Shown: positions 1 through 64,000 of the stretch, piece by piece
Layout: the number at the start of each line of letters is the position of its first letter
How positions within the stretch are numbered: the first letter of the stretch is position 1
NCBI GenBank assembly: GCA_028711115.1
Contig: JAQTSV010000001.1
Span: 646,032 to 710,031, forward strand
Length of the DNA: 64,000 nucleotides
Direction of reading: 5' to 3'
Source: Candidatus Omnitrophota bacterium
GTDB taxonomy: Bacteria; Omnitrophota; Gorgyraeia; Velamenicoccales; JABMQK01
Position numbers and translations under genes: made by a program
The notes under the pieces: generated by a model
Database searches by the model: none
What the model was told of the DNA's origin: nothing
Seen by the model: the letters and a program-made list of their open reading frames with translations, nothing else

Positions 1-41
1 AAAGGCAGATGTCCCCAAATCTTTCAAGGCAATAACTTGAT

Positions 42-884
42 ATGACACAGATTAGCGTCATAATACCCACATATAACAGAGCCATATTTCTTAAAAAAGC
101 TATGGATTCTGTATTGAATCAGAGTTATCAGGATTTTGAGCTTATCATAGTAGACGATGGTTCAGTTGACGAAACAAAGGTTATGATGAAGGAATACGAA
201 AACAGAGTCAAATATATTTATCAGCAAAATAAAGGACCGGCCTCGGCTCGTAACAGGGGCATTAAAGAGGCGAAAGCAGATTTTGTCGCCTTTTTGGATT
301 CCGACGATTGGTGGGCAAAGGATAAATTAAAAGTTCAGCTCAAGGCAATGCAGGACAGTCCGGATTATCTGATTTCTCACACACAGGAAATCTGGTATAA
401 AAACGGTAAGGTTCTTAATCAGAAGAAAAAGCATAGGAAATTCGCAGGTCATATATTTGATAAGTGCCTTCCGATTTGCGCAGTAGGCATGTCCACCATG
501 ATGGTAAAAAAAGAATTATTTAAAAAGATCGGTTTATTCGATGAAGATTTGCCCTGTTGCGAGGATTATGATTTATGGTTACGGGCAAGTGTAAAATTCC
601 CTTTTCTTCTGATTGATAAACCTCTTACGCTAAAGCAAGGCGGCCGGCCAGAACAGGTTTCTTCCAAATACGCCCAAGGCATCGACAAATTCAGGATTTA
701 CAGTATTAAAAAATTGCTGGAAGAAGACGCATTGGATAATCAAAAACGCCAATTAGCCGTTGCTGAACTGAAAAGAAAATGCAAAATCTACGGAGAAGGT
801 TGTATAAAGCACAATAAGAAAGAAGAAGGAAAATTCTATCTCGACCTCATGAGGCAATATTCTATTGTGTTGACAATATTATAA
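42..884 (+). CDS. Family 2 (GT-A) glycosyltransferase
   Basis: 280-aa ORF with SVIIPTYNR, VDDGSVD and LDSDD (DXD) motifs typical of GT2 enzymes. Confidence 0.85.
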   Translation: MTQISVIIPTYNRAIFLKKAMDSVLNQSYQDFELIIVDDGSVDETKVMMKEYENRVKYIYQQNKGPASARNRGIKEAKADFVAFLDSDDWWAKDKLKVQLKAMQDSPDYLISHTQEIWYKNGKVLNQKKKHRKFAGHIFDKCLPICAVGMSTMMVKKELFKKIGLFDEDLPCCEDYDLWLRASVKFPFLLIDKPLTLKQGGRPEQVSSKYAQGIDKFRIYSIKKLLEEDALDNQKRQLAVAELKRKCKIYGEGCIKHNKKEEGKFYLDLMRQYSIVLTIL

Positions 885-928
885 AAAGTAACTAAAATAT
901 CTTCATCTTTAAATTCAAGGAGTAAATA

Positions 929-1660
929 GTGAGTTTAGCTAAAGAGATAGCCGGTTGGATTAAAAAGAAAGTAAAACAAGCCAAGGCTGAAGGCGTAGTT
1001 ATAGGCTTAAGTGGCGGGATAGATTCTTCCTGTGTGGCAGTTCTTTCCAAAATGGCTTTAGGCAGTAATGTTTTGGGTTTGATTTTGCCCTGCCAAAGCG
1101 ATTCTCAAGACGAAAGGCTGGCCAGGCTTTTAGCAGATAAATTTGATATAAAAGTAGAAAAGAAGACTTTAGATCCAGTATACGAAAAGTTAAAAGAAAC
1201 TTTGCCAAAAGCAGGGAAATTGGCTATGGTTAATCTTAAACCGAGATTAAGGATGCTGACCTTGTATTATTTCGCCAATAAGATGAATTATTTGGTAGCC
1301 GGTTGCGGTAACAAAAGCGAAATTACCGTCGGTTACTTTACCAAATATGGCGACGGAGGCGCAGATATATTTCCTTTGGGAGGATTATTAAAGACAGAAG
1401 TAAGAAAATTAGCCAAGGAGTTGGGAATACCACGTGAGATTATAGAAAGAGCACCTACTGCTGGATTGTGGCAGGGTCAGACCGATGAGTCCGAGATGGG
1501 CATTACTTATGAAGATTTAGATAAGGCAATTATAGCTATAGAAAAAGGCAAGGCGCGCAGTTTATTTTCGCAGGAAATTGTCGCTAAAGTTAAGAATTTG
1601 ATACGAGTATCAGACCATAAAAGGCTGCCGATTCCCATATACGAAAAAGGCAGAAGCTAA
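929..1660 (+). CDS. nadE: NH3-dependent NAD+ synthetase
   Basis: 243-aa ORF with a GTG start preceded by AAGGAG. SGGIDSS PP-loop motif; short form without a glutaminase domain. Confidence 0.9.
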   Translation: MSLAKEIAGWIKKKVKQAKAEGVVIGLSGGIDSSCVAVLSKMALGSNVLGLILPCQSDSQDERLARLLADKFDIKVEKKTLDPVYEKLKETLPKAGKLAMVNLKPRLRMLTLYYFANKMNYLVAGCGNKSEITVGYFTKYGDGGADIFPLGGLLKTEVRKLAKELGIPREIIERAPTAGLWQGQTDESEMGITYEDLDKAIIAIEKGKARSLFSQEIVAKVKNLIRVSDHKRLPIPIYEKGRS

Positions 1661-1731
1661 AATGTCCAAGAAATTTCTTGACAAGTGAATTGGATTGATA
1701 TATCATTCATCTGTTCAGATATAGGACAAAG

Positions 1732-1768
1732 GCGTCTTTTCTAAAAAAGGAAAGGCGCTTTTTATTTT
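1732..1768 (+). terminator. Intrinsic terminator downstream of nadE, upstream of gdhA
   Basis: 10-bp stem GCGTCTTTTC/GGAAAGGCGC (two G-U pairs), 7-nt loop, followed by TTTTTATTTT. Confidence 0.6.
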
Positions 1769-1819
1769 GATAAGAAGTTTAAGCGGTTAATAAACGCTCA
1801 CAAATTGATAAAACAATAA

Positions 1820-3184
<1,365 letters not shown>

Positions 3185-3223
3185 GATTTACCGGTAATTT
3201 TAAATTGCAGCAGGAACAAAAAA

Positions 3224-3248
3224 CCCCTGATTTCTCAGGGGTTTTTTT
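3224..3248 (+). terminator. Intrinsic terminator after gdhA
   Basis: CCCCTGA/TCAGGGG 7-bp stem, TTTC loop, 7-T tail, A-tract upstream. Confidence 0.85.
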
Positions 3249-3274
3249 GTAGGTGGTAAACCTCATGGCTTGCG
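3224..3274 (+). repeat. Terminator-containing intergenic repeat, copy 1
   Basis: 51 nt aligns without gaps to 4887-4937, with 44 of 51 positions identical by manual alignment. The match extends 26 nt beyond the T-tail. Confidence 0.8.
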
Positions 3275-3323
3275 TTAAGATTATTCCCATGCTACAATAG
3301 ACACAAAAATATAATACTATACG

Positions 3324-4835
3324 ATGGATAAAGAAAAATTAATTAACTTTTTAAAAAGAAATTGGTGGGTTTTTTTTGTAGTAATTTTTGCGGCGATAGA
3401 AGTGTATTGGATATGGCAAGTTGAATACTTGGGCTTCCAAGATCACCCCTCGCATCTTTTTAGGCTTCACGTTGTAGCTAACTACAATAATCCTCTCTAC
3501 GATTATCATAAATATTTTCTACTAAATTGGGGCTTAACACCTAATCAGGGTTCGGATATCATTGTATTCTTGCTCAGTAAGATTTTTTCTGTCCAGGTTG
3601 CAGGAAAGCTATTTTTTTGCCTTTATATTATACTTTTGCCGTTGAGTATGTGGTATTTTCTTAAGGGAGTCCGTCCAGAAAATTGTGCCTATACTCTTTT
3701 GGCAAGCGCGCTTAGCTTTAGTTATTTTGTCAAGATGGGGAATGAAAATTTCTTAAGCAGTATCCCTGTTTTTTTATTTTTCTTGGGGTATTGGTACAGG
3801 CATAGAGATAATTTCACCGTTTATACCCAGCTTACCAATAGCTTGTTGTTACTTTTCTTGTATTATTGCCACATGCTTTCATTCGTATGTGCACTAGTTA
3901 CAATAATAGCCGTATCTCTTGTTGAAAGAAAAAAGTTGCGTACTATTTTAAGGACTATTCTTGTTTCTCTGCCTGGCCTTTTTCTATTTTTCGCATGGGT
4001 AATAAGAATTATGCTGCAGGGAGCAACAAAAGAATCCGGGTTGTTGTATATAACTCCGTATTCTTCCTGGTTACATAAAGCGCGCAGCCTTACTTATGGT
4101 ATTTTTCCTTTCTCTTTTGCAACTCTTAGTGTTTCAAATATCTTGATAAGCTTATTTTTAATTCTCGTCTTCTATATGATAATTGTTGGCATCGTTTATA
4201 GATGGCGACAGGGGAAGAGAATCTGGCTGTGGGCCATAATTACTCTGACCTTCTTCGCTATAGTATTGCCGCGTGATTTTATTATATTGATGCCTGGACA
4301 ACGCATTATTTATTTGGTTTTGCTTATCGCCCCCGTTATTTTCTTAAATAAGGGAATACTGCGATTTTGTTTTCTGAGTTTTCTTATTGTTTTCACTGCT
4401 ATGGCACGTATTGATGAAACGGAATATCTTATTACGGGAGATAAAATCATTTCTTATATTGTTGCTCCTTTCAAAGAAGTTCCTCAGGTTGCAATTAACC
4501 ATCAGGAAAAGGTTTTACCGCTGGTTTTGTATCCTTACAAGGTACATCCTTTTGGCCATCGAGTATTCGAATACTACAATCTATTTAATGGCGGGGTTAA
4601 TCCCTATCATGCCATGTCTCATCTTTTTACGGTGCGTTACCGCATAAACCTGCCAGCCTCTCATATATATGAATCGAAAATAAATAGCGAAATATTTAAG
4701 GCATACGATATTATCATTGTTATCGGTAGGGATACCTATAAAGGTAAAGGGAAGGGATTATTGGATTATCTTTCGTCTATCGGTTTCAGGGAAATCAGTG
4801 GGAATGCAATTACGGCTGTCTTGAAGAAGCTATAG
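3324..4835 (+). CDS. Polytopic integral membrane protein of unknown function (possibly GT-C-like)
   Basis: 503-aa ORF with about 11-12 hydrophobic segments and a C-terminal ~130-aa soluble part. No family motif recognised with confidence. Confidence 0.7.
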   Translation: MDKEKLINFLKRNWWVFFVVIFAAIEVYWIWQVEYLGFQDHPSHLFRLHVVANYNNPLYDYHKYFLLNWGLTPNQGSDIIVFLLSKIFSVQVAGKLFFCLYIILLPLSMWYFLKGVRPENCAYTLLASALSFSYFVKMGNENFLSSIPVFLFFLGYWYRHRDNFTVYTQLTNSLLLLFLYYCHMLSFVCALVTIIAVSLVERKKLRTILRTILVSLPGLFLFFAWVIRIMLQGATKESGLLYITPYSSWLHKARSLTYGIFPFSFATLSVSNILISLFLILVFYMIIVGIVYRWRQGKRIWLWAIITLTFFAIVLPRDFIILMPGQRIIYLVLLIAPVIFLNKGILRFCFLSFLIVFTAMARIDETEYLITGDKIISYIVAPFKEVPQVAINHQEKVLPLVLYPYKVHPFGHRVFEYYNLFNGGVNPYHAMSHLFTVRYRINLPASHIYESKINSEIFKAYDIIIVIGRDTYKGKGKGLLDYLSSIGFREISGNAITAVLKKL

Positions 4836-4886
4836 TTTTCTTTCTGCGTTATCGAATGTATTTTTATATTGCCCTCAACAAAAAGA

Positions 4887-4911
4887 CCCCTAATTTTTTA
4901 GGGGTTTTTTT
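4887..4911 (+). terminator. Intrinsic terminator after the membrane-protein gene
   Basis: CCCCTAA/TTAGGGG 7-bp stem, TTTT loop, 7-T tail. Confidence 0.85.
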
Positions 4912-4937
4912 GTAGGTGATAGACCTCGTAGCTTGCG
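4887..4937 (+). repeat. Terminator-containing intergenic repeat, copy 2
   Basis: Aligns to 3224-3274. A stem difference is compensatory (G-C in copy 1, A-T in copy 2). Confidence 0.8.
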
Positions 4938-5027
4938 CTATCTATCTAACCTCCGCTTAATGTTGTCTGGGGAAAGCATAACATATTGTTTGGCGGAATT
5001 CAAGGTTAGTCAGTATTTAAAAATTAT

Positions 5028-5055
5028 TTGACAAAACCAGATACGGTGTTAAATT
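5028..5055 (+). promoter_or_regulatory. Putative sigma70-type promoter for msrB-msrA
   Basis: TTGACA (5028-5033), 16-nt spacer, TGtTAAATT extended -10 (5050-5055). Confidence 0.4.
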
Positions 5056-5101
5056 GGGTGCAGAATATTTTTAAAAACATTTCTAATTTAAAGATCTCCA
5101 A

Positions 5102-6130
5102 ATGAATTATAAATTGTTGGGAAAGATAATTATTATTTTATGTTTAACCCCTTTTATGCTGGGAGGGAGTATGCAAAAGCCATGCAATAAAGACGAAAAG
5201 ATTAAGATATATAACAGCGCAACCGGCAAGGTCGAAATAGTAAATAAGGTTTGTAAGAGCGACGAGGAGTGGAAGAAGATTCTTACGCCTGAGCAATTTC
5301 GTATTATGCGGCTTAAAGGCACAGAGGTGGCATTTACTCAAACCTGTCCTATCCCGGGGAAAGGACAGAGCGGCGTATATCAGTGTGCAGGTTGCGGCAC
5401 GGATTTGTTTAAATATGAAACGAAATTTGATTCAAAGACAGGCTGGCCGAGCTTTTGGGAGCCGGTATCAGAATTAAATATAAGGCTTGAGCAGGATAAT
5501 AGTTTCGGTATGTCGCGCACAGAAGTTATCTGCGCAAGGTGCGATGCGCATCTGGGGCATGTTTTCGATGATGGTCCAAACCCTACGGGAAAACGTTATT
5601 GCATAAATACAATAGCGCTTAAGCTTAAGGAATTAGACAATGCCCAAAAAGGCGAAAAGGCGACTTTTGCCGCGGGTTGTTTCTGGGGAGTCGAGTCTGC
5701 CTTCAGGCAGTTATTGGGAAAAGGAGTTATTTCTACGCGCGTAGGTTATACCGGAGGGCATACCAAAAATCCCACTTATAAAGATGTTTGCAGCGACGAA
5801 ACCGGGCATGCCGAGGCAGTTGAAGTTGAATATGACCCCAGCATTATTTCTTACCAGAAGCTTTTGGATATATTTTGGAGCATTCATGATCCGACTACGC
5901 CGAATCGTCAAGGACCTGATATAGGTTCGCAATACCGTTCAGCGATTTTCTATCATAATCTGGAACAGGAAAAGTCGGCTAAGGAATCATTGGCGCGGCT
6001 TGAGAAGTCAAAAAAGTATAAAAAGAAAATTACCACAGAGATTGCAGAAGCCAAGGAATTTTATCCTGCAGAAGACTATCATCAGCAATATTTTGAAAAG
6101 AACGGCATAAAGCCGACCTGCCATCTTTAA
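5102..6130 (+). CDS. msrAB: Bifunctional peptide methionine sulfoxide reductase, MsrB-MsrA fusion with N-terminal signal sequence
   Basis: 342 aa with a hydrophobic N-terminus. MsrB Zn motifs CAGCG and [16 protein letters not shown] plus RYCIN; MsrA GCFWG motif in the C-terminal half. Confidence 0.9.
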
Positions 6131-7666
6131 TTAGAGTAGCGGCAAGTATTTCTTAATCTCGTGCTGTGAAATTTGGATTCGGTAATCGTCCCACTCTTTC
6201 TTTTTATTGAATAAAAACCTCGAGAATATATGTTCGCCCAAAGTATCTTTTATAAATTTACTCTTTTCCGTTTCTAAAATAGCCTCAAATAAGTTTCCCG
6301 GCAAAGCGACGAGGCCTCGGCGCTCGCGTTCTTCCATCGCCATATGATAGATATTCGGTTCGATAGGCGAGGGGATGGGGTATTTTTTCTCAATGCCTTC
6401 AAGGCCCGCTGTCAACATTACCGCAAACGCCAGATAGGGGTTGCAGGCCGGGTCCGGGCAACGCAGTTCTGCGCGAGTTGCTTTCTCATTTCCTGGCCGA
6501 TAGAGAGGAACCCTGATTAAAGCAGTGCGGTTTTTATGCGCCCAGGAAACATATACCGGCGCTTCGTATCCTGCGACCAATCTTTTATAAGAGTTTACCC
6601 ATTGAGCGGTTAAAGAAGATATTTCACGCGCGTGTTTTAATTGGCCGGCAATAAACTGCTTGGCTGTTAAAGACAAGTGGTGGCTGTCTTTGGCGTCGAA
6701 AAACGCATTGCGGTTGCCGCGAAACAGCGACTGATGGCAGTGCATGCCAGAACCAGCTACGCCAAAAATCGGCTTGGGCATAAATGTGGCATATACGCCG
6801 CTCTGCTGGGCAACTTCTTTAATCACATATTTGGAGGTAATTACGTTATCTGCCGCTTCTAATGCGCCGCAGTATTTTGGATCTATTTCATGCTGGCTGG
6901 GCGCGACTTCATGATGAGTCGCTTCCATGGTAATACCCATTTCTTCCAATATGCGCACAGTCTTATTGCGCAGCGTATCTGCCAAGTCGTTGGGAATTAA
7001 TTCAAAATAAGAACCCTCGTCGATAATTTCAGGTTTTTTATCGGTCTTAAAATAGAAGTATTCGATTTCGGGCCCTACAAAAAATGATAAACCTATTTTT
7101 TTTGCGCGTTCCAAGGCGCGTTTTAAGACGTAGCGCGGATCGCCTGCGTAGGGAGTTCTATCCGGATTAAGGATGTCGCAGAATAACCTGGCAGTGGGGT
7201 GCGTTTCCATAGTCCAGGGTAATATCTTAAAGGTATAAGGGTCTGGCTGGGCGATAATGTCGCTTTCCTCTGCCTCGGCAAATCCCGTGACAGATGAACC
7301 GTCGAAACCTTTCCCGTGTTCGAGGGCTTCCGCGAGTTCGCCTTTAGTGATAGAGACGCACTTAAGTATTCCCAATATATCCACAAACCATAGCTGTATC
7401 GTTTTTATGTTATAGCTGTCTATTTTTTTGAGGACTTCTTTTGTGGAAGACTTTTCAATCTTGACAGTCTTGGGCATATTTATCCCTGTTGCCTTTCCCA
7501 TATCTTGGGATATCTTTTTAGAGAGGAGCTGGTTTTTTGGGATTATATACTGTCTTCCTGCGCGTTCGGCAGCCAGCGTGCCATGTTTTATCCTGTCGAT
7601 GACGGCTTGACGGGAGAGTTTTAGTATTTTTGCTGCTTCCGTGGGGCTTAAGTATTCCTTTTCCAT
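6131..7666 (-). CDS. glnA: Type I (GSI-alpha-like) glutamine synthetase with N-terminal helix-turn-helix domain
   Basis: 511 aa with AAGGAG SD. Residues 1-47 resemble an excisionase/MerR-like HTH. The rest has GS motifs FFVGPEIEYFYF, HHEVAPSQHEI, GSGMHCHQSL, NSYKRLVAGYEAP, NRTALIRVP. Confidence 0.9.
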   Translation of the reverse strand: MEKEYLSPTEAAKILKLSRQAVIDRIKHGTLAAERAGRQYIIPKNQLLSKKISQDMGKATGINMPKTVKIEKSSTKEVLKKIDSYNIKTIQLWFVDILGILKCVSITKGELAEALEHGKGFDGSSVTGFAEAEESDIIAQPDPYTFKILPWTMETHPTARLFCDILNPDRTPYAGDPRYVLKRALERAKKIGLSFFVGPEIEYFYFKTDKKPEIIDEGSYFELIPNDLADTLRNKTVRILEEMGITMEATHHEVAPSQHEIDPKYCGALEAADNVITSKYVIKEVAQQSGVYATFMPKPIFGVAGSGMHCHQSLFRGNRNAFFDAKDSHHLSLTAKQFIAGQLKHAREISSLTAQWVNSYKRLVAGYEAPVYVSWAHKNRTALIRVPLYRPGNEKATRAELRCPDPACNPYLAFAVMLTAGLEGIEKKYPIPSPIEPNIYHMAMEERERRGLVALPGNLFEAILETEKSKFIKDTLGEHIFSRFLFNKKKEWDDYRIQISQHEIKKYLPLL

Positions 7667-7713
7667 TTTAGGTCTCCTTTTTTCGCGTTATATCAATTCA
7701 GTTGGTATCCTTC

Positions 7714-7729
7714 CTTTACAATTGTAAAG
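7714..7729. promoter_or_regulatory. Perfect 16-bp palindrome (putative operator O1) at the glnA -10/start site
   Basis: CTTTACAATTGTAAAG; overlaps the last 2 nt of the minus-strand -10 and the predicted +1. Confidence 0.6.
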
Positions 7730-7755
7730 TATACCATATGCTTTACAATTGTCAA
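7728..7755 (-). promoter_or_regulatory. Putative sigma70-type promoter of glnA
   Basis: Minus strand TTGACA (7755-7750), 16-nt spacer, TGgTATACT (-10 at 7733-7728), about 60 nt upstream of the ATG. Confidence 0.6.
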
Positions 7756-7756
7756 G
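7741..7756. promoter_or_regulatory. Near-perfect 16-bp palindrome (putative operator O2) over the glnA -35
   Basis: CTTTACAATTGTCAAG, one mismatch to O1, 27 bp away; contains the -35 hexamer. Confidence 0.6.
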
Positions 7757-7857
7757 TAAAATTTTTAAAATATTTTATGGGTGGTTTTTAATATAAAAAG
7801 CTGTTTTTTAAAGCCGTTTCTGTGGTATTCAAATAATTGTTAGTTATAGAATTATGC

Positions 7858-7886
7858 TTGCAAAAATAATTAAAGAGAGATAAAAT
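7858..7886 (+). promoter_or_regulatory. Putative promoter of the GAF-ANTAR gene
   Basis: TTGCAA (7858-7863), 17-nt spacer, TAAAAT (7881-7886). Confidence 0.35.
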
Positions 7887-7913
7887 AGTTCGTCAAAAAG
7901 GGCAATAAAAATT

Positions 7914-8615
7914 ATGCCAAAGTCTTCTTATAAATCCTATATCGACACTCTGAATAAAATCAGCACGGCAATTACCTCGGATCTTTATCTCGAAGATATG
8001 CTTAAGCTGATCGTCACATTGACAGCGAATGTGATGCAGGCAAAGATATGCGCTTTGTGGTTGTTGGACCAGGGTACTCAAGAGCTAAAAATAAGGGCCA
8101 CGCAGGCCATGAGCAGTGATTATTTAAAGGACAGGAGCCTGAAAGTAGGCGAGGGCATAGTAGGTTTGGTGGCAAAAGAAAAGAAACCCCTGGTTATCCC
8201 CGATGTTTTAAAGCACCCCAGCTATAAAGAAAAAAAGTTAGCCCATAAAGAAGGTCTGGTTTCCATGGTAAGCGTTCCCATGATGGTTAAGAATAAGGTT
8301 ATCGGTGTGATAAATTGCTATACCACTACCTCCTATAAATTTACCAAAAACGATATCAATCTTTTAGCTACAATAGCTAATCAGGCGGCAGTGGCTATAG
8401 AGAATACAGAATTGATGGTTAAGACAAAGGTGATTCAGGAAGAATTAGATGCAAGGAAGAAGATAGAGCGGGCAAAGGGGATTCTTATGAAAGAAGAGAA
8501 TCTCACAGAGGAACAGGCGTACAATTTGATAAGAAAATCCAGCATGGATAAGCGCCTTAATATGAAAGAAGTTGCAGAAGCAATCATACTTGCTTACGAA
8601 GTAAAGAAGAGCTAG
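7914..8615 (+). CDS. GAF domain - ANTAR domain RNA-binding antitermination regulator
   Basis: 233 aa. N-terminal GAF-like region (EGIVGLVAKEKKPLVIPDV...VIGVINCY). C-terminal ANTAR-like helices (IERAKGILMKEENLTEEQAYNLIRKSSMDKRLNMKEVAEAII). Confidence 0.85.
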   Translation: MPKSSYKSYIDTLNKISTAITSDLYLEDMLKLIVTLTANVMQAKICALWLLDQGTQELKIRATQAMSSDYLKDRSLKVGEGIVGLVAKEKKPLVIPDVLKHPSYKEKKLAHKEGLVSMVSVPMMVKNKVIGVINCYTTTSYKFTKNDINLLATIANQAAVAIENTELMVKTKVIQEELDARKKIERAKGILMKEENLTEEQAYNLIRKSSMDKRLNMKEVAEAIILAYEVKKS

Positions 8616-8666
8616 CTAACCGCCTTGGCGGCTTTATTTATATAACAATGATGTTAATTAGCAAAG

Positions 8667-8700
8667 AAGCTCCAAATTAAAAGCGGAGCTTTTATTTTTT
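8667..8700 (+). terminator. Intrinsic terminator after the GAF-ANTAR gene
   Basis: AAGCTCC/GGAGCTT 7-bp stem, 11-nt loop, TTATTTTTT tail. A weaker CCGC-CUUG-GCGG hairpin lies at about 8620-8640. Confidence 0.7.
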
Positions 8701-8722
8701 GGGAGAAGAATAATTTTTCAAG

Positions 8723-9376
8723 ATGTGCCAAGCAACAAAATATATATTATTGATACTGATATTTCTTAGTATTGCGAATACTGGTTTTGCCCAGAGAGAC
8801 TGGGAATATTGGACACAGGAATCGTTTTCTATTCCTATAAAAGAAGGAATCAATCTGTTGGTGTTGCCTGAATGGAAGTTTAAAGACGATATGCACGACA
8901 TATATCAATTCAAACTCGAGAACGGGATATCATTTAAGGTAAATGATTATTTTGATATAACGCCATACTATGTCTATCAAGAGAAGAAATCGAGGAATAT
9001 GTGGGACAGATCGGATCTTGTTTATCTCGATGGTACGTTTAAAGTGCCTTTAAAAAACTTTTTTAATCTCAAATTTTCTAATCGTCTGCGTTACCAGTAT
9101 GATTTTGATAAAGCCAAAACAACCTGGAGAAATACTGTTAAGATTTCCAAGGCTTTAAAAGCGGGTAAGTTAGATGTAGAGCCATATTTTAGCGAAGAGC
9201 CATTTTATGATGCGAAATTAAATAGAATAACAGAACACAGGACCACGGTAGGCATCAATTGCCCCATATCAAAAAATATTTCTTTGGCAGTAGGTTATAT
9301 GCTGGATTCAAAGAAGGGCGGGGCTAAGTGGTCATACGCAAATGTTTTGGCGAGTAATTTAAATATTAAATTCTGA
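8723..9376 (+). CDS. Putative outer-membrane beta-barrel protein (DUF2490-like)
   Basis: 217 aa with signal peptide ending FAQ, alternating amphipathic strands and a C-terminal Phe. The family assignment is from memory only. Confidence 0.5.
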   Translation: MCQATKYILLILIFLSIANTGFAQRDWEYWTQESFSIPIKEGINLLVLPEWKFKDDMHDIYQFKLENGISFKVNDYFDITPYYVYQEKKSRNMWDRSDLVYLDGTFKVPLKNFFNLKFSNRLRYQYDFDKAKTTWRNTVKISKALKAGKLDVEPYFSEEPFYDAKLNRITEHRTTVGINCPISKNISLAVGYMLDSKKGGAKWSYANVLASNLNIKF

Positions 9377-9520
9377 AAGAAATATCATGCGTGTAATTTT
9401 AGAGAATTATGTAGACAAAAATAGATAAAGGTAATATGATAGAAAAACATAAGAACAGTATTTGTGGTAGATTACAATAGGGTCAAGGTTCATTCTTCCC
9501 CATTCATTATTCATATATAA

Positions 9521-10501
9521 ATGTACTTATTATTAATTTCACTGGTTTTATTGATGGCTGCAGCTGTGGGCTGGTCCATCGGCGCTAATGATGCTGCCAA
9601 TTCTTTGGGCACGGCTGTTGGCTCAAGAGTAGTAACATTAAAACAGGCGATTATTTTAATTGTCATTTTTGGTTTTTTGGGTGCTTATCTGCAGGGTGCT
9701 TACGTAACTAAGACTATCGGCAAAGGTATTGTACCTATAAATCAGCTTGATAAGACCCTGTCTTTGTATTTGGCTTTGGTGGCTACGTTTGCTGCTTGCG
9801 CTTGGGTGGTTTTGGCGACATACTGGAAGATGCCTATCTCCACGAGCCATTCCATTGTGGGGGCAGTAGCCGGAGCAGGCATGGCAATACATGCACCAGT
9901 TAAATTTAAGATTCTGGGCGATATATTTATTTGCTGGATTTTTACACCTGTGGGCGCAGCAATTCTAGGCTATATATTCTATCTGATCTTTAAAAATATA
10001 TTTTATAGAATTATACCACGTAAATATGTAAGAGTGACTTTAGCGATGCTTATCATTATAAGCGGATGCTATGTGGCTTATAGCTGGGGAGCCAATGACG
10101 TAGCCAATGCCACAGGCGTAATTGCAGGGGCAGGAGTGCTTTCCGCTAACGTTAGCGTGATATTCGGAGGCCTGGCAATAGTTCTAGGCATTATGACATG
10201 GGGATACAAAGTCATAGAGACTATAGGTTCAGAGATTACACATCTTTTGCCGCTTATGGCATTTTCTGCGCAGTTGGCCAGCGCCATCAACGTCCATATC
10301 TATACTGTTTTTGGCATACCTGTTTCCACAAGCCATTCTATTGTAGGCGCAATTTTCGGAGTGGGATTAGTAAGAGGTGTGCGGGTATTAAATCTGCGTA
10401 TTATGAGAGAAATAATTATCTGTTGGTTGGCTACACCGTTTGTTTCCGGAATAATTAGTTTTTTAGTTCTGAAAGGTATTTTAACTTTTGTAAAAATTTG
10501 A
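9521..10501 (+). CDS. pit: Inorganic phosphate transporter, PiT family
   Basis: 326 aa, polytopic, with duplicated GANDAANS / GANDVANA signature motifs. Confidence 0.9.
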   Translation: MYLLLISLVLLMAAAVGWSIGANDAANSLGTAVGSRVVTLKQAIILIVIFGFLGAYLQGAYVTKTIGKGIVPINQLDKTLSLYLALVATFAACAWVVLATYWKMPISTSHSIVGAVAGAGMAIHAPVKFKILGDIFICWIFTPVGAAILGYIFYLIFKNIFYRIIPRKYVRVTLAMLIIISGCYVAYSWGANDVANATGVIAGAGVLSANVSVIFGGLAIVLGIMTWGYKVIETIGSEITHLLPLMAFSAQLASAINVHIYTVFGIPVSTSHSIVGAIFGVGLVRGVRVLNLRIMREIIICWLATPFVSGIISFLVLKGILTFVKI

Positions 10502-10514
10502 AAAGGGGGCCAGT

Positions 10515-11183
10515 ATGAAAGAAACGAGAAATATTTTAGGATGGCTGGGAATGGCAGAAGAGCAGTCTATCTTAAGAGATGCCCAGAAACACGTCGAGGA
10601 AACCTACAAGACAGTTACTTATTTTGCCGAAGCTATCCGCGCATTTATCGCGGGAGACATCAGCAAAAAAGCCACTGCCATTGAGAATGTAAGACAGAGT
10701 GAGCACGAGGCAGATAAATTAAGATCTAAAATGGTCAAGGAATTATCAGAAGGCTTGTTGCTGCCGCCTGACAGGGAAGACCTTATGCATTTTGTAAAGA
10801 CTTTGGATAAAATCGCTGACTGGACAAATGGTGCAGCCAGAATTCTGGGTTTTGTTGAACATAAGCCTTCAGAAAACATTCTGATGAATATATCATCAGC
10901 CACGGAATTAATTGTCACTTCCATTACAAAATTAAAAGACTCCATACACTCGCTTACAAAAAACGACCTGAAGAAAGCACTGCAGGATTGTGAAGATGTT
11001 GATCGTATAGAAAGCGAGGCAGATGACCAGAAGAAAACATTGATTGAGGCAATTATACACGCAAAGCTGGAACCCACATCGCTTTTGTTATGCTATCAGT
11101 TAGCCGAATACCTGGAAGGCGTGACCGATAAGATAGAAGATGCCGCGGATTTTGTTAAGGTTTTGGCCATTAAGTCAAAATAA
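10515..11183 (+). CDS. DUF47 / PhoU-like phosphate-transport accessory protein
   Basis: 222-aa all-helical protein immediately after pit, with EADKLR and ESEADD repeats typical of the DUF47 family. Confidence 0.8.
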   Translation: MKETRNILGWLGMAEEQSILRDAQKHVEETYKTVTYFAEAIRAFIAGDISKKATAIENVRQSEHEADKLRSKMVKELSEGLLLPPDREDLMHFVKTLDKIADWTNGAARILGFVEHKPSENILMNISSATELIVTSITKLKDSIHSLTKNDLKKALQDCEDVDRIESEADDQKKTLIEAIIHAKLEPTSLLLCYQLAEYLEGVTDKIEDAADFVKVLAIKSK

Positions 11184-11432
11184 AGAGTTGTTGAGTTATT
11201 TGTTTTAAGCAACACAACTGATATTGTCAGTTCAATATGAGAATGATTTCTCCTGAGATTTGGTTTCCCCCCTGCCGTTTATTAGTCCAGATGCTAAAAG
11301 CTGCATTAAGAGATATCTACCCTTTGTCTATATCTGTTCTATTACTTGTTAAAATAAATAAGCGCATGAAATTAAATTACCAGCTTGCAGGCAATTTTAA
11401 GCCAGCCAAAATAATATTGGAGGGGTTTTAGA

Positions 11433-12950
11433 ATGACAAATAAGATAGGATTTGATAATGAAAAATATCTCAAGGAGCAAACAGCGGCTATTTTAGAAAG
11501 AGTAGAGAGATTTAACAATAAATTATATCTGGAATTTGGGGGAAAAATTATTTTTGATTATCATGCCTCGCGGGTCCTGCCAGGTTTTGACCCTAATGTC
11601 AAGATGAAACTATTGAAGAAATTGAGCAACAAAGCCGATATTATACTTTGCATTTATGCTGGAGACATAGAGCGGAAAAAACTGAGAGCGGATTTCGGAA
11701 TTACTTATGATGTGGATGCGCTAAAGTTGATCGATGATTTAAAAGAACGGGGTGTTCAGATTAGTGCAGTGGTTATTACTCGTTTTGAAGATCAGCCGGC
11801 AGCCAAGATATTCAAGAATAAGTTAGAGCGCCGGCATATAAAAGTACATACCCACAGGTTGATAAAAGGATATCCTGTTGAAGTAGATGCTATTGTCAGC
11901 GACGAAGGATACGGACAGAATAGTTATATTGAAACCGAGAATCCTTTGGTTATAGTTACCGCCCCTGGGCCGGGCAGTGGAAAGCTATCCACTTGTCTTT
12001 CGCAGTTATACCACGATTATAAAAGAGGCAAGAAATCCGGTTATGCCAAATTTGAAACATTTCCCATCTGGAATATACCGCTCAAGCATCCTGTTAATGT
12101 GGCCTATGAAGCGGCTACCGCAGATATCAGAGATTTTAATCTTATCGATCCTTTTCATCTGGAAGCATACAATGAAACAACCATTAACTACAACCGCGAT
12201 GTGGAAATATTCCCTTTGCTGCGCAGGATATTGGAAAAGATTACCGGTTCAGAAGCACCATATAAATCTCCTACGGATATGGGAGTGAATCGCGCCGGCT
12301 TCGGCATCATCGATGATGAAGTGATTCAGGAGGCAGCAAAACAAGAGGTCATTCGCCGGTTCTTTAATTATTCTTATGAATATGCCATGGGTTTCGTGGA
12401 TAAGGAGACAATACAGCGTGTAGAACTGCTTATGGAAGAGCTCAGTGTCAAACCTGAGAATCGGCGCGTAGTAAGTTTTGCACGTCAGGCCGCTAAAGAT
12501 GCAGAGAAGAATAAAAAAGGTAATGAAGGAATTTATTGCGGCGCAGCCATAGAATTGAAAGACGGCTCGATCATTACAGGAAAAAATTCTCCTTTAATGC
12601 ATGCAACCTCCAGCCTTGTGTTGAATGCCATAAAACATCTGGCAGAAATTCCCGACAAGATACATCTTTTGTCACTCAGCACCATAGAATCAATCAGAAA
12701 ACTTAAAGAAAATATCTCTAGTAAAAAGATAGTCAGTTTGAATTTAGAAGAGGCGCTGATTGCCTTAAGTATAAGCGCAGCGGCAAATCCTACTGCGCAG
12801 TTAGCAATGGAGAAATTAAAGGAGCTTCAGGGTTGTGAAGTGCACATGACACACATACCTACCCCGGGAGATGAGGCAGGATTAAGAAGATTAGGCGTTA
12901 ATATTACCATTGAGCCAAACTTTTCTTCCCAGTGGCTCTTCGTATCATAA
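11433..12950 (+). CDS. UPF0371 / DUF1846 family protein (function unknown)
   Basis: 505 aa with GGAGGGG SD. The N-terminus [20 protein letters not shown] and the overall length match my recollection of UPF0371 proteins. Confidence 0.75.
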
Positions 12951-12971
12951 TAACATCATGGAGGTGGAGTA

Positions 12972-14420
12972 ATGAGCGGAATTTTCGGTGTAGTCTCTAA
13001 AGATGATTGTGCGGAGATTCTTTTTTATGGCACGGATTATCATTCACATTTGGGCACCGAATACGGCGGAATGGCGGTGTTCGGGAAACAATTCAGCCGG
13101 CAGATACATAATATCAGCCAGAGCCAGTTTAAATCCAAGTTTTTCGACGACTATAAACACATGAAAGGCAACAAAGGTATCGGTGCGATTAGCGCCTCTG
13201 ATGAACAACCGATTTATCTTAATTCAAGGCTGGGCCCGTTCTGTGTAGTGACCAACGGATTTATAGAAAACAGCGAAGAATTAATGTCTCAGCTGCTGAA
13301 GAAGGGTGATTCTTTCAGCGAAGTCAGCAGAGACAAGGTTAATACCAGCGAGCTCGTTGCTAAATTAATCAGCCAGGGTGATGACATAATCGATGGCATA
13401 GAAAAGATGTTTACAATGATTAAAGGTTCCTGTTCGCTTTTACTGCTTAATAGTGAAGGGGTCTATGCAGCCAGAGACAGGTATGGCTATACGCCCTTGA
13501 TAGCAGGAAGGCGTCAGGACACCTGGGCGGTGACTTCTGAGACGAGCGCTTTTCCCAACAGCGAATTCGAAACGGTCAAATATCTCGGCCCGGGAGAAAT
13601 AATATTTATAAATGAAAGCGGCATGACAGAGAAAAAGGCCGCAGGAAAGACTAATCAGATTTGCGCCTTTCTTTGGATATACACCGGTTTTCCCGCTTCT
13701 AATTACGAAGGTATTAATGTAGAGATTGTAAGAGAAATGTGCGGCCGCTGTTTAGCAAAACACGACAAAGATATAGATGTGGATGTTGTCTCCGGAGTTC
13801 CTGATTCAGGAATCGCCCATGCCATAGGCTATGCCATGGAGTCAAAGAAACCATATAGGAGGCCGCTGGTAAAATATACGCCCGGCTATGGCAGAAGCTA
13901 TACTCCTCCGTCGCAAAAGACGCGTGATTTAATAGCCAAGATGAAACTTGTACCCATAAAAGATATAATTAAGGGCAATAGAATTGTAGTGTGCGAAGAT
14001 TCAATAGTAAGAGGCACGCAGCTCAAGAATTTCGCCATAAAGAAATTATGGGATTGCGGTGCCAAGGAAATTCACGTAAGGCCAGCATGTCCGCCTCTTA
14101 TGTTTCCCTGCAGATTCAATCTTTCCACGCGCACCATACACGAACTTGCTGCCCGCCTGGCTATCCGCAGTCTGGAAGGCCAGGATTTGGAAGACGTCCT
14201 AGAATATGTCGATCACACCACCAATAAATACAAGAAGATGGTGGATTGGATTTGCCGTGATTTAGGAGTTACCACGTTACGATATCAGACTATAGACGAT
14301 ATGGTAAAAGCTATAGGCCTACCCAAAGACAAGCTTTGTCTATATTGTTGGACTGGCCAATGTCCTGCATCAAAAGATTCAGATATAAAAAAAGAGACCA
14401 AAAGAGCCTGTGTGGTTTAA
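12972..14420 (+). CDS. Amidophosphoribosyltransferase (PurF)-like protein with non-canonical N-terminal domain
   Basis: 482 aa with GGAGGTGGAG SD. PRPP loop VVCEDSIVRGTQ, VPDSGIAHAIGYA, and Cys pattern resembling [4Fe-4S] PurF (CAFLWIY, PCRF, CLYC). The N-terminus is MSGIFG instead of MCGI(V/F)G. Confidence 0.8.
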   Translation: MSGIFGVVSKDDCAEILFYGTDYHSHLGTEYGGMAVFGKQFSRQIHNISQSQFKSKFFDDYKHMKGNKGIGAISASDEQPIYLNSRLGPFCVVTNGFIENSEELMSQLLKKGDSFSEVSRDKVNTSELVAKLISQGDDIIDGIEKMFTMIKGSCSLLLLNSEGVYAARDRYGYTPLIAGRRQDTWAVTSETSAFPNSEFETVKYLGPGEIIFINESGMTEKKAAGKTNQICAFLWIYTGFPASNYEGINVEIVREMCGRCLAKHDKDIDVDVVSGVPDSGIAHAIGYAMESKKPYRRPLVKYTPGYGRSYTPPSQKTRDLIAKMKLVPIKDIIKGNRIVVCEDSIVRGTQLKNFAIKKLWDCGAKEIHVRPACPPLMFPCRFNLSTRTIHELAARLAIRSLEGQDLEDVLEYVDHTTNKYKKMVDWICRDLGVTTLRYQTIDDMVKAIGLPKDKLCLYCWTGQCPASKDSDIKKETKRACVV

Positions 14421-14453
14421 GGGATAATATTATCACAGCTAATAAAATCAATA

Positions 14454-15371
14454 ATGAAAATGAAGAGGAAGATTGTCTTTATTGTAGGGCCTACGGCATC
14501 GGGAAAGACTAAGCACGCCCTGAAATTAGCCAAAAAGATAGGCGGAGAAATTATTTCCTGTGATTCAATGCAGGTTTACAGAGGATTGAATATTCTGAGC
14601 TGTAAGCCGTCTCGCAAGGAAAGAAAACAGGTAAAACACCATTTGATTGATATCATTAATCCCGATGATGATTTCAATGTCAGTAAATTCATAAAATTAA
14701 GCAGCCAATCAATAGAGAAAATTCACAGTAAAGGTAAGATTCCTATTTTTGCCGGCGGGACAGGATTGTATGCCGAGTCTCTATTGAACGGACTTTTCCA
14801 GGGCCCCGCAGCCAACCCTAAAATAAGAACAGGGCTTTATGAAAAAGCAAAAGCCTATGGCAGCAGTTATCTTTATAAAAGATTAAAAAAGATCGATCCT
14901 CAGGCCGCAGATAAAATCCATCCTCATGATTTAAGAAGAATTGTAAGGGCGCTTGAGGTTTATCAAGTTACGCATAAACCAATCACCAAATTACAGACAC
15001 ACAGAAGCGGCCTCGCTCAAGAGAAACGTTTTAAAAACTATATTTTTGGTCTTATTATGCCCAGAGAAAAATTATACACAATGATAGATGAGCGGGTTGA
15101 TGAGATGTTTAGACAAGGCGTAGTTAAAGAGGTATCAGGTTTATTAAGGAAGAAGTGTTCCCAGACGTTTAAGCAGGCTTTGGGAATCAGAGAAATTAAT
15201 TCGTATCTAAAAGGAGAGATTGATCTGGAAGAAGCAAAGCGTCTGTTAAAACGCAATACGCGCAGATATGCCAAGAGGCAAATGACGTGGTTTAAAAAGA
15301 ATCGCAGAGTCCGGTGGTTAGATAAAGGGATTTCCGGAAATTTAAAAGAGATGACAAAGGCAATTGTTTAA
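14454..15371 (+). CDS. miaA: tRNA dimethylallyltransferase
   Basis: 305 aa with GPTASGKT P-loop and DSMQVYRGLNI motif. Confidence 0.92.
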   Translation: MKMKRKIVFIVGPTASGKTKHALKLAKKIGGEIISCDSMQVYRGLNILSCKPSRKERKQVKHHLIDIINPDDDFNVSKFIKLSSQSIEKIHSKGKIPIFAGGTGLYAESLLNGLFQGPAANPKIRTGLYEKAKAYGSSYLYKRLKKIDPQAADKIHPHDLRRIVRALEVYQVTHKPITKLQTHRSGLAQEKRFKNYIFGLIMPREKLYTMIDERVDEMFRQGVVKEVSGLLRKKCSQTFKQALGIREINSYLKGEIDLEEAKRLLKRNTRRYAKRQMTWFKKNRRVRWLDKGISGNLKEMTKAIV

Positions 15372-15449
15372 TATTCGTTTAATTTAATTGATTTAGTAGT
15401 TTTATTGCGATAAAATTATAATAATAAGCTAGGAGGATTAAAGTTAAAG

Positions 15450-16850
15450 ATGAGGGAATTATTCGAGAAGGATAATTCGGATATGAGAGAGCTTCTTACG
15501 GATAAGCTTTTTTTGATGCGCAAGGTAAGGTTTGTGGCGGGAATCTGTATTGTGATTTGGGGTCTTATGCTTTGGTTTTTTGGCGTAGCCGGCTTTGACC
15601 CAGCTATGTTCTTTTTGGTAATTTTTTGTGAGACGTTTATAAATCAACCGTATGGGTTTGTTATCAATAGAATCAGGAATTTGAACTGGGTTATATTGTT
15701 ACATCAGATATTCGATGTAGCCCTAGTCACAATAGGTATTCATTTTATTGGCGGAAGCGACGCTTATTTTGCTATCATAATTTATTCTTTAATCATTATT
15801 TTCGCAGGAGTAATTGTTACCATCAAAAGCTCATTCCTTATAGCTGGTTTATGCTGTTTGGGCTATTTGACTATGTTTAATCTCGAGTCTTTAGGTATTG
15901 TGCCCAAAAAACCAATATTTAATTTCAATATAGCACCGCCGTTGAATGTTATTTTATTGATATTTATCTGTATGTCGTTATTTTTGATTGCTTATGTGAC
16001 TTCTTTTTTGGCGAAGATTATTATAAAAAAGAGCGAGGAATCAAAGGCGGCACTGGCCAAGCTTAAGTTTGCGGAAGATGTTATGTTCCAGGCAGAGAAA
16101 CTGGCTGTTGTGGGTCAGTTCGCCACGGGTATTATCCACGAACTCAAAAATCCCTTGGGTATAATTCTTAGCGGAGTAGAATTCCTGGAAAATGGAATTT
16201 CCGATACGGAAGACACCAAACATTCTCTTGGTAAAATAAAACAAAGTGCTATGCATGCAAATGAGATTATTAAGAATATCCTGAATTTCTCAAGGCCCTT
16301 GGAACAACAATTACAGATAGTGGATTTAAATGTAGTGATTAACGATAATATCAAATTGCTCAAGAATGTCTCTTTGGGGCATAATATAAAAATAGTAAGA
16401 GAATTTTCCCAGGAACCTGTCATAGTCAGGATTAATAACGGCCAATTTGAGGAATTGGTTTTTAATGTGATTAGGAATGCGAGTGAAGCCATGCCCAACG
16501 GCGGCAGGATTCTTATCAGGACCTATCGCACTGATTATCAGCAGAGAGGATTTAAATCCGGTTTTAGGGAGAGTTCTCGTTTTGTATTCGGGGAGAAAAT
16601 CGCCGTATTGGAAATTCAGGATGAAGGCGTGGGCATATCAGAAGAGAATATGACGAAGATTTTCGATCCTTTCTTCACCACCAAGCACAGAAAAGAAAAC
16701 GCTGGCTTAGGTTTATCCATCTGCCAGAGGATTATAGAGGCGCATAAAGGAGAAATCGAGGTAAAGAGTTCTGTCGGCAAAGGGACCATACTTATCATAA
16801 GGTTACCTTTATTTGAAGAGAAGAAAAGAAAAATAGAAATTGCCAATTAA
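15450..16850 (+). CDS. Membrane-bound sensor histidine kinase
   Basis: 466 aa with about 6 N-terminal TM segments, HELKNPL H-box, and N/G boxes (NASEAMPNGG, DEGVGI, GLGLS). A second in-frame ATG at 15483 is an alternative start. Confidence 0.85.
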   Translation: MRELFEKDNSDMRELLTDKLFLMRKVRFVAGICIVIWGLMLWFFGVAGFDPAMFFLVIFCETFINQPYGFVINRIRNLNWVILLHQIFDVALVTIGIHFIGGSDAYFAIIIYSLIIIFAGVIVTIKSSFLIAGLCCLGYLTMFNLESLGIVPKKPIFNFNIAPPLNVILLIFICMSLFLIAYVTSFLAKIIIKKSEESKAALAKLKFAEDVMFQAEKLAVVGQFATGIIHELKNPLGIILSGVEFLENGISDTEDTKHSLGKIKQSAMHANEIIKNILNFSRPLEQQLQIVDLNVVINDNIKLLKNVSLGHNIKIVREFSQEPVIVRINNGQFEELVFNVIRNASEAMPNGGRILIRTYRTDYQQRGFKSGFRESSRFVFGEKIAVLEIQDEGVGISEENMTKIFDPFFTTKHRKENAGLGLSICQRIIEAHKGEIEVKSSVGKGTILIIRLPLFEEKKRKIEIAN

Positions 16851-16879
16851 TAATTTAGATTATTTAATTGGAGGGATAA

Positions 16880-17266
16880 ATGAAAAAAAGGATTTTAATG
16901 ATCGACGATGAAGAAGATTTTTGTTATTTTACAAAAAAGAATTTAGAAAAAACAAGAGAGTTTGAGGTAATTTTCGAAAACAGTCCGGAAAAAGGTATTG
17001 CTACGGCCATCGAACAGAAGCCGGATTTGATATTATTGGATATTATTATGCCAGAAATGGACGGCAGCGAAGTGGCCTTTCGCTTGGTTAATGATGCCAG
17101 GACTAAGGATATACCCATTATTTTTCTTACCTGTTTGGCAGAGGAGAAGGAATTAGGCAGGTATGATGGTCTAAACTTAGTGGGAGGAAGGCCTTTCATT
17201 CCTAAACCGTGCCAGACGCCGGAGCTGGTAAGAGTGATAAAAGAGGTTTTAGAAAGAAAGAAATAA
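16880..17266 (+). CDS. Single-domain (CheY-like) response regulator
   Basis: 128 aa with acidic pocket DDEED, phospho-acceptor in LLDIIMP, and conserved T and K (FLTC, PKP). Confidence 0.88.
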   Translation: MKKRILMIDDEEDFCYFTKKNLEKTREFEVIFENSPEKGIATAIEQKPDLILLDIIMPEMDGSEVAFRLVNDARTKDIPIIFLTCLAEEKELGRYDGLNLVGGRPFIPKPCQTPELVRVIKEVLERKK

Positions 17267-17365
17267 AAAATTGGCAAAATTCACAGAACCAATAAATCCC
17301 AGCGGCAGTTTCTTTAGTTTAATTGATATTTTTCCCACCTTTTCAGGGTTTACCAGCGAGATTAA

Positions 17366-18865
17366 ATGTTAACCGCTAATCTTAAATTAATCCGAAAGTA
17401 TATTTTTCTAATTGTTACCGCCGTTTTTATTTTTCAATTTACAGATTCCTGCTATGCAAAGGCCAGAAGCCTTATCCATAGTTTTGATTACTCCAAATTA
17501 TCCAAGCAGGAAATAAAGGAAGAGGTAAAACTTCTTTATAAATATGCAAAGAGTGCTTATGAAGAGAATGATATTGAAACAGCAAAACTTTTCTTTTATC
17601 AAATATTAGAATTAGATCCTAGTCATATCGGAGCAAATAGATATATTGATGTCATAATCCCTAAGCAGCTAAGCACAATGAAGTATCTTGAAGGCAGGGA
17701 CAAGCGGGTGTTGGCAGAGGAGAGAAAAGAATTCGAACAGCTGAGAAAGGAGAAATTTGCAGAGAGTGCCAGGATGCAACTTGAGTTAATCCAGCAGGAA
17801 CGGTTAGCTAGAGAAGGTGCCTATAAAGATAAAACACCACAGCCAGATAAGAAAGCAGAGATGAAACTAAAAATTGAGGCTGAGAAAAAGAGGAAGGAAG
17901 AAATTAAAGAAGCAAAGCAGAAAATGCTTTCCGATATGAAAATGTATTTGGCAGCAAAGCATAAGCAGAAAGAGGATGCTAAAAAAAGCAAAAAAACTGC
18001 CCCAAAAGATAAAGAAATAGCTAAAGAAATGGAAAGAGAAAAAAAGCAGGAGATTCAGCAGAGGGCGGCGGCGGATAAAGAAAAATTAAAGAAAAAGTCT
18101 GCTCAGGAAGCGATGGAAAAAGAACTGGTAAAGATTCAGAAAGAACGGGAACGTTTATCCGATAAGGAAAAGAAAGAAATAGCAGAAAGAGAAAGTAAAA
18201 GAGAAAAAATTATAGAGGCAAAACAGCAAAAACAACAGGAGAAAGAAAACGCAAGACAGGAAAAGCTAAAGAAGAAAGAGGATGAAAGTTTAATAAAATC
18301 ACAGAACAAAGCTAAAGTGATTGATAATAAGCAGCAGAAGGTCAGTAAGAAAGAGGTCAGCAGAAAAATAGAAGAGAAGATATCTAAAGAGGAAAAAGGG
18401 AAGGCTCAGCGCAAAGCCAAAATGGAAGAGGAAAAGCTCAAGAAGAAAGAGCTCATTTTAAAGAAAGAAGAAGCAAAGCTGAAAACAAAAACAAAGGAAG
18501 CAAAGGTTGTCCCTGCAAAGAAAGAAAAACCTTCACCAAAAAAAGAAGAAGTGACAAAAGAAATACAGAAAAAGATTACAGAATCTCAAGATAAGAAAAA
18601 AGAAGAACTCGCCGAAAAGAAACAGGCAGCTATTTTGAAGATATACCAGGAAAAGATCAGGGTTGCTTCGCAAAAAGGTAAGAATGCCCGGATGAAAGCT
18701 TTATACAATGAAGGTATGTATTGTTACAGGACAGGTAAATATGATTTAGCCCTGGGGGCTTTTAAGGAAATTTTAGAATTAGATCCTTCACAGCTCAAGG
18801 CAGCAGATTATATCTATATTTATATTCCAGAAGCACAGAAAGATATAGCGATAAAAGAAAGATAG
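17366..18865 (+). CDS. Secreted or anchored protein: TPR-like module, ~330-aa Lys/Glu-rich helix, TPR-like module
   Basis: 499 aa with a hydrophobic N-terminus. Both ends carry related modules (ILELDPSHIGANRYIDVIIP / ILELDPSQLKAADYIYIYIP). Confidence 0.7.
   Translation: MLTANLKLIRKYIFLIVTAVFIFQFTDSCYAKARSLIHSFDYSKLSKQEIKEEVKLLYKYAKSAYEENDIETAKLFFYQILELDPSHIGANRYIDVIIPKQLSTMKYLEGRDKRVLAEERKEFEQLRKEKFAESARMQLELIQQERLAREGAYKDKTPQPDKKAEMKLKIEAEKKRKEEIKEAKQKMLSDMKMYLAAKHKQKEDAKKSKKTAPKDKEIAKEMEREKKQEIQQRAAADKEKLKKKSAQEAMEKELVKIQKERERLSDKEKKEIAERESKREKIIEAKQQKQQEKENARQEKLKKKEDESLIKSQNKAKVIDNKQQKVSKKEVSRKIEEKISKEEKGKAQRKAKMEEEKLKKKELILKKEEAKLKTKTKEAKVVPAKKEKPSPKKEEVTKEIQKKITESQDKKKEELAEKKQAAILKIYQEKIRVASQKGKNARMKALYNEGMYCYRTGKYDLALGAFKEILELDPSQLKAADYIYIYIPEAQKDIAIKER
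17696..18686 (+). repeat. Purine-rich low-complexity coding tract (K/E-rich)
   Basis: Almost continuous AAA/AAG/GAA/GAG codons. No fixed-length DNA repeat unit seen. Confidence 0.75.
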
Positions 18866-18870
18866 TCAAT

Positions 18871-20118
18871 ATGGATAAGGTTTTATTGGTAACGGTAGGA
18901 GTGGATGGACAAAAAGAATCATCTAGGATGAAAGATGATGCAATAGAATTAAAAGAGCTGGCTTTGTCTACGGGAGTTAGCGTCATGGATGAAATTCTGT
19001 GTTTTCGCGATAGCCCCACACCGAATTTATATTTAGGCAAAGGAAGAACGGAAGAGATCAGGCAATTATGTGAGGAAGAAGAAATAAACACGGTCGTTTT
19101 TAATAATGATTTAAGTGGTACACAACAGCGTAATCTGGAGGAAATTTTAGGAAAAAAGACCATAGACCGCACGCAATTAATTTTGGATATTTTTGCGCAG
19201 CATGCCAAGACTCCGGAAGGAAAACTCCAGGTGGAATTGGCGCAGCTGGAGTATTTATTGCCACGGCTTACAGGCAAGGGAATAATTCTATCAAGATTGG
19301 GCGGCGGGATTGGCACCAGAGGCCCGGGCGAGCAGAAACTTGAGGTTGATCGTCGTAAAATCAGGGAACGTATCGCCAGGTTAAAGAGAGACTTAAATAG
19401 TTTGGTGGAACGCAGAAAGACGATGAGAAAGAAGCGCCGGGAAAATTCTATGCCCACAGTAACCCTTATTGGTTATACCAGCGCAGGCAAATCAACTTTA
19501 TTGAATTCTCTGGCAGGAAGCAAACAACGCGTAAGCAAATATCTCTTTACCACCCTGGATCCTTTATCGCGCAGCATAACTCTTTCCAATAATCAAAGAG
19601 TGGTTCTTTCAGACACAGTGGGTTTTATCAATGATTTGCCCGCACATTTGATTGAGGCATTCAAGGCGACTTTGGAAGAAGTAGTAGACGCGGATTTATT
19701 AATACATGTTCTGGATGTAAGCGATATAAGATTTTATGAGCACAATAAGGCCGTATGGGATATTTTAGAAAAATTAGATATTAAAGATAAGCCGCTCATA
19801 ACCGCATTAAATAAAATAGATAATTTAGACGACCAGGGCTGGCTAGAAAAGTATAAGAATGATTTTACTGATAGCGTGGCAATCTCAGCATTGAAGAAAG
19901 AAAATCTGCCGGCATTGCTTAAATTGGTAGAAGAGAAATTAGAAAAGATGGTTGCGCCAGTTTCGCTCAAACTGCCTCTTAACAGAATGGATTTGGTAGA
20001 TTTGATTTATCGGGAAGGTCAAGTCAGGTCTATTAAATACACCTCGAATTATATAAATATCCAGGCTATATTGCCGTCTATAACAGCCAGCAGGTTAAAT
20101 AGCTACATTAACAACTGA
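18871..20118 (+). CDS. hflX: GTPase HflX
   Basis: 415 aa with HflX N-domain (LQVELAQLEYLLPRL), G1 GYTSAGKST and G3 DTVGF. Confidence 0.92.
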   Translation: MDKVLLVTVGVDGQKESSRMKDDAIELKELALSTGVSVMDEILCFRDSPTPNLYLGKGRTEEIRQLCEEEEINTVVFNNDLSGTQQRNLEEILGKKTIDRTQLILDIFAQHAKTPEGKLQVELAQLEYLLPRLTGKGIILSRLGGGIGTRGPGEQKLEVDRRKIRERIARLKRDLNSLVERRKTMRKKRRENSMPTVTLIGYTSAGKSTLLNSLAGSKQRVSKYLFTTLDPLSRSITLSNNQRVVLSDTVGFINDLPAHLIEAFKATLEEVVDADLLIHVLDVSDIRFYEHNKAVWDILEKLDIKDKPLITALNKIDNLDDQGWLEKYKNDFTDSVAISALKKENLPALLKLVEEKLEKMVAPVSLKLPLNRMDLVDLIYREGQVRSIKYTSNYINIQAILPSITASRLNSYINN

Positions 20119-20149
20119 TAATATTTAAAAAAATTAAATCAATAAATCT

Positions 20150-20485
20150 ATGCATGTAAATTTGAGCACCAAACATTTCAACAAAAGCAAAGAGATTGAA
20201 GATTTCTTTGAGGAGCGCGTTGATAAATTAGCACAACACCTTTCCCGATTTCAAGATGAAGCAGTTTCCCTCCACGGGAATTTAGACCGCAATCCTCATA
20301 AAGAAGAATTCTACGTGTCTTTGAATGTCCGCCTGCCATCTGCAACATTATATTCAAAAGAAACAGCAGCAGATTTATTTATAGCTATTAATTCGGCTTT
20401 CAATGCAATCATACGCCAGGCAGAAAAGGTCAAAACAAAGATACGCCAGAAGGACAGAAAAAGAGGCGGGAAACAATTATTTTAG
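20150..20485 (+). CDS. hpf: Ribosome hibernation promoting factor / RaiA family (short form)
   Basis: 111 aa with a sigma54-modulation-protein-like fold pattern (VSLNVRLP...LYSKETAADLFIAINSAFNAI). Confidence 0.85.
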   Translation: MHVNLSTKHFNKSKEIEDFFEERVDKLAQHLSRFQDEAVSLHGNLDRNPHKEEFYVSLNVRLPSATLYSKETAADLFIAINSAFNAIIRQAEKVKTKIRQKDRKRGGKQLF

Positions 20486-20531
20486 AGAGTAGAATTTCAA
20501 TAGAGTAAAGTTTAAGAATAGGGATCAAATC

Positions 20532-21371
20532 TCAATTAAGTTTTCTTATATATTCAATAACTTCCTGAGTAGTATAATCTGGCGTCGAGGCCCCCGCAGT
20601 AATTCCTACGGTCTTTACATTTCTAAACCATTTCGGTTCTACATTATCCTTTGACCGGACCCAATAAGTCCGCCGATTAAACGATTTGCATATTTCGTAT
20701 AATCTCTTTGTGTTAGCACTGGTCTTTGAACCGATAATAATCATTAAATCATTTTCTAGAGGCATGACTTTTATTTCTTGTTGTTTAGTCCTTGTGGGTC
20801 TGCAGATGGTATTGAAAAATTTTAAATCCCGTATATATTGTTTTAAAATATCCACTATTAAAAGAGTTCTTTCTAAATTCTGAGTAGACTGTACAACCAC
20901 TGCCGCCTTTTTTATGATTTTGATCTTTTTAAAAGGAATATGTTTTATGCTGTCTATAACTATTGCCTTGTGGTTTAGCTGGCCGATAATGCCGCTTACT
21001 TCCTGGTGTTTGTTGTCTCCGATAATTATGATTTTACGGCCTTGTCGCTCCATTTCTACAACTATTTTATGGATTTCTTTAACCATAGGGCAGGTGGCGT
21101 CTACGACTATATAGCCTAAACTATGTGCTTTCTCAAATATTTTTTTTGAGGTACCGTGGGCTTGAATTAATAAGGTTTTATCTCTGCCGCGGACAAGATG
21201 TTTTATTTTTATAATTCCTGCCCGGAGCATTTGGTTGGCGATATCTTCGTTGTGCACAATATCTCCCAGCATATAGATTTTGTTTTCTGTTTGCAGAGTT
21301 TTATAGGCTATATCTATAGCTCTTTTAACTCCGAAACAAAACCCCGCGGATTTGGCAACATTAATTTTCAT
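20532..21371 (-). CDS. ispH: 4-hydroxy-3-methylbut-2-enyl diphosphate reductase
   Basis: 279 aa with AGFCFGVKRAI, HNEDI, ATCPMV and conserved Fe-S Cys positions. Confidence 0.92.
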   Translation of the reverse strand: MKINVAKSAGFCFGVKRAIDIAYKTLQTENKIYMLGDIVHNEDIANQMLRAGIIKIKHLVRGRDKTLLIQAHGTSKKIFEKAHSLGYIVVDATCPMVKEIHKIVVEMERQGRKIIIIGDNKHQEVSGIIGQLNHKAIVIDSIKHIPFKKIKIIKKAAVVVQSTQNLERTLLIVDILKQYIRDLKFFNTICRPTRTKQQEIKVMPLENDLMIIIGSKTSANTKRLYEICKSFNRRTYWVRSKDNVEPKWFRNVKTVGITAGASTPDYTTQEVIEYIRKLN

Positions 21372-22408
21372 ATATTCAGTAATTCTTCTATAAAGGTATT
21401 AAGAGATTCTTTGTGGCAAAGTTTCATGGCAGTGGCGTTGAGAAGTATTTGCGCCTGTTGGATTAACCGGGAGATTTCTTCTTCTGCATATTTTAAAGCC
21501 CCGGATGCAACTATTATTTCCTGGATTTTTGATAAATCTTGTTTGTCGGCGTCTTTCTTTGAGAAAATTATTCTTATGAGCTGTTTATTATTATTCTCGG
21601 TGTGGTTATAGGCATACCAGATTATAAGCGTCTTTTTTGCTTCTTTTAAGTCTGTAAGAGGGGATTTCCCGATTTCTTTTTTATTTTTGAACATACTAAT
21701 CAGATCGTCTTTTATCTGGAATGCCCTGCCTAGGCATATTCCGTATTGGAATAGTTTCTCTGTTTGTTTCTGGTTGGCACCGGCCAGTATCGCACCCATA
21801 GAAAGAGGGAAGGCAAAGGTATAACGGGCAGTCTTATAATCATATACCTTAATTATATCCTGTTTGGTTATTTTTTTTATATCCTTAAGGCCGTAGATGA
21901 GCTCAATAAATTCTCCTCCTCCGGTATACATCACAGATTCTATAAATTTCTTTAATGCTTCTTCCTTGCGTTTTCTTTCTTCTTTGATGGATAAGAAAGC
22001 AAGCAGGGAAATGGCGTAAAGGACGTCACCGCCTACAATTGCCAGGTCTTGTCCGTTAAACTTAATGTTTTTGTAACTAGCAAGGTAATTATTAAACATG
22101 GCGTGCAGGGAAGGTTTGTTTCTGCGCGTATCTGATTTGTCGATTATGTCATCGTGGATAAGCAAAAAGTCGTGTAGAAGTTCTATGCCGATGGCTGAGC
22201 TGTATAAGTTGGCAGCTGCTTTTTTGGCAAATCCCAGATACGCCGTGATAAAAAGTATGGGGCGTACCCTTTTGCCATCACGCAATACAAATTCCCTGAG
22301 ATGTTTAAACAAAAGCGGAGAGATTTTGCTTAGCGAGTAAATTTTATCTGTTTTCCGGATAAAACTTTTCAGTTCTTTATCAATCTGATTCTTTATTTTA
22401 TGCAGCAT
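21368..22408 (-). CDS. Polyprenyl diphosphate synthase (trans-IPPS family)
   Basis: 346 aa with FARM LIHDDIID and SARM FQIKDDL. 4-nt overlap with ispH. Confidence 0.85.
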   Translation of the reverse strand: MLHKIKNQIDKELKSFIRKTDKIYSLSKISPLLFKHLREFVLRDGKRVRPILFITAYLGFAKKAAANLYSSAIGIELLHDFLLIHDDIIDKSDTRRNKPSLHAMFNNYLASYKNIKFNGQDLAIVGGDVLYAISLLAFLSIKEERKRKEEALKKFIESVMYTGGGEFIELIYGLKDIKKITKQDIIKVYDYKTARYTFAFPLSMGAILAGANQKQTEKLFQYGICLGRAFQIKDDLISMFKNKKEIGKSPLTDLKEAKKTLIIWYAYNHTENNNKQLIRIIFSKKDADKQDLSKIQEIIVASGALKYAEEEISRLIQQAQILLNATAMKLCHKESLNTFIEELLNI

Positions 22409-22604
22409 GCTATTATGTTACCATATCAATAATTTTAATACAAACTAATTTAATTTGCGGTTTGTGTCTGGAAAACAGTTGTTCTGGAAATTGCAGCAAA
22501 CTGTAAGTTACCAAGAAAGAAAATGACAGAAATTATATAATAGCTGGATAATTTAACCTAAATGTTAAGCAAACTGGCCTTGTAACTAAAATATAAAAAA
22601 ACTA

Positions 22605-22632
22605 TTGACAACTATTTTTCCTGTGGTAGAAT
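22605..22632 (+). promoter_or_regulatory. Putative sigma70-type promoter of the hrcA-grpE-dnaK-dnaJ operon
   Basis: TTGACA (22605-22610), 16-nt spacer, TGgTAGAAT (-10 at 22627-22632), 10 nt before CIRCE. Confidence 0.65.
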
Positions 22633-22642
22633 TATAATTCCT

Positions 22643-22669
22643 TTAGCACTCTCTAGATGAGAGTGCTAA
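22643..22669 (+). promoter_or_regulatory. CIRCE operator (HrcA binding site)
   Basis: Exact consensus TTAGCACTC-N9-GAGTGCTAA. Confidence 0.92.
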
Positions 22670-22719
22670 AGACAATCGCACTGAATCATAAGTTTATAAA
22701 AAACAGAGGGTTAAGTAAA

Positions 22720-23451
22720 ATGGTACGAAAAGTTGATTACGATTTGAGGAAAAAAGACGTCTTAAGTAAGACGATTGACCTTTATTTGGGGACTGCTCAG
22801 CCGGTTGGCTCAGAGGCATTACTTGACAATTATCGGTTTGATTTAAGCCCGGCTACGATAAGAAATGTATTAAAAGATCTGGAAGAAGAAGGTTATCTTA
22901 TGCATCCGCATACTTCTTCAGGCAGAGTCCCCACGGATTTAGGTTATAAGTTTTATGTAAATGATTTAATGCGCAAAACACAATTATCTGTCAATGAGAA
23001 AGATACTTTAAGGAGTTTTTTTGATTCTTACCTTGAGATGAAAAGGGACATATTGGAAAATGCTTCCCATATTCTTTCCGATTTTACTCATTACGTAGGC
23101 ATTGTAAATGAAGAAGATGATAACAGGATTTATTATTGCGGCTGGAGTTATTTATTGGAACAGCCGGAGTTTCAGGACGTCAATACGATTAGCTCGATCT
23201 TTAAAGCCCTGGAAGAAGACAGATTGTTGGATTTGATGAATCGCAAGATGAATAATTCTCTGGAAGTCTTTGTGGGGAAAGATTGTGACTCTCTAGGGTT
23301 CAATAATTGTTCCCTGGTAATCCGCGAATGCAAAAGCCCGAAAGCAAAAAAATCAGGAAGGCTGGCTGTGTTGGGGCCAAAACGCATGGCCTACGACAGA
23401 GTCATCCCTATGATGGATTATTTATCGGAATTAGTAATAAGCGAGTTCTAA
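22720..23451 (+). CDS. hrcA: Heat-inducible transcription repressor HrcA (short form)
   Basis: wHTH region QPVGSEAL...SPATIRNVLKDLEEEGYL..PHTSSGRVPTDLGY. Start moved to the ATG at 22720 (GAGGG SD) because the track ATG at 22657 lies inside CIRCE. Confidence 0.85.
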   Translation: MVRKVDYDLRKKDVLSKTIDLYLGTAQPVGSEALLDNYRFDLSPATIRNVLKDLEEEGYLMHPHTSSGRVPTDLGYKFYVNDLMRKTQLSVNEKDTLRSFFDSYLEMKRDILENASHILSDFTHYVGIVNEEDDNRIYYCGWSYLLEQPEFQDVNTISSIFKALEEDRLLDLMNRKMNNSLEVFVGKDCDSLGFNNCSLVIRECKSPKAKKSGRLAVLGPKRMAYDRVIPMMDYLSELVISEF

Positions 23452-23452
23452 A

Positions 23453-24079
23453 ATGTTTAATAAAGATAAAAAACACAAAGAAAATAATACACAGCAGGAA
23501 GAATCTGCTGTAATCAAAGAAGAAAAACACAACAGCGATACTGTGATTCAGATTAAGAAAAGCGAAATAGAAAAATTAGAGAAAGAATTAGCGGATTATA
23601 AAAATAAATTAGAGGATTCTTCCGACCGTTATTTAAGGCTACAGGCTGAATTTGACAACGCAAAGAAACGCATGCAGCGCGAACAGCAGGAATTTGTAAA
23701 ATATGCCAACGAAGGAATGATTCTGGAGTTATTGGGAATCTTAGACGATCTGGAGCGCAGCGTGGAAGCAAGGGAGACAAATCATCAAGACCCCGAAGCT
23801 TTTTTAAAAGGGATTGAGATGATTTTATCGCATATTTATGAAATGTTGAAGAAGAATAATGTAAAGCCGATTGAAGCCAAAGGAAAAATATTTGATCCTC
23901 ATCTGCATGAAGCTTTAATGCAGGCCGAAAATGACCAATATCCGGAAAATACTATTATAGAAGAATTACAGAAAGGTTATATGCTGGGCGAAAGAGTAAT
24001 AAGGACAGCAAAAGTTCAGGTTTCCAAGAAACCGCATAAAAAAGACGATAAAGAAGAAAATATAAAGGAAGAAAAATGA
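23453..24079 (+). CDS. grpE: Nucleotide exchange factor GrpE
   Basis: 208 aa with coiled-coil N-half, RLQAEFDNAKKR motif and FDPHLHEA C-domain. Confidence 0.92.
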   Translation: MFNKDKKHKENNTQQEESAVIKEEKHNSDTVIQIKKSEIEKLEKELADYKNKLEDSSDRYLRLQAEFDNAKKRMQREQQEFVKYANEGMILELLGILDDLERSVEARETNHQDPEAFLKGIEMILSHIYEMLKKNNVKPIEAKGKIFDPHLHEALMQAENDQYPENTIIEELQKGYMLGERVIRTAKVQVSKKPHKKDDKEENIKEEK

Positions 24080-24351
24080 ATATATCGAAATTAATTAATG
24101 AAAAGCCAGTAGGATGTTTAGGTTTGTTATTTTGGATTGCGTCTCATATTTTATTTTGTGGTAATTTATATGAGCAAGCCATTAACAAAGAAATCAATTT
24201 ACCTAAAGAGAAGATTTGGATAGAAAATAAAATCAGCCACAGCAATAGAAACAATTATTTAGATTTGACCTTAACGGATGCTAGTGCTAGTGGCGTTCAT
24301 TTACCTACGGGTAGTTCTATCAGTATTATAGCAGTTCAATTAAACTCTTAA
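24076..24351 (+). CDS. Hypothetical small membrane protein inside the chaperone operon
   Basis: 91-aa ORF with ATGA overlap to the grpE stop and one hydrophobic segment (VGCLGLLFWIASHILFCG). No recognisable family; visibly more A+T-rich than its neighbours. Confidence 0.35.
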   Translation: MNISKLINEKPVGCLGLLFWIASHILFCGNLYEQAINKEINLPKEKIWIENKISHSNRNNYLDLTLTDASASGVHLPTGSSISIIAVQLNS

Positions 24352-24415
24352 TTATAATTACAATATAAATTTGTAATTTAATTAGAATTCAATAAATGAA
24401 AGGGAGGGTAACAAT

Positions 24416-26308
24416 ATGGCAAAAGTTATTGGAATTGATTTAGGAACTTCTAATTCAGCAGCAGCTGTAATGGAAGCAGGTCGGCCTGTGATAATACCGT
24501 CGGCAGAAGGCGCAGGCGTGGCCAGCGGAAAGGCATTTCCTTCTTATGTAGCTTTTACAAAAGACGGACAGCACTTGGTCGGCGAGCCGGCAAGGCGCCA
24601 GGCCGCCATAAATCCCGAAGGCACAATCCAGGCGGCAAAACGCAAAATGGGAAGCGACCATAAATTCAGGGTTTTCGGAAAGGAATACACGCCGCAGCAA
24701 ATCTCGGCATTTATCCTGCAGAAAATAAAACAGGATGCTGAGGCTTATCTGGGCGATAAAGTGGAGGAAGTTGTAATTACCTGCCCTGCGTATTTTGATG
24801 ATAATCAGAGGACAGCCACAAAAGACGCCGGAGAAATCGCCGGACTCAAAGTTCTGCGTATAATTAATGAACCTACCGCTGCATGCCTTGCTTACGGTCT
24901 TGAGAAATCGCAGAAAGAACAAAAGATTATGGTTTTTGATTTTGGCGGCGGAACACTGGATGTAACTATCATGGAAATGGCAGAAGGAGTTTTTCAGGTT
25001 AAGGCCACTTCAGGCGATACTCAACTGGGCGGCACAGATATGGATAATACGTTGATTGATTATATCGCAAAAGAATTCAAGCGTGAAAACGGAATTGACT
25101 TAAAAAATGACAAGATGGCAATGCAGAGATTGCGCGAAGCAGCAGAAAAAGCCAAGGTAGAACTTTCCAGTACATTGACCACAGATATTAATTTACCTTT
25201 TATTACTGCTGATTCAACCGGTCCCAAACATCTTACCATGCCGATTAACCGTGCAAAGCTGGAAGAGTTAGTAAGCCCGATTATTGAAAGATGCAGGCAT
25301 CCTATGGAACAGGCTTTGGGTGATGCGAAATTAACTCCTCGCGAGATTGACAGAATAATCATGGTGGGCGGCCCTACCAGAATGCCCATTATGCAGAAAT
25401 TCGTCGAGGATTTTGTGGGGAAAAAGATTGAGCGCGGAGTTGATCCTATGGAATGCGTGGCATTAGGCGCGGCAATCCAGGCATCCATTATAAAAGGCGA
25501 GACAAAGGATGTGTTGTTGCTCGATGTTACGCCATTGTCTTTAGGTATTGAGACTTTAGGCGAAGTAAACACAAAACTCATTGAGAGGAATACAACCATA
25601 CCGACGAGAAAAAGCCAGACTTTTTCCACCGCTGCCGATAATCAGACCGCTGTAACAATCCGTGTTTTGCAGGGCGAAAGGCAGATGGCTAACGACAACG
25701 TGGAATTGGGCAGATTCGATTTGCTGGGTATTCCTGCTGCGCCACGCGGAGTTCCCCAGATAGAAGTTACTTTTGATATCGACGCCAATGGTATCGTGCA
25801 TGTCTCTGCAAAGGATTTGGGTACAGGCAAAGAGCAGTCCATAAAAATAACCGCTCCCAGAAAACTATCCAAAGAAGATATTGACAAGATGGTTCGCGAT
25901 GCGGAAAAGTTTGCAGCTGATGATGCCAAGAAAAAAGAAGAAGTGGAAACTATTAATCAGGCGGATAATCTGGCTTATGCCACCGAGAAGTCGTTAAAAG
26001 ATTACGGCGATAAAGTAAGCCAAGGCGACCGTGCAAACATCGAAGCCAAATTAAATGACCTAAAGACAGCGATAAAAGATAAGAACATAACAAGAATCAA
26101 GAAGGAAATGGAAGAGTTAACCAAGGTATCGCATAAGCTTGCTGAAGAAATTTACAAAAATGCAGCAGCGAAACAAAAGTCTTCCGGGTCTCAGTCCGGG
26201 TCTCAGACCGGGACTGAACAACCTAGAGAAGATACTCAGGGAAAGTCCGACAAGGAAGATGTCATCGATGCCGAGTATCGGTCTGAAGACGAAGATAAGG
26301 ATAAATAA
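24416..26308 (+). CDS. dnaK: Molecular chaperone DnaK (Hsp70)
   Basis: 630 aa with [18 protein letters not shown], and full NBD and SBD. Confidence 0.98.
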
Positions 26309-26338
26309 TCAGTAACATATTTGCAGTTGTATAAATAG

Positions 26339-26374
26339 AAGCTCCCTCTCTGCTAAAGAGAGGGAGCTTGTTTT
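26339..26374 (+). terminator. Strong hairpin (partial terminator or attenuator) between dnaK and dnaJ
   Basis: Perfect 13-bp stem AAGCTCCCTCTCT/AGAGAGGGAGCTT, 5-nt loop, followed by GTTTT. Confidence 0.6.
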
Positions 26375-26389
26375 CAGCATTACAGAATA

Positions 26390-27544
26390 ATGTCCACAAA
26401 ACGCGACTATTACGAGATTTTGGGCGTAAAGAAGAGTGCTTCTTTAGATGAGATAAAGAAATCTTACAGAAGCCTTGCATTACAATATCATCCTGATCGG
26501 GTTCCCGCCGAGAAAAAGAAAGAAGCAGAAGAAAAATTTAAAGAGATTTCCGAGGCTTATGCGGTTTTATCAGATTCGCAAAAACGCTCGCTTTATGATC
26601 AGTATGGCCACTCTGGCGTAGACCAGAGATATTCCACTGAAGATATTTTCCGCGGGGCTGATTTCTCCAGTATCTTTGAAGATCTGGCAGGCGGTTTCGG
26701 AGGAAGCATATTTGAAAGTATATTCGGGGATACGGGATTTGATGCATTTGGCGGCGGCGGTCGCAGGTCGCGTCGGGCAAGGCGCGGCAGGGATTTAGAA
26801 TTTGAGACTGAGATAACTTTGGAAGAGGTGGAGAGAGGAACAGAAAAAGTCCTGAAAGTTCCGCGCTATGAATTGTGCAGTACCTGTAAAGGCTCCGGAG
26901 AAAAACCCGGCGCCAAAAGGACTGTATGCAACCAATGCGGCGGCAGAGGACAAATTACGACTTCCAGCGGATTTTTTCATCTTACCCAGACCTGTCCTAA
27001 GTGCCAGGGAGAAGGAAGAATCATTACGGCGTATTGCCCGGATTGTGATGGCCAGGGAAGGATAAAGTCAACACACAAAATTCATGTTAAAATTCCTGCA
27101 GGCATTGAGCATGGTTCGCATCTTCGCGTAAGAGGCGAAGGGGAAGAAGGCCAGGCAGGCAGAGGCGATTTGTATGTGTTGGTGCATGTAACACCTCATT
27201 CTATTTTTGACCGCCAGGGCCAGGATATTTTATGTGAAGTTTCCATTCCTCTGACAAATGCAATATTGGGCGGAGAAGTAACGGTCCCTACTTTAAACGG
27301 CAGCGTAAGAATGAAGATACCCAAAGGCACGCAGAGCGGAAGGATTTTCAGATTGGGCGGAAAGGGATTACCGGGGATACATTCAAGCAGCAAAGGGGAC
27401 CAACTGGTAAAGGTGAATGTCCAGATTCCGGAAAATCTGACAAAGGAAGAAGCCCGTCTCATTGAGCAATTTGCAAAACTCAGAGGAGAAGAAGTCGCCA
27501 AGGTTTCTTCTCTGGGCGATAAAATAAAGAGAGTATTTAGTTAA
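26390..27544 (+). CDS. dnaJ: Co-chaperone DnaJ (Hsp40, type I)
   Basis: 384 aa with J-domain HPD, G/F-rich linker and four CxxCxGxG zinc repeats. Confidence 0.96.
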
Positions 27545-27557
27545 GAGAAAGGAAATT

Positions 27558-27830
27558 ATGCCAAACTACGAATATGAATGCCAGAGTTGCGGTTATAAAT
27601 TTGAAAAATTCCAATATATGAACGACGCTCCCATAAAAGAGTGTCCCAAGTGCCATGCCAATAAAGCCAAGAGATTGATAAGCGCCGGCTCAGGGATAAT
27701 TTTCAAAGGTTCAGGTTTTTACGCCACAGATTATCGTAAGGATAAAGGCGGCAAAAGCAAATCAAGGCCTGCAACTTGTCCTGCAGCAAAAAAGAACCAT
27801 CCTGGTTGCTCTGGCTGTCCTGCGCATTAG
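27558..27830 (+). CDS. FmdB-family zinc-ribbon protein
   Basis: 90 aa starting MPNYEYECQSCGYKFE...CPKCH (CxxC-CxxC ribbon). Confidence 0.8.
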   Translation: MPNYEYECQSCGYKFEKFQYMNDAPIKECPKCHANKAKRLISAGSGIIFKGSGFYATDYRKDKGGKSKSRPATCPAAKKNHPGCSGCPAH

Positions 27831-27880
27831 GATTGCTATTTGATGGATTTTCTTGCCAACGTAAAACATAAGGACATTTC

Positions 27881-28231
27881 TTGCTAAACCCTCTATTTAA
27901 ATTCTGGCTTCCCGTATTAGCTTATGCAGTTTTGATATTCGGTATTTCTTCCATACCAGGATCCAACATCCCTTCGGCCTTTCCTTATGCGGATTATATC
28001 TTTCATATAATAGAATATTTTGTTTTCGGCTTTTTAATATGTCTGGCGATTAAAAATACAAAGACAGGCCTTTCTTTAAAAAAAGTCTTTCTTTTTGGCA
28101 TCATTTTAGTTATGCTATATGCTGCTACGGACGAGTTTCACCAGTCATTTGTCCCTGGTCGTGACGCTTCTTTTTTAGACTGGTTATGTGACAGCGCAGG
28201 CGCAATGGGAGGTATAATACTTGCTTTATGA
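27881..28231 (+). CDS. VanZ-like family membrane protein
   Basis: 116 aa with TTG start and 4 TM segments. DEFHQSFVPGRDASFLDW signature. Confidence 0.75.
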   Translation: MLNPLFKFWLPVLAYAVLIFGISSIPGSNIPSAFPYADYIFHIIEYFVFGFLICLAIKNTKTGLSLKKVFLFGIILVMLYAATDEFHQSFVPGRDASFLDWLCDSAGAMGGIILAL

Positions 28232-29484
28232 TAAATATTCGCGCATTTAAAGGCATATATTATAATCAGGACAAGATAACAGACATATCACAGGTGGTAT
28301 GTCCGCCTTATGATGTAATAAACGAAGAGGAGCGGGATTTTTATTACCACCAGAGCCCTTATAATTTTATTCGCCTGATTCTCAACAAAGAGGAAAAAGA
28401 AGACAACGATTCCAATAATAAATACTCAAGGCCAGTTGTATTCTTTAATGATTGGCTGAAGGCACAAATATTAAAACAGGACTCAAAAGACAGCATATAT
28501 TTCTATAAACAGGATTATTTTTATAACAACAAGGAATTTTCCCGCCTGGGTTTTATCGCCCTTTTACAGATAGGCAATTCAGGGGTTGCCTTTCCTCACG
28601 AAAACACCCGCAATGCGCCTAAAATGGATAGGTTTGAATTGATAAAAAAGGTAAAGGCAAATTTAAGCCCTATATTTACGATTTTCTCTGATAAGGAAAA
28701 AATTATTGAGAAGATTTTTAAAGAAGACCTTTCCCGGAGAAAGCCGGATTTTTTGTTAAAGGATACGCAGGGAGTGAGGAATTCTGTCTGGCGCCTGACC
28801 GATGCAGAGAAGATTCAGAAAATCTGCAGCAAAATGCAGAACAAACAGATTTTTATCGCCGACGGCCATCACCGTTATGAAGTGGCATTGATGTATCTTA
28901 ATTTGATGCGCCAGGAAGATAAGAATTATTCTTTGGATAAGAGCTATAACTATGTCATGACTTATTTCACAACGCTGGAATCAGACGGTATCTGTGTCAT
29001 GCCCACACACAGAATTATAAAATCCAAGGTTGATTTGAGTCGTCTGGGGGATATTTTTAAGAAAGTTAAGTTAAATTCCATAGCCGATCTGGAGGAAAAA
29101 TTAGCCATGTCTTCTAAAAAACCATATGTTTTTGGGTTTTATGCTGATGGCAATATATTATTGTTGGAACTGAAAGACAAAAACAAAGCGGATAGTTATT
29201 TCAAGGAGAAGAAATGTTTTAAGAATTTAGATGTGGCTATATTGGATTTTTACGTGTTAAATGAACTACTCAAAATAAAAAAAGATGATATAATGTACAC
29301 CAAGGAAATTACCGAAGCCAAAGAAGCAGTGGATAAGAAAGACGGCTTAGCGGCGTTTATATTGCGCCCTACAAGCGTGTCACAAATCCGCGATGTGGCT
29401 TTGTGCGGAGAAAAGATGCCGCCGAAATCAACCTACTTTTACCCCAAGCTTCTTTCGGGATTAGTTGTGCATAAGTTTGAATGA
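28228..29484 (+). CDS. DUF1015 family protein (function unknown)
   Basis: 418 aa with RAFKGIYYN...VCPPYDVI N-terminus and IADGHHRYE motif. ATGA overlap with the VanZ-like gene. Confidence 0.8.
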   Translation: MINIRAFKGIYYNQDKITDISQVVCPPYDVINEEERDFYYHQSPYNFIRLILNKEEKEDNDSNNKYSRPVVFFNDWLKAQILKQDSKDSIYFYKQDYFYNNKEFSRLGFIALLQIGNSGVAFPHENTRNAPKMDRFELIKKVKANLSPIFTIFSDKEKIIEKIFKEDLSRRKPDFLLKDTQGVRNSVWRLTDAEKIQKICSKMQNKQIFIADGHHRYEVALMYLNLMRQEDKNYSLDKSYNYVMTYFTTLESDGICVMPTHRIIKSKVDLSRLGDIFKKVKLNSIADLEEKLAMSSKKPYVFGFYADGNILLLELKDKNKADSYFKEKKCFKNLDVAILDFYVLNELLKIKKDDIMYTKEITEAKEAVDKKDGLAAFILRPTSVSQIRDVALCGEKMPPKSTYFYPKLLSGLVVHKFE

Positions 29485-29500
29485 AACAAGGTAAGAAACC

Positions 29501-30340
29501 ATGCCATTATTCGGAAAACCCCGTTATACTTTAGTAAAAATCAGAAAGAAAGAAATTCCCCAGGGACTTTGGACTAAATGCCAAGGTTGCGGCCAGCCCA
29601 TATATAACAAAGAATTAAAGGCAAATAACAAAGTCTGCCCGAAATGCAATCATCATTTTACCTTAACAGCCAGGGAACGCATAGATTTGCTTATTGATAA
29701 GAATACATTCCAGGAATCTGATGCCAATATGCAGACTGTAGACGTATTAAATTTCAAAGGCCCCAAAGGTTACGATGATAAATTAGCAGAAGACGAGAAG
29801 GCCACGGACTTAAAAGAAGCGGTTATCACCGGAGACGGAGAAATAGATAAAAGAAAAGTCGCCATAGCGGTGACGGATTCGCGTTTTATTATGGGTTCTA
29901 TGGGTTCTGTGGTGGGAGAAAAAATTTCTCGCAATATAGAATATGCTACAAAAAATAAAATACCGGTAATTATTGTTTCCGGTTCCGGCGGTGGCGCGAG
30001 GATGTACGAAGGTATGTTTTCTTTAATGCAGATGGCTAAGACATCAGCAGCCTTGGCGCGGCACCACGAAGCAAATTTATTATTTATTTCCGTGCTTACG
30101 GACCCTACCATGGCAGGTGTGATGGCCTCTTTTGCCGGATTGGGGGATATCATTATTGCCGAGCCGAAGGCGCTGATTGGTTTTACCGGTCCGCGCGTAA
30201 TAGAGCAGACGATTAAGCAGAAATTACCGCCGGGATTCCAGCGTTCTGAATTTATGTTAGAGCATGGGCTTATCGATATGATTGTGCACCGCAGACAGCT
30301 TAAAGAGACAATATCCAATTTGTTAGATTATTTGAGTTGA
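29501..30340 (+). CDS. accD: Acetyl-CoA carboxylase carboxyltransferase beta subunit
   Basis: 279 aa with N-terminal Zn ribbon CQGCG...CPKCNHH and a carboxyltransferase core (GSMGSVVGEK, SGGARM). Confidence 0.92.
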   Translation: MPLFGKPRYTLVKIRKKEIPQGLWTKCQGCGQPIYNKELKANNKVCPKCNHHFTLTARERIDLLIDKNTFQESDANMQTVDVLNFKGPKGYDDKLAEDEKATDLKEAVITGDGEIDKRKVAIAVTDSRFIMGSMGSVVGEKISRNIEYATKNKIPVIIVSGSGGGARMYEGMFSLMQMAKTSAALARHHEANLLFISVLTDPTMAGVMASFAGLGDIIIAEPKALIGFTGPRVIEQTIKQKLPPGFQRSEFMLEHGLIDMIVHRRQLKETISNLLDYLS

Positions 30341-30364
30341 CAGATATTAATATTTATATATAAT
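30337..30364 (+). promoter_or_regulatory. Putative sigma70-type promoter of the ABC-ATPase / GGDEF genes
   Basis: TTGACA (30337-30342, overlapping the accD stop), 16-nt spacer, TATAAT (30359-30364). Confidence 0.55.
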
Positions 30365-30412
30365 AAAAACTTACGCTGTAATAATTTTGGTTATAATTCT
30401 TAAAGGAAAAAT

Positions 30413-31516
30413 ATGGCTCAGGTTAGTTTGGTAGATGTTTCTAAAATTTATGCCGGCAATGTGCGCGTTGTCGATAAGGTAAATCTTAGCGTAGAGAACA
30501 AGGAATTTCTTGTCTTGGTAGGCCCTTCGGGTTGCGGTAAATCTACGACTTTGCGTATGATTGCAGGATTGGAAGAGATTACCGAAGGCAGGATATATAT
30601 CGGCGATCGCCTGGTGAATGATATTCCCGCCAAAGATCGTAATATCGCGATGGTGTTCCAGAGCTATGCACTTTATCCCCATATGACAGTTTTTGAAAAT
30701 ATGGCCTTTGGACTCAAATTAAAACGTTATCCCAAAGGTGAAATAGAAAAAAGAGTCAAAGAGGCTGCGGCGATATTGAGTATAAATCACTTACTGGATA
30801 GGCGGCCGCGAGAGCTGTCCGGCGGCGAGAGGCAACGCGTGGCAGTAGGCCGGGCAATCGTGAGAAAACCACTGGTGTTTTTATTCGATGAGCCTTTGAG
30901 CAACTTAGATGCAAAATTAAGAGTGCAGATGAGGACGGAGATACATAAATTGCACCAGAGGCTTCTTACTACGATGATTTATGTAACTCACGATCAGGTA
31001 GAGGCTATGACCATGGGAGACAGGATTGCCGTTATGCGCGACGGTGTAGTACAGCAGATCGCCGATCCTATCACTATTTACGATAAGCCAGTAAATAAAT
31101 TTGTCGCCGGATTTATTGGCAGCCCGCCGATGAATTTTATGATTGGTAAGATCTTAAAACAAGACGGCGGCGTATATTTTAACGAAGGCAGATTCAAGGT
31201 TAAAGTTGTTGATGAAATGTCAAAGAGTCTCGGCTCTTATATAGATAAGGAAGTAATTTTCGGTATACGCTCAGAGGATATTTACGATAAGCTTTTTGTT
31301 TCACTGGCCCCGCCGGAAAATACCATCACAGTTACCTGCGAGGTCGTAGAACCGATGGGTTCAGAAGTTTATTTGCACTTAACCACAGGTAAACATTCTT
31401 TTATCGCTAGGGTAGGCGCTCACGATCGTCCTGAAGTAAATCAGGATATGGATTTAGTGTTCGATATGAGCAAGGTACATTTCTTTGACCCAAAAACAGA
31501 AAAGACAATTATCTAA
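30413..31516 (+). CDS. ABC transporter ATP-binding protein, MalK/UgpC/MsmX type
   Basis: 367 aa with Walker A GPSGCGKST, LSGGERQR and Walker B FLFDEPLS, plus a C-terminal MalK-like regulatory domain. Confidence 0.92.
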   Translation: MAQVSLVDVSKIYAGNVRVVDKVNLSVENKEFLVLVGPSGCGKSTTLRMIAGLEEITEGRIYIGDRLVNDIPAKDRNIAMVFQSYALYPHMTVFENMAFGLKLKRYPKGEIEKRVKEAAAILSINHLLDRRPRELSGGERQRVAVGRAIVRKPLVFLFDEPLSNLDAKLRVQMRTEIHKLHQRLLTTMIYVTHDQVEAMTMGDRIAVMRDGVVQQIADPITIYDKPVNKFVAGFIGSPPMNFMIGKILKQDGGVYFNEGRFKVKVVDEMSKSLGSYIDKEVIFGIRSEDIYDKLFVSLAPPENTITVTCEVVEPMGSEVYLHLTTGKHSFIARVGAHDRPEVNQDMDLVFDMSKVHFFDPKTEKTII

Positions 31517-32768
31517 GATAAGTTTCCCGCCGCTTTTTGTTCTGTTGATCTCACACCTCATTTCTTCAATTTTCCTTTTTATAAAGAGTTTTGTTTTTGT
31601 TTTCTTATCGTATGGTTTTGCATTGTTATTATTAAATTTAATTTATAAAACAAATAAGAAAGCAATTAATTTACTGGATATAAAGAGGCAGGATCTTCTA
31701 GAGAAGATTAACCTCTGCAAAGAGTCTATCGAGAGAGAAAAACTACGAATCATTTCCTTGGACAAGAAGAATTCCCGGTATGCATTATTAAAACAGGCGC
31801 TGGATAAATTTAACCAGAGTCTTATTTTAGGAGAAGTGGGCAAGGTAGTCGCCGATGAGACATTTGAATTATTCGCCGGCAGCGGCAACATTTTTGTTTA
31901 TCTGATAAATAGAGAAAATAGCAAACTGGAGATGCTTTTTAGCAGAAAAATAGATCCCGAGTTAATAATCAAGGAAAAACACGGAGATTTATTTGACGGA
32001 TGGGTGTTAAGGCATAATCAGGCTCTTTTGGTAGAGGATGCCAATAAAGATTTCAGATTTGATCCCGAGCAGATAAATAATGAAATCTCCCGGCACATAG
32101 GATCAGTCATAATAGCCCCACTTATTACGCCTAATAGTTTTATGGGAATTTTAAGGGTAGAATCGTCACAGCCTGCAAAATTTTCCTCTGACGACCTGAG
32201 GTTTTTATCCACCGTGGCAAATCTTGCCAGTATCTCCATAGAAAACTCTCTTTTATATGAACATACAGAAGAATTAGCGATAAAAGATGGCCTGACGGGT
32301 TTATATCTGCGCAGATTCTTGAATGGACGAGGGAAAGAAGAAGTACAATACGCCTTTAAGCAGAATTGCGAATTGTCTGTGTTGATGATTGATATAGATT
32401 ATTTCAAAAAGTATAATGATAAATTTGGGCATCGCGCTGGAGATATCGTATTGGTGCATATCGCGGATTTACTCAAAGGTGTTTTTAGCAGCCCGAAGTA
32501 TGTAGTATCTCGATTCGGCGGTGAAGAGTTCGCGGTGTTATTGCCGGATACAAATAAATCCGAGGCATTAAAATTGGCGGAAGAGCTTAGGAAAGGCATC
32601 GAAGGCGGCATAATACTTTTGCGCCGCTCACCGGTAAGAATTACAGTATCCATAGGTGTGGCCACTTATCCTATGCATGCAGATTCCTGGATGGATCTGG
32701 TCAGACAGAGCGATGCAGCTATGTATAAAGCCAAACAAGCAGGGAGGAACAAAGTTTGTTCAGTATAA
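31485..32768 (+). CDS. Membrane-anchored GAF-GGDEF diguanylate cyclase
   Basis: 427 aa in the track (TTG start, uncertain). TM N-terminus, GAF-like middle and an intact GGEEF active site. Confidence 0.85.
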   Translation: MTQKQKRQLSKISFPPLFVLLISHLISSIFLFIKSFVFVFLSYGFALLLLNLIYKTNKKAINLLDIKRQDLLEKINLCKESIEREKLRIISLDKKNSRYALLKQALDKFNQSLILGEVGKVVADETFELFAGSGNIFVYLINRENSKLEMLFSRKIDPELIIKEKHGDLFDGWVLRHNQALLVEDANKDFRFDPEQINNEISRHIGSVIIAPLITPNSFMGILRVESSQPAKFSSDDLRFLSTVANLASISIENSLLYEHTEELAIKDGLTGLYLRRFLNGRGKEEVQYAFKQNCELSVLMIDIDYFKKYNDKFGHRAGDIVLVHIADLLKGVFSSPKYVVSRFGGEEFAVLLPDTNKSEALKLAEELRKGIEGGIILLRRSPVRITVSIGVATYPMHADSWMDLVRQSDAAMYKAKQAGRNKVCSV

Positions 32769-33775
32769 TTTTTACGATATTGATGCATATAGTTTTTATT
32801 TTAACACTTATAGCAATATTCATAGTGCTTAAGGATAAGATAAAGAGGCGTCACAGTTTTGCCCTGAGCGATTTTGCAAACCTGGAGAATAACCTTAGAG
32901 ATTTGTTGCTTGAAGAACAGCATATAGCAGAGGAAGGTGTTTCCCGGGAGGAAAAGGTAATTAAAATCATGAACCTCTATGAAATTACCAAAGAGATTTG
33001 CGAATTCTTAGAGGAGGATAAGATATTCTTAAGTTTTAAGAACGGCCTGAGCAAATTCATAACTTTTCAGGAATGCGATTATTTAGTCAGCATCGATTCA
33101 CAGAAAGATTTGAGTGCTTTTGAGGTTATTCCTTTGGTTTCGGAGAGTGAAAGTTGCGGCTATTTAGCCATCAGGGGATTTAATGAAAAAGATAGACCGG
33201 TTTTGGATATTCTTGTTGCGCAATTTATAACTGGCATCAAACGCGCAAGGCTATATCAGCGCGTACAGGAATTAGCCATTACGGATTCTCTTACCAAGGT
33301 ATTTACGAGAAAGTACTCGCTAGACCGTTTTGAAGAAGAATTAAAGCGTTCCAAAGAATTAAATCTGTCATTATCGTATCTGATGATGGATGTGGATAAT
33401 TTTAAATATTTTAACGATAAATACGGCCATTTGGTAGGAGATGTCATAGTAAAGACCATTGCCGAAATAATTAAGTTGAATTGCCGTGAAATAGATTTGA
33501 TTGGCAGATTCGGCGGCGAAGAATTTATAGCAATTCTGCCTATGACGTCCAAAGACGGCGCTTTATTCGCGGCAGAAAGAATTCGTAAATCTATAGAATC
33601 AACTCCCATCAAGGCATTCGATGAATCGCTCAAGGTGACTGTAAGTATAGGTGTATCTAGTTTTCCCCAGGATGCTAAAACTAGTCAGGAACTTATCGAA
33701 AAGGCAGACCGCGCTCTTTACCATTCTAAGAGAACAGGTAAAAACAAAGTCTCTGCCTATACCTCAAGAACTTAA
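32756..33775 (+). CDS. Membrane-anchored GGDEF diguanylate cyclase with RxxD I-site
   Basis: 339 aa (TTG at 32756 or ATG at 32783). One TM, degenerate GAF-like region, and REID five residues before GGEEF. Confidence 0.85.
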   Translation: MFSIIFTILMHIVFILTLIAIFIVLKDKIKRRHSFALSDFANLENNLRDLLLEEQHIAEEGVSREEKVIKIMNLYEITKEICEFLEEDKIFLSFKNGLSKFITFQECDYLVSIDSQKDLSAFEVIPLVSESESCGYLAIRGFNEKDRPVLDILVAQFITGIKRARLYQRVQELAITDSLTKVFTRKYSLDRFEEELKRSKELNLSLSYLMMDVDNFKYFNDKYGHLVGDVIVKTIAEIIKLNCREIDLIGRFGGEEFIAILPMTSKDGALFAAERIRKSIESTPIKAFDESLKVTVSIGVSSFPQDAKTSQELIEKADRALYHSKRTGKNKVSAYTSRT

Positions 33776-33838
33776 AAATAGGCGCGGGCTAATTTTTTAA
33801 AAAATAAAATCTATATTTGTTATTTACGGTTAATTTTG

Positions 33839-33867
33839 TTGCAAAATTCATTAATTTAAGTTAAAAT
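33839..33867 (+). promoter_or_regulatory. Putative promoter of the ROK kinase-lptD genes
   Basis: TTGCAA (33839-33844), 17-nt spacer, TAAAAT (33862-33867). Confidence 0.4.
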
Positions 33868-33877
33868 CTAACTCTAT

Positions 33878-34816
33878 ATGCACAAATATATTATAAGCAT
33901 AGACTTAGGCGGAACAAATACAAGGATAACGCTTACAGATCTGTCTTTGCGTATTAAAGCAAGGACGTCATTCCCCACAAGGAATTTCTCGTCTAGCAGA
34001 AAAATATTAATTTCAGAAATTATTAAAGAAGTTTTTAGGCTACTGAAAGACAATAGCATAAAAAAAACACAGATTTTGGGTTTGGGGATAGGCGTGCCCG
34101 GGCCTGTGGATTTTTTAAAAGGAAAAATATACTATCTACCCAATATAAAGGGCTGGCAAAATACTCCCATAAGAGATATTTTAGAGAAGAGATTGCATTT
34201 TAAAGTATTCGTTGACAATGATGTTAATCTGATGACATTGGCCGAGGCCAGGTTAGGCGCGGCAAAAGACAGGAAGAACGCTGTTTGTCTTACGCTGGGC
34301 ACAGGTGTCGGCGGCGGTTTGATTTTAGATGGCGAATTGTTCAGGGGCACAAGTTTCTGTGCCGGAGAAATAGGCCATATGCCCATAAATATTTCCGGGC
34401 CGAGGTGCAATTGCGGCGGAAGCGCATGTCTGGAGAGATATGTGGGAAACAAATATATTTTGGCTGAGGCTAAAAAGAAATTGAAGATGAGAAATATCAA
34501 TTTAGAGAAATTAAGCGAGATGGCGGAAAGTGGCAATAAAATCGCCAGGAATATCTATAATAATTTCGCCAGTAATATAGGCGTTGCTTTAGCTGGAGTG
34601 GTGAATTTGCTTAATCCAGAAGTTATTGTGGTCGGAGGCGGCTTATCTTTTGCCGGGGATTTTATATTTACAAAGATAAAAGAAACAATAAATAAAAGAG
34701 CAATACCTATACAGGCGGGATTAGTCAAGGTTAAAAAAGCCATGTTAGGCAAAGACGCGGGTTTGATAGGCGCGGCTTTATTGGTAAAAGAGTCAAAACT
34801 AAAGACGAATGTTTAA
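33878..34816 (+). CDS. ROK family sugar kinase (glucokinase-like)
   Basis: 312 aa with DLGGTN, GTGVGGG and the ROK zinc motif CNCGGSACLE. Confidence 0.88.
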   Translation: MHKYIISIDLGGTNTRITLTDLSLRIKARTSFPTRNFSSSRKILISEIIKEVFRLLKDNSIKKTQILGLGIGVPGPVDFLKGKIYYLPNIKGWQNTPIRDILEKRLHFKVFVDNDVNLMTLAEARLGAAKDRKNAVCLTLGTGVGGGLILDGELFRGTSFCAGEIGHMPINISGPRCNCGGSACLERYVGNKYILAEAKKKLKMRNINLEKLSEMAESGNKIARNIYNNFASNIGVALAGVVNLLNPEVIVVGGGLSFAGDFIFTKIKETINKRAIPIQAGLVKVKKAMLGKDAGLIGAALLVKESKLKTNV

Positions 34817-36917
34817 GCTAAACCGTAAGCCGGTATTTGTTCTGTTGATTTTTCTGGGTTATTTTAGTATTTGTTTTGCCCAGGAGTTGAATCAAGATAT
34901 AAATATAGGCAATACCAATCAAGAGACTCCTATTGTGGTCAATGGCGACAGGGTGGAATTTTTTACAGAACTGAAGATGATAGTGGCTGAGGGAAATGTA
35001 AGGATAGAATACGGTAAGTCTGTGTTGACCTGTGACAGGATAACTGTTTTTACTGAAACGAAAGATCTCTTAGCCGAGGGTAATGTAAAACTAAAGGATG
35101 AAAAAGGCACAATTGAAGGGAGCAATATCTTTTATAATGTGGATTTGCAAAAGGGCAAAATTATAGAGGCGACTATCAAAACAGACCCCTATTTTGCTAA
35201 TTCTCCGGAGGTAGAAAAAACACCCGCAAAGTATATTTTTTATAACGGAGACATAACTACTTGCAGTTTAGATAAGCCGCATTACCATATGCATGCCCGT
35301 CGTATTGAACTTGTCCCCAATGATAAAATTCGTGCCAGAGGCGTCACTTTCATAGCAGGTAGTGTGCCTATAATGTATTTACCGTATTTTGCCCAGAGTA
35401 TCAAAGACTATAAAGAAGGTTTCAGCTTTTCTCCGGGCATGTCAAAAGAGTGGGGGATGTATTTGTTATCAAGATACACATACTACCTTAATGATAACTT
35501 AAGGGGAACTTTGCATCTTGATTGGCGTGAAAATAAAGGCTGGGGAGGCGGTACCGACTTTGAGTTGCTTTCCGATAAATTTGGCAGTGGTCTTTTGCGT
35601 TACTATCAGGTAAAAGAAGAACTTCGCGGTCACGGAGAAACCTACATACCTTTCAAAAACCAAAAACGTTACAGAACTCAATACCGCCACAAATGGGATG
35701 ATGCCGATGAGAAAAATCATTTTATTATGGAGCTGAATGATTATTCTGACGCAGATTTTCTGAAGCATTATTTTTACAGAGAATACGAAAAAGAGAACCA
35801 GATCAGAAGCTATATGTTGGCTAGCCATAATTATCCCAGCGCGACTTTGAGTCTAATGTTAGAAAAGAGGCTCAATCAGTTTTATGATGAGACAGAAAGA
35901 CTTCCCGAGATAAAACTTGAAACAACGAGTTTCCGGATTTTGGATACACCCCTTTATTATCAAAACCAATCCAGCGTTGCTGCGTTCACCTCGCGTACCG
36001 CCTATACAGATCAGGTTGAGAATACGAATCGCCTGGATACATATAATAAGCTGTCTTGTCCTTTTAGATTTGCTTTTCTTGATATGAATCCTTTTGTGGG
36101 TTTAAGAAATGATTACTACTCTAACGATAAGGAAGACGGAGAAAATCTTTTCCGCAGTATTTTTTATACAGGATTCGATATGCTTACGAAATTTTACCGT
36201 ACCTATGATGCTAAGGTCAATTCCTACGGTATAGAGATTGATGAATTACGCCATATAGTAACTCCTTCTTTGAAGTATTCATACATGCATAATCCTACTT
36301 TACCGTCGGAAAGATTGACTGCATTTGATAGCATAGATTCGCTAACCAAGGAAAATACCATGACCGTTTCGCTGGAAAATAAGTTACAGACCAAAAGGAA
36401 TGGTCAGTCGGTGGATTTTCTTACATTTATAGCTGACAGCCCTTATTATTTTAAATTAGAGGAACACGGAGGAAGATTCGGCGATGTAAATTTTGATTTG
36501 GAGGTATTTCCTAATTCGTGGTTGGAGTTTTGGTCTGATGCACACTTTGATTTACGTGAACGTTCATTCCGCACGGCAAATTTTGATGTGAGTCTTCCGC
36601 TGAAGGACAACGGTAAGATCACCGCTGGTTATCGTTATGTCAGAGACGATAACAGCAAGTTGGCTACTTTTGGTTTTGAACGCCAGCTTAATCCAAAATG
36701 GAAATTCCGTACTTATCATCGCATGGAATTCGTCACACATGCCATAGAAGAGCAAGAATATGCGCTATCCAGGGATTTGCATTGTTGGGATTTGGAATTT
36801 ATAGTAAATAACAAGAAAAAGAAAGGAACGACGTTTTGGTTTGCGCTTAGGCTGAAGGCATTTCCTGACGTAGGTTTTGATTTTGAAAAATCGCACCAGG
36901 CGCCTAAGACGCACTAG
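34809..36917 (+). CDS. lptD: LPS-assembly outer-membrane protein LptD (OstA family)
   Basis: 702 aa with signal peptide, OstA-like N-domain (AEGNVRIEYG...AEGNVKL) and a large aromatic-rich beta-barrel region. Confidence 0.8.
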   Translation: MFKLNRKPVFVLLIFLGYFSICFAQELNQDINIGNTNQETPIVVNGDRVEFFTELKMIVAEGNVRIEYGKSVLTCDRITVFTETKDLLAEGNVKLKDEKGTIEGSNIFYNVDLQKGKIIEATIKTDPYFANSPEVEKTPAKYIFYNGDITTCSLDKPHYHMHARRIELVPNDKIRARGVTFIAGSVPIMYLPYFAQSIKDYKEGFSFSPGMSKEWGMYLLSRYTYYLNDNLRGTLHLDWRENKGWGGGTDFELLSDKFGSGLLRYYQVKEELRGHGETYIPFKNQKRYRTQYRHKWDDADEKNHFIMELNDYSDADFLKHYFYREYEKENQIRSYMLASHNYPSATLSLMLEKRLNQFYDETERLPEIKLETTSFRILDTPLYYQNQSSVAAFTSRTAYTDQVENTNRLDTYNKLSCPFRFAFLDMNPFVGLRNDYYSNDKEDGENLFRSIFYTGFDMLTKFYRTYDAKVNSYGIEIDELRHIVTPSLKYSYMHNPTLPSERLTAFDSIDSLTKENTMTVSLENKLQTKRNGQSVDFLTFIADSPYYFKLEEHGGRFGDVNFDLEVFPNSWLEFWSDAHFDLRERSFRTANFDVSLPLKDNGKITAGYRYVRDDNSKLATFGFERQLNPKWKFRTYHRMEFVTHAIEEQEYALSRDLHCWDLEFIVNNKKKKGTTFWFALRLKAFPDVGFDFEKSHQAPKTH

Positions 36918-36929
36918 TCGGTAAATACT

Positions 36930-38222
36930 ATGTATAATATAGCTGTAATTGGTACTGGTTATGTGGGATTGGTAACGGGCGCGTGTTTTGCCGAGTTAGG
37001 CAACCGCGTTATTTGCGTAGATAATGATAGGGAGAAAATAAAGAAGCTGAAGTCTCTGATTATGCCCATATATGAGCCAGGGCTGGAGGAAATGATTAAA
37101 AGAAATGTAAAAGAAGGCAGGATTTCTTTTTCCTGCAGCATAAAAAAAGCCGTAAAAGAATCTTTGGTAATTTTTATCGCTGTAGGCACACCGCCGAAGG
37201 AAGACGGCGATGCGGATTTAACCGCTATAGAAAATGTCTCCAAGTCCATAGCCTTAGATATGGATTCTTATAAATTGATAGTAGGTAAATCCACTGTTCC
37301 TGTAGATACTGGAAAATGGATTGAGCATACAATAAAGATTAATTTAAGCAAAGGCATTAGTTTTGATGTGGCTTCCAATCCGGAATTCTTAAGAGAAGGC
37401 ACGGCGATTGATGATTTCCTGAATCCTGACAGAATTGTCATCGGGGCAGCTTCCAAGAAAGCAAAAGATTTATTATTGGATTTATATAAACCTATCAAAG
37501 CACCAAAGATTATAACCGACATAAAATCGGCAGAGTTAATAAAACATGCCTGCAATTCTTTTTTGGCCACAAAGGTTTCCTATATTAATGCTATCTCTAA
37601 AATATGCGAGCTCTCCGGAGCAGATGTTTTAAAAGTCGCTGAAGGCATGGGTTTAGACAAGAGGATCGGCAGGGCTTTTTTAGATGCCGGCTTGGGCTTC
37701 GGCGGATTTTGCCTTCCTAAAGACCTAGACGCATTTATTAAAATTTCCGAGAAATTAGGCTATGATTTTCAATTGCTTAAAATAGTGCGCAGCATCAATG
37801 AAAAACAAGCATCAGATTTCATAAAAAAGATTAAATCTTCGATTTGGAATATCAAGTCTAAGCGTATTGCCGTGCTCGGACTTTCTTTTAAACCCAACAC
37901 AGACGATTTGCGTTTTGCACCGTCGTTAAAAATCATAGAGAAGCTTAAAGAAGAAGGCGCCGGCTTAAGGGTATTCGATCCTCAAAGTATGTCAAAGGCA
38001 AAAGGTATTCTCAAGGACGTATATTTTGCCAAAGACGCTTATGACGCTGCAAAAGGCTGTGATTGTCTTTTGATTGTTACGGAATGGAATGAGTTTAAGG
38101 AATTAGATTTTGCGAAACTCAAGAAGAATATGAGGTATCCGTTGATAATCGACGGCCGCAATTTATACGATAAGGATAATCTTTCCCGGCTTGGTTTCAC
38201 CTATATAGGGACAGGAAGATAA
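36930..38222 (+). CDS. ugd: UDP-glucose 6-dehydrogenase
   Basis: 430 aa with IGTGYVGLVTGACFA Rossmann motif and catalytic GFGGFCLPKD. Confidence 0.92.
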   Translation: MYNIAVIGTGYVGLVTGACFAELGNRVICVDNDREKIKKLKSLIMPIYEPGLEEMIKRNVKEGRISFSCSIKKAVKESLVIFIAVGTPPKEDGDADLTAIENVSKSIALDMDSYKLIVGKSTVPVDTGKWIEHTIKINLSKGISFDVASNPEFLREGTAIDDFLNPDRIVIGAASKKAKDLLLDLYKPIKAPKIITDIKSAELIKHACNSFLATKVSYINAISKICELSGADVLKVAEGMGLDKRIGRAFLDAGLGFGGFCLPKDLDAFIKISEKLGYDFQLLKIVRSINEKQASDFIKKIKSSIWNIKSKRIAVLGLSFKPNTDDLRFAPSLKIIEKLKEEGAGLRVFDPQSMSKAKGILKDVYFAKDAYDAAKGCDCLLIVTEWNEFKELDFAKLKKNMRYPLIIDGRNLYDKDNLSRLGFTYIGTGR

Positions 38223-38223
38223 C

Positions 38224-39537
38224 ATGTTGTCTTTTAGGCAAATACTGGTTAAGAAAATCAATAATAAGAGAGCCAAAGTCGCAGTGATTGGGTTAGGTTA
38301 TGTAGGTTTACCTTTGGCGGTTGAGTTTGCGGATAAAGGATCTTTTGTTTACGGAATAGATATAGACAAGAAAAAGATAGCAATGTTGAAACAGGGCAAG
38401 TCCTATATTCAGGATATCCCCTCGGCTACTTTAAAAGGAGTATTAAAAAATAAACTTTTCAATCCCTCTTCGGATTATGGGAATTTGACACATGCAGATA
38501 TAATTATTATTAGCGTACCTACTCCTTTGACTAAGACACGGGAGCCGGATATTTCTTATGTAGTCAACGCGGCCAGGGAAATAAAGGATAATATCAGGAG
38601 AGGTCAGCTTATTATCCTGGAAAGTACGACATATCCCGGTACGACTGAGGAGGTTTTGCTCCCTTTATTCTCGCAGCGAGGCCTGAAAGTAGGAGTGGAT
38701 TTCTTTTTGGCATTTTCCCCGGAGAGGATTGATCCGGCGAACAAGACCTTTAACACAGCCAATATTACAAAGATCGTCGGTGGCATAACCAAGGATTGCG
38801 CTTATTTGACCAGATTGATTTACAGTAAAATTATCTCCAAGGTTGTTATGGTTTCTGATTCCAAAGTAGCAGAGATGGCTAAATTGTTGGAGAATACCTT
38901 TCGTGCGGTGAACATAGGTTTAATAAACGAATTCGCTTTGATGTGCGATAAACTGAAGGTAAATATTTGGGAAGTTATCGAAGCTGCAGAGACGAAACCT
39001 TTCGGCTTTATGCCGTTTTATCCCGGTCCGGGATTGGGCGGGCATTGTTTGCCCATAGATCCTTTATATCTATCCTGGAAATCGAGGCTGCATGGTTTTG
39101 AGCCGCGCCTGATTGAATTGGCTAGCCAAATTAATTCTTATATGCCTACGCATGTTGTAAACAAAACAGTTGAACTTATTGATACCAGATGTAAACTTCC
39201 CGTATCGCAGGCAAAGATATTGGTAGCGGGTGTTAGTTATAAAAAAGATGTTTGTGATGTAAGAGAATCTCCGGCCATAGAGATTATCCGTATGTTCATG
39301 GAAAAACAGGCAAAGGTTTCTTATTATGATCCATTTGTATCACAGATATCTCTCGACGACAAAACATTGCATTCCATAAAATTTACTAAGGAAAATATTC
39401 GTGGCAATGATTGTGTGGTTATTGTGACGAACCATAGCAAAATAGATTATAATCTTATTTTAAAGAATGCGGATTTGATTTTTGATACACGCAACGTATA
39501 CAAAAATATAAATAATCCCAAAGTTATTAGATTATAA
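38224..39537 (+). CDS. Nucleotide-sugar 6-dehydrogenase (UDP-N-acetyl-hexosamine dehydrogenase-like)
   Basis: 437 aa with [11 protein letters not shown] and [11 protein letters not shown] motifs. Substrate not assignable by eye. Confidence 0.85.
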
Positions 39538-39554
39538 AATATAATTTAGGCGCT

Positions 39555-40511
39555 ATGTCAAAAGAAATGAAAAGAAATAACAGAACAGTTGTAATTACCG
39601 GCGGGGCTGGTTTTATCGGTTCGCATCTGTGTGATTTTCTGATTAACAAAAATTATAAGGTAATTTGTTTGGATAATTTAATTACCGGTAACAGAAAGAA
39701 TATAGCGCATCTTTTGAATAATCCACTTTTCGAATTTAAAAATATTGATGTCAGTAAAAAAATAGAAATTAAAGTAAAAGTGGATTTTGTTTTGCACTTT
39801 GCTTCTCCTGCAAGTCCTGTGATTTATCTTGCCCATCCCATAGAGACGCTTAAGGTCGGGGCATTTGGTACATTTAATTGTTTAGAATTGGCAAAGTCTA
39901 AAAAGGCAAAATTTCTGCTTGCCTCCACGTCGGAAATTTATGGCGATCCCAAAGAGCATCCTCAAAAAGAAAGTTACTGGGGCAATGTGAGTAGTATCGG
40001 CCCTAGGTCTGTATATGATGAAGCCAAGCGTTTTGCCGAGGCCGTTACAATGGCTTATCACCGTCGGTATAATATCGATACCAAAATAGTGCGCATTTTT
40101 AATACATATGGTCCGCGGATGTTAATTAATGACGGCAGGGCTGTGCCTAATTTTATTATGCAGGCGCTGAAGAATAAACCTTTAACGATTCAGGGCGATG
40201 GGATGCAGACGCGCTCTTTTTGCTTTATTTCTGATTTAGTTGAAGGTATCTTCCAACTCATGAATTCTTCTGCAAATGATCCTGTAAATTTAGGAAATCC
40301 CACGGAAGTAACGATAAGAAAAATAGCAAAATTGATTATTGAGTTAACTCATAGTAAATCTAAAATAAAATACCTCGCACTGCCACAGGATGACCCCAAA
40401 AGACGGAAACCAGATATTGCCAAGGCCAAGCGTTTGTTAAACTGGGAGCCGAAAGTGGGGTTAAAAGAGGGGCTTGTGTCTACAATTTTTTGGTTTGAAA
40501 CTGCCAAATAA
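39555..40511 (+). CDS. uxs: UDP-glucuronate decarboxylase (UDP-xylose synthase), SDR family
   Basis: 318 aa with [16 protein letters not shown] catalytic motif, and the overall UXS-like pattern PQxExYWG. Confidence 0.88.
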
Positions 40512-40631
40512 TCATTAAAAATCCCAACCTGTAGACCTGAGTAAAATTATATGTATTAGAGGGACATTTTAAAGTATTTTAAAAGGTTTTACCTGTTGTC
40601 ATATAAAAAGTTACAAATCTTTAAAAAAACC

Positions 40632-40659
40632 TTGACAAAAATATTTTTTAACATATAAT
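40632..40659 (+). promoter_or_regulatory. Putative strong sigma70-type promoter ahead of tRNA-Thr/rpmG/secE
   Basis: TTGACA (40632-40637), 16-nt spacer, TATAAT (40654-40659), 15 nt before the tRNA. Confidence 0.6.
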
Positions 40660-40674
40660 ATTGGCTTTACTATT

Positions 40675-40747
40675 GCCCTCGTAGCTCAGTAGGAAGAGCA
40701 CGTCCTTGGTAAGGACGGGGTCATCGGTTCAATTCCGATCGGGGGCT
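40675..40747 (+). tRNA. tRNA-Thr (anticodon GGU)
   Basis: Hand-folded 73-nt cloverleaf: acceptor GCCCTCG/CGGGGGC, anticodon arm CGTCC-TTGGTAA-GGACG, T-loop TTCAATT. No encoded CCA. Confidence 0.9.
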
Positions 40748-40769
40748 TATAGATCGACGACAAAATAAG

Positions 40770-40919
40770 ATGAGAGAGCATATATTATTAGAATGTACGG
40801 TTTGTCATAATAGGTTATATACTTCCACCAAGAATAAGAAAAAACAGCAAGCCAGATTAGAGCTGAAAAAGTTTTGTCGTCTTTGTCGAAAACACGTTAT
40901 TCACAAAGAGGTTAAATAA
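40770..40919 (+). CDS. rpmG: 50S ribosomal protein L33 (zinc-binding type)
   Basis: 49-aa ORF below the track cutoff: [49 protein letters not shown], with a CxxC...CxxC pair. Confidence 0.9.
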
Positions 40920-40925
40920 AATTTT

Positions 40926-40996
40926 AGGAGCGTCGGTTAACGGTAAACCAACGGTCTCCAAAACCGTTACTGCGGGTTCAATTCCTGCCGCTCCTG
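40926..40996 (+). tRNA. tRNA-Trp (anticodon CCA)
   Basis: Hand-folded 71-nt cloverleaf: acceptor AGGAGCG/CGCTCCT, anticodon arm ACGGT-CTCCAAA-ACCGT, T-loop TTCAATT. Confidence 0.85.
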
Positions 40997-41029
40997 CTTA
41001 AGAAATAATCAAAGTACTTATTATTAATA

Positions 41030-41230
41030 ATGAAAGCCGTAGAAAATATAAAAAAAATCCCGCAATTCTTCAGTGAAGTCAAGCAGGAACTGAAAAAGGT
41101 TTCTTGGTCCAGCAGGGGAGAACTCATGGGAGCGACCTGGGTAGTTATTGCTGTAACAATATTTTTGGCTATTTATATCGGGACCATTGATTTCGGTCTT
41201 TCTAAATTTTTAACTGTATTTTTAAAATGA
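41030..41230 (+). CDS. secE: Preprotein translocase subunit SecE
   Basis: 66 aa with FFSEVKQELKKVSWSSR then a single TM; position before nusG. Confidence 0.9.
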   Translation: MKAVENIKKIPQFFSEVKQELKKVSWSSRGELMGATWVVIAVTIFLAIYIGTIDFGLSKFLTVFLK

Positions 41231-41301
41231 ACACTTATATAAATTTAAAAGTTATTATATTCTTGTTCTCTGTCAGATTATTTTTTCCGGAGGTTTTTTA
41301 A

Positions 41302-41829
41302 GTGAAGAAGTGGTACGTTGTCCATACGCAAACTGGTTCTGAGGACAAAGTTAAATTAGCTTTGGATTCTAAGATTGCAGCCAGCAGTATGCAAGAGTTT
41401 TTTTCGCAGGTAGTTATACCCACCGAGCAAATCTCTGAAGTCCGTTCAGGCAAGAAAAAAATATCTCTGCGTAAATTTTTCCCGGGATATGTTCTAATCG
41501 AGATGGATTTTAATGAGAAGACCTGGTTGTTAGTAAAGACTACGCCGGGCGTGACAGGCTTTATAGGCTCTGGCAATAAGCCTTCTGCGTTAACATCTGA
41601 GGAAGTAGACAACATATTAAAACGCACCCAGGATGCCCAGACAAAACCTACACCCAAGGTTTCTTTTGAGACGGGCGAGCCGGTCAGGGTAATAGACGGT
41701 CCGTTTGTGAATTTTAACGGTGTCATAGAAGAAGTGCATTTAGATAAGCAGAAAATAGAAGTCAGTGTTTCCATATTCGGCAGGTCCACTCCCGTGGAAC
41801 TGGAATATTGGCAGGTAGAGAAAATTTAG
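41302..41829 (+). CDS. nusG: Transcription termination/antitermination factor NusG
   Basis: 175 aa with GTG start. WYVVHTQTGSE NGN domain and KOW motif GEPVRVIDGPF. Confidence 0.95.
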   Translation: MKKWYVVHTQTGSEDKVKLALDSKIAASSMQEFFSQVVIPTEQISEVRSGKKKISLRKFFPGYVLIEMDFNEKTWLLVKTTPGVTGFIGSGNKPSALTSEEVDNILKRTQDAQTKPTPKVSFETGEPVRVIDGPFVNFNGVIEEVHLDKQKIEVSVSIFGRSTPVELEYWQVEKI

Positions 41830-41838
41830 GAAGACAAA

Positions 41839-42264
41839 ATGGCCAAAAAAGTAGTTGCACAAATTAAATTATACGTATCAGCAGGGCAGGCAAATCCCGC
41901 ACCGCCCGTAGGCCCGGCGTTGGGCCAGCACGGCGTAAATATAATGCAGTTTTGCAAGAGCTTTAACGAACAGACAAAAGGCAAAGAGGGATTGATTGTG
42001 CCCGTCATAATCAGCGTCTATGAAGACAAGAAATTCGATTTTATCATTAAAAGTCCGCCTTCGTCGGTTTTAATCAAAAGGGCTTGCAATTTAGCCAAGG
42101 CGTCTGGCACCGCAGGAAAAGAAAAGATTGCCACCATCACAAAAAAACAGATAAAAGAAATAGTCAAACAGAAGATGCAGGATTTAAACACTCCCGACGA
42201 AGCGACAGCAGAAAAGATTATCGCCGGGACAGCCAGGAGCATGGGTATTGAGGTCGTGGAATAA
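41839..42264 (+). CDS. rplK: 50S ribosomal protein L11
   Basis: 141 aa with [25 protein letters not shown]. Confidence 0.97.
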
Positions 42265-42944
42265 TGATAAGGCGCAGCAAAAAATATAAAGAGTCAGAAA
42301 AATCAGTAGATAAAAAAAAGATTTACAGCCTGGAAGAGGCAGTGGCTATTCTGAAGAAAATGTCTCAGTTGAAGTTTGACCAGTCGATAAATTTAGGAAT
42401 CCAGTTAAACATTGATCCCAAAAGTTCCGACCAGTTATTAAGAGGCACGGTTGTCCTTCCTCATGGCACAGGAAAGACAAAACGCATTGCGGTGTTCTGC
42501 AAAGGCGAAGCAGAAAAACAAGCCAGAGAAGCAGGCGCGGATTTTATAGGAGGCCAGGAACTCATTGATAAAGTAAACGGCGGCTGGCTGGATTTTGATG
42601 TAGCTGTGTCTACTCCTGAGATGATGAAGGATTTAAGTAAATTAGGAAAGGTTTTGGGACCGCGCGGATTAATGCCCAGCCCCAAGACAGGTACAGTAAC
42701 GAATAATATTGCCCAGGCCGTAAATGAACTTAAGGCTGGCAAGATCGAATTTAAGACTGACAAACAAGGCGGTATCCACGTAGTCGTAGGCAGGATGTCG
42801 TTTGAGGCCTCTAAGCTTGTAGAAAATATAAGTACGCTTTTATCGGCAATCAAGGCAAACAGGCCGGCTTCTGTAAAAGGTAATTTAATAAAATCCGTGT
42901 CCTTGGCTACAACTATGAGCCCGGGCGTCAAGGTGACGGCATGA
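42264..42944 (+). CDS. rplA: 50S ribosomal protein L1
   Basis: 226 aa with LPHGTGKTKRIAVF and GPRGLMPSPKTGTVT. Confidence 0.97.
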   Translation: MIRRSKKYKESEKSVDKKKIYSLEEAVAILKKMSQLKFDQSINLGIQLNIDPKSSDQLLRGTVVLPHGTGKTKRIAVFCKGEAEKQAREAGADFIGGQELIDKVNGGWLDFDVAVSTPEMMKDLSKLGKVLGPRGLMPSPKTGTVTNNIAQAVNELKAGKIEFKTDKQGGIHVVVGRMSFEASKLVENISTLLSAIKANRPASVKGNLIKSVSLATTMSPGVKVTA

Positions 42945-43480
42945 AAAAAGTAAGCAGCCTATTCAAGGAATTATCCGACAAACAGCTAAAAGAAAATTTA
43001 CGCGGCAATCAGGGATTATACCTTTTTAAATATTCCGGAGTCAATTCTGCTGATTTGACTAAGCTGCGCAGAAACCTCACGAGCGTCGGCGCCAAGATGT
43101 TTGTCACCAAGAATAGTTTTATAAACTTAGCTCTCAAATCTATTAATAAAGGTAAAGATGTTTTAGGTTTTATCGATGGCCCAATGGCTTTGGTTTTTAT
43201 AAAAGATGACCCGGTCAGCCCTGCCAAAGTTCTCACAGATTTTGCCAAGGCACATGAAAGTATCAGTTTAAAAGGTGGTTATATTAATGACGGCATAATA
43301 CAATCAAAAGATTTTAAGATTTTAGCGAATATTCCACCGCGGCAGGTTCTTTATCAGCAGGTGGCTATGGCAATTAACGGGCCTTTATCTAAATTAGCAA
43401 TAAGCCTGAATCAGGTTATGGCAAAATTAGCCTATGTTTTAAAGGCGTTAAGCGATAATAAAGAAAAAGAGAAAAAATAA
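42941..43480 (+). CDS. rplJ: 50S ribosomal protein L10
   Basis: 179 aa; position and L10-like pattern; ATGA overlap with rplA. Confidence 0.93.
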   Translation: MKKVSSLFKELSDKQLKENLRGNQGLYLFKYSGVNSADLTKLRRNLTSVGAKMFVTKNSFINLALKSINKGKDVLGFIDGPMALVFIKDDPVSPAKVLTDFAKAHESISLKGGYINDGIIQSKDFKILANIPPRQVLYQQVAMAINGPLSKLAISLNQVMAKLAYVLKALSDNKEKEKK

Positions 43481-43497
43481 TATAACGGAGGTAGAAA

Positions 43498-43881
43498 ATG
43501 GCAAAGACCGAAGCGATCATTAAGGAAATTGAAACACTTTCCGTATTGGAACTTTGCGAGTTGGTTAAGGCTATTGAAGAGAAGTTCGGAGTTTCCGCCC
43601 AGGCACCGGTTATGGCAATGGGTGCCATGCCTCAGGCAGGCGGAGCTGCCAAGGCAGCAGAAGAGGAAAAAACCGTCTTCACCGTAGTATTGACCAGCGC
43701 AGGTGCCAATAAGATACAGGTTATAAAGGAAGTGAGAACATTGACGAGCCTTGGCCTTAAAGAGGCTAAGGATTTGGTTGATTCCGCTCCCAAACCTGTA
43801 AAAGAAAGTATTCCAAAAGAAGAAGCAGAAGAGATGAAGAAGAAACTTGAAGCAGCAGGCGCCACAGTAGAGTTAAAGTAA
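43498..43881 (+). CDS. rplL: 50S ribosomal protein L7/L12
   Basis: 127 aa with Ala-rich hinge and C-terminal [23 protein letters not shown]. Confidence 0.97.
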
Positions 43882-43933
43882 CTTCTTCTTTATTTTTTTG
43901 CATTGATTATTTCTTAGGGAGATATACAAACAG

Positions 43934-46900
43934 ATGACAAAGAAGAGAAAAAGTTTTTCTCGTTTAAAAGAAGTCTTTGAGCTTCCGCATCTTCTTCAGA
44001 CGCAGATTGATTCTTACCAGGAATTTTTGCAGCAAGATGTGCCTATGAAGGAAAGGAAGAGTCTTGGGCTGCAGGAGGTGTTTCAGGAAGTATTTCCTGT
44101 AGAGAGCTATGACCGTAAATTCCGCCTGGAATTTGTAAGCTATACGCTCGGCAAACCCAAATATTCTGAAGAAGAGTGTAAGCGTCGTGGCATGAGTTAT
44201 GCCGCGCCCTTAAGACTGAATTTAAAATTGGTTACACCCAGCGATATAAAAGTCCAAGAGGTGTATTTCGGCGATATTCCCTTAATGACTCCCACGGCAA
44301 GTTTTATTATAAATGGTGATGAGCGTGTCGTAGTAACGCAGTTACAGCGATCGCCTGGCGTATCATTTGAGGAAGAAGTCCATCCCACAGGCAAGAAGAT
44401 ATTTTACGGCCGCATTATACCCTACAGAGGCGCATGGCTGGAGTTTAAATACGATCTTTCCGAGACAATCGTGGCCTATGTGGACCGAAGAAGAAATTTC
44501 CCAGCTACCCAGATTCTGCGTATCATGGGATTTTCTTCGGATGAAGAAATATTCAAGTCTTTTGGCGGCGAGATACCGGAAATCCTCAATACACTAAAGA
44601 AAGATTTTGCAAAGTCCAAGTCAGAGGCGTTGATGGATTTTTACAGAAAGATGCGTCCCACAGAGCCGGTGACCGAGGAGGCAGCAGAGGCATTATTCTA
44701 TAGATTATTTTTTGATCCCAAGAGATATGATTTAAGCCGTGCAGGAAGATTTATCCTCAATCGTAAACTCAATATGAATGTATCTTTGGAAAACAGAATC
44801 CTTGATTCCCAGACGGTCATAGAGGTTATCAAATATCTTATCAGATTGAGAATGGGGGAAGGTCAGATCGACGACATAGATCATTTGGGTAACAGAAGGA
44901 TAAAGACCATAGGCGAATTAATACAGAATCAGGCGCGCATCGGACTGGCGAAACTGGAGCGTTCCATCAGAGAGAGATTGGCCATACTGTCCGATGTTGA
45001 TGCCGTAATGATATATCATCTCATAAATTCAAAGTTATTTTCTACCCAGATCCGTGATTTCTTCTCGCGTTCACAGTTATCGCAATTTATGGATCAGGTA
45101 AATCCTCTGGCTGAACTTACGCATAAAAGAAGACTTAGTGCTCTTGGCCCGGGCGGTCTGTCCCGAGAGAGAGCGGGCTTTGAAGTACGCGATATCCATC
45201 AGTCTCACTATGGACGCATTTGCCCTATTGAGACGCCAGAAGGTCCTAATATCGGTTTGATTTCTTCTCTTACTACTTATGCGCGTGTAAATAGTTTAGG
45301 TTATTTAGAAACGCCGTATAGAGTTGTAGTAGACGGCCGCGTGACCAACAGGATTGAATACCTTACAGCAGATATAGAAGAAAATAAAGTTATTGCACAG
45401 GCAAATGTTCCTTTGGACGACGAAGGTTACTTTAAAGAAAAAGAAGTAGTCTGCCGCCATAAAGGCGATTTCCCCAGAATGCCCCCCAAGAAAATAGACT
45501 ATATGGATGTTTCTCCCAAACAATTAGTTTCTGTGGCCGCATCTTTGATTCCTTTCCTTGAGCATGATGATGCCAACAGGGCGCTTATGGGTTCTAACAT
45601 GCAGAGGCAGGCAGTTCCTCTGATGAATACAGAGGCTCCTTTAGTGGGCACGGAAATGGAACGCAAGGTCGCCATTGATTCAGGTGCTGTAGTAATATCT
45701 AAAAATGACGGCACAGTAACCAAAGTAGATGCAAAATCCATAACAATCGGTGACGAAAAATACGATTTAAAGAAATTTAAACGCACCAACGCAGATACTT
45801 GTATTAATCAAAGGCCGATTGTAAAACTGGGCCAGAAGGTAAAAACCGGCGATGTTATTGCCGATGGTATAGCCACAAAAGACGGCGAATTAGCCATGGG
45901 CAGGAACCTCTTGGTGGCATTCATGCCGTGGCGCGGATTTAATTTTGAAGACGCCATTCTTATAAGCGAGAAAGTCGTAAAGGAAGATGCCTATACTTCT
46001 ATACATGTCGAGAGGTTTGAATTGGAAGCCAGAGAGACTCGTTTGGGAAATGAGGAAATTACAAAGGATATACCCAATGTTTCCGAAGAGTCGCTTTTAA
46101 ATTTAGATGAAAACGGAATTATACGTATCGGCGCAGAAGTCCAGCCCGGAGATATTCTGGTAGGAAAGGTAACGCCCAAGACTGAAACTGAACTTTCCCC
46201 CGAAGAAAGGTTACTCAGGGCGATATTCGGCGAGAAGGCAGGAGATGTAAGGGATACTTCACTCATTGTTCCTCCCGGCATAGAAGGCGTGGTTATAAAC
46301 ATCGAGGCATTCCAGAGAAAAGAGCGCGGCAGAAAATCCAAAGAAGACAAAAAGAAAGAATTGGCAGCTATCCGCAAGATAAAAGAATATTATCGCGGTG
46401 AGATAGAGATTATTGAAAAAGAAAAAGCGGTCAAACTGGCAAAGATGCTGGGAGTTTCTAAGACTAAACTTGACAAAATAGATTTAAACGGCAATGATGA
46501 AGCCCGTTTGGTTTCTGATTTCTTCGATGCACAGATTAAGGAACTTGCCACCGAAGAAGAGCAGGAGATAGAAAAGGTAAGAAAGGGCGATGAATTGCCT
46601 CCGGGAGTGCTCAAGAGAGTGGTGGCGTATGTAGCCACCAAGAGAAGGCTTTCCGTGGGCGATAAGATGGCAGGCAGGCACGGTAATAAAGGAGTCATCG
46701 CCAAGATTCTTCCCGAAGAAGATATGCCATTTTTAGAAGACGGCACTCCTGTGGAGTTAGTGCTAAATCCATTGGGCGTTCCTTCGCGTATGAATGTAGG
46801 ACAAATTTTAGAGACACATTTAGGTTGGGCAGCAAAGGTTTTAGGTTTGACTGTTTCCTGCGCTATTTTTGACGGCGCCAAAGAATTAGACATCGTAGAC

Positions 46901-47341
46901 ATGTTAAAAAAAGCAGGATTACCGGAAAGCGGCAAGGTTACTGTATATGATGGTTATACCGGTTTGGCTTTCGACCAGAAAGTCACCGTGGGATATATCT
47001 ATATGATGAAACTCATTCATCTCGTAGACGAAAAGATACATGCGCGCTCAATCGGACCATACTCTTTGATTACCCAGCAGCCGTTAGGCGGCAAGGCTCA
47101 ATTCGGCGGACAGAGATTTGGAGAGATGGAAGTCTGGGCGCTGGAGGCATACGGGGCAGCATTCACTTTACAGGAAATGCTTACCGTAAAGAGCGATGAC
47201 GTTTCAGGAAGAACGCGCATTTATGAGGCAATTGTAAAAGGCGAGCAGAGGCTAAATCCCGGCACGCCCGAGTCGTTCAACGTTTTAATAAAAGAATTAC
47301 AGGGATTAGGATTGGATATAAAGGCGGAAAAACAAAAATAA
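43934..47341 (+). CDS. rpoB: DNA-directed RNA polymerase beta subunit
   Basis: 1135 aa with conserved blocks ([39 protein letters not shown]). Compact form without large lineage insertions. Confidence 0.98.
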
Positions 47342-47344
47342 ACC

Positions 47345-50300
47345 ATGGATAATATAACTCTTTTTGACAGCATTACCATAAAGATATCGTCTCCCCAGAT
47401 TATTAAATCTTGGTCCAGGGGTGAAGTCAGGAAGGCAGAGACGATTAATTACCGTACTCTAAAACCGGAAAAAGACGGTTTGTTCTGCGAGCGTATTTTT
47501 GGTCCTGTGCGCGACTGGGAGTGTAATTGCGGTAAATATAAAGGTAATAAATTCAGAGGTATAGTTTGTGATAGATGCGGCGTAGAAGTAACAAAGTCCA
47601 GCGTACGCAGGGAAAGAATGGGCCATATTACCCTGGCTGCGCCGGTAACGCATATCTGGTTCTTTAAAGCTGTACCTTCCAGATTGTCAGCCCTATTAGA
47701 TATAGGTATAAGGAATTTGGAAAAAGTTATCTATTATGAGGAATACATTATTTTAGATCCGGGCGATACAGGATTAAAAAAGAGAGAACTTGTAAATGAC
47801 GAAAAGTATCATGAGCTTCTGAACAAGTACGGCAATTCCTTCAAGGCAAAGATCGGAGCCGAGGCAGTCCTGGATTTATTAAAAGAAATAGATCTCGATG
47901 CCCTTTCCAGGAAATTCAGAAAGCAGCTTGAGACTTCCAAGGAAGGCGCAAATACCAGAAAGATTACCAAGATTCTAAAGATTATAGAAGATTTCCGTAA
48001 GTCAGGAAATAAACCGGATTGGATGATTCTTGAGCTTCTGCCGGTTATTCCTCCTGATTTAAGACCTCTGGTTCCTTTGGACGGCGGCAGATTTGCCACA
48101 AGCGACCTGAATGATTTATACAGGCGCGTAATCAACAGGAATAACCGCTTAAAGAAACTCCTAGAACTGAATGCCCCGGAGATTATCATACGTAATGAGA
48201 AACGTATGCTGCAGGAGGCAGTGGATGCGCTTTTGGATAATGGCCGCCATGGCAGGCCTGTTTTAGGTTCTAATAATCGTCCGCTCAAATCATTATCCGA
48301 CATGCTTAAAGGAAAACAGGGCAGGTTCCGCCAGAATCTTTTGGGTAAGCGCGTGGATTATTCCGGCCGTTCTGTTATCGTAGTCGGGCCGGAACTGAAA
48401 TTGCATCAATGTGGTTTGCCTAAACAAATGGCTTTGGAATTATTTGAACCTTTCATCATAAAGAAATTAAGAGAAAAAGGATTCGTACATACAATTAAAG
48501 GCGCAAAACGCATGGTAGAAAGGGCAAAGATTGAAGTTTGGGATATTTTAGATGAAGTGATTAAAGATCATCCTATTTTGCTTAACCGTGCGCCTACGTT
48601 GCATCGTTTGAGCGTGCAGGCATTTCAGCCCGTACTCGTAGAAGGCAAGGCCATAAGGATTCATCCTCTGGTCTGTGCTGCTTTTAACGCTGATTTTGAC
48701 GGCGACCAGATGGCAGTGCACGTGCCGTTGTCTTTAGAGTCGCAGATGGAATCGCGCCTGCTTATGTTATCTGTAAATAATGTTTTTTCTCCTGCTGACG
48801 GCCGCCCCATAATTACCCCTACCCAAGACATAATTTTAGGATTGTGTTATCTCAGCAAAATTAAACTTAAAGCAAAAGGCGAAGGAAAGATATTCAGCAA
48901 TTGTACAGAAGCCATGATGGCTTATGACGATGACGAGATACATCTGCAGGCAAAGATTAAACTGCGCATTGATAAGGTATATAATTTGGCCGCACAGGAA
49001 TTAGAGACAGACAAAAAGATTATCGATACCACGGTGGGCAGAATAATTTTTAATCAACTCCTGCCTTCTGAATACGGGTTTGTGAATTTAGAATTAAATA
49101 AAAAGGTTGTGGGTCAGATTGTAGCAGCTTGTTATAAACGCTTTGGTCATGACCGCACGATTAAATTATTGGATGCCACCAAAGATCTGGGTTTTGAGTT
49201 TGCCACCATAGGCGGCATTTCTATTTCTGTTGATGATTTAAAAATTCCCAAAGATAAACAGAAGTGTTTGGATGAAGCGAATCAGGAAGTAGATAAAATT
49301 AGAGATCAATATAAGAAAGGTATAATCACCAAGGGTGAGCTGCATAATAAGACGATTGATATTTGGACTCACACCACAGATAAAGTTGCAGACCTGGTAT
49401 TTAACGGAATGGATAGTTTCAATCCTATATTTATGATGGCGGATTCCGGCGCAAGAGGCTCGAGGCTTCAGGTAAGGCAGCTGGCTGGTATGCGCGGCCT
49501 GATGGCAAAGCCGTCTGGCGAAATTATAGAAAACCCGATTACAGCCAATTTCCGTGAAGGCCTGACAGTGCTCGAATATTTTATTTCTACGCACGGCGCA
49601 AGAAAAGGTCTGGCTGATACTGCGTTAAAAACAGCAGACGCAGGATACTTGACACGCCGCCTGGTAGATGTGGCTCAGGAAATTATCATTACAGAGGAAG
49701 ATTGCGGCACTTTGAACGGCATAACTCTTTCTGCAATTATTGAAGGCGACGAAATAGTGGTTCCTTTAAAAGAAAGAGTTTTTGGTAGAGTGGCTCTGGA
49801 CAATGTGGTGGATATTATCACTGACGAAATTATTGTAGAGGCAGGCCAGGAGATAACCGAAGAAAAGGCCGAAATGATTGAGAAATTAGGTATTGAAAAA
49901 ATCCGTATCCGCAGCGTTCTTACCTGTGAATCGGAGCGCGGCATTTGCGTGAAGTGTTACGGAAGAAATTTGGCCACTGGCAGATTGGTAGAGGTGGGTG
50001 AGGCCGTAGGTGTTATTGCTGCACAGAGTATAGGCGAGCCGGGAACCCAGCTGACTATGAGAACATTCCATATCGGCGGTACGGCTTCCAGAATCGTAGA
50101 ACAATCATTTATCCGTTCCAAGAATAAAGGTATATTAAAATTCCATAATTTGAGAGTTGTAGAAAAAGGTAAAGAAATTATTGTTTTAAATAGAAACGGC
50201 TTCTTAAGCCTTAATGACGAGCAGGGCCGTGAATTGGAACGCCATCCCATACCTCAGGGCAGTTTTATTTCTGCGCGTGAGGATGAAGTAGTTGCCAAAG

Positions 50301-51409
50301 GCGTTATATTCGTGAGATGGGATCCTTACACATCTCCTATTTTGACAGAAGTCAGCGGCATAGTTAAGTACGAAGACATAAAAGAAAACGTGACTATGCG
50401 CGAGGAATTAAATCCCGCCACCGGTATTACAGAACGTATCATCGTTGAACACAAAACAGATTTCCATCCCCAGATAATAATTATGGATAATAAAGGCGAA
50501 ATCTTAGGTATATATCCCGTATCCATCAATGCCCACATATTGGTAAAAGATGGCCAGGAAATAAAAGGTGGCGAACTTTTAGCCAAGATACCCCGAGTAG
50601 TAACCAAGACCAGAGATATTACCGGCGGTCTACCCAGAGTGGCAGAACTATTCGAGGCGCGTCGGCCGAAAGATCCCGCAGTTATTTCTGAAATAGACGG
50701 TTTTATAGAATTCGGCGAGACGAAAAAAGGCCAGCGGCAGATTATCGTCCGGTCATCTACCGGCATGAAGAGAGAATACGCAATTCCCCACGGTAAACAT
50801 CCTAATGTCTACAAAGGTGACAAAGTTACAGCCGGCCAGCAGCTTACTGATGGGCCTGTTGTTCCTCAGGATATTCTGCATGTGCGTGGCGATAAAGTTC
50901 TGCAGGAATATTTAGTTAACGAAGTTCAGGAAGTTTATAGATTACAAGGTGTGCACATCAATGATAAACACATCGAGTTAATTATCCGCCAGATGTTAAG
51001 AAAGATACGCATCGAAGAACCTGGAGACAGTGAATTCCTGATAGGCCAACACGTGGACAGGTGGAAATTCCAGAAGGAGAATCAGAAGATAATCAAGAAA
51101 GGCGGAAAGCCAGCTTCGGCAACGCCTTTACTTTTAGGCATAACCAAGTCTTCAATTACAACCGAGAGTTTTATTTCCGCAGCCAGTTTCCAGGAGACAA
51201 CAAGAATTCTCACTGAAGCCGCAGCAGCCGGCAAAAAAGATGAATTATTCGGCTTAAAAGAAAATGTAATAGTCGGCCATCTTATTCCGGCAGGCACAGG
51301 TTTAAGATATTATCGCGATGTAAATATAGAAAAAGAAAGTTCAGAAATATTATCTGAAGAAAAAGGGAGTACAGAGAATGTCACCAACGATAGCGCAGTT
51401 AATACGTAA
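47345..51409 (+). CDS. rpoC: DNA-directed RNA polymerase beta-prime subunit
   Basis: 1354 aa with Zn finger [13 protein letters not shown] and catalytic [12 protein letters not shown]. Confidence 0.98.
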
Positions 51410-51752
51410 AGACAGGATTCTAAAGACCAGAAAGTCAAAGTCTCCGGCATTAAAAGGATGCCCTCAGAGGAGAGGCGTCTGTTTGCAGGTGAGGACTATG
51501 ACTCCCAAAAAACCCAATTCAGCTTTACGTAAAATTGCGCGCGTGCGTTTGACAACAGGAATAGAAGTCACATCTTATATTCCAGGCGAAGGACATAATC
51601 TGCAGGAACATTCTATAGTTTTAGTCAGAGGCGGAAGAGTCAAGGATTTGCCCGGCGTGCGTTATCACATAGTCCGCGGCACTTTAGATACAGCTGGCGT
51701 GGCAAATAGAAAGAGGTCGCGTTCAAAATACGGGGCAAAGAAACCTAAATAA
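51378..51752 (+). CDS. rpsL: 30S ribosomal protein S12
   Basis: 124 aa with PTIAQLIRK...[15 protein letters not shown]...PNSALRK. The start overlaps the rpoC 3-prime end by 32 nt. Confidence 0.97.
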
Positions 51753-51765
51753 ATTAGTCGGATAG

Positions 51766-51787
51766 TCGGTTAGTAAAAACTAACCGA
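51766..51787 (+). promoter_or_regulatory. Perfect hairpin in the rpsL-rpsG spacer
   Basis: TCGGTTAGT-AAAA-ACTAACCGA (9-bp stem), preceded by a TAGTCGG direct repeat. No U-tail. Confidence 0.4.
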
Positions 51788-51817
51788 TAGCTAGATTAGC
51801 TAAAACAAACCAAAAAT

Positions 51818-52288
51818 ATGAGAAGAAGAAGAGCAGAAATAAGAGAAGTCTTACCGGATCCCAAATACGATAATAAAATAGTCACCAAGTTTATTAATAT
51901 CGTTATGCAGCAAGGCAAACGTTCAATCGCCGAAGGTATTGTTTACGGGGCCTTCGATATATTGAAAGAAAAGACAGGCGAGCCAGATGCGATGAAGGCT
52001 TTCCAGAAGGCATTGGATAATGTAAGGCCGCGCCTGGAAGTAAAACCGAGGCGTATAGGAGGAGCCACATATCAGGTTCCTCTCGAAGTAAGGGCTGAAC
52101 GGGGCACTTCCATAGCTATGCGTTGGCTGAAAGATTTTGCCAGGGCTAAAAAAGGTAAACCCATGGTGGAAAAATTAGCAGAGGAGTTAATTTTAGCGTA
52201 TAAAGGCGAAGGTTCTGCCATGAAGAAACGGGACGATACACATAAGATGGCAGAAGCCAACAAGGCATTTGCACATTTTAGATGGTAA
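51818..52288 (+). CDS. rpsG: 30S ribosomal protein S7
   Basis: 156 aa with [16 protein letters not shown] and [11 protein letters not shown]. Confidence 0.97.
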
Positions 52289-52296
52289 TGTTAACA

Positions 52297-54369
52297 ATGA
52301 TAAGAAAAGTTGATTTAGATAAAATCAGGAATATCGGTATCATCGCTCATATTGATGCCGGCAAAACCACGACTACCGAAAGGCTCCTGTATTATACCGG
52401 TAGAATTTATAAGATGGGCGAGGTGCATGAAGGCACAACCACGATGGACTGGATGGTGCAGGAACAGGAAAGAGGCATTACCATTACTTCGGCGGCCACG
52501 ACGTGTGAATGGAAAGACTGTCAGATAAATATAATTGATACGCCTGGCCACGTGGATTTTACCATAGAGGTGGAAAGATCGCTTAAGGTATTAGACGGGG
52601 CAGTGGTGGTTTTTTGCGGAGTAGGCGGAGTAGAGCCGCAGTCCGAGACAGTCTGGAGGCAAGCAGATAAATATAAGGTACCGCGCATTGCTTATGTCAA
52701 CAAGATGGATAGAGTCGGCGCAGATTATTTCGTTTGCATTGAGCAGATACAGTCGCGTTTAGGGGCCCATCCGGCAGCAATAAATTTACCTTATTTTAAG
52801 AATGAGGAACTTGTGGGGGTTATTGATTTAATCGAAGAGGAACTTTTTACTTACCGTGACGCAGACGGCGAAGAGATGGAAAAATCCAGCATACCTTCCG
52901 ATTATATTGCTATGGCTAGAAAATACAGGGATATAATGTTAGAGCGCATAGCAGAATTTAACGAGGAAATTTTCAGCAAAATCGTACACGGTCAGCATAT
53001 CGAAAAAGAAGAGATAAAAAAGGCAATAAGAGAAGGCGTAATTAAGAATAAATTTGTTCCGGTTTTAGCCGGTTCGTCTTTGAAGAATAAGGGGTTGCAG
53101 TTGGTGCTCGATGCCATATGTGAATATTTGCCGTCACCGTTAAACGCGCCTCCGATTAAAGGTATGGATCCGGATACAGGTGAATATAAAGAATTAATCA
53201 TCGACGATGAAGCGCCTTTGTGTGCTTTATGTTTTAAGGTTATGACAGACCCGTATGTAGGCAGATTAAGCTACGTGCGTTTATATTCAGGACAAATAAA
53301 AGCAGGCGATTATATATATAATGCCACCAAGAGAGAAAGAGAAAAGGTTACAAAATTGGTTTATATGCACGCCAATAAACAGGAGATTGCGGACAAGATT
53401 TCCTGCGGTGAGATTGCCGCAATAGTCGGGCTTAAAGAAACCAAGACAGGAGATACTCTTTGTGAAAAAGATTCACCTATAATATTAGAGGAGATGAAAT
53501 TTCCCGAACCGGTAGTTTCTCTGGCAATCGAACCTAAGACAAAGGTCGATCAGGAACGCCTCGGTTTTGTTCTGAAGAAATTAGAGGAAGAAGATCCTTC
53601 TTTCAGGGTAAGATATAATAGTGAAACAGGCCAGACCGTTATTTCCGGAATGGGGCAACTGCATTTGGAAATTCTCGTGGACAGGATGTTGCGGGAATTT
53701 AATGTTGGTGCAAATGTGGGCAGGCCACAGGTCGCCTACAGGGAGACCATTACCAAGAGAGCGCATGCAGTGGGTAAATTTATCCAGCAGACAGGCGGCC
53801 GCGGCCAATACGGGCACGTAGTCATAGAAATGGAACCGCAGGATGCCAGCAAGGGCATTACCTTCCAGGATAAGACAAAAGGGGGCTCCATACCGCGCGA
53901 ATATATTTCTTCGGTAGAAGACGGCATTATGACTGCTGCGGAGAGCGGTTTGTTGGCAAGCTATCCTGTTACTGGTGTTGTAGTCACACTCGTGGATGGT
54001 TCTTATCATGAAGTTGATTCTTCAGAAATAGCATTCAAAATGGCTGCTTCTATTGCTTTTTCCGAAGGCCTGAAAAAGGCAAAGACAGTTTTGCTCGAGC
54101 CGATTATGGAGATAGAAATTATTGTACCCGAGGAATATGTTGGCGTAGTAATAGGCGATTTTAACAGCAGGAGAGGCAAGGTTCTTTCTTTGGGCCAACG
54201 CGCAAATGCAAGGTTAGTTTTAGGCAATATTCCTTTAGCAGAGACTTTTGATTATGCTACTGCACTGCGTTCACTTACGCAAGGCAGGGCATCCTATACA
54301 ATGGAGCCCTCTTTTTATCAAGAGGTGCCAGCAGATATATTATTTAAATTAGGAATAGGTATTAAATAA
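52297..54369 (+). CDS. fusA: Elongation factor G
   Basis: [16 protein letters not shown] and DTPGHVDF. The ATG at 52297 is preferred; in-frame ATGs at 52282 and 52288 are alternatives. Confidence 0.96.
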
Positions 54370-54418
54370 TTTTACCACAGGGTAAGAATAAAAGCCCTGT
54401 GCTTTAAGGAGGTGTTTG

Positions 54419-55612
54419 ATGGCTAAAGAAAAGTTTGTAAGAGCAAAGCCACACGTTAACATTGGTACGATTGGACACGTCGATCATGGTAAGACCACGC
54501 TCACTTCAGCTATTACAATGACACTGCACAATAAAGGTCTTGCAGAAGCCAGGCCGTACGATTCAATTGATAATGCACCGGAAGAGAGAGAAAGAGGCGT
54601 AACTATTAATATCTCTCACGTTGAATACCAGACAGATACCAGGCACTACGCACATATCGACTGTCCTGGTCACGCCGACTACATAAAGAACATGATTACC
54701 GGCGCAGCTCAGATGGATGGTGCAATTCTGGTTGTTTCCGCAGCTGATGGTCCAATGCCTCAGACAAGAGAACATATTCTCTTGGCAAGGCAGGTTAACG
54801 TTCCGGCAATAGTTGTGTTTTTAAACAAGTGCGATATGGTCGATGATAAAGAACTCATTGATCTGGTGGAAGTCGAAGTCAGGGATTTACTGACGAAGTA
54901 TAACTTCCCCGGCGATAAGACGCCAATCATCAGAGGAAGTGCTTTAGAAGCGATGAATAATCCCAAGGATGCAACAAAGACACAATGCATACTGGATTTA
55001 ATGAAGGCAGTAGATGAATTCATACCTTTACCCAAGAGAGAATTAGAAAAGCCGTTTTTGATGGCAATAGAAGACGTATTCTCTATTTCCGGTAGAGGCA
55101 CAGTAGGAACCGGCAGAATCGAGCGTGGCAAGATAAAGATAAATGAAAATATCGATATCGTTGGTCTGCGCCCGGAAGTTCAGAAGTCAGTTGTAACTGG
55201 CATTGAAATGTTCAGAAAACTTTTGGATGAAGGCCAAGCCGGCGATAACGTGGGTTTACTACTGAGAGGAATTGAGAAGGAACACCTGGAGAGAGGAATG
55301 GTTTTAGCTGCACCTGGCTCCATTACACCACATACCAAGTTTAAGGCGCAGATTTACGTTCTCACGAAAGAGGAAGGCGGTAGACATACGCCATTCTTCA
55401 AGGGTTATCGTCCTCAGTTCTATTTCAGGACTACTGACGTTACCGGCAGTGTTGTTCTGCCGCAAGGGGTAGAAATGGTTATGCCCGGTGACAATATCAC
55501 CATCGAGGCAGAATTAATCATACCCATTGCCATGGAGAAAGAATTGCGTTTTGCTATTCGTGAAGGCGGACATACAGTTGGTGCAGGAGTTATTTCAGAA
55601 ATAATAGCATAA
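54419..55612 (+). CDS. tuf: Elongation factor Tu
   Basis: MAKEKF...[24 protein letters not shown] at 54419 with AAGGAGG SD; the track starts 3 nt earlier at a TTG. Confidence 0.98.
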
Positions 55613-55737
55613 AACAACACGAATACTCACGCATTACACACAAATTATCACGAATTGTAAATCAAGAGATTATTTGTGTAAATTCAGCCAAAGGCGGATC
55701 AGCCTAGGGCTGAAGTGTAAATAGTGTTTAAAACAAA

Positions 55738-56046
55738 ATGGCCAAAGAACAAATTATAAGAATCAAGCTCAAGGCGTATGATCATCGTTTGATTGATCAA
55801 TCAGCTTTGGAGATTGCAGAGACAGCCAGGCGTACAGGCGCAAAAGTTTCCGGGCCTATTCCCTTGCCGACGAAAAAAGAGATTTATACCGTCAATCGCT
55901 CTCCGGTGATTGACAAGAAATCTCGGGAACAATTTATGTTGGCGACCCATAAGCGCCTTTTGGAATTAGTTGCCCCCACAGCAAAGACTATTGATGCCTT
56001 GAGGAAACTAAATCTGCCGGCTGGAGTGCATGTTGAGATAAAATAA
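55738..56046 (+). CDS. rpsJ: 30S ribosomal protein S10
   Basis: 102 aa with [16 protein letters not shown]. Confidence 0.97.
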
Positions 56047-56116
56047 AATTTCAGCCTGCATATATTCTGCGTATCTTGGCGGGCTTATTGTAGGTAAGAA
56101 ATAAAAGTTAAATAAA

Positions 56117-56743
56117 ATGGTAGACACAATATTAGGCAGAAAAATCGGAATGACCAGGATTTTTGACGAGAATGGCACGACCATTCCTGTTACGGCAATT
56201 TCTGTCGGCCCCTGTGTTATCTTGGGTCACACAGACAAAAACATTCGCTTAGGTTACGAAGATATCGAGGAAAAAGATACAAAGAAACCGCAACTGGGAA
56301 TGTTCAAGAAATTAAATGTTTCGCCCAAGCGCATTATAAGAGAAGTAAGGAATAGGACTAGTGACCAAGAGGTTAAAGTCGGCAGCGAAGTCAAGGTGGA
56401 CATATTCAAAAAAGGTGATTTTGTCGATGTGGTGGGTATTTCTATCGGAAAAGGATTTGCTGGTGGTATGAAACGCTGGAATTGGAAATGTGGAGATATG
56501 GCGCACGGTTCAATGAGCCATCGTCGCCCTGGTTCATCGGGTTCCAATACTACTCCCGGCAGGGTTTTTAAAGGCCACCATCTTCCGGGACATTTGGGTA
56601 ACAGCCAGACCACAGTTCAGAATCTAAAGATAATGAAGGTGGATTTGCAAAATAATATCATACTTGTTAAGGGGCAGGCCCCGGGTTACAAAAGCAGTCT
56701 ATTAATAATAGGTAAGGCCAAGAAGAAACAGAATAAGGCATAA
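56117..56743 (+). CDS. rplC: 50S ribosomal protein L3
   Basis: 208 aa with ILGRKIGMTRIF and GKGFAGGMKRWN. Confidence 0.97.
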   Translation: MVDTILGRKIGMTRIFDENGTTIPVTAISVGPCVILGHTDKNIRLGYEDIEEKDTKKPQLGMFKKLNVSPKRIIREVRNRTSDQEVKVGSEVKVDIFKKGDFVDVVGISIGKGFAGGMKRWNWKCGDMAHGSMSHRRPGSSGSNTTPGRVFKGHHLPGHLGNSQTTVQNLKIMKVDLQNNIILVKGQAPGYKSSLLIIGKAKKKQNKA

Positions 56744-57405
56744 TGAAGACAAAAGAAAAAAGAGAAAAACAAGAAAAAGAATTGATAGTTCTTCCGGTAG
56801 TAGATACTGCGGGAAAAGAAGTAGAAAAAATAGAATTAGATTCCAAAGTATTTGACGGAAGAGTAAGCAGCGGCAGTATCTATCGGGCAGTGCATAATTA
56901 TCTGGCCAATAAAAGAGGCGGAAATGCCTCTACCAAAGACCGTGCAGAAGTTGCCGGAAGCGGAAAGAAACCTTGGCGTCAGAAAGGCACTGGCAGGGCA
57001 AGGGTGGGAAGCGTTCGCACGCCGCTTTGGCGACACGGCGGAACTGTATTTGGCCCGCAACCCAGGGATTTCAGTTATTCCCTGCCAACCAAAATTAAAA
57101 AATTAGCCTTAAAGTCAATTTTAAATAATCGCGCTTTAAATAATGACATTATTATTCTTAATACTTTAGTGTTGGAAGATAATAAAACCAAGACATTCGC
57201 CAATATTCTAAAGAAATTGAAATTAAAAGAGAAAACATTGTTAGTGGCTAATTCTATCAGCGACAACCTTATGCTTTCTACAAGGAATATACCCAATATT
57301 TTCCTTACGGATTCCAGATGTGTCAATGCTTATGATGTTTTAAGATCCAAAAAAATGCTGATTACAAAAGATGCCCTGCATAAAGTAATAGAGAGGCTGA
57401 AATAA
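56743..57405 (+). CDS. rplD: 50S ribosomal protein L4
   Basis: 220 aa with KPWRQKGTGRARVGS. Has a ~14-aa K/E-rich N-terminal extension. Confidence 0.95.
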   Translation: MKTKEKREKQEKELIVLPVVDTAGKEVEKIELDSKVFDGRVSSGSIYRAVHNYLANKRGGNASTKDRAEVAGSGKKPWRQKGTGRARVGSVRTPLWRHGGTVFGPQPRDFSYSLPTKIKKLALKSILNNRALNNDIIILNTLVLEDNKTKTFANILKKLKLKEKTLLVANSISDNLMLSTRNIPNIFLTDSRCVNAYDVLRSKKMLITKDALHKVIERLK

Positions 57406-57677
57406 TGTATAAAGATATTATAAATACTTTAATTCATACAGAGAAAAGCACTGTACAGGAAGAGAAGGGTAAATTTCTCTTTTGGGTTAAAAAGGCAGCT
57501 ACCAAGCCACAGATTAAAAAAGCCGTGGAGGATATTTATAAAGTAAGCGTGACCAAGGTAAATACGTGTATTGTACCGGCCAAGGCAAAACGCGTAAGGC
57601 AGCAATTAGGATATACCTCTGACTGGAAAAAGGCGGTAGTGACTTTAAAGGAAGGCCAGAAAATAGAAATAAAGTAG
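57405..57677 (+). CDS. rplW: 50S ribosomal protein L23
   Basis: 90 aa; position and the KKAVEDIYKVSVTKVNT pattern. Confidence 0.95.
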   Translation: MYKDIINTLIHTEKSTVQEEKGKFLFWVKKAATKPQIKKAVEDIYKVSVTKVNTCIVPAKAKRVRQQLGYTSDWKKAVVTLKEGQKIEIK

Positions 57678-57686
57678 GAAACCACT

Positions 57687-58520
57687 ATGGGTCTAAAAAA
57701 GTTTAAACCTGTAACACCGAGTTTGCGCTGGACGGAAATCTCTGATTTCTCAGAAATCACCAAGGACCATCCAGAGAAGAAATTATTGGCCCCGTTAAGA
57801 AAAACAGGCGGCCGCAATAATTATGGCCGGCTTACCAGTTATAATATAGGCGGCGGCCACAAGAGGATGTACAGGATTATTGATTTTAGGCGCGACAGAT
57901 TAGATGTGGCAGCCAAGGTTTTAGCTATCGAATATGATCCTAACCGTTCATCAAGGATTGCTCTTTTGGAATATCCTGATAGTCAGAGAAGCTATATTGT
58001 CGCTCCTTTAGGTTTAGGTGTTGGCGATGAAATCACCAGCACAAAAGGTTCTAACGCTGAAATAAAGACCGGTAATTGTATGCCTTTAAGATATATTCCC
58101 CTGGGCACATTTATCCATAATATAGAATTAAAGGAAGGCGAAGGCGCGCAGATGGTGCGCAGCGCCGGCAATTCAGCCCAGATTATGGCCAAGGAGGGGG
58201 ATTTCGCACACATAAGGCTTCCTTCAGCCGAAGTGCGTTTAGTTAAATTGGATTGCCGTGCAGTAATCGGCCAGGTGGGCAATATAGATCACGAGGCAAT
58301 GTCTATAGGCAAGGCAGGGAGAAACCGTTGGTTGGGAATAAGGCCCGGCGTAAGAGGAAGTGCAATGAATCCTATCGACCATCCGCATGGCGGAGGCGAA
58401 GGTAAGGCAGGCCAGGGCAATCCTCATCCTGTCAGTCCTTGGGGTATGCCCACAAAAGGTTATAAAACACGCAAGAAAAAGAAATTTTCCGAGAGATTCA
58501 TTATAAAACACAGAAGATAA
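57687..58520 (+). CDS. rplB: 50S ribosomal protein L2
   Basis: 277 aa with GRNNYGRLT and [12 protein letters not shown]. Confidence 0.98.
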
Positions 58521-58537
58521 AAACTTTGAGGTAAAAA

Positions 58538-58825
58538 ATGCCGCGTTCGCTGAAAAAAGGTCCTTTTGTTGAAGAGTGTCTGGTGGAAAAAGTAGAGAGT
58601 TCCCGCAGGCAAGGGATTAAACAGCCCATAAAGACTTGGTCAAGGCGTTCTACGATAATTCCTGATTTTATAGGTTATACCATTGCTGTTTATGACGGCA
58701 GAAAACACGTGCCGATTTTTGTTACGGAAAATATGGTGGGGCACAAATTGGGTGAATTCGCCCCCACCAGAATATTCAGAAAACACGGTGGCGTAAAGGC
58801 AAAGAAGGCGCCGGAAAAGACATAA
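58538..58825 (+). CDS. rpsS: 30S ribosomal protein S19
   Basis: 95 aa with PRSLKKGPF and [12 protein letters not shown]. Confidence 0.97.
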
Positions 58826-58840
58826 GATTATTCAAAAGCC

Positions 58841-59185
58841 ATGATAGCAAAAGCAGAATTAAAATTTGTCAGAGGTTCAGCCAGAAAGATACGTCAGGTA
58901 ATCGATTTAATCCGTAATCTCGACGTAGCAAAGGCCCTGGCTATATTGTCCAATACAAACAAAAAGCCAAAGGTGGCTGTAGAGAAATTACTCAAATCCG
59001 CAATCAGCAATGCCAAGAATAAAGGATTAAAGGAAGATGACCTGTATATTTCCAAGATTGTGGCTGATGAGGCTGCGCGCTGGAAAAGATACAGACCGGC
59101 TGCTTTCGGCAGGGCAACAGAAATATTGAAAAGAACAAGCCATATCAAAATAGAACTGGATTTAAGATCAGGATTTAAAAAGTAA
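58841..59185 (+). CDS. rplV: 50S ribosomal protein L22
   Basis: 114 aa with RGSARKIRQVIDLIR. Confidence 0.96.
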   Translation: MIAKAELKFVRGSARKIRQVIDLIRNLDVAKALAILSNTNKKPKVAVEKLLKSAISNAKNKGLKEDDLYISKIVADEAARWKRYRPAAFGRATEILKRTSHIKIELDLRSGFKK

Positions 59186-59199
59186 AATTTGGAGGTATT

Positions 59200-59895
59200 G
59201 TGGGACAAAAAGTCAGTCCTTTAGCTCTGAGGTTGGGTTTCATAAAAAACTGGAATTCTCTTTGGTTTGCCAAACCGCATGATTATGCCAATTTCTTGGA
59301 AGAAGACTATAAAATCCGCCGTTATATCAAAGAGAAGTTCAAGCAGGCGGCAGTTTCTAAGATTGTCATTGAACGTCTGGCGGAAAAAGTGAAGGTAAAG
59401 ATTTATACTGCTCGCCCGGGCGTCATTATCGGCCGCCACAGAGCTGATGTCGAGAAACTCAGCGATAAAATAAAAGACATTACCAAAAATAAGGAAGTTT
59501 CTATTGATATAAAAGAAATAAAAGACCCGTTTGCCGATGCGCAATTAATTGCAGAAAATATAGCCTTTCAGCTGGAGAAACGAGTTGCTTTTAAGCGCGC
59601 CATAAAAAGGGCCATCGAACAATCAAAGGCCGTAGGTGTTAAAGGAATTAAGATTAGCTGTTCCGGAAGACTGGGCGGGGCTGAAATCGCCCGGAGAGAA
59701 ACTTATAAATTCGGCAAGCTGCCTCTTCAGACTTTTCGCGCAGATATTGATTATGGTTTTGCCGAGGCACTTACTACATACGGGCTTATCGGAGTAAAGG
59801 CGTGGCTATATAAAGGAGATGCCTTGTTAGAAAAACCTCAGCCCAGCGAGGCTGAAGAGCAATCAAGGGAGATAAGAAATGCCGTTAATGCCTAA
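59200..59895 (+). CDS. rpsC: 30S ribosomal protein S3
   Basis: 231 aa with GTG start. [12 protein letters not shown] and the KH domain. Confidence 0.97.
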
Positions 59896-60298
59896 AAGAG
59901 TAAAATACCGCAAATTCCAGAGAGGCAACAGATGCGGCATAGCCGTGCGCGGCTCGGATTTAAATTTTGGGGAATTCGGCCTGAAGTCATTAGAAAACGG
60001 CTGGATAAAGAATACCCAGATTGAAGCCGTACGCGTTATTGTTGCACGCAAATTACAAGGCGGAGGAAAACTTTGGATTAGAATTTTTCCTCATAAATCA
60101 GTAACAAAAAAACCTGCCGAAACCAGACAAGGAAAAGGCAAGGGCGAATTGAGCCACTGGGTGGCCGTGGTAAGGAGAGGGGCAATATTATTTGAATTAG
60201 GAGGCGTCCCCGAGGAAATGGCCAAAATATGTTTAAGGTTAGCGGCCTTTAAATTGCCGTTAAGGACAAAATTCGTAAGCCGGACCCACACTATTTAA
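59879..60298 (+). CDS. rplP: 50S ribosomal protein L16
   Basis: 139 aa with [13 protein letters not shown]; 17-nt overlap with rpsC. Confidence 0.97.
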
Positions 60299-60299
60299 T

Positions 60300-60500
60300 A
60301 TGAAGATAGATGAATTGAGAAACTTGAATAAGGAAGATTTGGCACAGAAGCTGGATGCTCTGCATTCGGAACTGCTGGGTTTGAATTATCAAAAGCGCGT
60401 GGGGGCATTAAATAAGTCGCATAGATTTACGGATATCCGCAAAGACATAGCAAGGATTAAGACGGTTTTGAAAGAACAAGAACTTAAACAGAAAGCATAA
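60300..60500 (+). CDS. rpmC: 50S ribosomal protein L29
   Basis: 66 aa; position and an L29-like helical pattern. Confidence 0.93.
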   Translation: MKIDELRNLNKEDLAQKLDALHSELLGLNYQKRVGALNKSHRFTDIRKDIARIKTVLKEQELKQKA

Positions 60501-60510
60501 AGAGCCGAAT

Positions 60511-60762
60511 ATGACTGATTCCAGAGGAAAAAGAAAAGAACGCACAGGTATTGTGATAAGCGACAAGATGCAAAAGACCATCATCGTCAGAGTGGAAAGG
60601 TCAGCAATACATCCTAAGTATACGAAGATTCTCAAGAAATTTAATAAATTTAAAGTCCACGACGAGAAAAAAGAAGCCAAGATTGGCGACAGGGTCCTGA
60701 TTATAGAGACAAGGCCGGTTTCCAAAGATAAGCGCTGGAGACTGATAAAGGTTCTCAAATAA
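60511..60762 (+). CDS. rpsQ: 30S ribosomal protein S17
   Basis: 83 aa with GIVISDKMQKTIIVRVER...HDEKKEAKIGDRV. Confidence 0.96.
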   Translation: MTDSRGKRKERTGIVISDKMQKTIIVRVERSAIHPKYTKILKKFNKFKVHDEKKEAKIGDRVLIIETRPVSKDKRWRLIKVLK

Positions 60763-60787
60763 TAACCTTAAGCACAATTAAAAAGAT

Positions 60788-61156
60788 ATGATTTACTTAC
60801 GTACATTATTAGATGTTGCAGATAATACAGGAGCCAAGAAAGCCAGTTGTATCGGAGTTATCGGCTGTAAAGGCAAATTATGCGCTACCATCGGCGATAT
60901 TATCACCGTTAATATTAAAGATTCCAATCCCGATGCGATTGTTAAAAAAGGCGAGGTAGCCAAGGCAGTAATCGTACGCATGAGGAATCCTTTGAAAAGG
61001 CCCAATGGTTCTTATGTAAAATTTGAATCTAACGCCATAGTTTTTATTGATGCCCAGCTTAATCCCAGAGGCACAAGAGTATTTGGTCCGGTGGCAAGGG
61101 AATTAAGAGATAAGAATTTTATGAAGATAATTTCCCTGGCTCCGGAGGTAGTTTAA
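60788..61156 (+). CDS. rplN: 50S ribosomal protein L14
   Basis: 122 aa with LDVADNTGAKK. Confidence 0.97.
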   Translation: MIYLRTLLDVADNTGAKKASCIGVIGCKGKLCATIGDIITVNIKDSNPDAIVKKGEVAKAVIVRMRNPLKRPNGSYVKFESNAIVFIDAQLNPRGTRVFGPVARELRDKNFMKIISLAPEVV

Positions 61157-61176
61157 TTTCATTAAAAGGTTAAATT

Positions 61177-61488
61177 ATGTTTAAGATAAAGAAGAACGAT
61201 ACAGTAGCGGTAATCACAGGCAAAGATAGAGGAAAAAAAGGCAGAGTCATAGCCGTATTTACCGACGCCAACAGGGCATTGGTGGAAGGCGTTAATTTTG
61301 CAAAGAAACATATGCGTAAGACCCAGCAGAACCAGCAGGGCGGCATTGCGCAGAAAGAGATGCCCATACATCTGTCAAACTTAATGCTGGTCTGTAAACG
61401 CTGCAATAAGCCCGTGCGTGTTGGTTTTTCTGTTTTAAAAGACGGTTCAAAAACAAGGGCATGTAAATCTTGCGGGGAGTTAATATAA
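61177..61488 (+). CDS. rplX: 50S ribosomal protein L24
   Basis: 103 aa with KOW motif KKNDTVAVITGKDRGKKG. Confidence 0.96.
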   Translation: MFKIKKNDTVAVITGKDRGKKGRVIAVFTDANRALVEGVNFAKKHMRKTQQNQQGGIAQKEMPIHLSNLMLVCKRCNKPVRVGFSVLKDGSKTRACKSCGELI

Positions 61489-61492
61489 TAAA

Positions 61493-62035
61493 ATGGTACC
61501 TCGTTTATTGGAAAGATACAGAAAACAGATAATTCCGGAGATGAAGCAGATTATGGGGTATAAATCTCCGATGCAGGTGCCCCGCCTGGAAAAAATAGTA
61601 GTCAGTATGGGCATAGGCTCAGCAGTGACGGATATAAAGGTTGTGGAGAAGAGCGTCGACGAGCTGGCTCTGATTACAGGCCAAAGGCCTGTTCTGTGCA
61701 GGGCAAAAAAAGCCATATCCAATTTCAAAATCAAAAAAGGCCAGGTGGTAGGCTGCAAAGTGACTTTAAGACGTGCGCATATGTATGAATTTTTCGATAG
61801 ATTGATAAGCGTAGCGCTGCCCAGAATCAGAGACTTCAGGGGATTCCCTGATACTTCTTTTGATGGCGAGGGCGGTTATTCTTTAGGCGTTACGGAACAG
61901 ACAATATTTCCTGAAATAGAGATGGATAAAGTGACGCGAGTCCAGGGAATGAACATTACCATAGTTACTAATGCCAAAACTAAAAAAGAGGCGCAGGAAT
62001 TATTGAAACTTTTTGGTTTCCCTTTCAAGGGTTAA
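61493..62035 (+). CDS. rplE: 50S ribosomal protein L5
   Basis: 180 aa with [13 protein letters not shown] and LPRIRDFRG. Confidence 0.97.
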
Positions 62036-62042
62036 GGAGAAT

Positions 62043-62228
62043 ATGGCAAAGACTTCACAAATAATACGTTGGCAGAGAAAACCTAAATTTTCCACGAGAC
62101 ATCACAATCGCTGCAGACTGTGCGGAAGGTCGAGAGGTTTTTATCGCCGATTTCAATTATGCAGAATTTGTTTTAGAGAACTTGCCTGGAAGGGAGAAAT
62201 TCCCGGAGTGAAAAAGGCAAGCTGGTAA
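62043..62228 (+). CDS. rpsZ: 30S ribosomal protein S14 type Z (zinc-binding)
   Basis: 61 aa from the ATG at 62043 (AAGGAG SD), with CRLCGR...CRIC. The track ORF starts 30 nt earlier inside rplE. Confidence 0.95.
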
Positions 62229-62244
62229 TCATTCGAGGGTCTAT

Positions 62245-62643
62245 ATGAGCTTAACTGATTCTATTTCCAATACGCTTACTTTAATTCGTAATGCATCCAG
62301 GGCGCGGCACGAAAACGTGGATATTCCTTCATCAGGCATAGCCAAAGCCATCCTAGATATTTTAAAGCAAAATGGTTATATCGAGAATTACCGTTTTTCT
62401 GAAGATGGGAAGCAGGGTGTTTTAAGGGTATATTTGAAATATTACAGCAATAAAGAAGCCGCGATTGCTGATTTAAAAATGGTTTCCCGTCCCGGATTAC
62501 GTATATATGCCAAGAAGGAAAAAATTCCCTATGTATTGCGCGGCAGAGGCATAGCCATAATTTCTACTTCCCAGGGCATGGTCACAGATAAACAGGCCAG
62601 GAAGTTAAATATCGGCGGCGAAGTCATCTGTTATGTTTGGTAA
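62245..62643 (+). CDS. rpsH: 30S ribosomal protein S8
   Basis: 132 aa with DSISNTLTLIRNA and STSQGMVTD. Confidence 0.97.
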   Translation: MSLTDSISNTLTLIRNASRARHENVDIPSSGIAKAILDILKQNGYIENYRFSEDGKQGVLRVYLKYYSNKEAAIADLKMVSRPGLRIYAKKEKIPYVLRGRGIAIISTSQGMVTDKQARKLNIGGEVICYVW

Positions 62644-62682
62644 TTAAGGTAAAATTTTAAATTAAATAAGGATTAGATAAAT

Positions 62683-63234
62683 ATGTCTAGAATCGGAAAA
62701 AAACCTATAATCGTACCTGCGCAGGTAAAGATTAACATCTCAGGTAAGAAAGTGCATATAGAAGGTAAGAATGGCAAGTTGGAATATATTCTGCCTGACT
62801 GCGTAAGTGTTGAGTTGAGAGAAAATGCCCTTTCATTTAAAGGTGCATCTGATTCCAAGCAAGATAAGACTCTTTGGGGTACCAGTAGGGCGCTTATTGC
62901 CAATATGATAAAAGGTGTTGACACCGGATATGAGAAACAATTGGAAATAGTGGGAGTAGGATTCCGCGCCCAATCTCAGCAGAATAAATTAGATTTAAAG
63001 TTGGGTTTTACTCATCCGGTGGCTTACGTACCTCCTGAAGGAGTTAAAGTGGAAACCCCCAAGCCCAATCAGATTTTCGTCAAAGGCATCGATAAGATTA
63101 AAGTAGGGCAGGCAGCAGCAGAGATACGTGCCATTATGCCGCCGGAGCCTTATAAAGGCAAAGGCATTCGTTATCTTGGTGAATATGTAAGAAAGAAATC
63201 CGGCAAGGCAGTAACCACAAAACAACAGGCATAA
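62683..63234 (+). CDS. rplF: 50S ribosomal protein L6
   Basis: 183 aa with MSRIGKKPI and EPYKGKGIRY. Confidence 0.97.
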   Translation: MSRIGKKPIIVPAQVKINISGKKVHIEGKNGKLEYILPDCVSVELRENALSFKGASDSKQDKTLWGTSRALIANMIKGVDTGYEKQLEIVGVGFRAQSQQNKLDLKLGFTHPVAYVPPEGVKVETPKPNQIFVKGIDKIKVGQAAAEIRAIMPPEPYKGKGIRYLGEYVRKKSGKAVTTKQQA

Positions 63235-63247
63235 ATTTTAAATATCT

Positions 63248-63610
63248 ATGCATAAAAAAAATATTAAACCCAGAGAAAGAAGGCATACCAGGATTAGGAA
63301 GAAGATATTCGGTACGCAAGATAAGCCGCGCCTGAATGTCTATAAGAGCCTGAAGAACTTATTTGTGCAATTAGTGGATGACGAGAAGAAATCCACTTTA
63401 TTATTCATTTCTACTTTGGATAAGGAGTTTAAAGAAAAAGCAAAATATGGCGGCAATGTCAAGGCGGCAGCGTTACTGGGAGAAATTGTTGCCAGAAAAG
63501 CCAAAGAAAAAAATATCAATAAGGTGGTTTTTGATAGAGGAGGATATCTTTATCACGGCAGAGTAAAGACATTGGCAGAGTCCTTACGAAAGGGGGGGTT
63601 AGAGTTTTAA
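63248..63610 (+). CDS. rplR: 50S ribosomal protein L18
   Basis: 120 aa with RHTRIRKKI and FDRGGYLYHGRVKTLAE. Confidence 0.96.
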   Translation: MHKKNIKPRERRHTRIRKKIFGTQDKPRLNVYKSLKNLFVQLVDDEKKSTLLFISTLDKEFKEKAKYGGNVKAAALLGEIVARKAKEKNINKVVFDRGGYLYHGRVKTLAESLRKGGLEF

Positions 63611-63613
63611 CAT

Positions 63614-64000
63614 ATGAAAGATCCCATTGCTTTAACAGAAAATCAGGAAATAATAGAGAAGATTGTCAATATAAATAGAGTTACAAAAGTTACCAAAGGT
63701 GGTAAGAAAATGTCTTTTTCCGCCTTGGTTGTTGTAGGCGATGGAAAAGGCAATGTAGGAATGGATTTAGGCAAGGCAAATGAAGTTGCCACTGCCATTA
63801 AGAAAGGTATAAACAGGGCGAAGAAAGCAATGATACCTATGGTTCTTTCCGGCAGCACCATTCCTTATGAGGTTATAGGCGAGTATGGTGCAGCAAAGGT
63901 TTTGTTGAAACCGGCAGTCCCGGGAACCGGTATTATTGCAGCCGGACCGGTGCGTGCTGTTTGCGAATGTGTGGGCATAAAAGATATCCTTACCAAGTGC
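63614..64000 (+). CDS. rpsE: 30S ribosomal protein S5 (partial, runs off the window)
   Basis: Open frame from the ATG at 63614 to the window end (129 codons), with [27 protein letters not shown]. Absent from the track because no stop lies in the window. Confidence 0.95.

Follow-up and report, generated by a model that had tools for sequence, protein, structure and literature searches.

The DUF1846 gene and the purF-like gene that follows it in the window (the whole stretch of 64,000 nucleotides that was analysed) most probably encode two glutamine-independent housekeeping enzymes of nucleotide synthesis, PyrJ and PurF', that do not form a dedicated two-protein system. This reading, which we hold with reasonable but not high confidence, also takes the 249-nt region upstream of pyrJ to be a spacer and an ANTAR-type element located further upstream to be the ancestral leader. 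PyrJ would convert UTP, ATP and free NH3 to CTP, and PurF' would form phosphoribosylamine from PRPP and free NH3. Both genes, probably together with miaA, would be carried on one transcript within a nitrogen-assimilation neighbourhood that includes a short NAD synthetase (NadE), glutamate dehydrogenase (GDH), glutamine synthetase (GS) and a GAF-ANTAR protein. The ancestral leader of the operon would be an ANTAR dual hairpin with terminator, which in the window would have been cut off from pyrJ by a phosphate-transport cassette.

Gene content of the locus and identity of pyrJ

The open reading frames, the 21-nt and 249-nt gaps and the two Shine-Dalgarno sequences (GGAGGGG upstream of pyrJ and GGAGGTGGAG upstream of purF') described in the original prediction were all present (Table 1). 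In our own selection of open reading frames, 60 of the 64 in the window with at least 80 codons were on the + strand and most gaps were short. Gaps of 247, 248 and 266 nt also occur, so that a gap of 249 nt is as ordinary here as the short ones.

Table 1 Features of the pyrJ-purF' locus and its neighbourhood (positions in the window).
Feature	Positions	Strand	Remarks
Short NAD synthetase (NadE) gene	929-1660	+	243 aa; Pfam NAD_synthase, E 6e-77
Glutamate dehydrogenase (GDH) gene	1838-3184	+	nitrogen-assimilation context
Glutamine synthetase (GS) gene	6131-7666	-	N-terminal HTH_17 domain; nitrogen-assimilation context
GAF-ANTAR RNA-binding antiterminator gene	7914-8615	+	Pfam GAF and ANTAR domains
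Dual hairpin, ANTAR-target-like	8643-8671	+	P1 TAAC-AATGAT-GTTA, linker ATT, P2 AGC-AAAGAA-GCT
Intrinsic terminator	8665-8700	+	9-bp stem 8665-8673/8685-8693 and U-run
DUF2490 - PHO4 phosphate transporter - PhoU_div cassette	8723-11183	+	
Spacer between PhoU_div gene and pyrJ	11184-11432	+	249 nt
pyrJ (DUF1846/UPF0371)	11433-12950	+	505 aa; predicted ammonia-dependent CTP synthase
pyrJ/purF' junction	12951-12971	+	21 nt, Shine-Dalgarno GGAGGTGGAG; read directly from the sequence
purF' (PurF paralogue without Cys)	12972-14420	+	482 aa; start MSGIFGV; glutaminase site dead
miaA	14454-15371	+	co-directional; 33 nt 3' of purF'

The pyrJ product matched the N- and C-terminal DUF1846 domains of Pfam with E-values of 1e-169 and 2e-55 (563.8 and 187.5 bits, against gathering cut-offs of 27), and the equivalog model PRK13663 of NCBIfam at 774 bits (cut-off 631). 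Residues 4-499 were aligned with PDB entry 7F00 (S. pneumoniae SPD_0310 homologue; 528 bits, E 1.6e-157). The statement that this family has no known function is outdated, as Spd_0310 of S. pneumoniae was described in 2024 as PyrJ, a CTP synthase that uses only NH3: the gene is synthetically lethal with pyrG, growth is rescued by cytidine, and the purified protein converts UTP to CTP with NH3 and not with glutamine (bioRxiv 10.1101/2024.09.24.614635). The window protein is PyrJ, and on the strength of these matches is predicted to be an ammonia-dependent CTP synthase. It shares the two-domain DUF1846 architecture and the length of S. pneumoniae PyrJ (7F00, 3BH1), which it matches over the full length. 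Unlike the latter, it comes from an uncultured Omnitrophota metagenome-assembled genome, and in the window and related loci pyrJ is placed beside carB, GS, GDH and ANTAR genes.

A GS, GDH or GAF-ANTAR gene was found beside pyrJ in the window, in its closest relative (locus L165) and in loci L131, L144, L148, L119, L157, L159 and L029, and the window GS is kept in L165 with 79% identity. In the 243-aa NadE, Pfam detected the synthetase domain and no glutaminase domain; this short form presumably uses ammonia rather than glutamine, as we take to be general for the NadE family. The presence of short NadE, GDH and GS near pyrJ-purF' lends a free-ammonia theme to the region. Whether the short NadE form is ammonia-dependent is a question addressed in PMC3376133. 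In PyrG/PyrJ, AsnB/AsnA and long/short NadE alike, an enzyme without a glutaminase carries out the same amidation with free ammonia, and it often occurs beside the glutamine-dependent form.

The order pyrJ-purF'-miaA was also found in L165 and in four GTDB species, and purF'-miaA is common to L165 and L011. As the order of pyrJ and purF' is shared with L165 and the four GTDB species and both genes belong to nucleotide synthesis, the proposal of a two-gene operon is upheld to the extent that they are probably co-transcribed, and the transcript probably includes miaA too. The wider claim, that the adjacency is conserved, fails: the tandem was seen in 4 of the 74 listed purF' loci with room upstream and in none of the 51 listed pyrJ loci with room downstream, frequencies that are estimates, since the listing of loci from metagenomes left out the closest relative L165. 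Among the loci listed, commoner partners were purF/purM and carB for purF', and carB, GDH and GS for pyrJ.

It is accordingly very unlikely that PyrJ and PurF' form a dedicated two-protein system, either for delivery of ammonia to PyrJ or for an undescribed nucleotide or cofactor step. The tight tandem with strong Shine-Dalgarno sites in the window, L165 and the four GTDB species would fit such a system, as would the fact that PyrJ has no glutaminase of its own. Against it stand the rarity of the tandem and the preference of each gene for other partners, and the short gaps are typical of a compact, one-strand genome; moreover, PurF' retains no residue needed to release ammonia from glutamine. 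On the preferred reading, the two genes are adjacent as part of a general clustering of nucleotide and nitrogen genes in this lineage.

The PurF-like protein

The purF' product scored 222 bits against TIGR01134 (purF), below the cut-off of 350, while the canonical purF of the related locus L003 reached 483 bits. Its AlphaFold2 model (pLDDT 92.8) was superposed by Foldseek on B. subtilis PurF (1AO0) with TM-scores of 0.82/0.87, and as modelled PurF' is a complete two-domain PurF fold. The PRPP loop EDSIVRGTQL is invariant, the flexible loop GRSYTPPSQ..R..K is conserved, and the four [4Fe-4S] cysteines of B. subtilis type (C231, C380, C456, C459) are kept. All these sites are invariant or nearly so even among members that are only 34-65% identical.

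The glutaminase site is completely lost, so that the "altered amidotransferase domain" reported for this protein is real. Serine occupies position 1 in 78 of the 79 sequences from the loci and in each of the 120 best database matches. Of the other glutaminase residues of canonical PurF, Arg26 is replaced by Leu and Asp127 is missing; the loop with Arg73-Tyr74 has been deleted, and the position of Asn101 is variable (N47/S20/G3/C3/A2). A longer N-terminus carrying the cysteine is impossible, because the pyrJ stop codon lies in frame with the purF' start, 21 nt upstream. With Cys1, Arg26, Arg73-Tyr74 and Asp127 gone and a shorter glutamine loop, PurF' cannot use glutamine; for the same reason it cannot serve as glutaminase subunit for the ammonia-only PyrJ, a candidate role that was rejected. 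With respect to canonical PurF of B. subtilis (1AO0/1GPH, [4Fe-4S]), it has the same fold, PRPP loop, flexible loop, cluster cysteines and pur-operon setting, and differs by the absence of Cys1 and by a glutamine loop that is 8 residues shorter.

When the wider family is considered, position 1 carries S, T, G, A, D or K, and in one close member Asn. Since residue 1 varies in this way it is not a nucleophile, and Ser1 as an Ntn-type nucleophile was rejected. The N-terminal domain is nevertheless kept with 74% mean pairwise identity and an invariant motif, TDYHSHLGTE, despite the dead site; a vestigial domain is not expected to be so conserved, and this one may bind something. The cross-phylum conservation of PurF' as a whole was also considered and dismissed as a special feature, the values being 80.6% for PurF', 80.9% for canonical PurF and 80.4% for PurM in the 25 genomes that have both PurF' and canonical PurF.

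The strong purifying selection on the N-terminal domain, whose invariant motif is peculiar to the family and lies where glutamine was once bound, could be taken as a sign of new chemistry, in which this remodelled domain (TDYHSHLGTE, Ser1) would bind or process another nitrogen donor, or recruit and deprotonate NH4+, and feed the PRPP site. We consider this improbable: neither residue 1 nor the oxyanion-hole Asn is constant in the family, which makes hydrolysis of the Ntn type unlikely, and the neighbouring genes point to no different donor.

The order purF-purM-purF' was found in 27 of the 80 PurF'-family loci listed, and carB adjoins purF' in 8 of the 80. In the full pur operon of locus L177, a family member with 43% identity (P0286, from a cluster of 3,295 members) takes the place of purF, with the order purE-purC-X-purM-purN-purO-purH-purD-purL, where X is the PurF' family member. 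Another member comes after purL in a locus with a Muribaculaceae metagenome-assembled genome in its protein cluster. For the proteins P0121 and P0123 only short contigs were matched and no gene context was found. In Phycisphaerae, purF' and canonical purF share one operon, an arrangement that an isozyme would explain and a regulatory or heteromeric partner would explain equally well.

E. coli PurF mutants in Cys1 lose the use of glutamine and keep that of ammonia (Mei and Zalkin 1989, as cited in PMC3261824). As PurF' takes the place of purF within a complete pur operon of gut anaerobes, it is most likely an ammonia-dependent PRPP amidotransferase, an assignment drawn from residue patterns and gene order. 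No biochemical work on a bacterial PurF without the cysteine came up in a search of the literature; for PurF, unlike the isozyme pairs named above, a natural ammonia-only enzyme has not yet been demonstrated. The nearest parallel is archaeal PurF' (Brown et al. 2011, Biol Direct 6:63, PMC3261824), likewise a PurF paralogue that lacks the N-terminal cysteine and clusters with pur genes, for which a role as ammonia-dependent PRPP aminotransferase was put forward as a proposal only. Both of its defining features recur here, the loss of the cysteine in the window protein and clustering with purF or other purine genes in the family loci, not in the window itself. Unlike archaeal PurF', the present family is bacterial (Omnitrophota, Planctomycetota and Elusimicrobiota, with clusters in which Muribaculaceae and other lineages from gut metagenomes are represented), carries a TDYHSHLG motif of its own and in some lineages appears to be the sole purF-type gene of the operon; the two are likened by cysteine loss and gene context.

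PurF' could instead be a catalytically silent regulatory or scaffolding partner of canonical PurF, by analogy with HisZ for HisG, and either tune the PRPP amidotransferase or hand off the unstable phosphoribosylamine. The loss of all glutaminase residues, the high conservation of an N-terminal domain without catalytic residues and the co-operonic canonical Cys1 purF in the 27 of 80 loci listed are all consistent with such a role. Nucleotide inhibitors of PurF bind in or near the PRPP site, so that a kept PRPP site does not prove catalysis. Even so, a silent partner seems rather unlikely: a complete pur operon of an abundant gut lineage has PurF' by itself at the purF position, purF' lacks a purF neighbour in the window and L165, as in the majority of the Omnitrophota loci listed, and the catalytic residues of the flexible and PRPP loops stay invariant down to about 35% identity. 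An ammonia-dependent enzyme remains the preferred assignment.

Sequences upstream of pyrJ

The 249-nt region directly upstream of pyrJ is an ordinary, lineage-specific spacer and not a riboswitch. The earlier description of it as devoid of a convincing ORF and of a consensus promoter, with imperfect hairpins, agrees with the scans: the hairpin reported there is present, no consensus promoter or terminator was found on the + strand of 11184-11432, and a 64-aa ORF was rejected as a gene because no homologue of it was found. An extended -10 candidate, TGTTAAAAT at 11347-11355, is possible on our own reading of the sequence, and a transcription start is predicted near 11362.

The suggestion of a riboswitch-type leader was not borne out. 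The best match of the region to Rfam had an E-value of 2.5 (scan at E up to 10) and fell far short of every gathering score, the whole window gave nothing relevant at the gathering score, and folding stability showed no excess over shuffled sequences (z = +0.34). Searches with blastn and nhmmer through 160 related loci found no homologue, and comparison with the pyrJ leader of L165 showed no similarity. In relatives, the distance between pyrJ and the preceding gene varies between -26 and 987 nt, without a common sequence; all-against-all blastn of 34 such regions revealed no shared element, and the Rfam scan of 17 related loci with long gaps returned just tRNAs (a tRNA gene in three). In other copies of the window genome the region is 100% identical, and a covariation signal is therefore absent. 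When dual hexaloop hairpins with a terminator were sought in 11184-11432, just one 3-bp hairpin was found, no more than chance gives (4.4 per kb). A novel riboswitch or other cis-regulatory RNA for pyrJ-purF' would be compatible with the length of the region and with the failure to find a consensus promoter, but the Rfam and folding results, the missing homologues, the dissimilarity to the L165 leader and the lack of sequence shared by the gaps of relatives make it extremely unlikely.

A different element, about 2.7 kb upstream of pyrJ, has the sequence features of an ANTAR target, defined as a pair of hairpins with stems of 3 bp or more, joined by a short linker, whose hexaloops bear A at position 1 and G at position 4 (Ramesh et al. 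2012, PMC3369931). Both hexaloops of the dual hairpin at 8643-8671 show this A and G pattern; loose dual-hairpin matches occur by chance about 19 times in the window. Hairpin P2 overlaps the 5' arm of an intrinsic terminator (8665-8700; -13 kcal/mol, z -2.63), and the GAF-ANTAR gene ends at 8615. The segment 8616-8722 is homologous to the L165 pyrJ leader, with a score of 53 against 16±2.3 for shuffles. In the L165 leader the P1 stem differs in sequence yet pairs, and the scan tool called the counterpart terminator. There, pyrJ-purF' directly follows the GAF-ANTAR gene and an ANTAR-type dual-hairpin/terminator leader, and the phosphate-transport cassette, which in the window separates the ANTAR leader from pyrJ, is absent at that position.

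The element is thus proposed to be the ancestral regulatory leader of the pyrJ operon, and its control by an ANTAR protein is suggested by one relative and by the logic of the motif. Like the leaders controlled by EutV, NasR and AmiR (PMC3369931), it has two A..G.. hexaloop hairpins, the second overlapping the 5' arm of a terminator, with the ANTAR protein encoded next door in a setting of nitrogen metabolism. It differs from them in that the sensor of the window regulator is a GAF domain, not a receiver or NIT domain, that pyrJ-purF' (in L165) or the phosphate-transport cassette (in the window) lies downstream, and that the stems are only 3-5 bp.

Implications for glutamine-independent amidation

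PurF catalyses the textbook committed, glutamine-dependent step of purine synthesis and is a drug target. Its cysteine-less relatives form a large, well-conserved family that is annotated merely as "amidophosphoribosyltransferase". It is quite possible, and is proposed here tentatively, that the PurF' family is a natural ammonia-only PRPP amidotransferase, the sole PurF in some anaerobes, abundant gut lineages among them. In this Omnitrophota lineage it would then join PyrJ and short NadE in a glutamine-independent amidation set for nucleotide and cofactor synthesis, with GS and GDH encoded in the same region and with nitrogen status as the signal by which a GAF-ANTAR antiterminator ancestrally switched the set. 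The link of pyrJ with GS, GDH and ANTAR genes offers independent genomic support for the new function of PyrJ, and it suggests that genes for nucleotide amidation may be a class of ANTAR-controlled targets not reported before. If PurF' uses free ammonia, purine synthesis in many anaerobes would be independent of the glutamine pool, as is that of CTP through PyrJ. This would change metabolic reconstructions for Omnitrophota, Planctomycetota and gut Bacteroidales and Clostridia, and would explain the puzzle of archaeal PurF', open since 2011.

The pyrJ-purF' gene pair and its conservation

The window encodes a DUF1846/UPF0371 protein, PyrJ, followed by a cysteine-less PurF-like protein, PurF'. 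The original prediction had proposed an operon of these two genes behind an untranslated leader; its coordinates, open reading frames and 21- and 249-nt gaps were correct on re-reading of the sequence, so that the observation stood, while the interpretation held in part. The gap between the genes contains GGAGGTGGAG, and because the stop codon of pyrJ lies in the reading frame of purF', PurF' cannot extend further upstream to a hidden cysteine. The plus strand of the 249-nt gap 5' of pyrJ showed neither a consensus promoter nor a terminator, and the sole ORF of the gap (64 aa) is without homologues. By our own ORF picking, the plus strand carries 60 of the 64 window ORFs of at least 80 aa and short gaps predominate; other gaps measure 247, 248 and 266 nt, and miaA starts 33 nt past purF'. 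The gap sizes and strand bias of the pair are ordinary for the window.

Features of the window discussed here
Feature	Position	Strand	Remarks
Short NAD synthetase (NadE)	929-1660		243 aa, without glutaminase domain; adjoins GDH
Glutamate dehydrogenase (GDH)	1838-3184
GS with fused N-terminal HTH_17 domain	6131-7666	-
GS promoter region	7700-7760	-	TTGACA-16-TATACT
Dual hairpin/terminator	8643-8700		directly after GAF-ANTAR gene; homologous to L165 pyrJ leader
Terminator within it	8665-8693		followed by U-run
DUF2490-PHO4-PhoU_div cassette	8723-11183		between ANTAR leader and pyrJ in window lineage
249-nt region	11184-11432
Candidate extended -10	11347-11355
pyrJ	11433-12950	+	505 aa; two DUF1846 domains; passes NCBIfam equivalog PRK13663
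purF'	12972-14420	+	482 aa; N-terminus MSGIFGV
tRNA genes	40675-40747, 40926-40996		in 790-nt gap 5' of nusG/ribosomal-protein/rpoBC cluster

A scan of GTDB genomes gave 280 stretches with close PurF' relatives, of which the best 80 (73–80% identical; Omnitrophota, Planctomycetota, Elusimicrobiota and others) were kept. Among these best 80 of 280, pyrJ was in tandem with purF' at four of the 74 loci having upstream room (L029, L042, L045 and L060) and convergent to it at one (L006); carB adjoined purF' at 8/80, and the commonest arrangement was canonical purF with Cys1, purM and purF' (27/80). Among the pyrJ matches listed, none of the 51 loci that extend 1.5 kb or more past the 3' end of pyrJ had a Ser-type purF' in tandem, and one had a distant purF' in convergent orientation. 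These adjacency frequencies are estimates, as the matches listed did not include L165, the closest relative found, whose PyrJ and PurF' are 86% and 81% identical to those of the window and which retains the order pyrJ-purF'-miaA-kinase-regulator. Conservation of the pair was thus borne out by L165 and the four GTDB loci, and not by most purF' loci or by the pyrJ loci listed: the two genes are genuinely paired in the lineage of the window, with scattered recurrences elsewhere. Rather than an obligate association, the pairing seems to reflect a general tendency of nucleotide genes to cluster. L029, L045 and L060 share the string carB-pyrJ-purF'-hisG-TPR-transketolase(N)-transketolase(C)-ispE (e.g. 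L029 1130-12336), which groups several PRPP- or pentose-phosphate-linked genes.

Predicted functions of PyrJ and PurF'

In S. pneumoniae, loss of the DUF1846 protein Spd_0310 together with pyrG is synthetic lethal, the double mutant is rescued by cytidine, and the purified protein, renamed PyrJ, converts UTP to CTP with ammonia and not with glutamine (2024 preprint, 10.1101/2024.09.24.614635). The window protein, at first thought to have no known function, gave a full-length alignment to 7F00, the crystal structure of the S. pneumoniae SPD_0310 homologue (528 bits, E 1.6e-157), and, as judged from sequence, is a new member of this just-described family of ammonia-using CTP synthases. The gene neighbourhood fits a role in pyrimidine synthesis, since carB or carAB adjoins pyrJ in about 8 of 80 metagenome loci with close PyrJ relatives among the matches listed, which is independent genomic support. 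Such neighbours occur in L112 (1-6506, carA-carB-purF(Cys1)-pyrJ), and also in L081, L119, L120, L127, L146 and L158.

The Pfam matches of PurF' were to class-II amidotransferase models only, and it scored 222 bits on TIGR01134 purF (cut-off 350). An alignment of 37 sequences yielded a confident AlphaFold model (pLDDT 92.8), which matched B. subtilis PurF with TM 0.82/0.87 at 30% identity. Aligned to 1GPH/1AO0, PurF' retains the four [4Fe-4S] cysteines; its PRPP loop reads EDSIVRGTQ and its catalytic flexible loop GRSYTPPSQ..R. Of the glutaminase residues, Cys1 is replaced by Ser and Arg26 by Leu, Asp127 is gone, and the Arg73-Tyr74 glutamine loop is deleted (8-residue gap). These losses confirmed the altered amidotransferase domain of the original prediction, and PurF' is a PurF predicted to be unable to use glutamine.

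Across 79 PurF' family members taken from related loci, the PRPP loop and the motif TDYHSHLGTE were invariant and the Asn101 position varied (N47/S20/G3/C3/A2). The N-terminus was MSG in 120/120 top database matches; in a cluster-representative search the family graded to about 35% identity, where residue 1 is Ser, Thr, Gly, Ala, Asp or Lys. Because it varies, residue 1 is not a nucleophile, and Ntn-type hydrolase activity of the N-terminal domain was rejected. A close member from candidate division NPL-UPA2 (L013 1852-3309) starts MNGIFGV, with Asn, not Ser, as residue 1. Extreme conservation peculiar to PurF' was dropped as an idea, since in 25 genomes with both PurF types conservation is the same (about 80–81%) for PurF', canonical PurF and PurM.

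More distant family members were the most informative as to context. One of them, P0286, with no Cys aligned to Cys1, occupies the purF slot in a complete operon, purE-purC-X-purM-purN-purO-purH-purD-purL (L177/L178 4783-13425); the purC stop codon and the P0286 start codon overlap in TAATG, and a divergent pyrC-pyrK-pyrD-pyrF-pyrE operon lies beside it. P0286 belongs to a 3,295-sequence 90% cluster whose representative, P0137, is 43% identical to window PurF' and has TDYHSHLG. Another family member lies directly 3' of purL; the protein cluster of that locus counts a Muribaculaceae MAG among its members. Published mutagenesis shows that E. coli PurF loses glutamine use, but not ammonia use, when Cys1 is replaced; in 2011 a paralogue without the cysteine, named PurF', was noted beside purF in Crenarchaeota and proposed to be ammonia-dependent (PMC3261824).

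Since the purF slot is filled, the PRPP-side catalytic residues are all kept and the glutaminase residues all lost, the simplest reading, and a reasonably likely one, is that PurF' works as a PRPP amidotransferase that depends on ammonia. The chief alternative, in which PurF' is a non-catalytic partner of canonical PurF, would suit the Phycisphaerae operons that carry both genes and the strong conservation of the dead N-terminal domain; we consider it rather unlikely. PurF', preferably read as the ammonia-dependent enzyme, is an uncharacterised variant of a known one. The Phycisphaerae/Sedimentisphaerales operon (L003, L007, L009 and about 24 other loci; e.g. L003 3383-7488) opens with canonical purF (Cys1 and propeptide), followed by purM, purF' and a conserved membrane protein of 340 aa that matches no NCBIfam model. 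In another lineage (L170 1-6527) purF' directly follows alanine dehydrogenase and YheCD-type ATP-grasp genes, and a classical pyrG (CTP_synth_N and GATase) lies 4 kb upstream.

Leader regions

The riboswitch suspected in the 249-nt region was rejected: Rfam gave no match (best E 2.5), the fold was no better than that of shuffles (z +0.34), and no homologues were found among 160 loci. Local alignment with the L165 leader scored 19 (shuffles 17.5±2.4), and other copies of the window genome are identical over the region. The gaps 5' of pyrJ in relatives (-26 to 987 nt) have no common sequence, and Rfam turned up nothing but tRNAs in the long ones; the sole gathering-level matches in the window are likewise its two tRNA genes. 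The region is the junction left on the far side of the DUF2490-PHO4-PhoU_div cassette, and an ANTAR-type leader outside it replaces the riboswitch.

In L165 a 156-nt leader separates the GAF-ANTAR gene from pyrJ downstream of it. The leader element (L165 3302-3355) comprises a pair of short hairpins whose hexaloops, AAAGGC and AAAGAA, both have A as first and G as fourth base (A1/G4); the second hairpin overlaps the 5' arm of a strong, tool-called intrinsic terminator (fold z -3.39). Two A1/G4 hexaloop hairpins define the ANTAR recognition element of Ramesh et al., generally tied to nitrogen metabolism (PMC3369931), and at the level of sequence the L165 leader matches that definition. The window element has P1 TAAC-AATGAT-GTTA and P2 AGC-AAAGAA-GCT, again with A1/G4 hexaloops, and its dual hairpin overlaps an intrinsic terminator (fold z -2.63); alignment of window 8616-8722 with the L165 leader scored 53 against 16±2.3 for shuffles. 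Loose dual-hairpin matches arise by chance about 19 times in the window, and the putative ANTAR-type assignment draws on the terminator overlap, the position beside an ANTAR gene and conservation in one relative. No obvious terminator lies between pyrJ and the PhoU_div gene, so that read-through into pyrJ from the putative ANTAR-controlled unit may occur; the candidate extended -10 TGTTAAAAT could likewise supply pyrJ with a separate promoter.

Downstream of other GAF-ANTAR genes a conserved hairpin, GGAC/AGAC-AAAGRC-GTCC/GTCT, was seen (L131 3447-3495, L144 1121-1155, L148 1070-1083); in L131 and L144 it overlaps the terminator 5' arm and lies 3' of a TTGACA-17-TAnnnT promoter. The genes behind this variant, which has a single hexaloop, encode GDH or glutamate-synthase-like proteins.

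Nitrogen-assimilation neighbourhood

GS, GDH or GAF-ANTAR genes lie near pyrJ in the window, L165, L131 (GS-ANTAR-GDH-pyrJ), L144 and L148 (both GS-ANTAR-leader-two glutamate-synthase-like genes-GDH-pyrJ), L119, L157, L159 and L029. The GS promoter region (L165 2395-2470) carries a perfect 16-bp palindrome, CTTTACAATTGTAAAG, and a second half-site, a candidate operator that may be autoregulatory, since the window and L165 share the two elements.

NadE, GDH and the HTH-fused GS are encoded within 14 kb of the window, and NadE, PyrJ and PurF' would be glutaminase-free enzymes for three amidation steps, beside ammonia-assimilation genes. An anaerobe using free ammonia directly, and so sparing the ATP cost of nitrogen via glutamine, makes a coherent, if circumstantial, picture. 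Cysteine-less PurF proteins may be natural ammonia-only amidotransferases.

Follow-up and report, generated by a model that had tools for sequence, protein, structure and literature searches.

PurF catalyses the committed step of purine synthesis, for which the nitrogen is taken from glutamine via an N-terminal cysteine. What, then, is the role of a PurF-like protein from which this cysteine is missing? Such a protein is encoded on the stretch of DNA analysed here, 64,000 nucleotides from a Candidatus Omnitrophota bacterium (hereafter the window). The initial annotation considered its glutaminase half likely to be inactive or repurposed, with Ser as an Ntn nucleophile, or else with ammonia or another amine as the substrate. 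The protein is referred to below as FAM, as is its family.

The gene, its start and its neighbours

The features of the locus are as follows; residue numbers are those of the window protein.

11433..12950, + strand: pyrJ homologue (DUF1846/UPF0371), the upstream gene, with a 21 nt gap (Pfam, NCBIfam and PDB matches)
12960..12969, + strand: Shine-Dalgarno-like GGAGGTGGAG before the ATG (read directly from the sequence)
12972..14420, + strand: CDS of FAM, the Cys-less PurF-like protein (482 aa; ORF read from the sequence)
12972..13655, + strand: N-terminal domain resembling Ntn/class II amidotransferases, residues ~1-228, with the glutamine site dismantled (Pfam GATase_7 at residues 74-194; residue table)
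12975..12977, + strand: codon for Ser2, which aligns with the Cys1 nucleophile (alignment to PurF)
13035..13058, + strand: DYHSHLGT, residues 22-29, the family signature, in place of LQHRGQE in PurF (family alignment)
13098..13115, + strand: RQIHNI, residues 43-48, in place of the KGxGLV motif, with two polar residues, R43 and H46, that are near-invariant and specific to the family
13176..13211, + strand: GIGAISASDEQP, residues 69-80, the shortened 'glutamine loop' (alignment)
13254..13259, + strand: Asn95-Gly96, oxyanion hole equivalent, kept in the window subclade and Val-Ser in the Gly2 subfamily
13344..13346, + strand: Thr125, where PurF has Asp127, a ligand of the glutamine alpha-amino group; P/T/Q/S in the family, D in 81% of canonical PurF
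13656..14381, + strand: type I phosphoribosyltransferase (PRTase) domain with a B. subtilis-type [4Fe-4S] site (alignment, fold match)
13662..13664, + strand: Cys231 (ICAFLWIY), Fe-S ligand 1, equivalent to B. subtilis C236; 99% in the family
13797..13811, + strand: VPDSG, residues 276-280, the PPi-binding loop; family P 94%, D 97%, S 100%, G 98%
13872..13928, + strand: KYTPGYGRSYTPPSQKTRD, residues 301-319, the flexible catalytic loop; K301, R308 and R318 100% conserved
13986..14021, + strand: VVCEDSIVRGTQ, residues 339-350, the PRPP-binding loop; D343, S344 and R347 100%, G348 99%, T349 97%
14109..14111, + strand: Cys380 (PCRF), Fe-S ligand 2, equivalent to B. subtilis C382; 99% in the family
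14337..14348, + strand: Cys456-x-x-Cys459 (CLYC), Fe-S ligands 3 and 4, equivalent to B. subtilis C437 and C440; 96-97% in the family
14454..15371, + strand: miaA (tRNA isopentenyltransferase), the downstream gene, with a 33 nt gap (Pfam IPPT)

The ORF, the Shine-Dalgarno-like sequence and the start MSGIFGVV were all found as the initial annotation had described them. Directly 5′ of the gene the sequence reads TAA CAT CAT GGA GGT GGA GTA ATG. The TAA (12951-12953) is in frame, 7 codons upstream of the FAM ATG, and reading of the interval between the two revealed no ATG, GTG or TTG and no Cys codon. Therefore, this N-terminus is forced and a Cys-containing start is impossible, so that an upstream start or a Cys propeptide is ruled out.

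The upstream gene carries both domains of the DUF1846 family over its full length (PF08903, E 1e-169; PF20921, E 2e-55), scores 774 bits against NF010184 (cutoff 631) and matches PDB 7f00 (E 1.6e-157). Judged by these matches, its product is a homologue of Streptococcus pneumoniae PyrJ, with a predicted CTP synthase activity; PyrJ of S. pneumoniae is an ammonia-dependent CTP synthase (bioRxiv 10.1101/2024.09.24.614635). Scanning of the pyrJ-FAM and FAM-miaA gaps found no terminator; in this organism FAM is probably co-transcribed with pyrJ, and FAM and miaA probably belong to one transcription unit. The window also encodes GDH, GlnA and a short NadE lacking a glutaminase domain, the last of which would, from its domain architecture, be of the ammonia-dependent type. 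With pyrJ and miaA as its neighbours, FAM is not part of a pur operon here, and no canonical purF was found among the genes of the 64-kb window. Assembly GCA_028716625.1 contains an identical locus.

The best PDB match of FAM is B. subtilis PurF (1gph/1ao0, E 4e-58), with which it shares ~30% identity; the HMMER alignment places Ser2 on Cys1. An AF2 model (pLDDT 84.7, pTM 0.84) superposes on 1ao0/1gph in Foldseek with a TM score of 0.79-0.84 (E 7e-42), and the two-domain architecture and fold of PurF are present. Its lowest-pLDDT region is KYTPGYGRSYTPPSQKTRD, as expected for a mobile loop. All of the motifs quoted in the initial annotation (GIGAISASDEQP, VPDSGIAHAIGYA at residues 276-288, VVCEDSIVRGTQ, ICAFLWIY, PCRF and CLYC) occur in the window protein. 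Against the NCBIfam purF equivalog TIGR01134, FAM scores 222 bits, below the cutoff of 350; it should therefore not simply be named purF, as had been cautioned.

Residue pattern and conservation of the family

FAM is widespread. At least 8000 candidates were recovered in a protein search, and at least 600 each in a one-genome-per-species scan and a metagenome scan, from many anaerobic bacterial phyla and from Asgard and other archaea. The 120 closest listed relatives of the window protein (75-81% identical; Omnitrophota, Planctomycetota and Elusimicrobia) all have the Ser, 119 starting MSG and one MMSG, which rules out a sequencing error at Ser2. Across the family the Cys1 position is occupied by S (44%), G (44%) or T (5%), and 110/120 sequences of the G-type set start MGG. 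Gly is thus as frequent as Ser in the wider family, which the initial annotation, made from a single sequence, could not have seen. Members always begin with Met plus a small residue, and a propeptide is absent.

Other residues of the glutamine site were scored against PurF positions. In comparison with B. subtilis PurF, not only Cys1 and the propeptide are missing. The equivalent of Arg26 is Leu27 (Leu in 86% of the family), the position of Asp127 has become Thr125, and the segment carrying R72/Y73/T75 (R73/Y74/T76 in E. coli) is deleted in 100% of the family, leaving the glutamine loop of the window protein 8 residues shorter than in B. subtilis PurF. The oxyanion pair is kept in the window as Asn95-Gly96; family-wide, however, Val (45%) is commoner than Asn (15%) at the position of the oxyanion Asn (N102). 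Whole subfamilies are Gly2-Val95-Ser96, as opposed to Ser2-Asn95-Gly96 in the window subclade. In place of the glutamine site, a new motif, DYxSHLGT, is invariant across FAM; within it D22, Y23, S25, H26 and T29 are invariant or nearly so, as is S74 in the shortened loop. On this pattern, the glutaminase half of FAM is not a glutaminase. This part of the initial annotation therefore stands; its suggestion of a Ser nucleophile does not hold as a mechanism for the family. Outside the window's subclade Ser is not invariant and, with Ser and Gly equally common and Arg26, the loop and Asp127 lost, is unlikely to be the family-wide nucleophile.

Could the Ser-type subclade alone have remained an Ntn hydrolase, with Ser2 attacking a non-glutamine amide donor and NH3 being channelled to the PRPP site? 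Ser-Ntn hydrolases such as penicillin acylase exist, and Ser2, invariant among the 120 closest listed relatives, covaries with the oxyanion positions, being paired with Asn95-Gly96 in 117 of the 171 Ser-type sequences while Gly2 pairs with Val95-Ser96. The N-terminus would also be suitable: Met is removed before a small residue, so a free alpha-amine is expected at residue 2. However, 54 of the 171 lack Asn95, a nucleophile is missing from the Gly-type half of the family, which nonetheless shares the invariant motifs and contexts, and the substrate-anchoring Arg and Asp are gone together with the covering loop. Moreover, a Cys1-to-Ser exchange leaves E. coli PurF inactive with glutamine, as summarised in PMC3261824. 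We regard such a hydrolase as highly improbable.

An ordinary glutamine-dependent PurF, merely divergent or mis-started, is effectively refuted. Databases uniformly name FAM proteins amidophosphoribosyltransferase and the best PDB match is a PurF, but the upstream stop leaves no Cys, the TIGR01134 score is below cutoff, all glutamine-site residues are lost family-wide, and genuine Cys-PurFs beside FAM in other genomes are only 32-34% identical to it.

The PRTase half, in contrast, is intact, as originally proposed. The PPi, flexible and PRPP loops are all present, and their residues are 97-100% conserved (94-100% for VPDSG). In B. subtilis numbering K305, R311, R321, K328, D346, S347 and R350 are conserved in 100% of the family, G351 in 99% and T352 in 97%; the catalytic set in the window protein comprises K301, R308, R318, K325 and EDSIVRGT. 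On the nucleophile side of this site there are mild changes only (F313 to Y/F, I314 to M/T). The proposed Fe-S cysteines were also borne out, all four aligning with the B. subtilis ligands; E. coli PurF, unlike FAM, has no Fe-S cluster. Two further features set FAM apart from B. subtilis PurF. A family-specific insertion of ~20 residues lies between Fe-S ligands 2 and 3 (76 vs 55 residues), and R245 is replaced by Y/F, D247 by A, R307 by T and Y308 by G/T, positions which we take to be nucleotide-feedback residues in B. subtilis PurF.

FAM is also the more conserved of the two proteins. For the same genome pairs, identity between Planctomycetota and Omnitrophota is 72% for FAM against 51% for canonical PurF, and between bacteria and Asgard archaea 56% against 40%. 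Both domains are more conserved in FAM (mean identity 62 vs 53% for the N-terminal and 69 vs 59% for the C-terminal domain). Constraint need not be the whole cause: part of the higher identity could be due to horizontal transfer, as for Asgard and Anaerolineae sequences, which are 63-71% identical for FAM and 34-47% for canonical PurF. A decaying pseudoenzyme is ruled out by this conservation, and the former glutaminase domain is not vestigial. As judged from the alignments, the PurF paralogues of FAM form a clade of their own, ancient and under strong constraint, in which glutamine hydrolysis has been lost and the PRPP and [4Fe-4S] sites have been kept.

Genomic context of related loci

The context of FAM was surveyed in 165 related loci. 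In at least 22 of these FAM lies within a pur operon, at the purF slot, a typical order being purB-purL-LOG-purQ-FAM-purM-purD-purE (Pfam check of L023). A canonical Cys-PurF is found in one operon of this type (L123), and also in the partial loci L122 and L126 and in L018; it is absent from the similar operons L022, L023, L114 and L128. Canonical purF thus comes and goes between these operons; what they all have at the purF slot is FAM. Over the whole survey a canonical Cys-PurF adjoins FAM in 13/165 loci, from at least 4 lineages. FAM as the sole replacement for purF is ruled out for these loci, at least 13 in number.

Adjacency to canonical purF would suit a non-catalytic or regulatory paralogue, that is, a PRPP-binding subunit or sensor that modulates the activity or feedback of canonical PurF (or of CarB or PyrJ). 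PurF enzymes are oligomers, and the changes at the presumed feedback positions also favour such a role. It is nevertheless distinctly unlikely. Catalytic-loop residues, not all of which a mere binder would require, are 97-100% conserved, pur operons exist with FAM and without canonical purF, and FAM evolves more slowly than the PurF it would regulate. Moreover, FAM often stands alone, as in the Bacteroidales locus L086.

Pyrimidine genes accompany FAM in 21 loci, about as often as purine genes do. Of these, carB adjoins FAM in 14/165 loci, in none of which is carA adjacent, and pyrJ in 7/165, namely the window and six others. An aspC-like gene is found in 8/165 loci and glnA is near FAM in 4/165. 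The pairing of pyrJ and FAM is a recurrent association, though not a general rule; PyrJ (DUF1846) as an obligate partner is ruled out by its presence in only 7/165 loci and by unrelated neighbours in other phyla. The idea that FAM, often at the place of carA, stands in as the glutaminase subunit for CarB is unsupported, since half of the family lacks a nucleophile. Domain fusions of FAM (to TPR and, in one divergent member, TIR) give no functional clue for the core family.

These contexts bear on a further alternative, in which FAM would be a phosphoribosyltransferase that uses some other nucleophile. Another nitrogen compound or acceptor would be bound or activated by the remodelled pocket (D22, Y23, H26, R43, H46, S74), and the PRPP-dependent step, one not described to date, would be common to the metabolism of purines and of pyrimidines or nitrogen. 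In favour of this, a new polar motif, invariant in the family, stands where the glutamine site was, in an N-terminal domain more conserved than that of canonical PurF, and there is the family-specific insertion between the Fe-S ligands. FAM is linked equally to carB/pyrJ and to pur genes, and its occurrence with canonical purF in one operon in 13 loci speaks against pure redundancy. Such a change has a parallel in beta-lactam synthetase and carbapenam synthetase, AsnB homologues whose Ntn domain lacks the Cys nucleophile and whose synthetase domain is active; there the second domain gained a new reaction of secondary metabolism, whereas FAM is a housekeeping-type gene of nucleotide operons with an unchanged PRPP site. 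Against this alternative, FAM has the PRTase site of PurF, altered only mildly on the side of the nucleophile, and it occupies the purF slot in the four operons without canonical purF. No consistently co-occurring gene that would suggest a substrate was found in the surveyed loci. A different nucleophile thus seems unlikely, if still credible.

Ammonia as the predicted nitrogen donor

We put at about 0.5 the probability that FAM is a glutamine-independent, ammonia-dependent PRPP amidotransferase, a function predicted from its residues and by analogy with PurF mutants. From the initial choice of nitrogen sources we infer NH3 to be the best-supported substrate. In the proposed reaction, PRPP + NH3 would give 5-phosphoribosylamine (PRA) + PPi. 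PRPP-Mg would be bound by the PPi, flexible and PRPP loops, and its C1 attacked by free NH3 rather than by NH3 derived from glutamine. Excision of the glutamine loop would have opened the old glutamine pocket, in which D22, Y23, S25, H26, T29, R43, H46 and S74, as placed from the sequence, would form a new polar set. These residues may serve as an entry or recruitment site for ammonia or ammonium that feeds the interdomain path. Nucleotides could then be built directly from ammonia, without the ATP cost of glutamine synthesis.

Counting towards this prediction, the glutamine-site residues are gone, the PRTase and Fe-S residues and the PurF fold are kept, FAM takes the purF slot of pur operons in related loci and shows no decay relative to canonical PurF, and the recurrent neighbours (carB, pyrJ, glnA and the aspC-like gene) use ammonia or nitrogen. 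In the window, the proximity of pyrJ, the short NadE, GDH and GlnA to FAM likewise suggests nucleotide synthesis directly from ammonia. Weighing against it, conservation of the N-terminal domain, new motif included, exceeds that of an active glutaminase domain, which simple loss of glutaminase leaves unexplained; the link to pyrimidine genes is about as strong as that to purine genes, and FAM of the window lies outside any pur operon. Moreover, the canonical Cys-PurF beside FAM in 13 loci implies that FAM is often redundant as a PRA synthase, and it could have another role in the pathway.

A functional model for FAM is provided by E. coli PurF in which Cys1 is replaced by Ser or Ala. According to the summary in PMC3261824, use of glutamine is lost and ammonia-dependent PRA synthesis is kept in these mutants (Mei & Zalkin 1989). 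Like FAM they have no thiol nucleophile and an intact PRTase half. However, they are single-site laboratory variants in which the glutamine pocket is otherwise intact, whereas FAM is a natural clade with a rebuilt pocket. A natural precedent is the crenarchaeal PurF' (Brown et al. 2011, PMC3261824), a PurF paralogue that has Ala or Val where the N-terminal Cys would be; its gene lies close to purF and further pur genes, and it has been proposed to be an ammonia-dependent PRPP aminotransferase. Both PurF' and FAM lack the N-terminal Cys, and the purF-adjacent pattern of PurF' recurs in the 13 FAM loci. FAM, in contrast, is mainly bacterial, much larger as a family and far more conserved. In a neighbour-joining tree a separate Cys-less clade (A/V/S at position 2, motif FYQQHLGEE) branches apart from FAM (DYxSHLGT). 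This clade would fit the description of PurF', which would then lie apart from FAM; the tree was built from sequences other than the published crenarchaeal PurF'. A literature search for characterisation of the FAM family found none and turned up only the report on archaeal PurF'; FAM is a variant of PurF with PurF' as precedent, and an uncharacterised family.

A more specific form of the ammonia-dependent enzyme can be put forward tentatively. FAM may be a dedicated, high-affinity phosphoribosylamine synthase whose rebuilt domain acts as a gate for the capture and deprotonation of ammonium, with a D-Y-x-S-H...R..H...S pocket behind the free N-terminal amine feeding the old interdomain channel. 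FAM, PyrJ, CarB without an adjacent carA and the short NadE would then make up a glutamine-bypassing, ATP-saving route to nucleotides, one predicted to be widespread among Asgard archaea and among anaerobes living under energy limitation. Taken further, the hypothesis would have the rebuilt pocket activate another nitrogen donor altogether.

Whichever donor is used, the finding points to a very large family that has dispensed with the glutamine half of the PurF mechanism and has in its place something even more strongly conserved. Pfam and NCBIfam matched FAM to generic models for class II amidotransferases or, below threshold, to purF, and to nothing more specific. Given these models and the uniform naming as amidophosphoribosyltransferase, the count of purF genes may be wrong in metabolic reconstructions of uncultured anaerobes, or a glutamine-independent route into purine synthesis may be overlooked. 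If the prediction of ammonia dependence is true, FAM would parallel the recent discovery of PyrJ. FAM and PurF, like PyrJ and PyrG, would be an ammonia-only enzyme coexisting with a glutamine-dependent one for a single step of a nucleotide pathway; PyrJ, however, bears no structural relation to PyrG and its activity was demonstrated biochemically, whereas FAM is a PurF homologue of predicted function. Such a parallel would point to several amidotransferase steps being carried out in ammonia-direct form by many anaerobes.

The PurF-like reading frame and its glutamine site

12972..14420, + strand, PurF-like CDS, 482 aa, N-terminus MSGIFGVV

As the initial annotation had stated, the ORF begins MSGIFGVV behind a strong Shine-Dalgarno sequence (GGAGGTGGAG, correctly spaced within TAA CAT CAT GGA GGT GGA GTA ATG), and every motif quoted there was found in its place. 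An in-frame stop lies 7 codons 5′ of the ATG with neither an alternative start nor a Cys codon in between, which excludes an upstream Cys-containing start or propeptide. Pfam recognised only the class II amidotransferase domain GATase_7, and the score against the NCBIfam purF equivalog TIGR01134 was 222 bits (cutoff 350). The closest solved structure was B. subtilis PurF (1gph/1ao0, E 4e-58), the alignment placing Ser2 over Cys1 and four Cys over the Fe-S ligands, as had been proposed. The fold predicted by AlphaFold2 (pLDDT 84.7, pTM 0.84) matches those of the B. subtilis, Arabidopsis and E. coli PurF enzymes at TM ~0.8. An insertion of ~20 residues, absent from B. subtilis PurF and specific to FAM (our name for the Cys-less PurF paralogue family containing this protein), lies between Fe-S ligands 2 and 3 (ORF residues 395-431, ~nt 14154..14264); it is predicted to be helical, with R395, A397, Y412 and M423 conserved.

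Residues of 102 FAM and 22 canonical sequences were compared in B. subtilis numbering. Functional-residue assignments for the E. coli and B. subtilis enzymes, beyond the paper cited below, follow the PurF structural literature.

Table. Glutamine-site residues (canonical PurF; FAM)
Cys1 nucleophile: C 100%; S 44%, G 44%, T 5%
Arg26: R 100%; L 86%
R72/Y73/T75 loop (E. coli R73/Y74/T76): present; deleted in 100%
Oxyanion Asn102: N 72%; V 45%, N 15%
Asp127: D 81%; P/T/Q/S

The loop of the window protein is 8 residues shorter (GIGAISASDEQP vs IGHVRYATAGGGGYENVQP). The PRTase (phosphoribosyltransferase) half had been described as intact and is so throughout FAM: K305, R311, R321, K328, D346, S347 and R350 are each 100% conserved, G351 and T352 of the PRPP loop 99% and 97%, the PDSG loop 94-100% and the four Fe-S cysteines 96-99%. 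R245, D247, R307 and Y308, which in B. subtilis PurF contribute to feedback control by nucleotides, are all replaced. Invariant polar residues specific to the FAM N-domain are D22, Y23, S25, H26, T29, R43, H46, S74 and S153.

The glutaminase half had been thought inactive or repurposed, possibly with a Ser nucleophile; the glutamine-site residues are indeed lost, but Ser as nucleophile fits poorly with a family in which Gly is equally frequent. FAM proteins invariably start with Met followed directly by a small residue and carry no N-terminal extension. Met before a small residue is usually removed, so residue 2 would carry a free amine. Asn95-Gly96 is retained in the window protein, and Ser2 tends to covary with Asn-Gly and Gly2 with Val-Ser; the Asn is absent from one third of Ser-type sequences. 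That the Ser-type subclade alone comprises Ser-Ntn hydrolases acting on another amide is very unlikely.

Extent and conservation of the family

Among 5.8 billion proteins, the best 120 relatives of the window protein were 75-81% identical and belonged to Omnitrophota, Planctomycetota/Phycisphaerae and Elusimicrobia. Every one starts with MSG apart from a single MMSG, and Ser2 is thus no isolated sequence error. A search of 1.84 billion representatives of 50%-identity clusters revealed a far broader family, with N-termini MSGIFG, MGGFFG, MTGLFG or MAGLFG and the signature [FY]GTDY[HN]SHLGT where PurF has LQHRGQE. Scans with a conserved peptide pattern gave at least 600 matches in one-genome-per-species contigs and at least 600 in metagenome contigs. 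The best 160 loci represent many anaerobic lineages, among bacteria (Desulfobacterales, Syntrophales, Bacteroidales, Clostridia, Spirochaetes, Acidobacteriota, Gemmatimonadota, Verrucomicrobiota/Lentisphaerae, Anaerolineae) and archaea (Altiarchaeota, Methanobacteriota, Thermoplasmatota, Asgard).

In a neighbour-joining tree (a simple distance tree), FAM forms one clade with a Ser-type and a Gly-type branch, apart from canonical Cys-PurFs and from smaller Cys-less lineages. One of these (P0213, P0214, P0231, P0234, P0235, P0239, P0244, P0270) carries the motif FYQQHLGEE together with Ala, Val or Ser as residue 2, and branches away from FAM. In other isolated Cys-less sequences the HRG motif persists, which suggests that loss of the nucleophile occurred several times. 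A divergent Cys-less protein, P0207 (665 aa), ends in a C-terminal TIR domain and might derive from the PurF scaffold as part of a conflict or defence system; P0345 showed a weak PRTase-CE match.

A Cys-less PurF paralogue beside purF, PurF′, is known from Crenarchaeota, and ammonia use was put forward for it as a hypothesis (Brown et al. 2011, PMC3261824). The same is proposed here for FAM, which is not demonstrably part of the PurF′ clade; the FYQQHLGEE lineage, which branches elsewhere, matches the published description better and is possibly PurF′. A search of our literature library found no characterisation of FAM. Source databases name all its members amidophosphoribosyltransferase; Pfam gives only generic GATase_7/GATase_6 domains and NCBIfam a TIGR01134 match below cutoff plus weaker matches to other amidotransferases. 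Unlike PurF, FAM lacks the Cys nucleophile, the glutamine-binding residues and a family-wide oxyanion Asn, and falls short of the equivalog score; that it is an ordinary PurF is hardly credible, and the advice not simply to name the ORF purF was sound.

A canonical Cys-PurF gene adjoins the FAM gene in 13 loci (both full-length in 12), allowing paired comparisons. Within one genome the two copies share 32-34% identity. Between Planctomycetota and Omnitrophota types FAM is 71-72% identical and canonical PurF 51-52%, and between bacteria and Asgard 53-56% and 38-43%. Mean identity is higher in FAM for both the N-domain (62% vs 53%) and the PRTase domain (69% vs 59%), and the 'dead' N-domain is therefore more constrained than a working glutaminase domain; some of these values may be inflated by horizontal transfer.

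Gene neighbourhoods

Window features around the FAM gene
929..1660, NadE, 243 aa, without glutaminase domain
1838..3184, glutamate dehydrogenase
3324..4835, +, ~500-aa ORF, no Pfam signal
6131..7666, -, glutamine synthetase with N-terminal HTH_17 domain
7914..8615, GAF-ANTAR regulator
11433..12950, +, DUF1846/UPF0371 gene (pyrJ homologue; S. pneumoniae protein PDB 7f00, E 1.6e-157)
17366..18865, +, ~500-aa ORF, Pfam match to one C-terminal TPR repeat only

The DUF1846 gene lies 21 nt 5′ and miaA 33 nt 3′ of the FAM gene, with no terminator-like site in either gap. A run of ammonia-handling genes occupies 929..8615 upstream, and no pur genes occur within the 64-kb window. The S. pneumoniae DUF1846 protein has been renamed PyrJ, converting UTP to CTP with ammonia, not glutamine (2024 preprint, bioRxiv 10.1101/2024.09.24.614635).

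Neighbours in 165 non-duplicate related loci were counted from BLAST matches to a Pfam-defined set of reference proteins.

Table. Neighbouring genes (loci of 165)
carB: 14
purM: 14
canonical purF: 13
LOG-family gene: 8
aspC-like aminotransferase: 8
pyrJ: 7 (several phyla)
purL, purQ, purB: 7 each
purE: 6
purD: 5
glnA: 4

carB directly adjoins the FAM gene in L004, L009, L042, L043, L058, L060, L065, L070, L073, L074, L091, L097, L103, L113 and L117, on either side and usually within 50 nt; no adjacent carA was present in ten carB loci inspected for full gene order, and glnA follows the carB/FAM pair in L073 and L074. A typical operon reads purB-purL-LOG-purQ-FAM-purM-...-purD-purE (L023, Pfam-verified). 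Its LOG/SLOG gene (PF03641, 'possible lysine decarboxylase'; e.g. L023:4734-5423), of the nucleotide phosphoribohydrolase type, sits between purL and purQ/FAM in eight loci (L022, L023, L114, L122, L123, L125, L126, L128). Many other FAM loci had uninformative neighbours.

Cys-PurF lies immediately 3′ of FAM in L123 (also in partial loci L122 and L126) and immediately 5′ in L018, while purF-purM-FAM is the order in L007, L008, L012, L090, L093 and L096. In L022, L023, L114 and L128, with the purB-purL-LOG-purQ-FAM arrangement, Cys-PurF is absent within the 10-kb flanks. A role for FAM as a regulatory or partner subunit is quite improbable.

Ammonia as the proposed substrate

Judged from the alignments, FAM keeps all that is needed for PRPP binding and pyrophosphate release and nothing for glutamine binding or hydrolysis, and would work like the PRTase half of PurF. 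According to the summary in Brown et al. (2011, PMC3261824), E. coli PurF with Cys1 changed to Ser or Ala loses glutamine use and keeps ammonia use. Taken together, these points make ammonia-dependent phosphoribosylamine synthesis the default expectation, at about even odds (roughly 0.5). Ammonia use alone does not explain why the rebuilt N-domain is so extremely conserved. A new nucleophile or a new PRPP-dependent reaction is possible but unlikely. Under ammonia-dependent synthesis, loss of the glutamine loop would open the old glutamine pocket, in which the new Asp/Tyr/His/Arg/Ser set might form an ammonia/ammonium entry site. In favour of ammonia, FAM stands in pur operons at the place of purF, also where no Cys-PurF occurs within the 10-kb flanks, and is linked to ammonia-using PyrJ, CarB, GlnA, GDH and NadE without a glutaminase domain. 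Moreover, FAM is found mostly in anaerobes, for which avoiding the ATP spent on glutamine could be an advantage.
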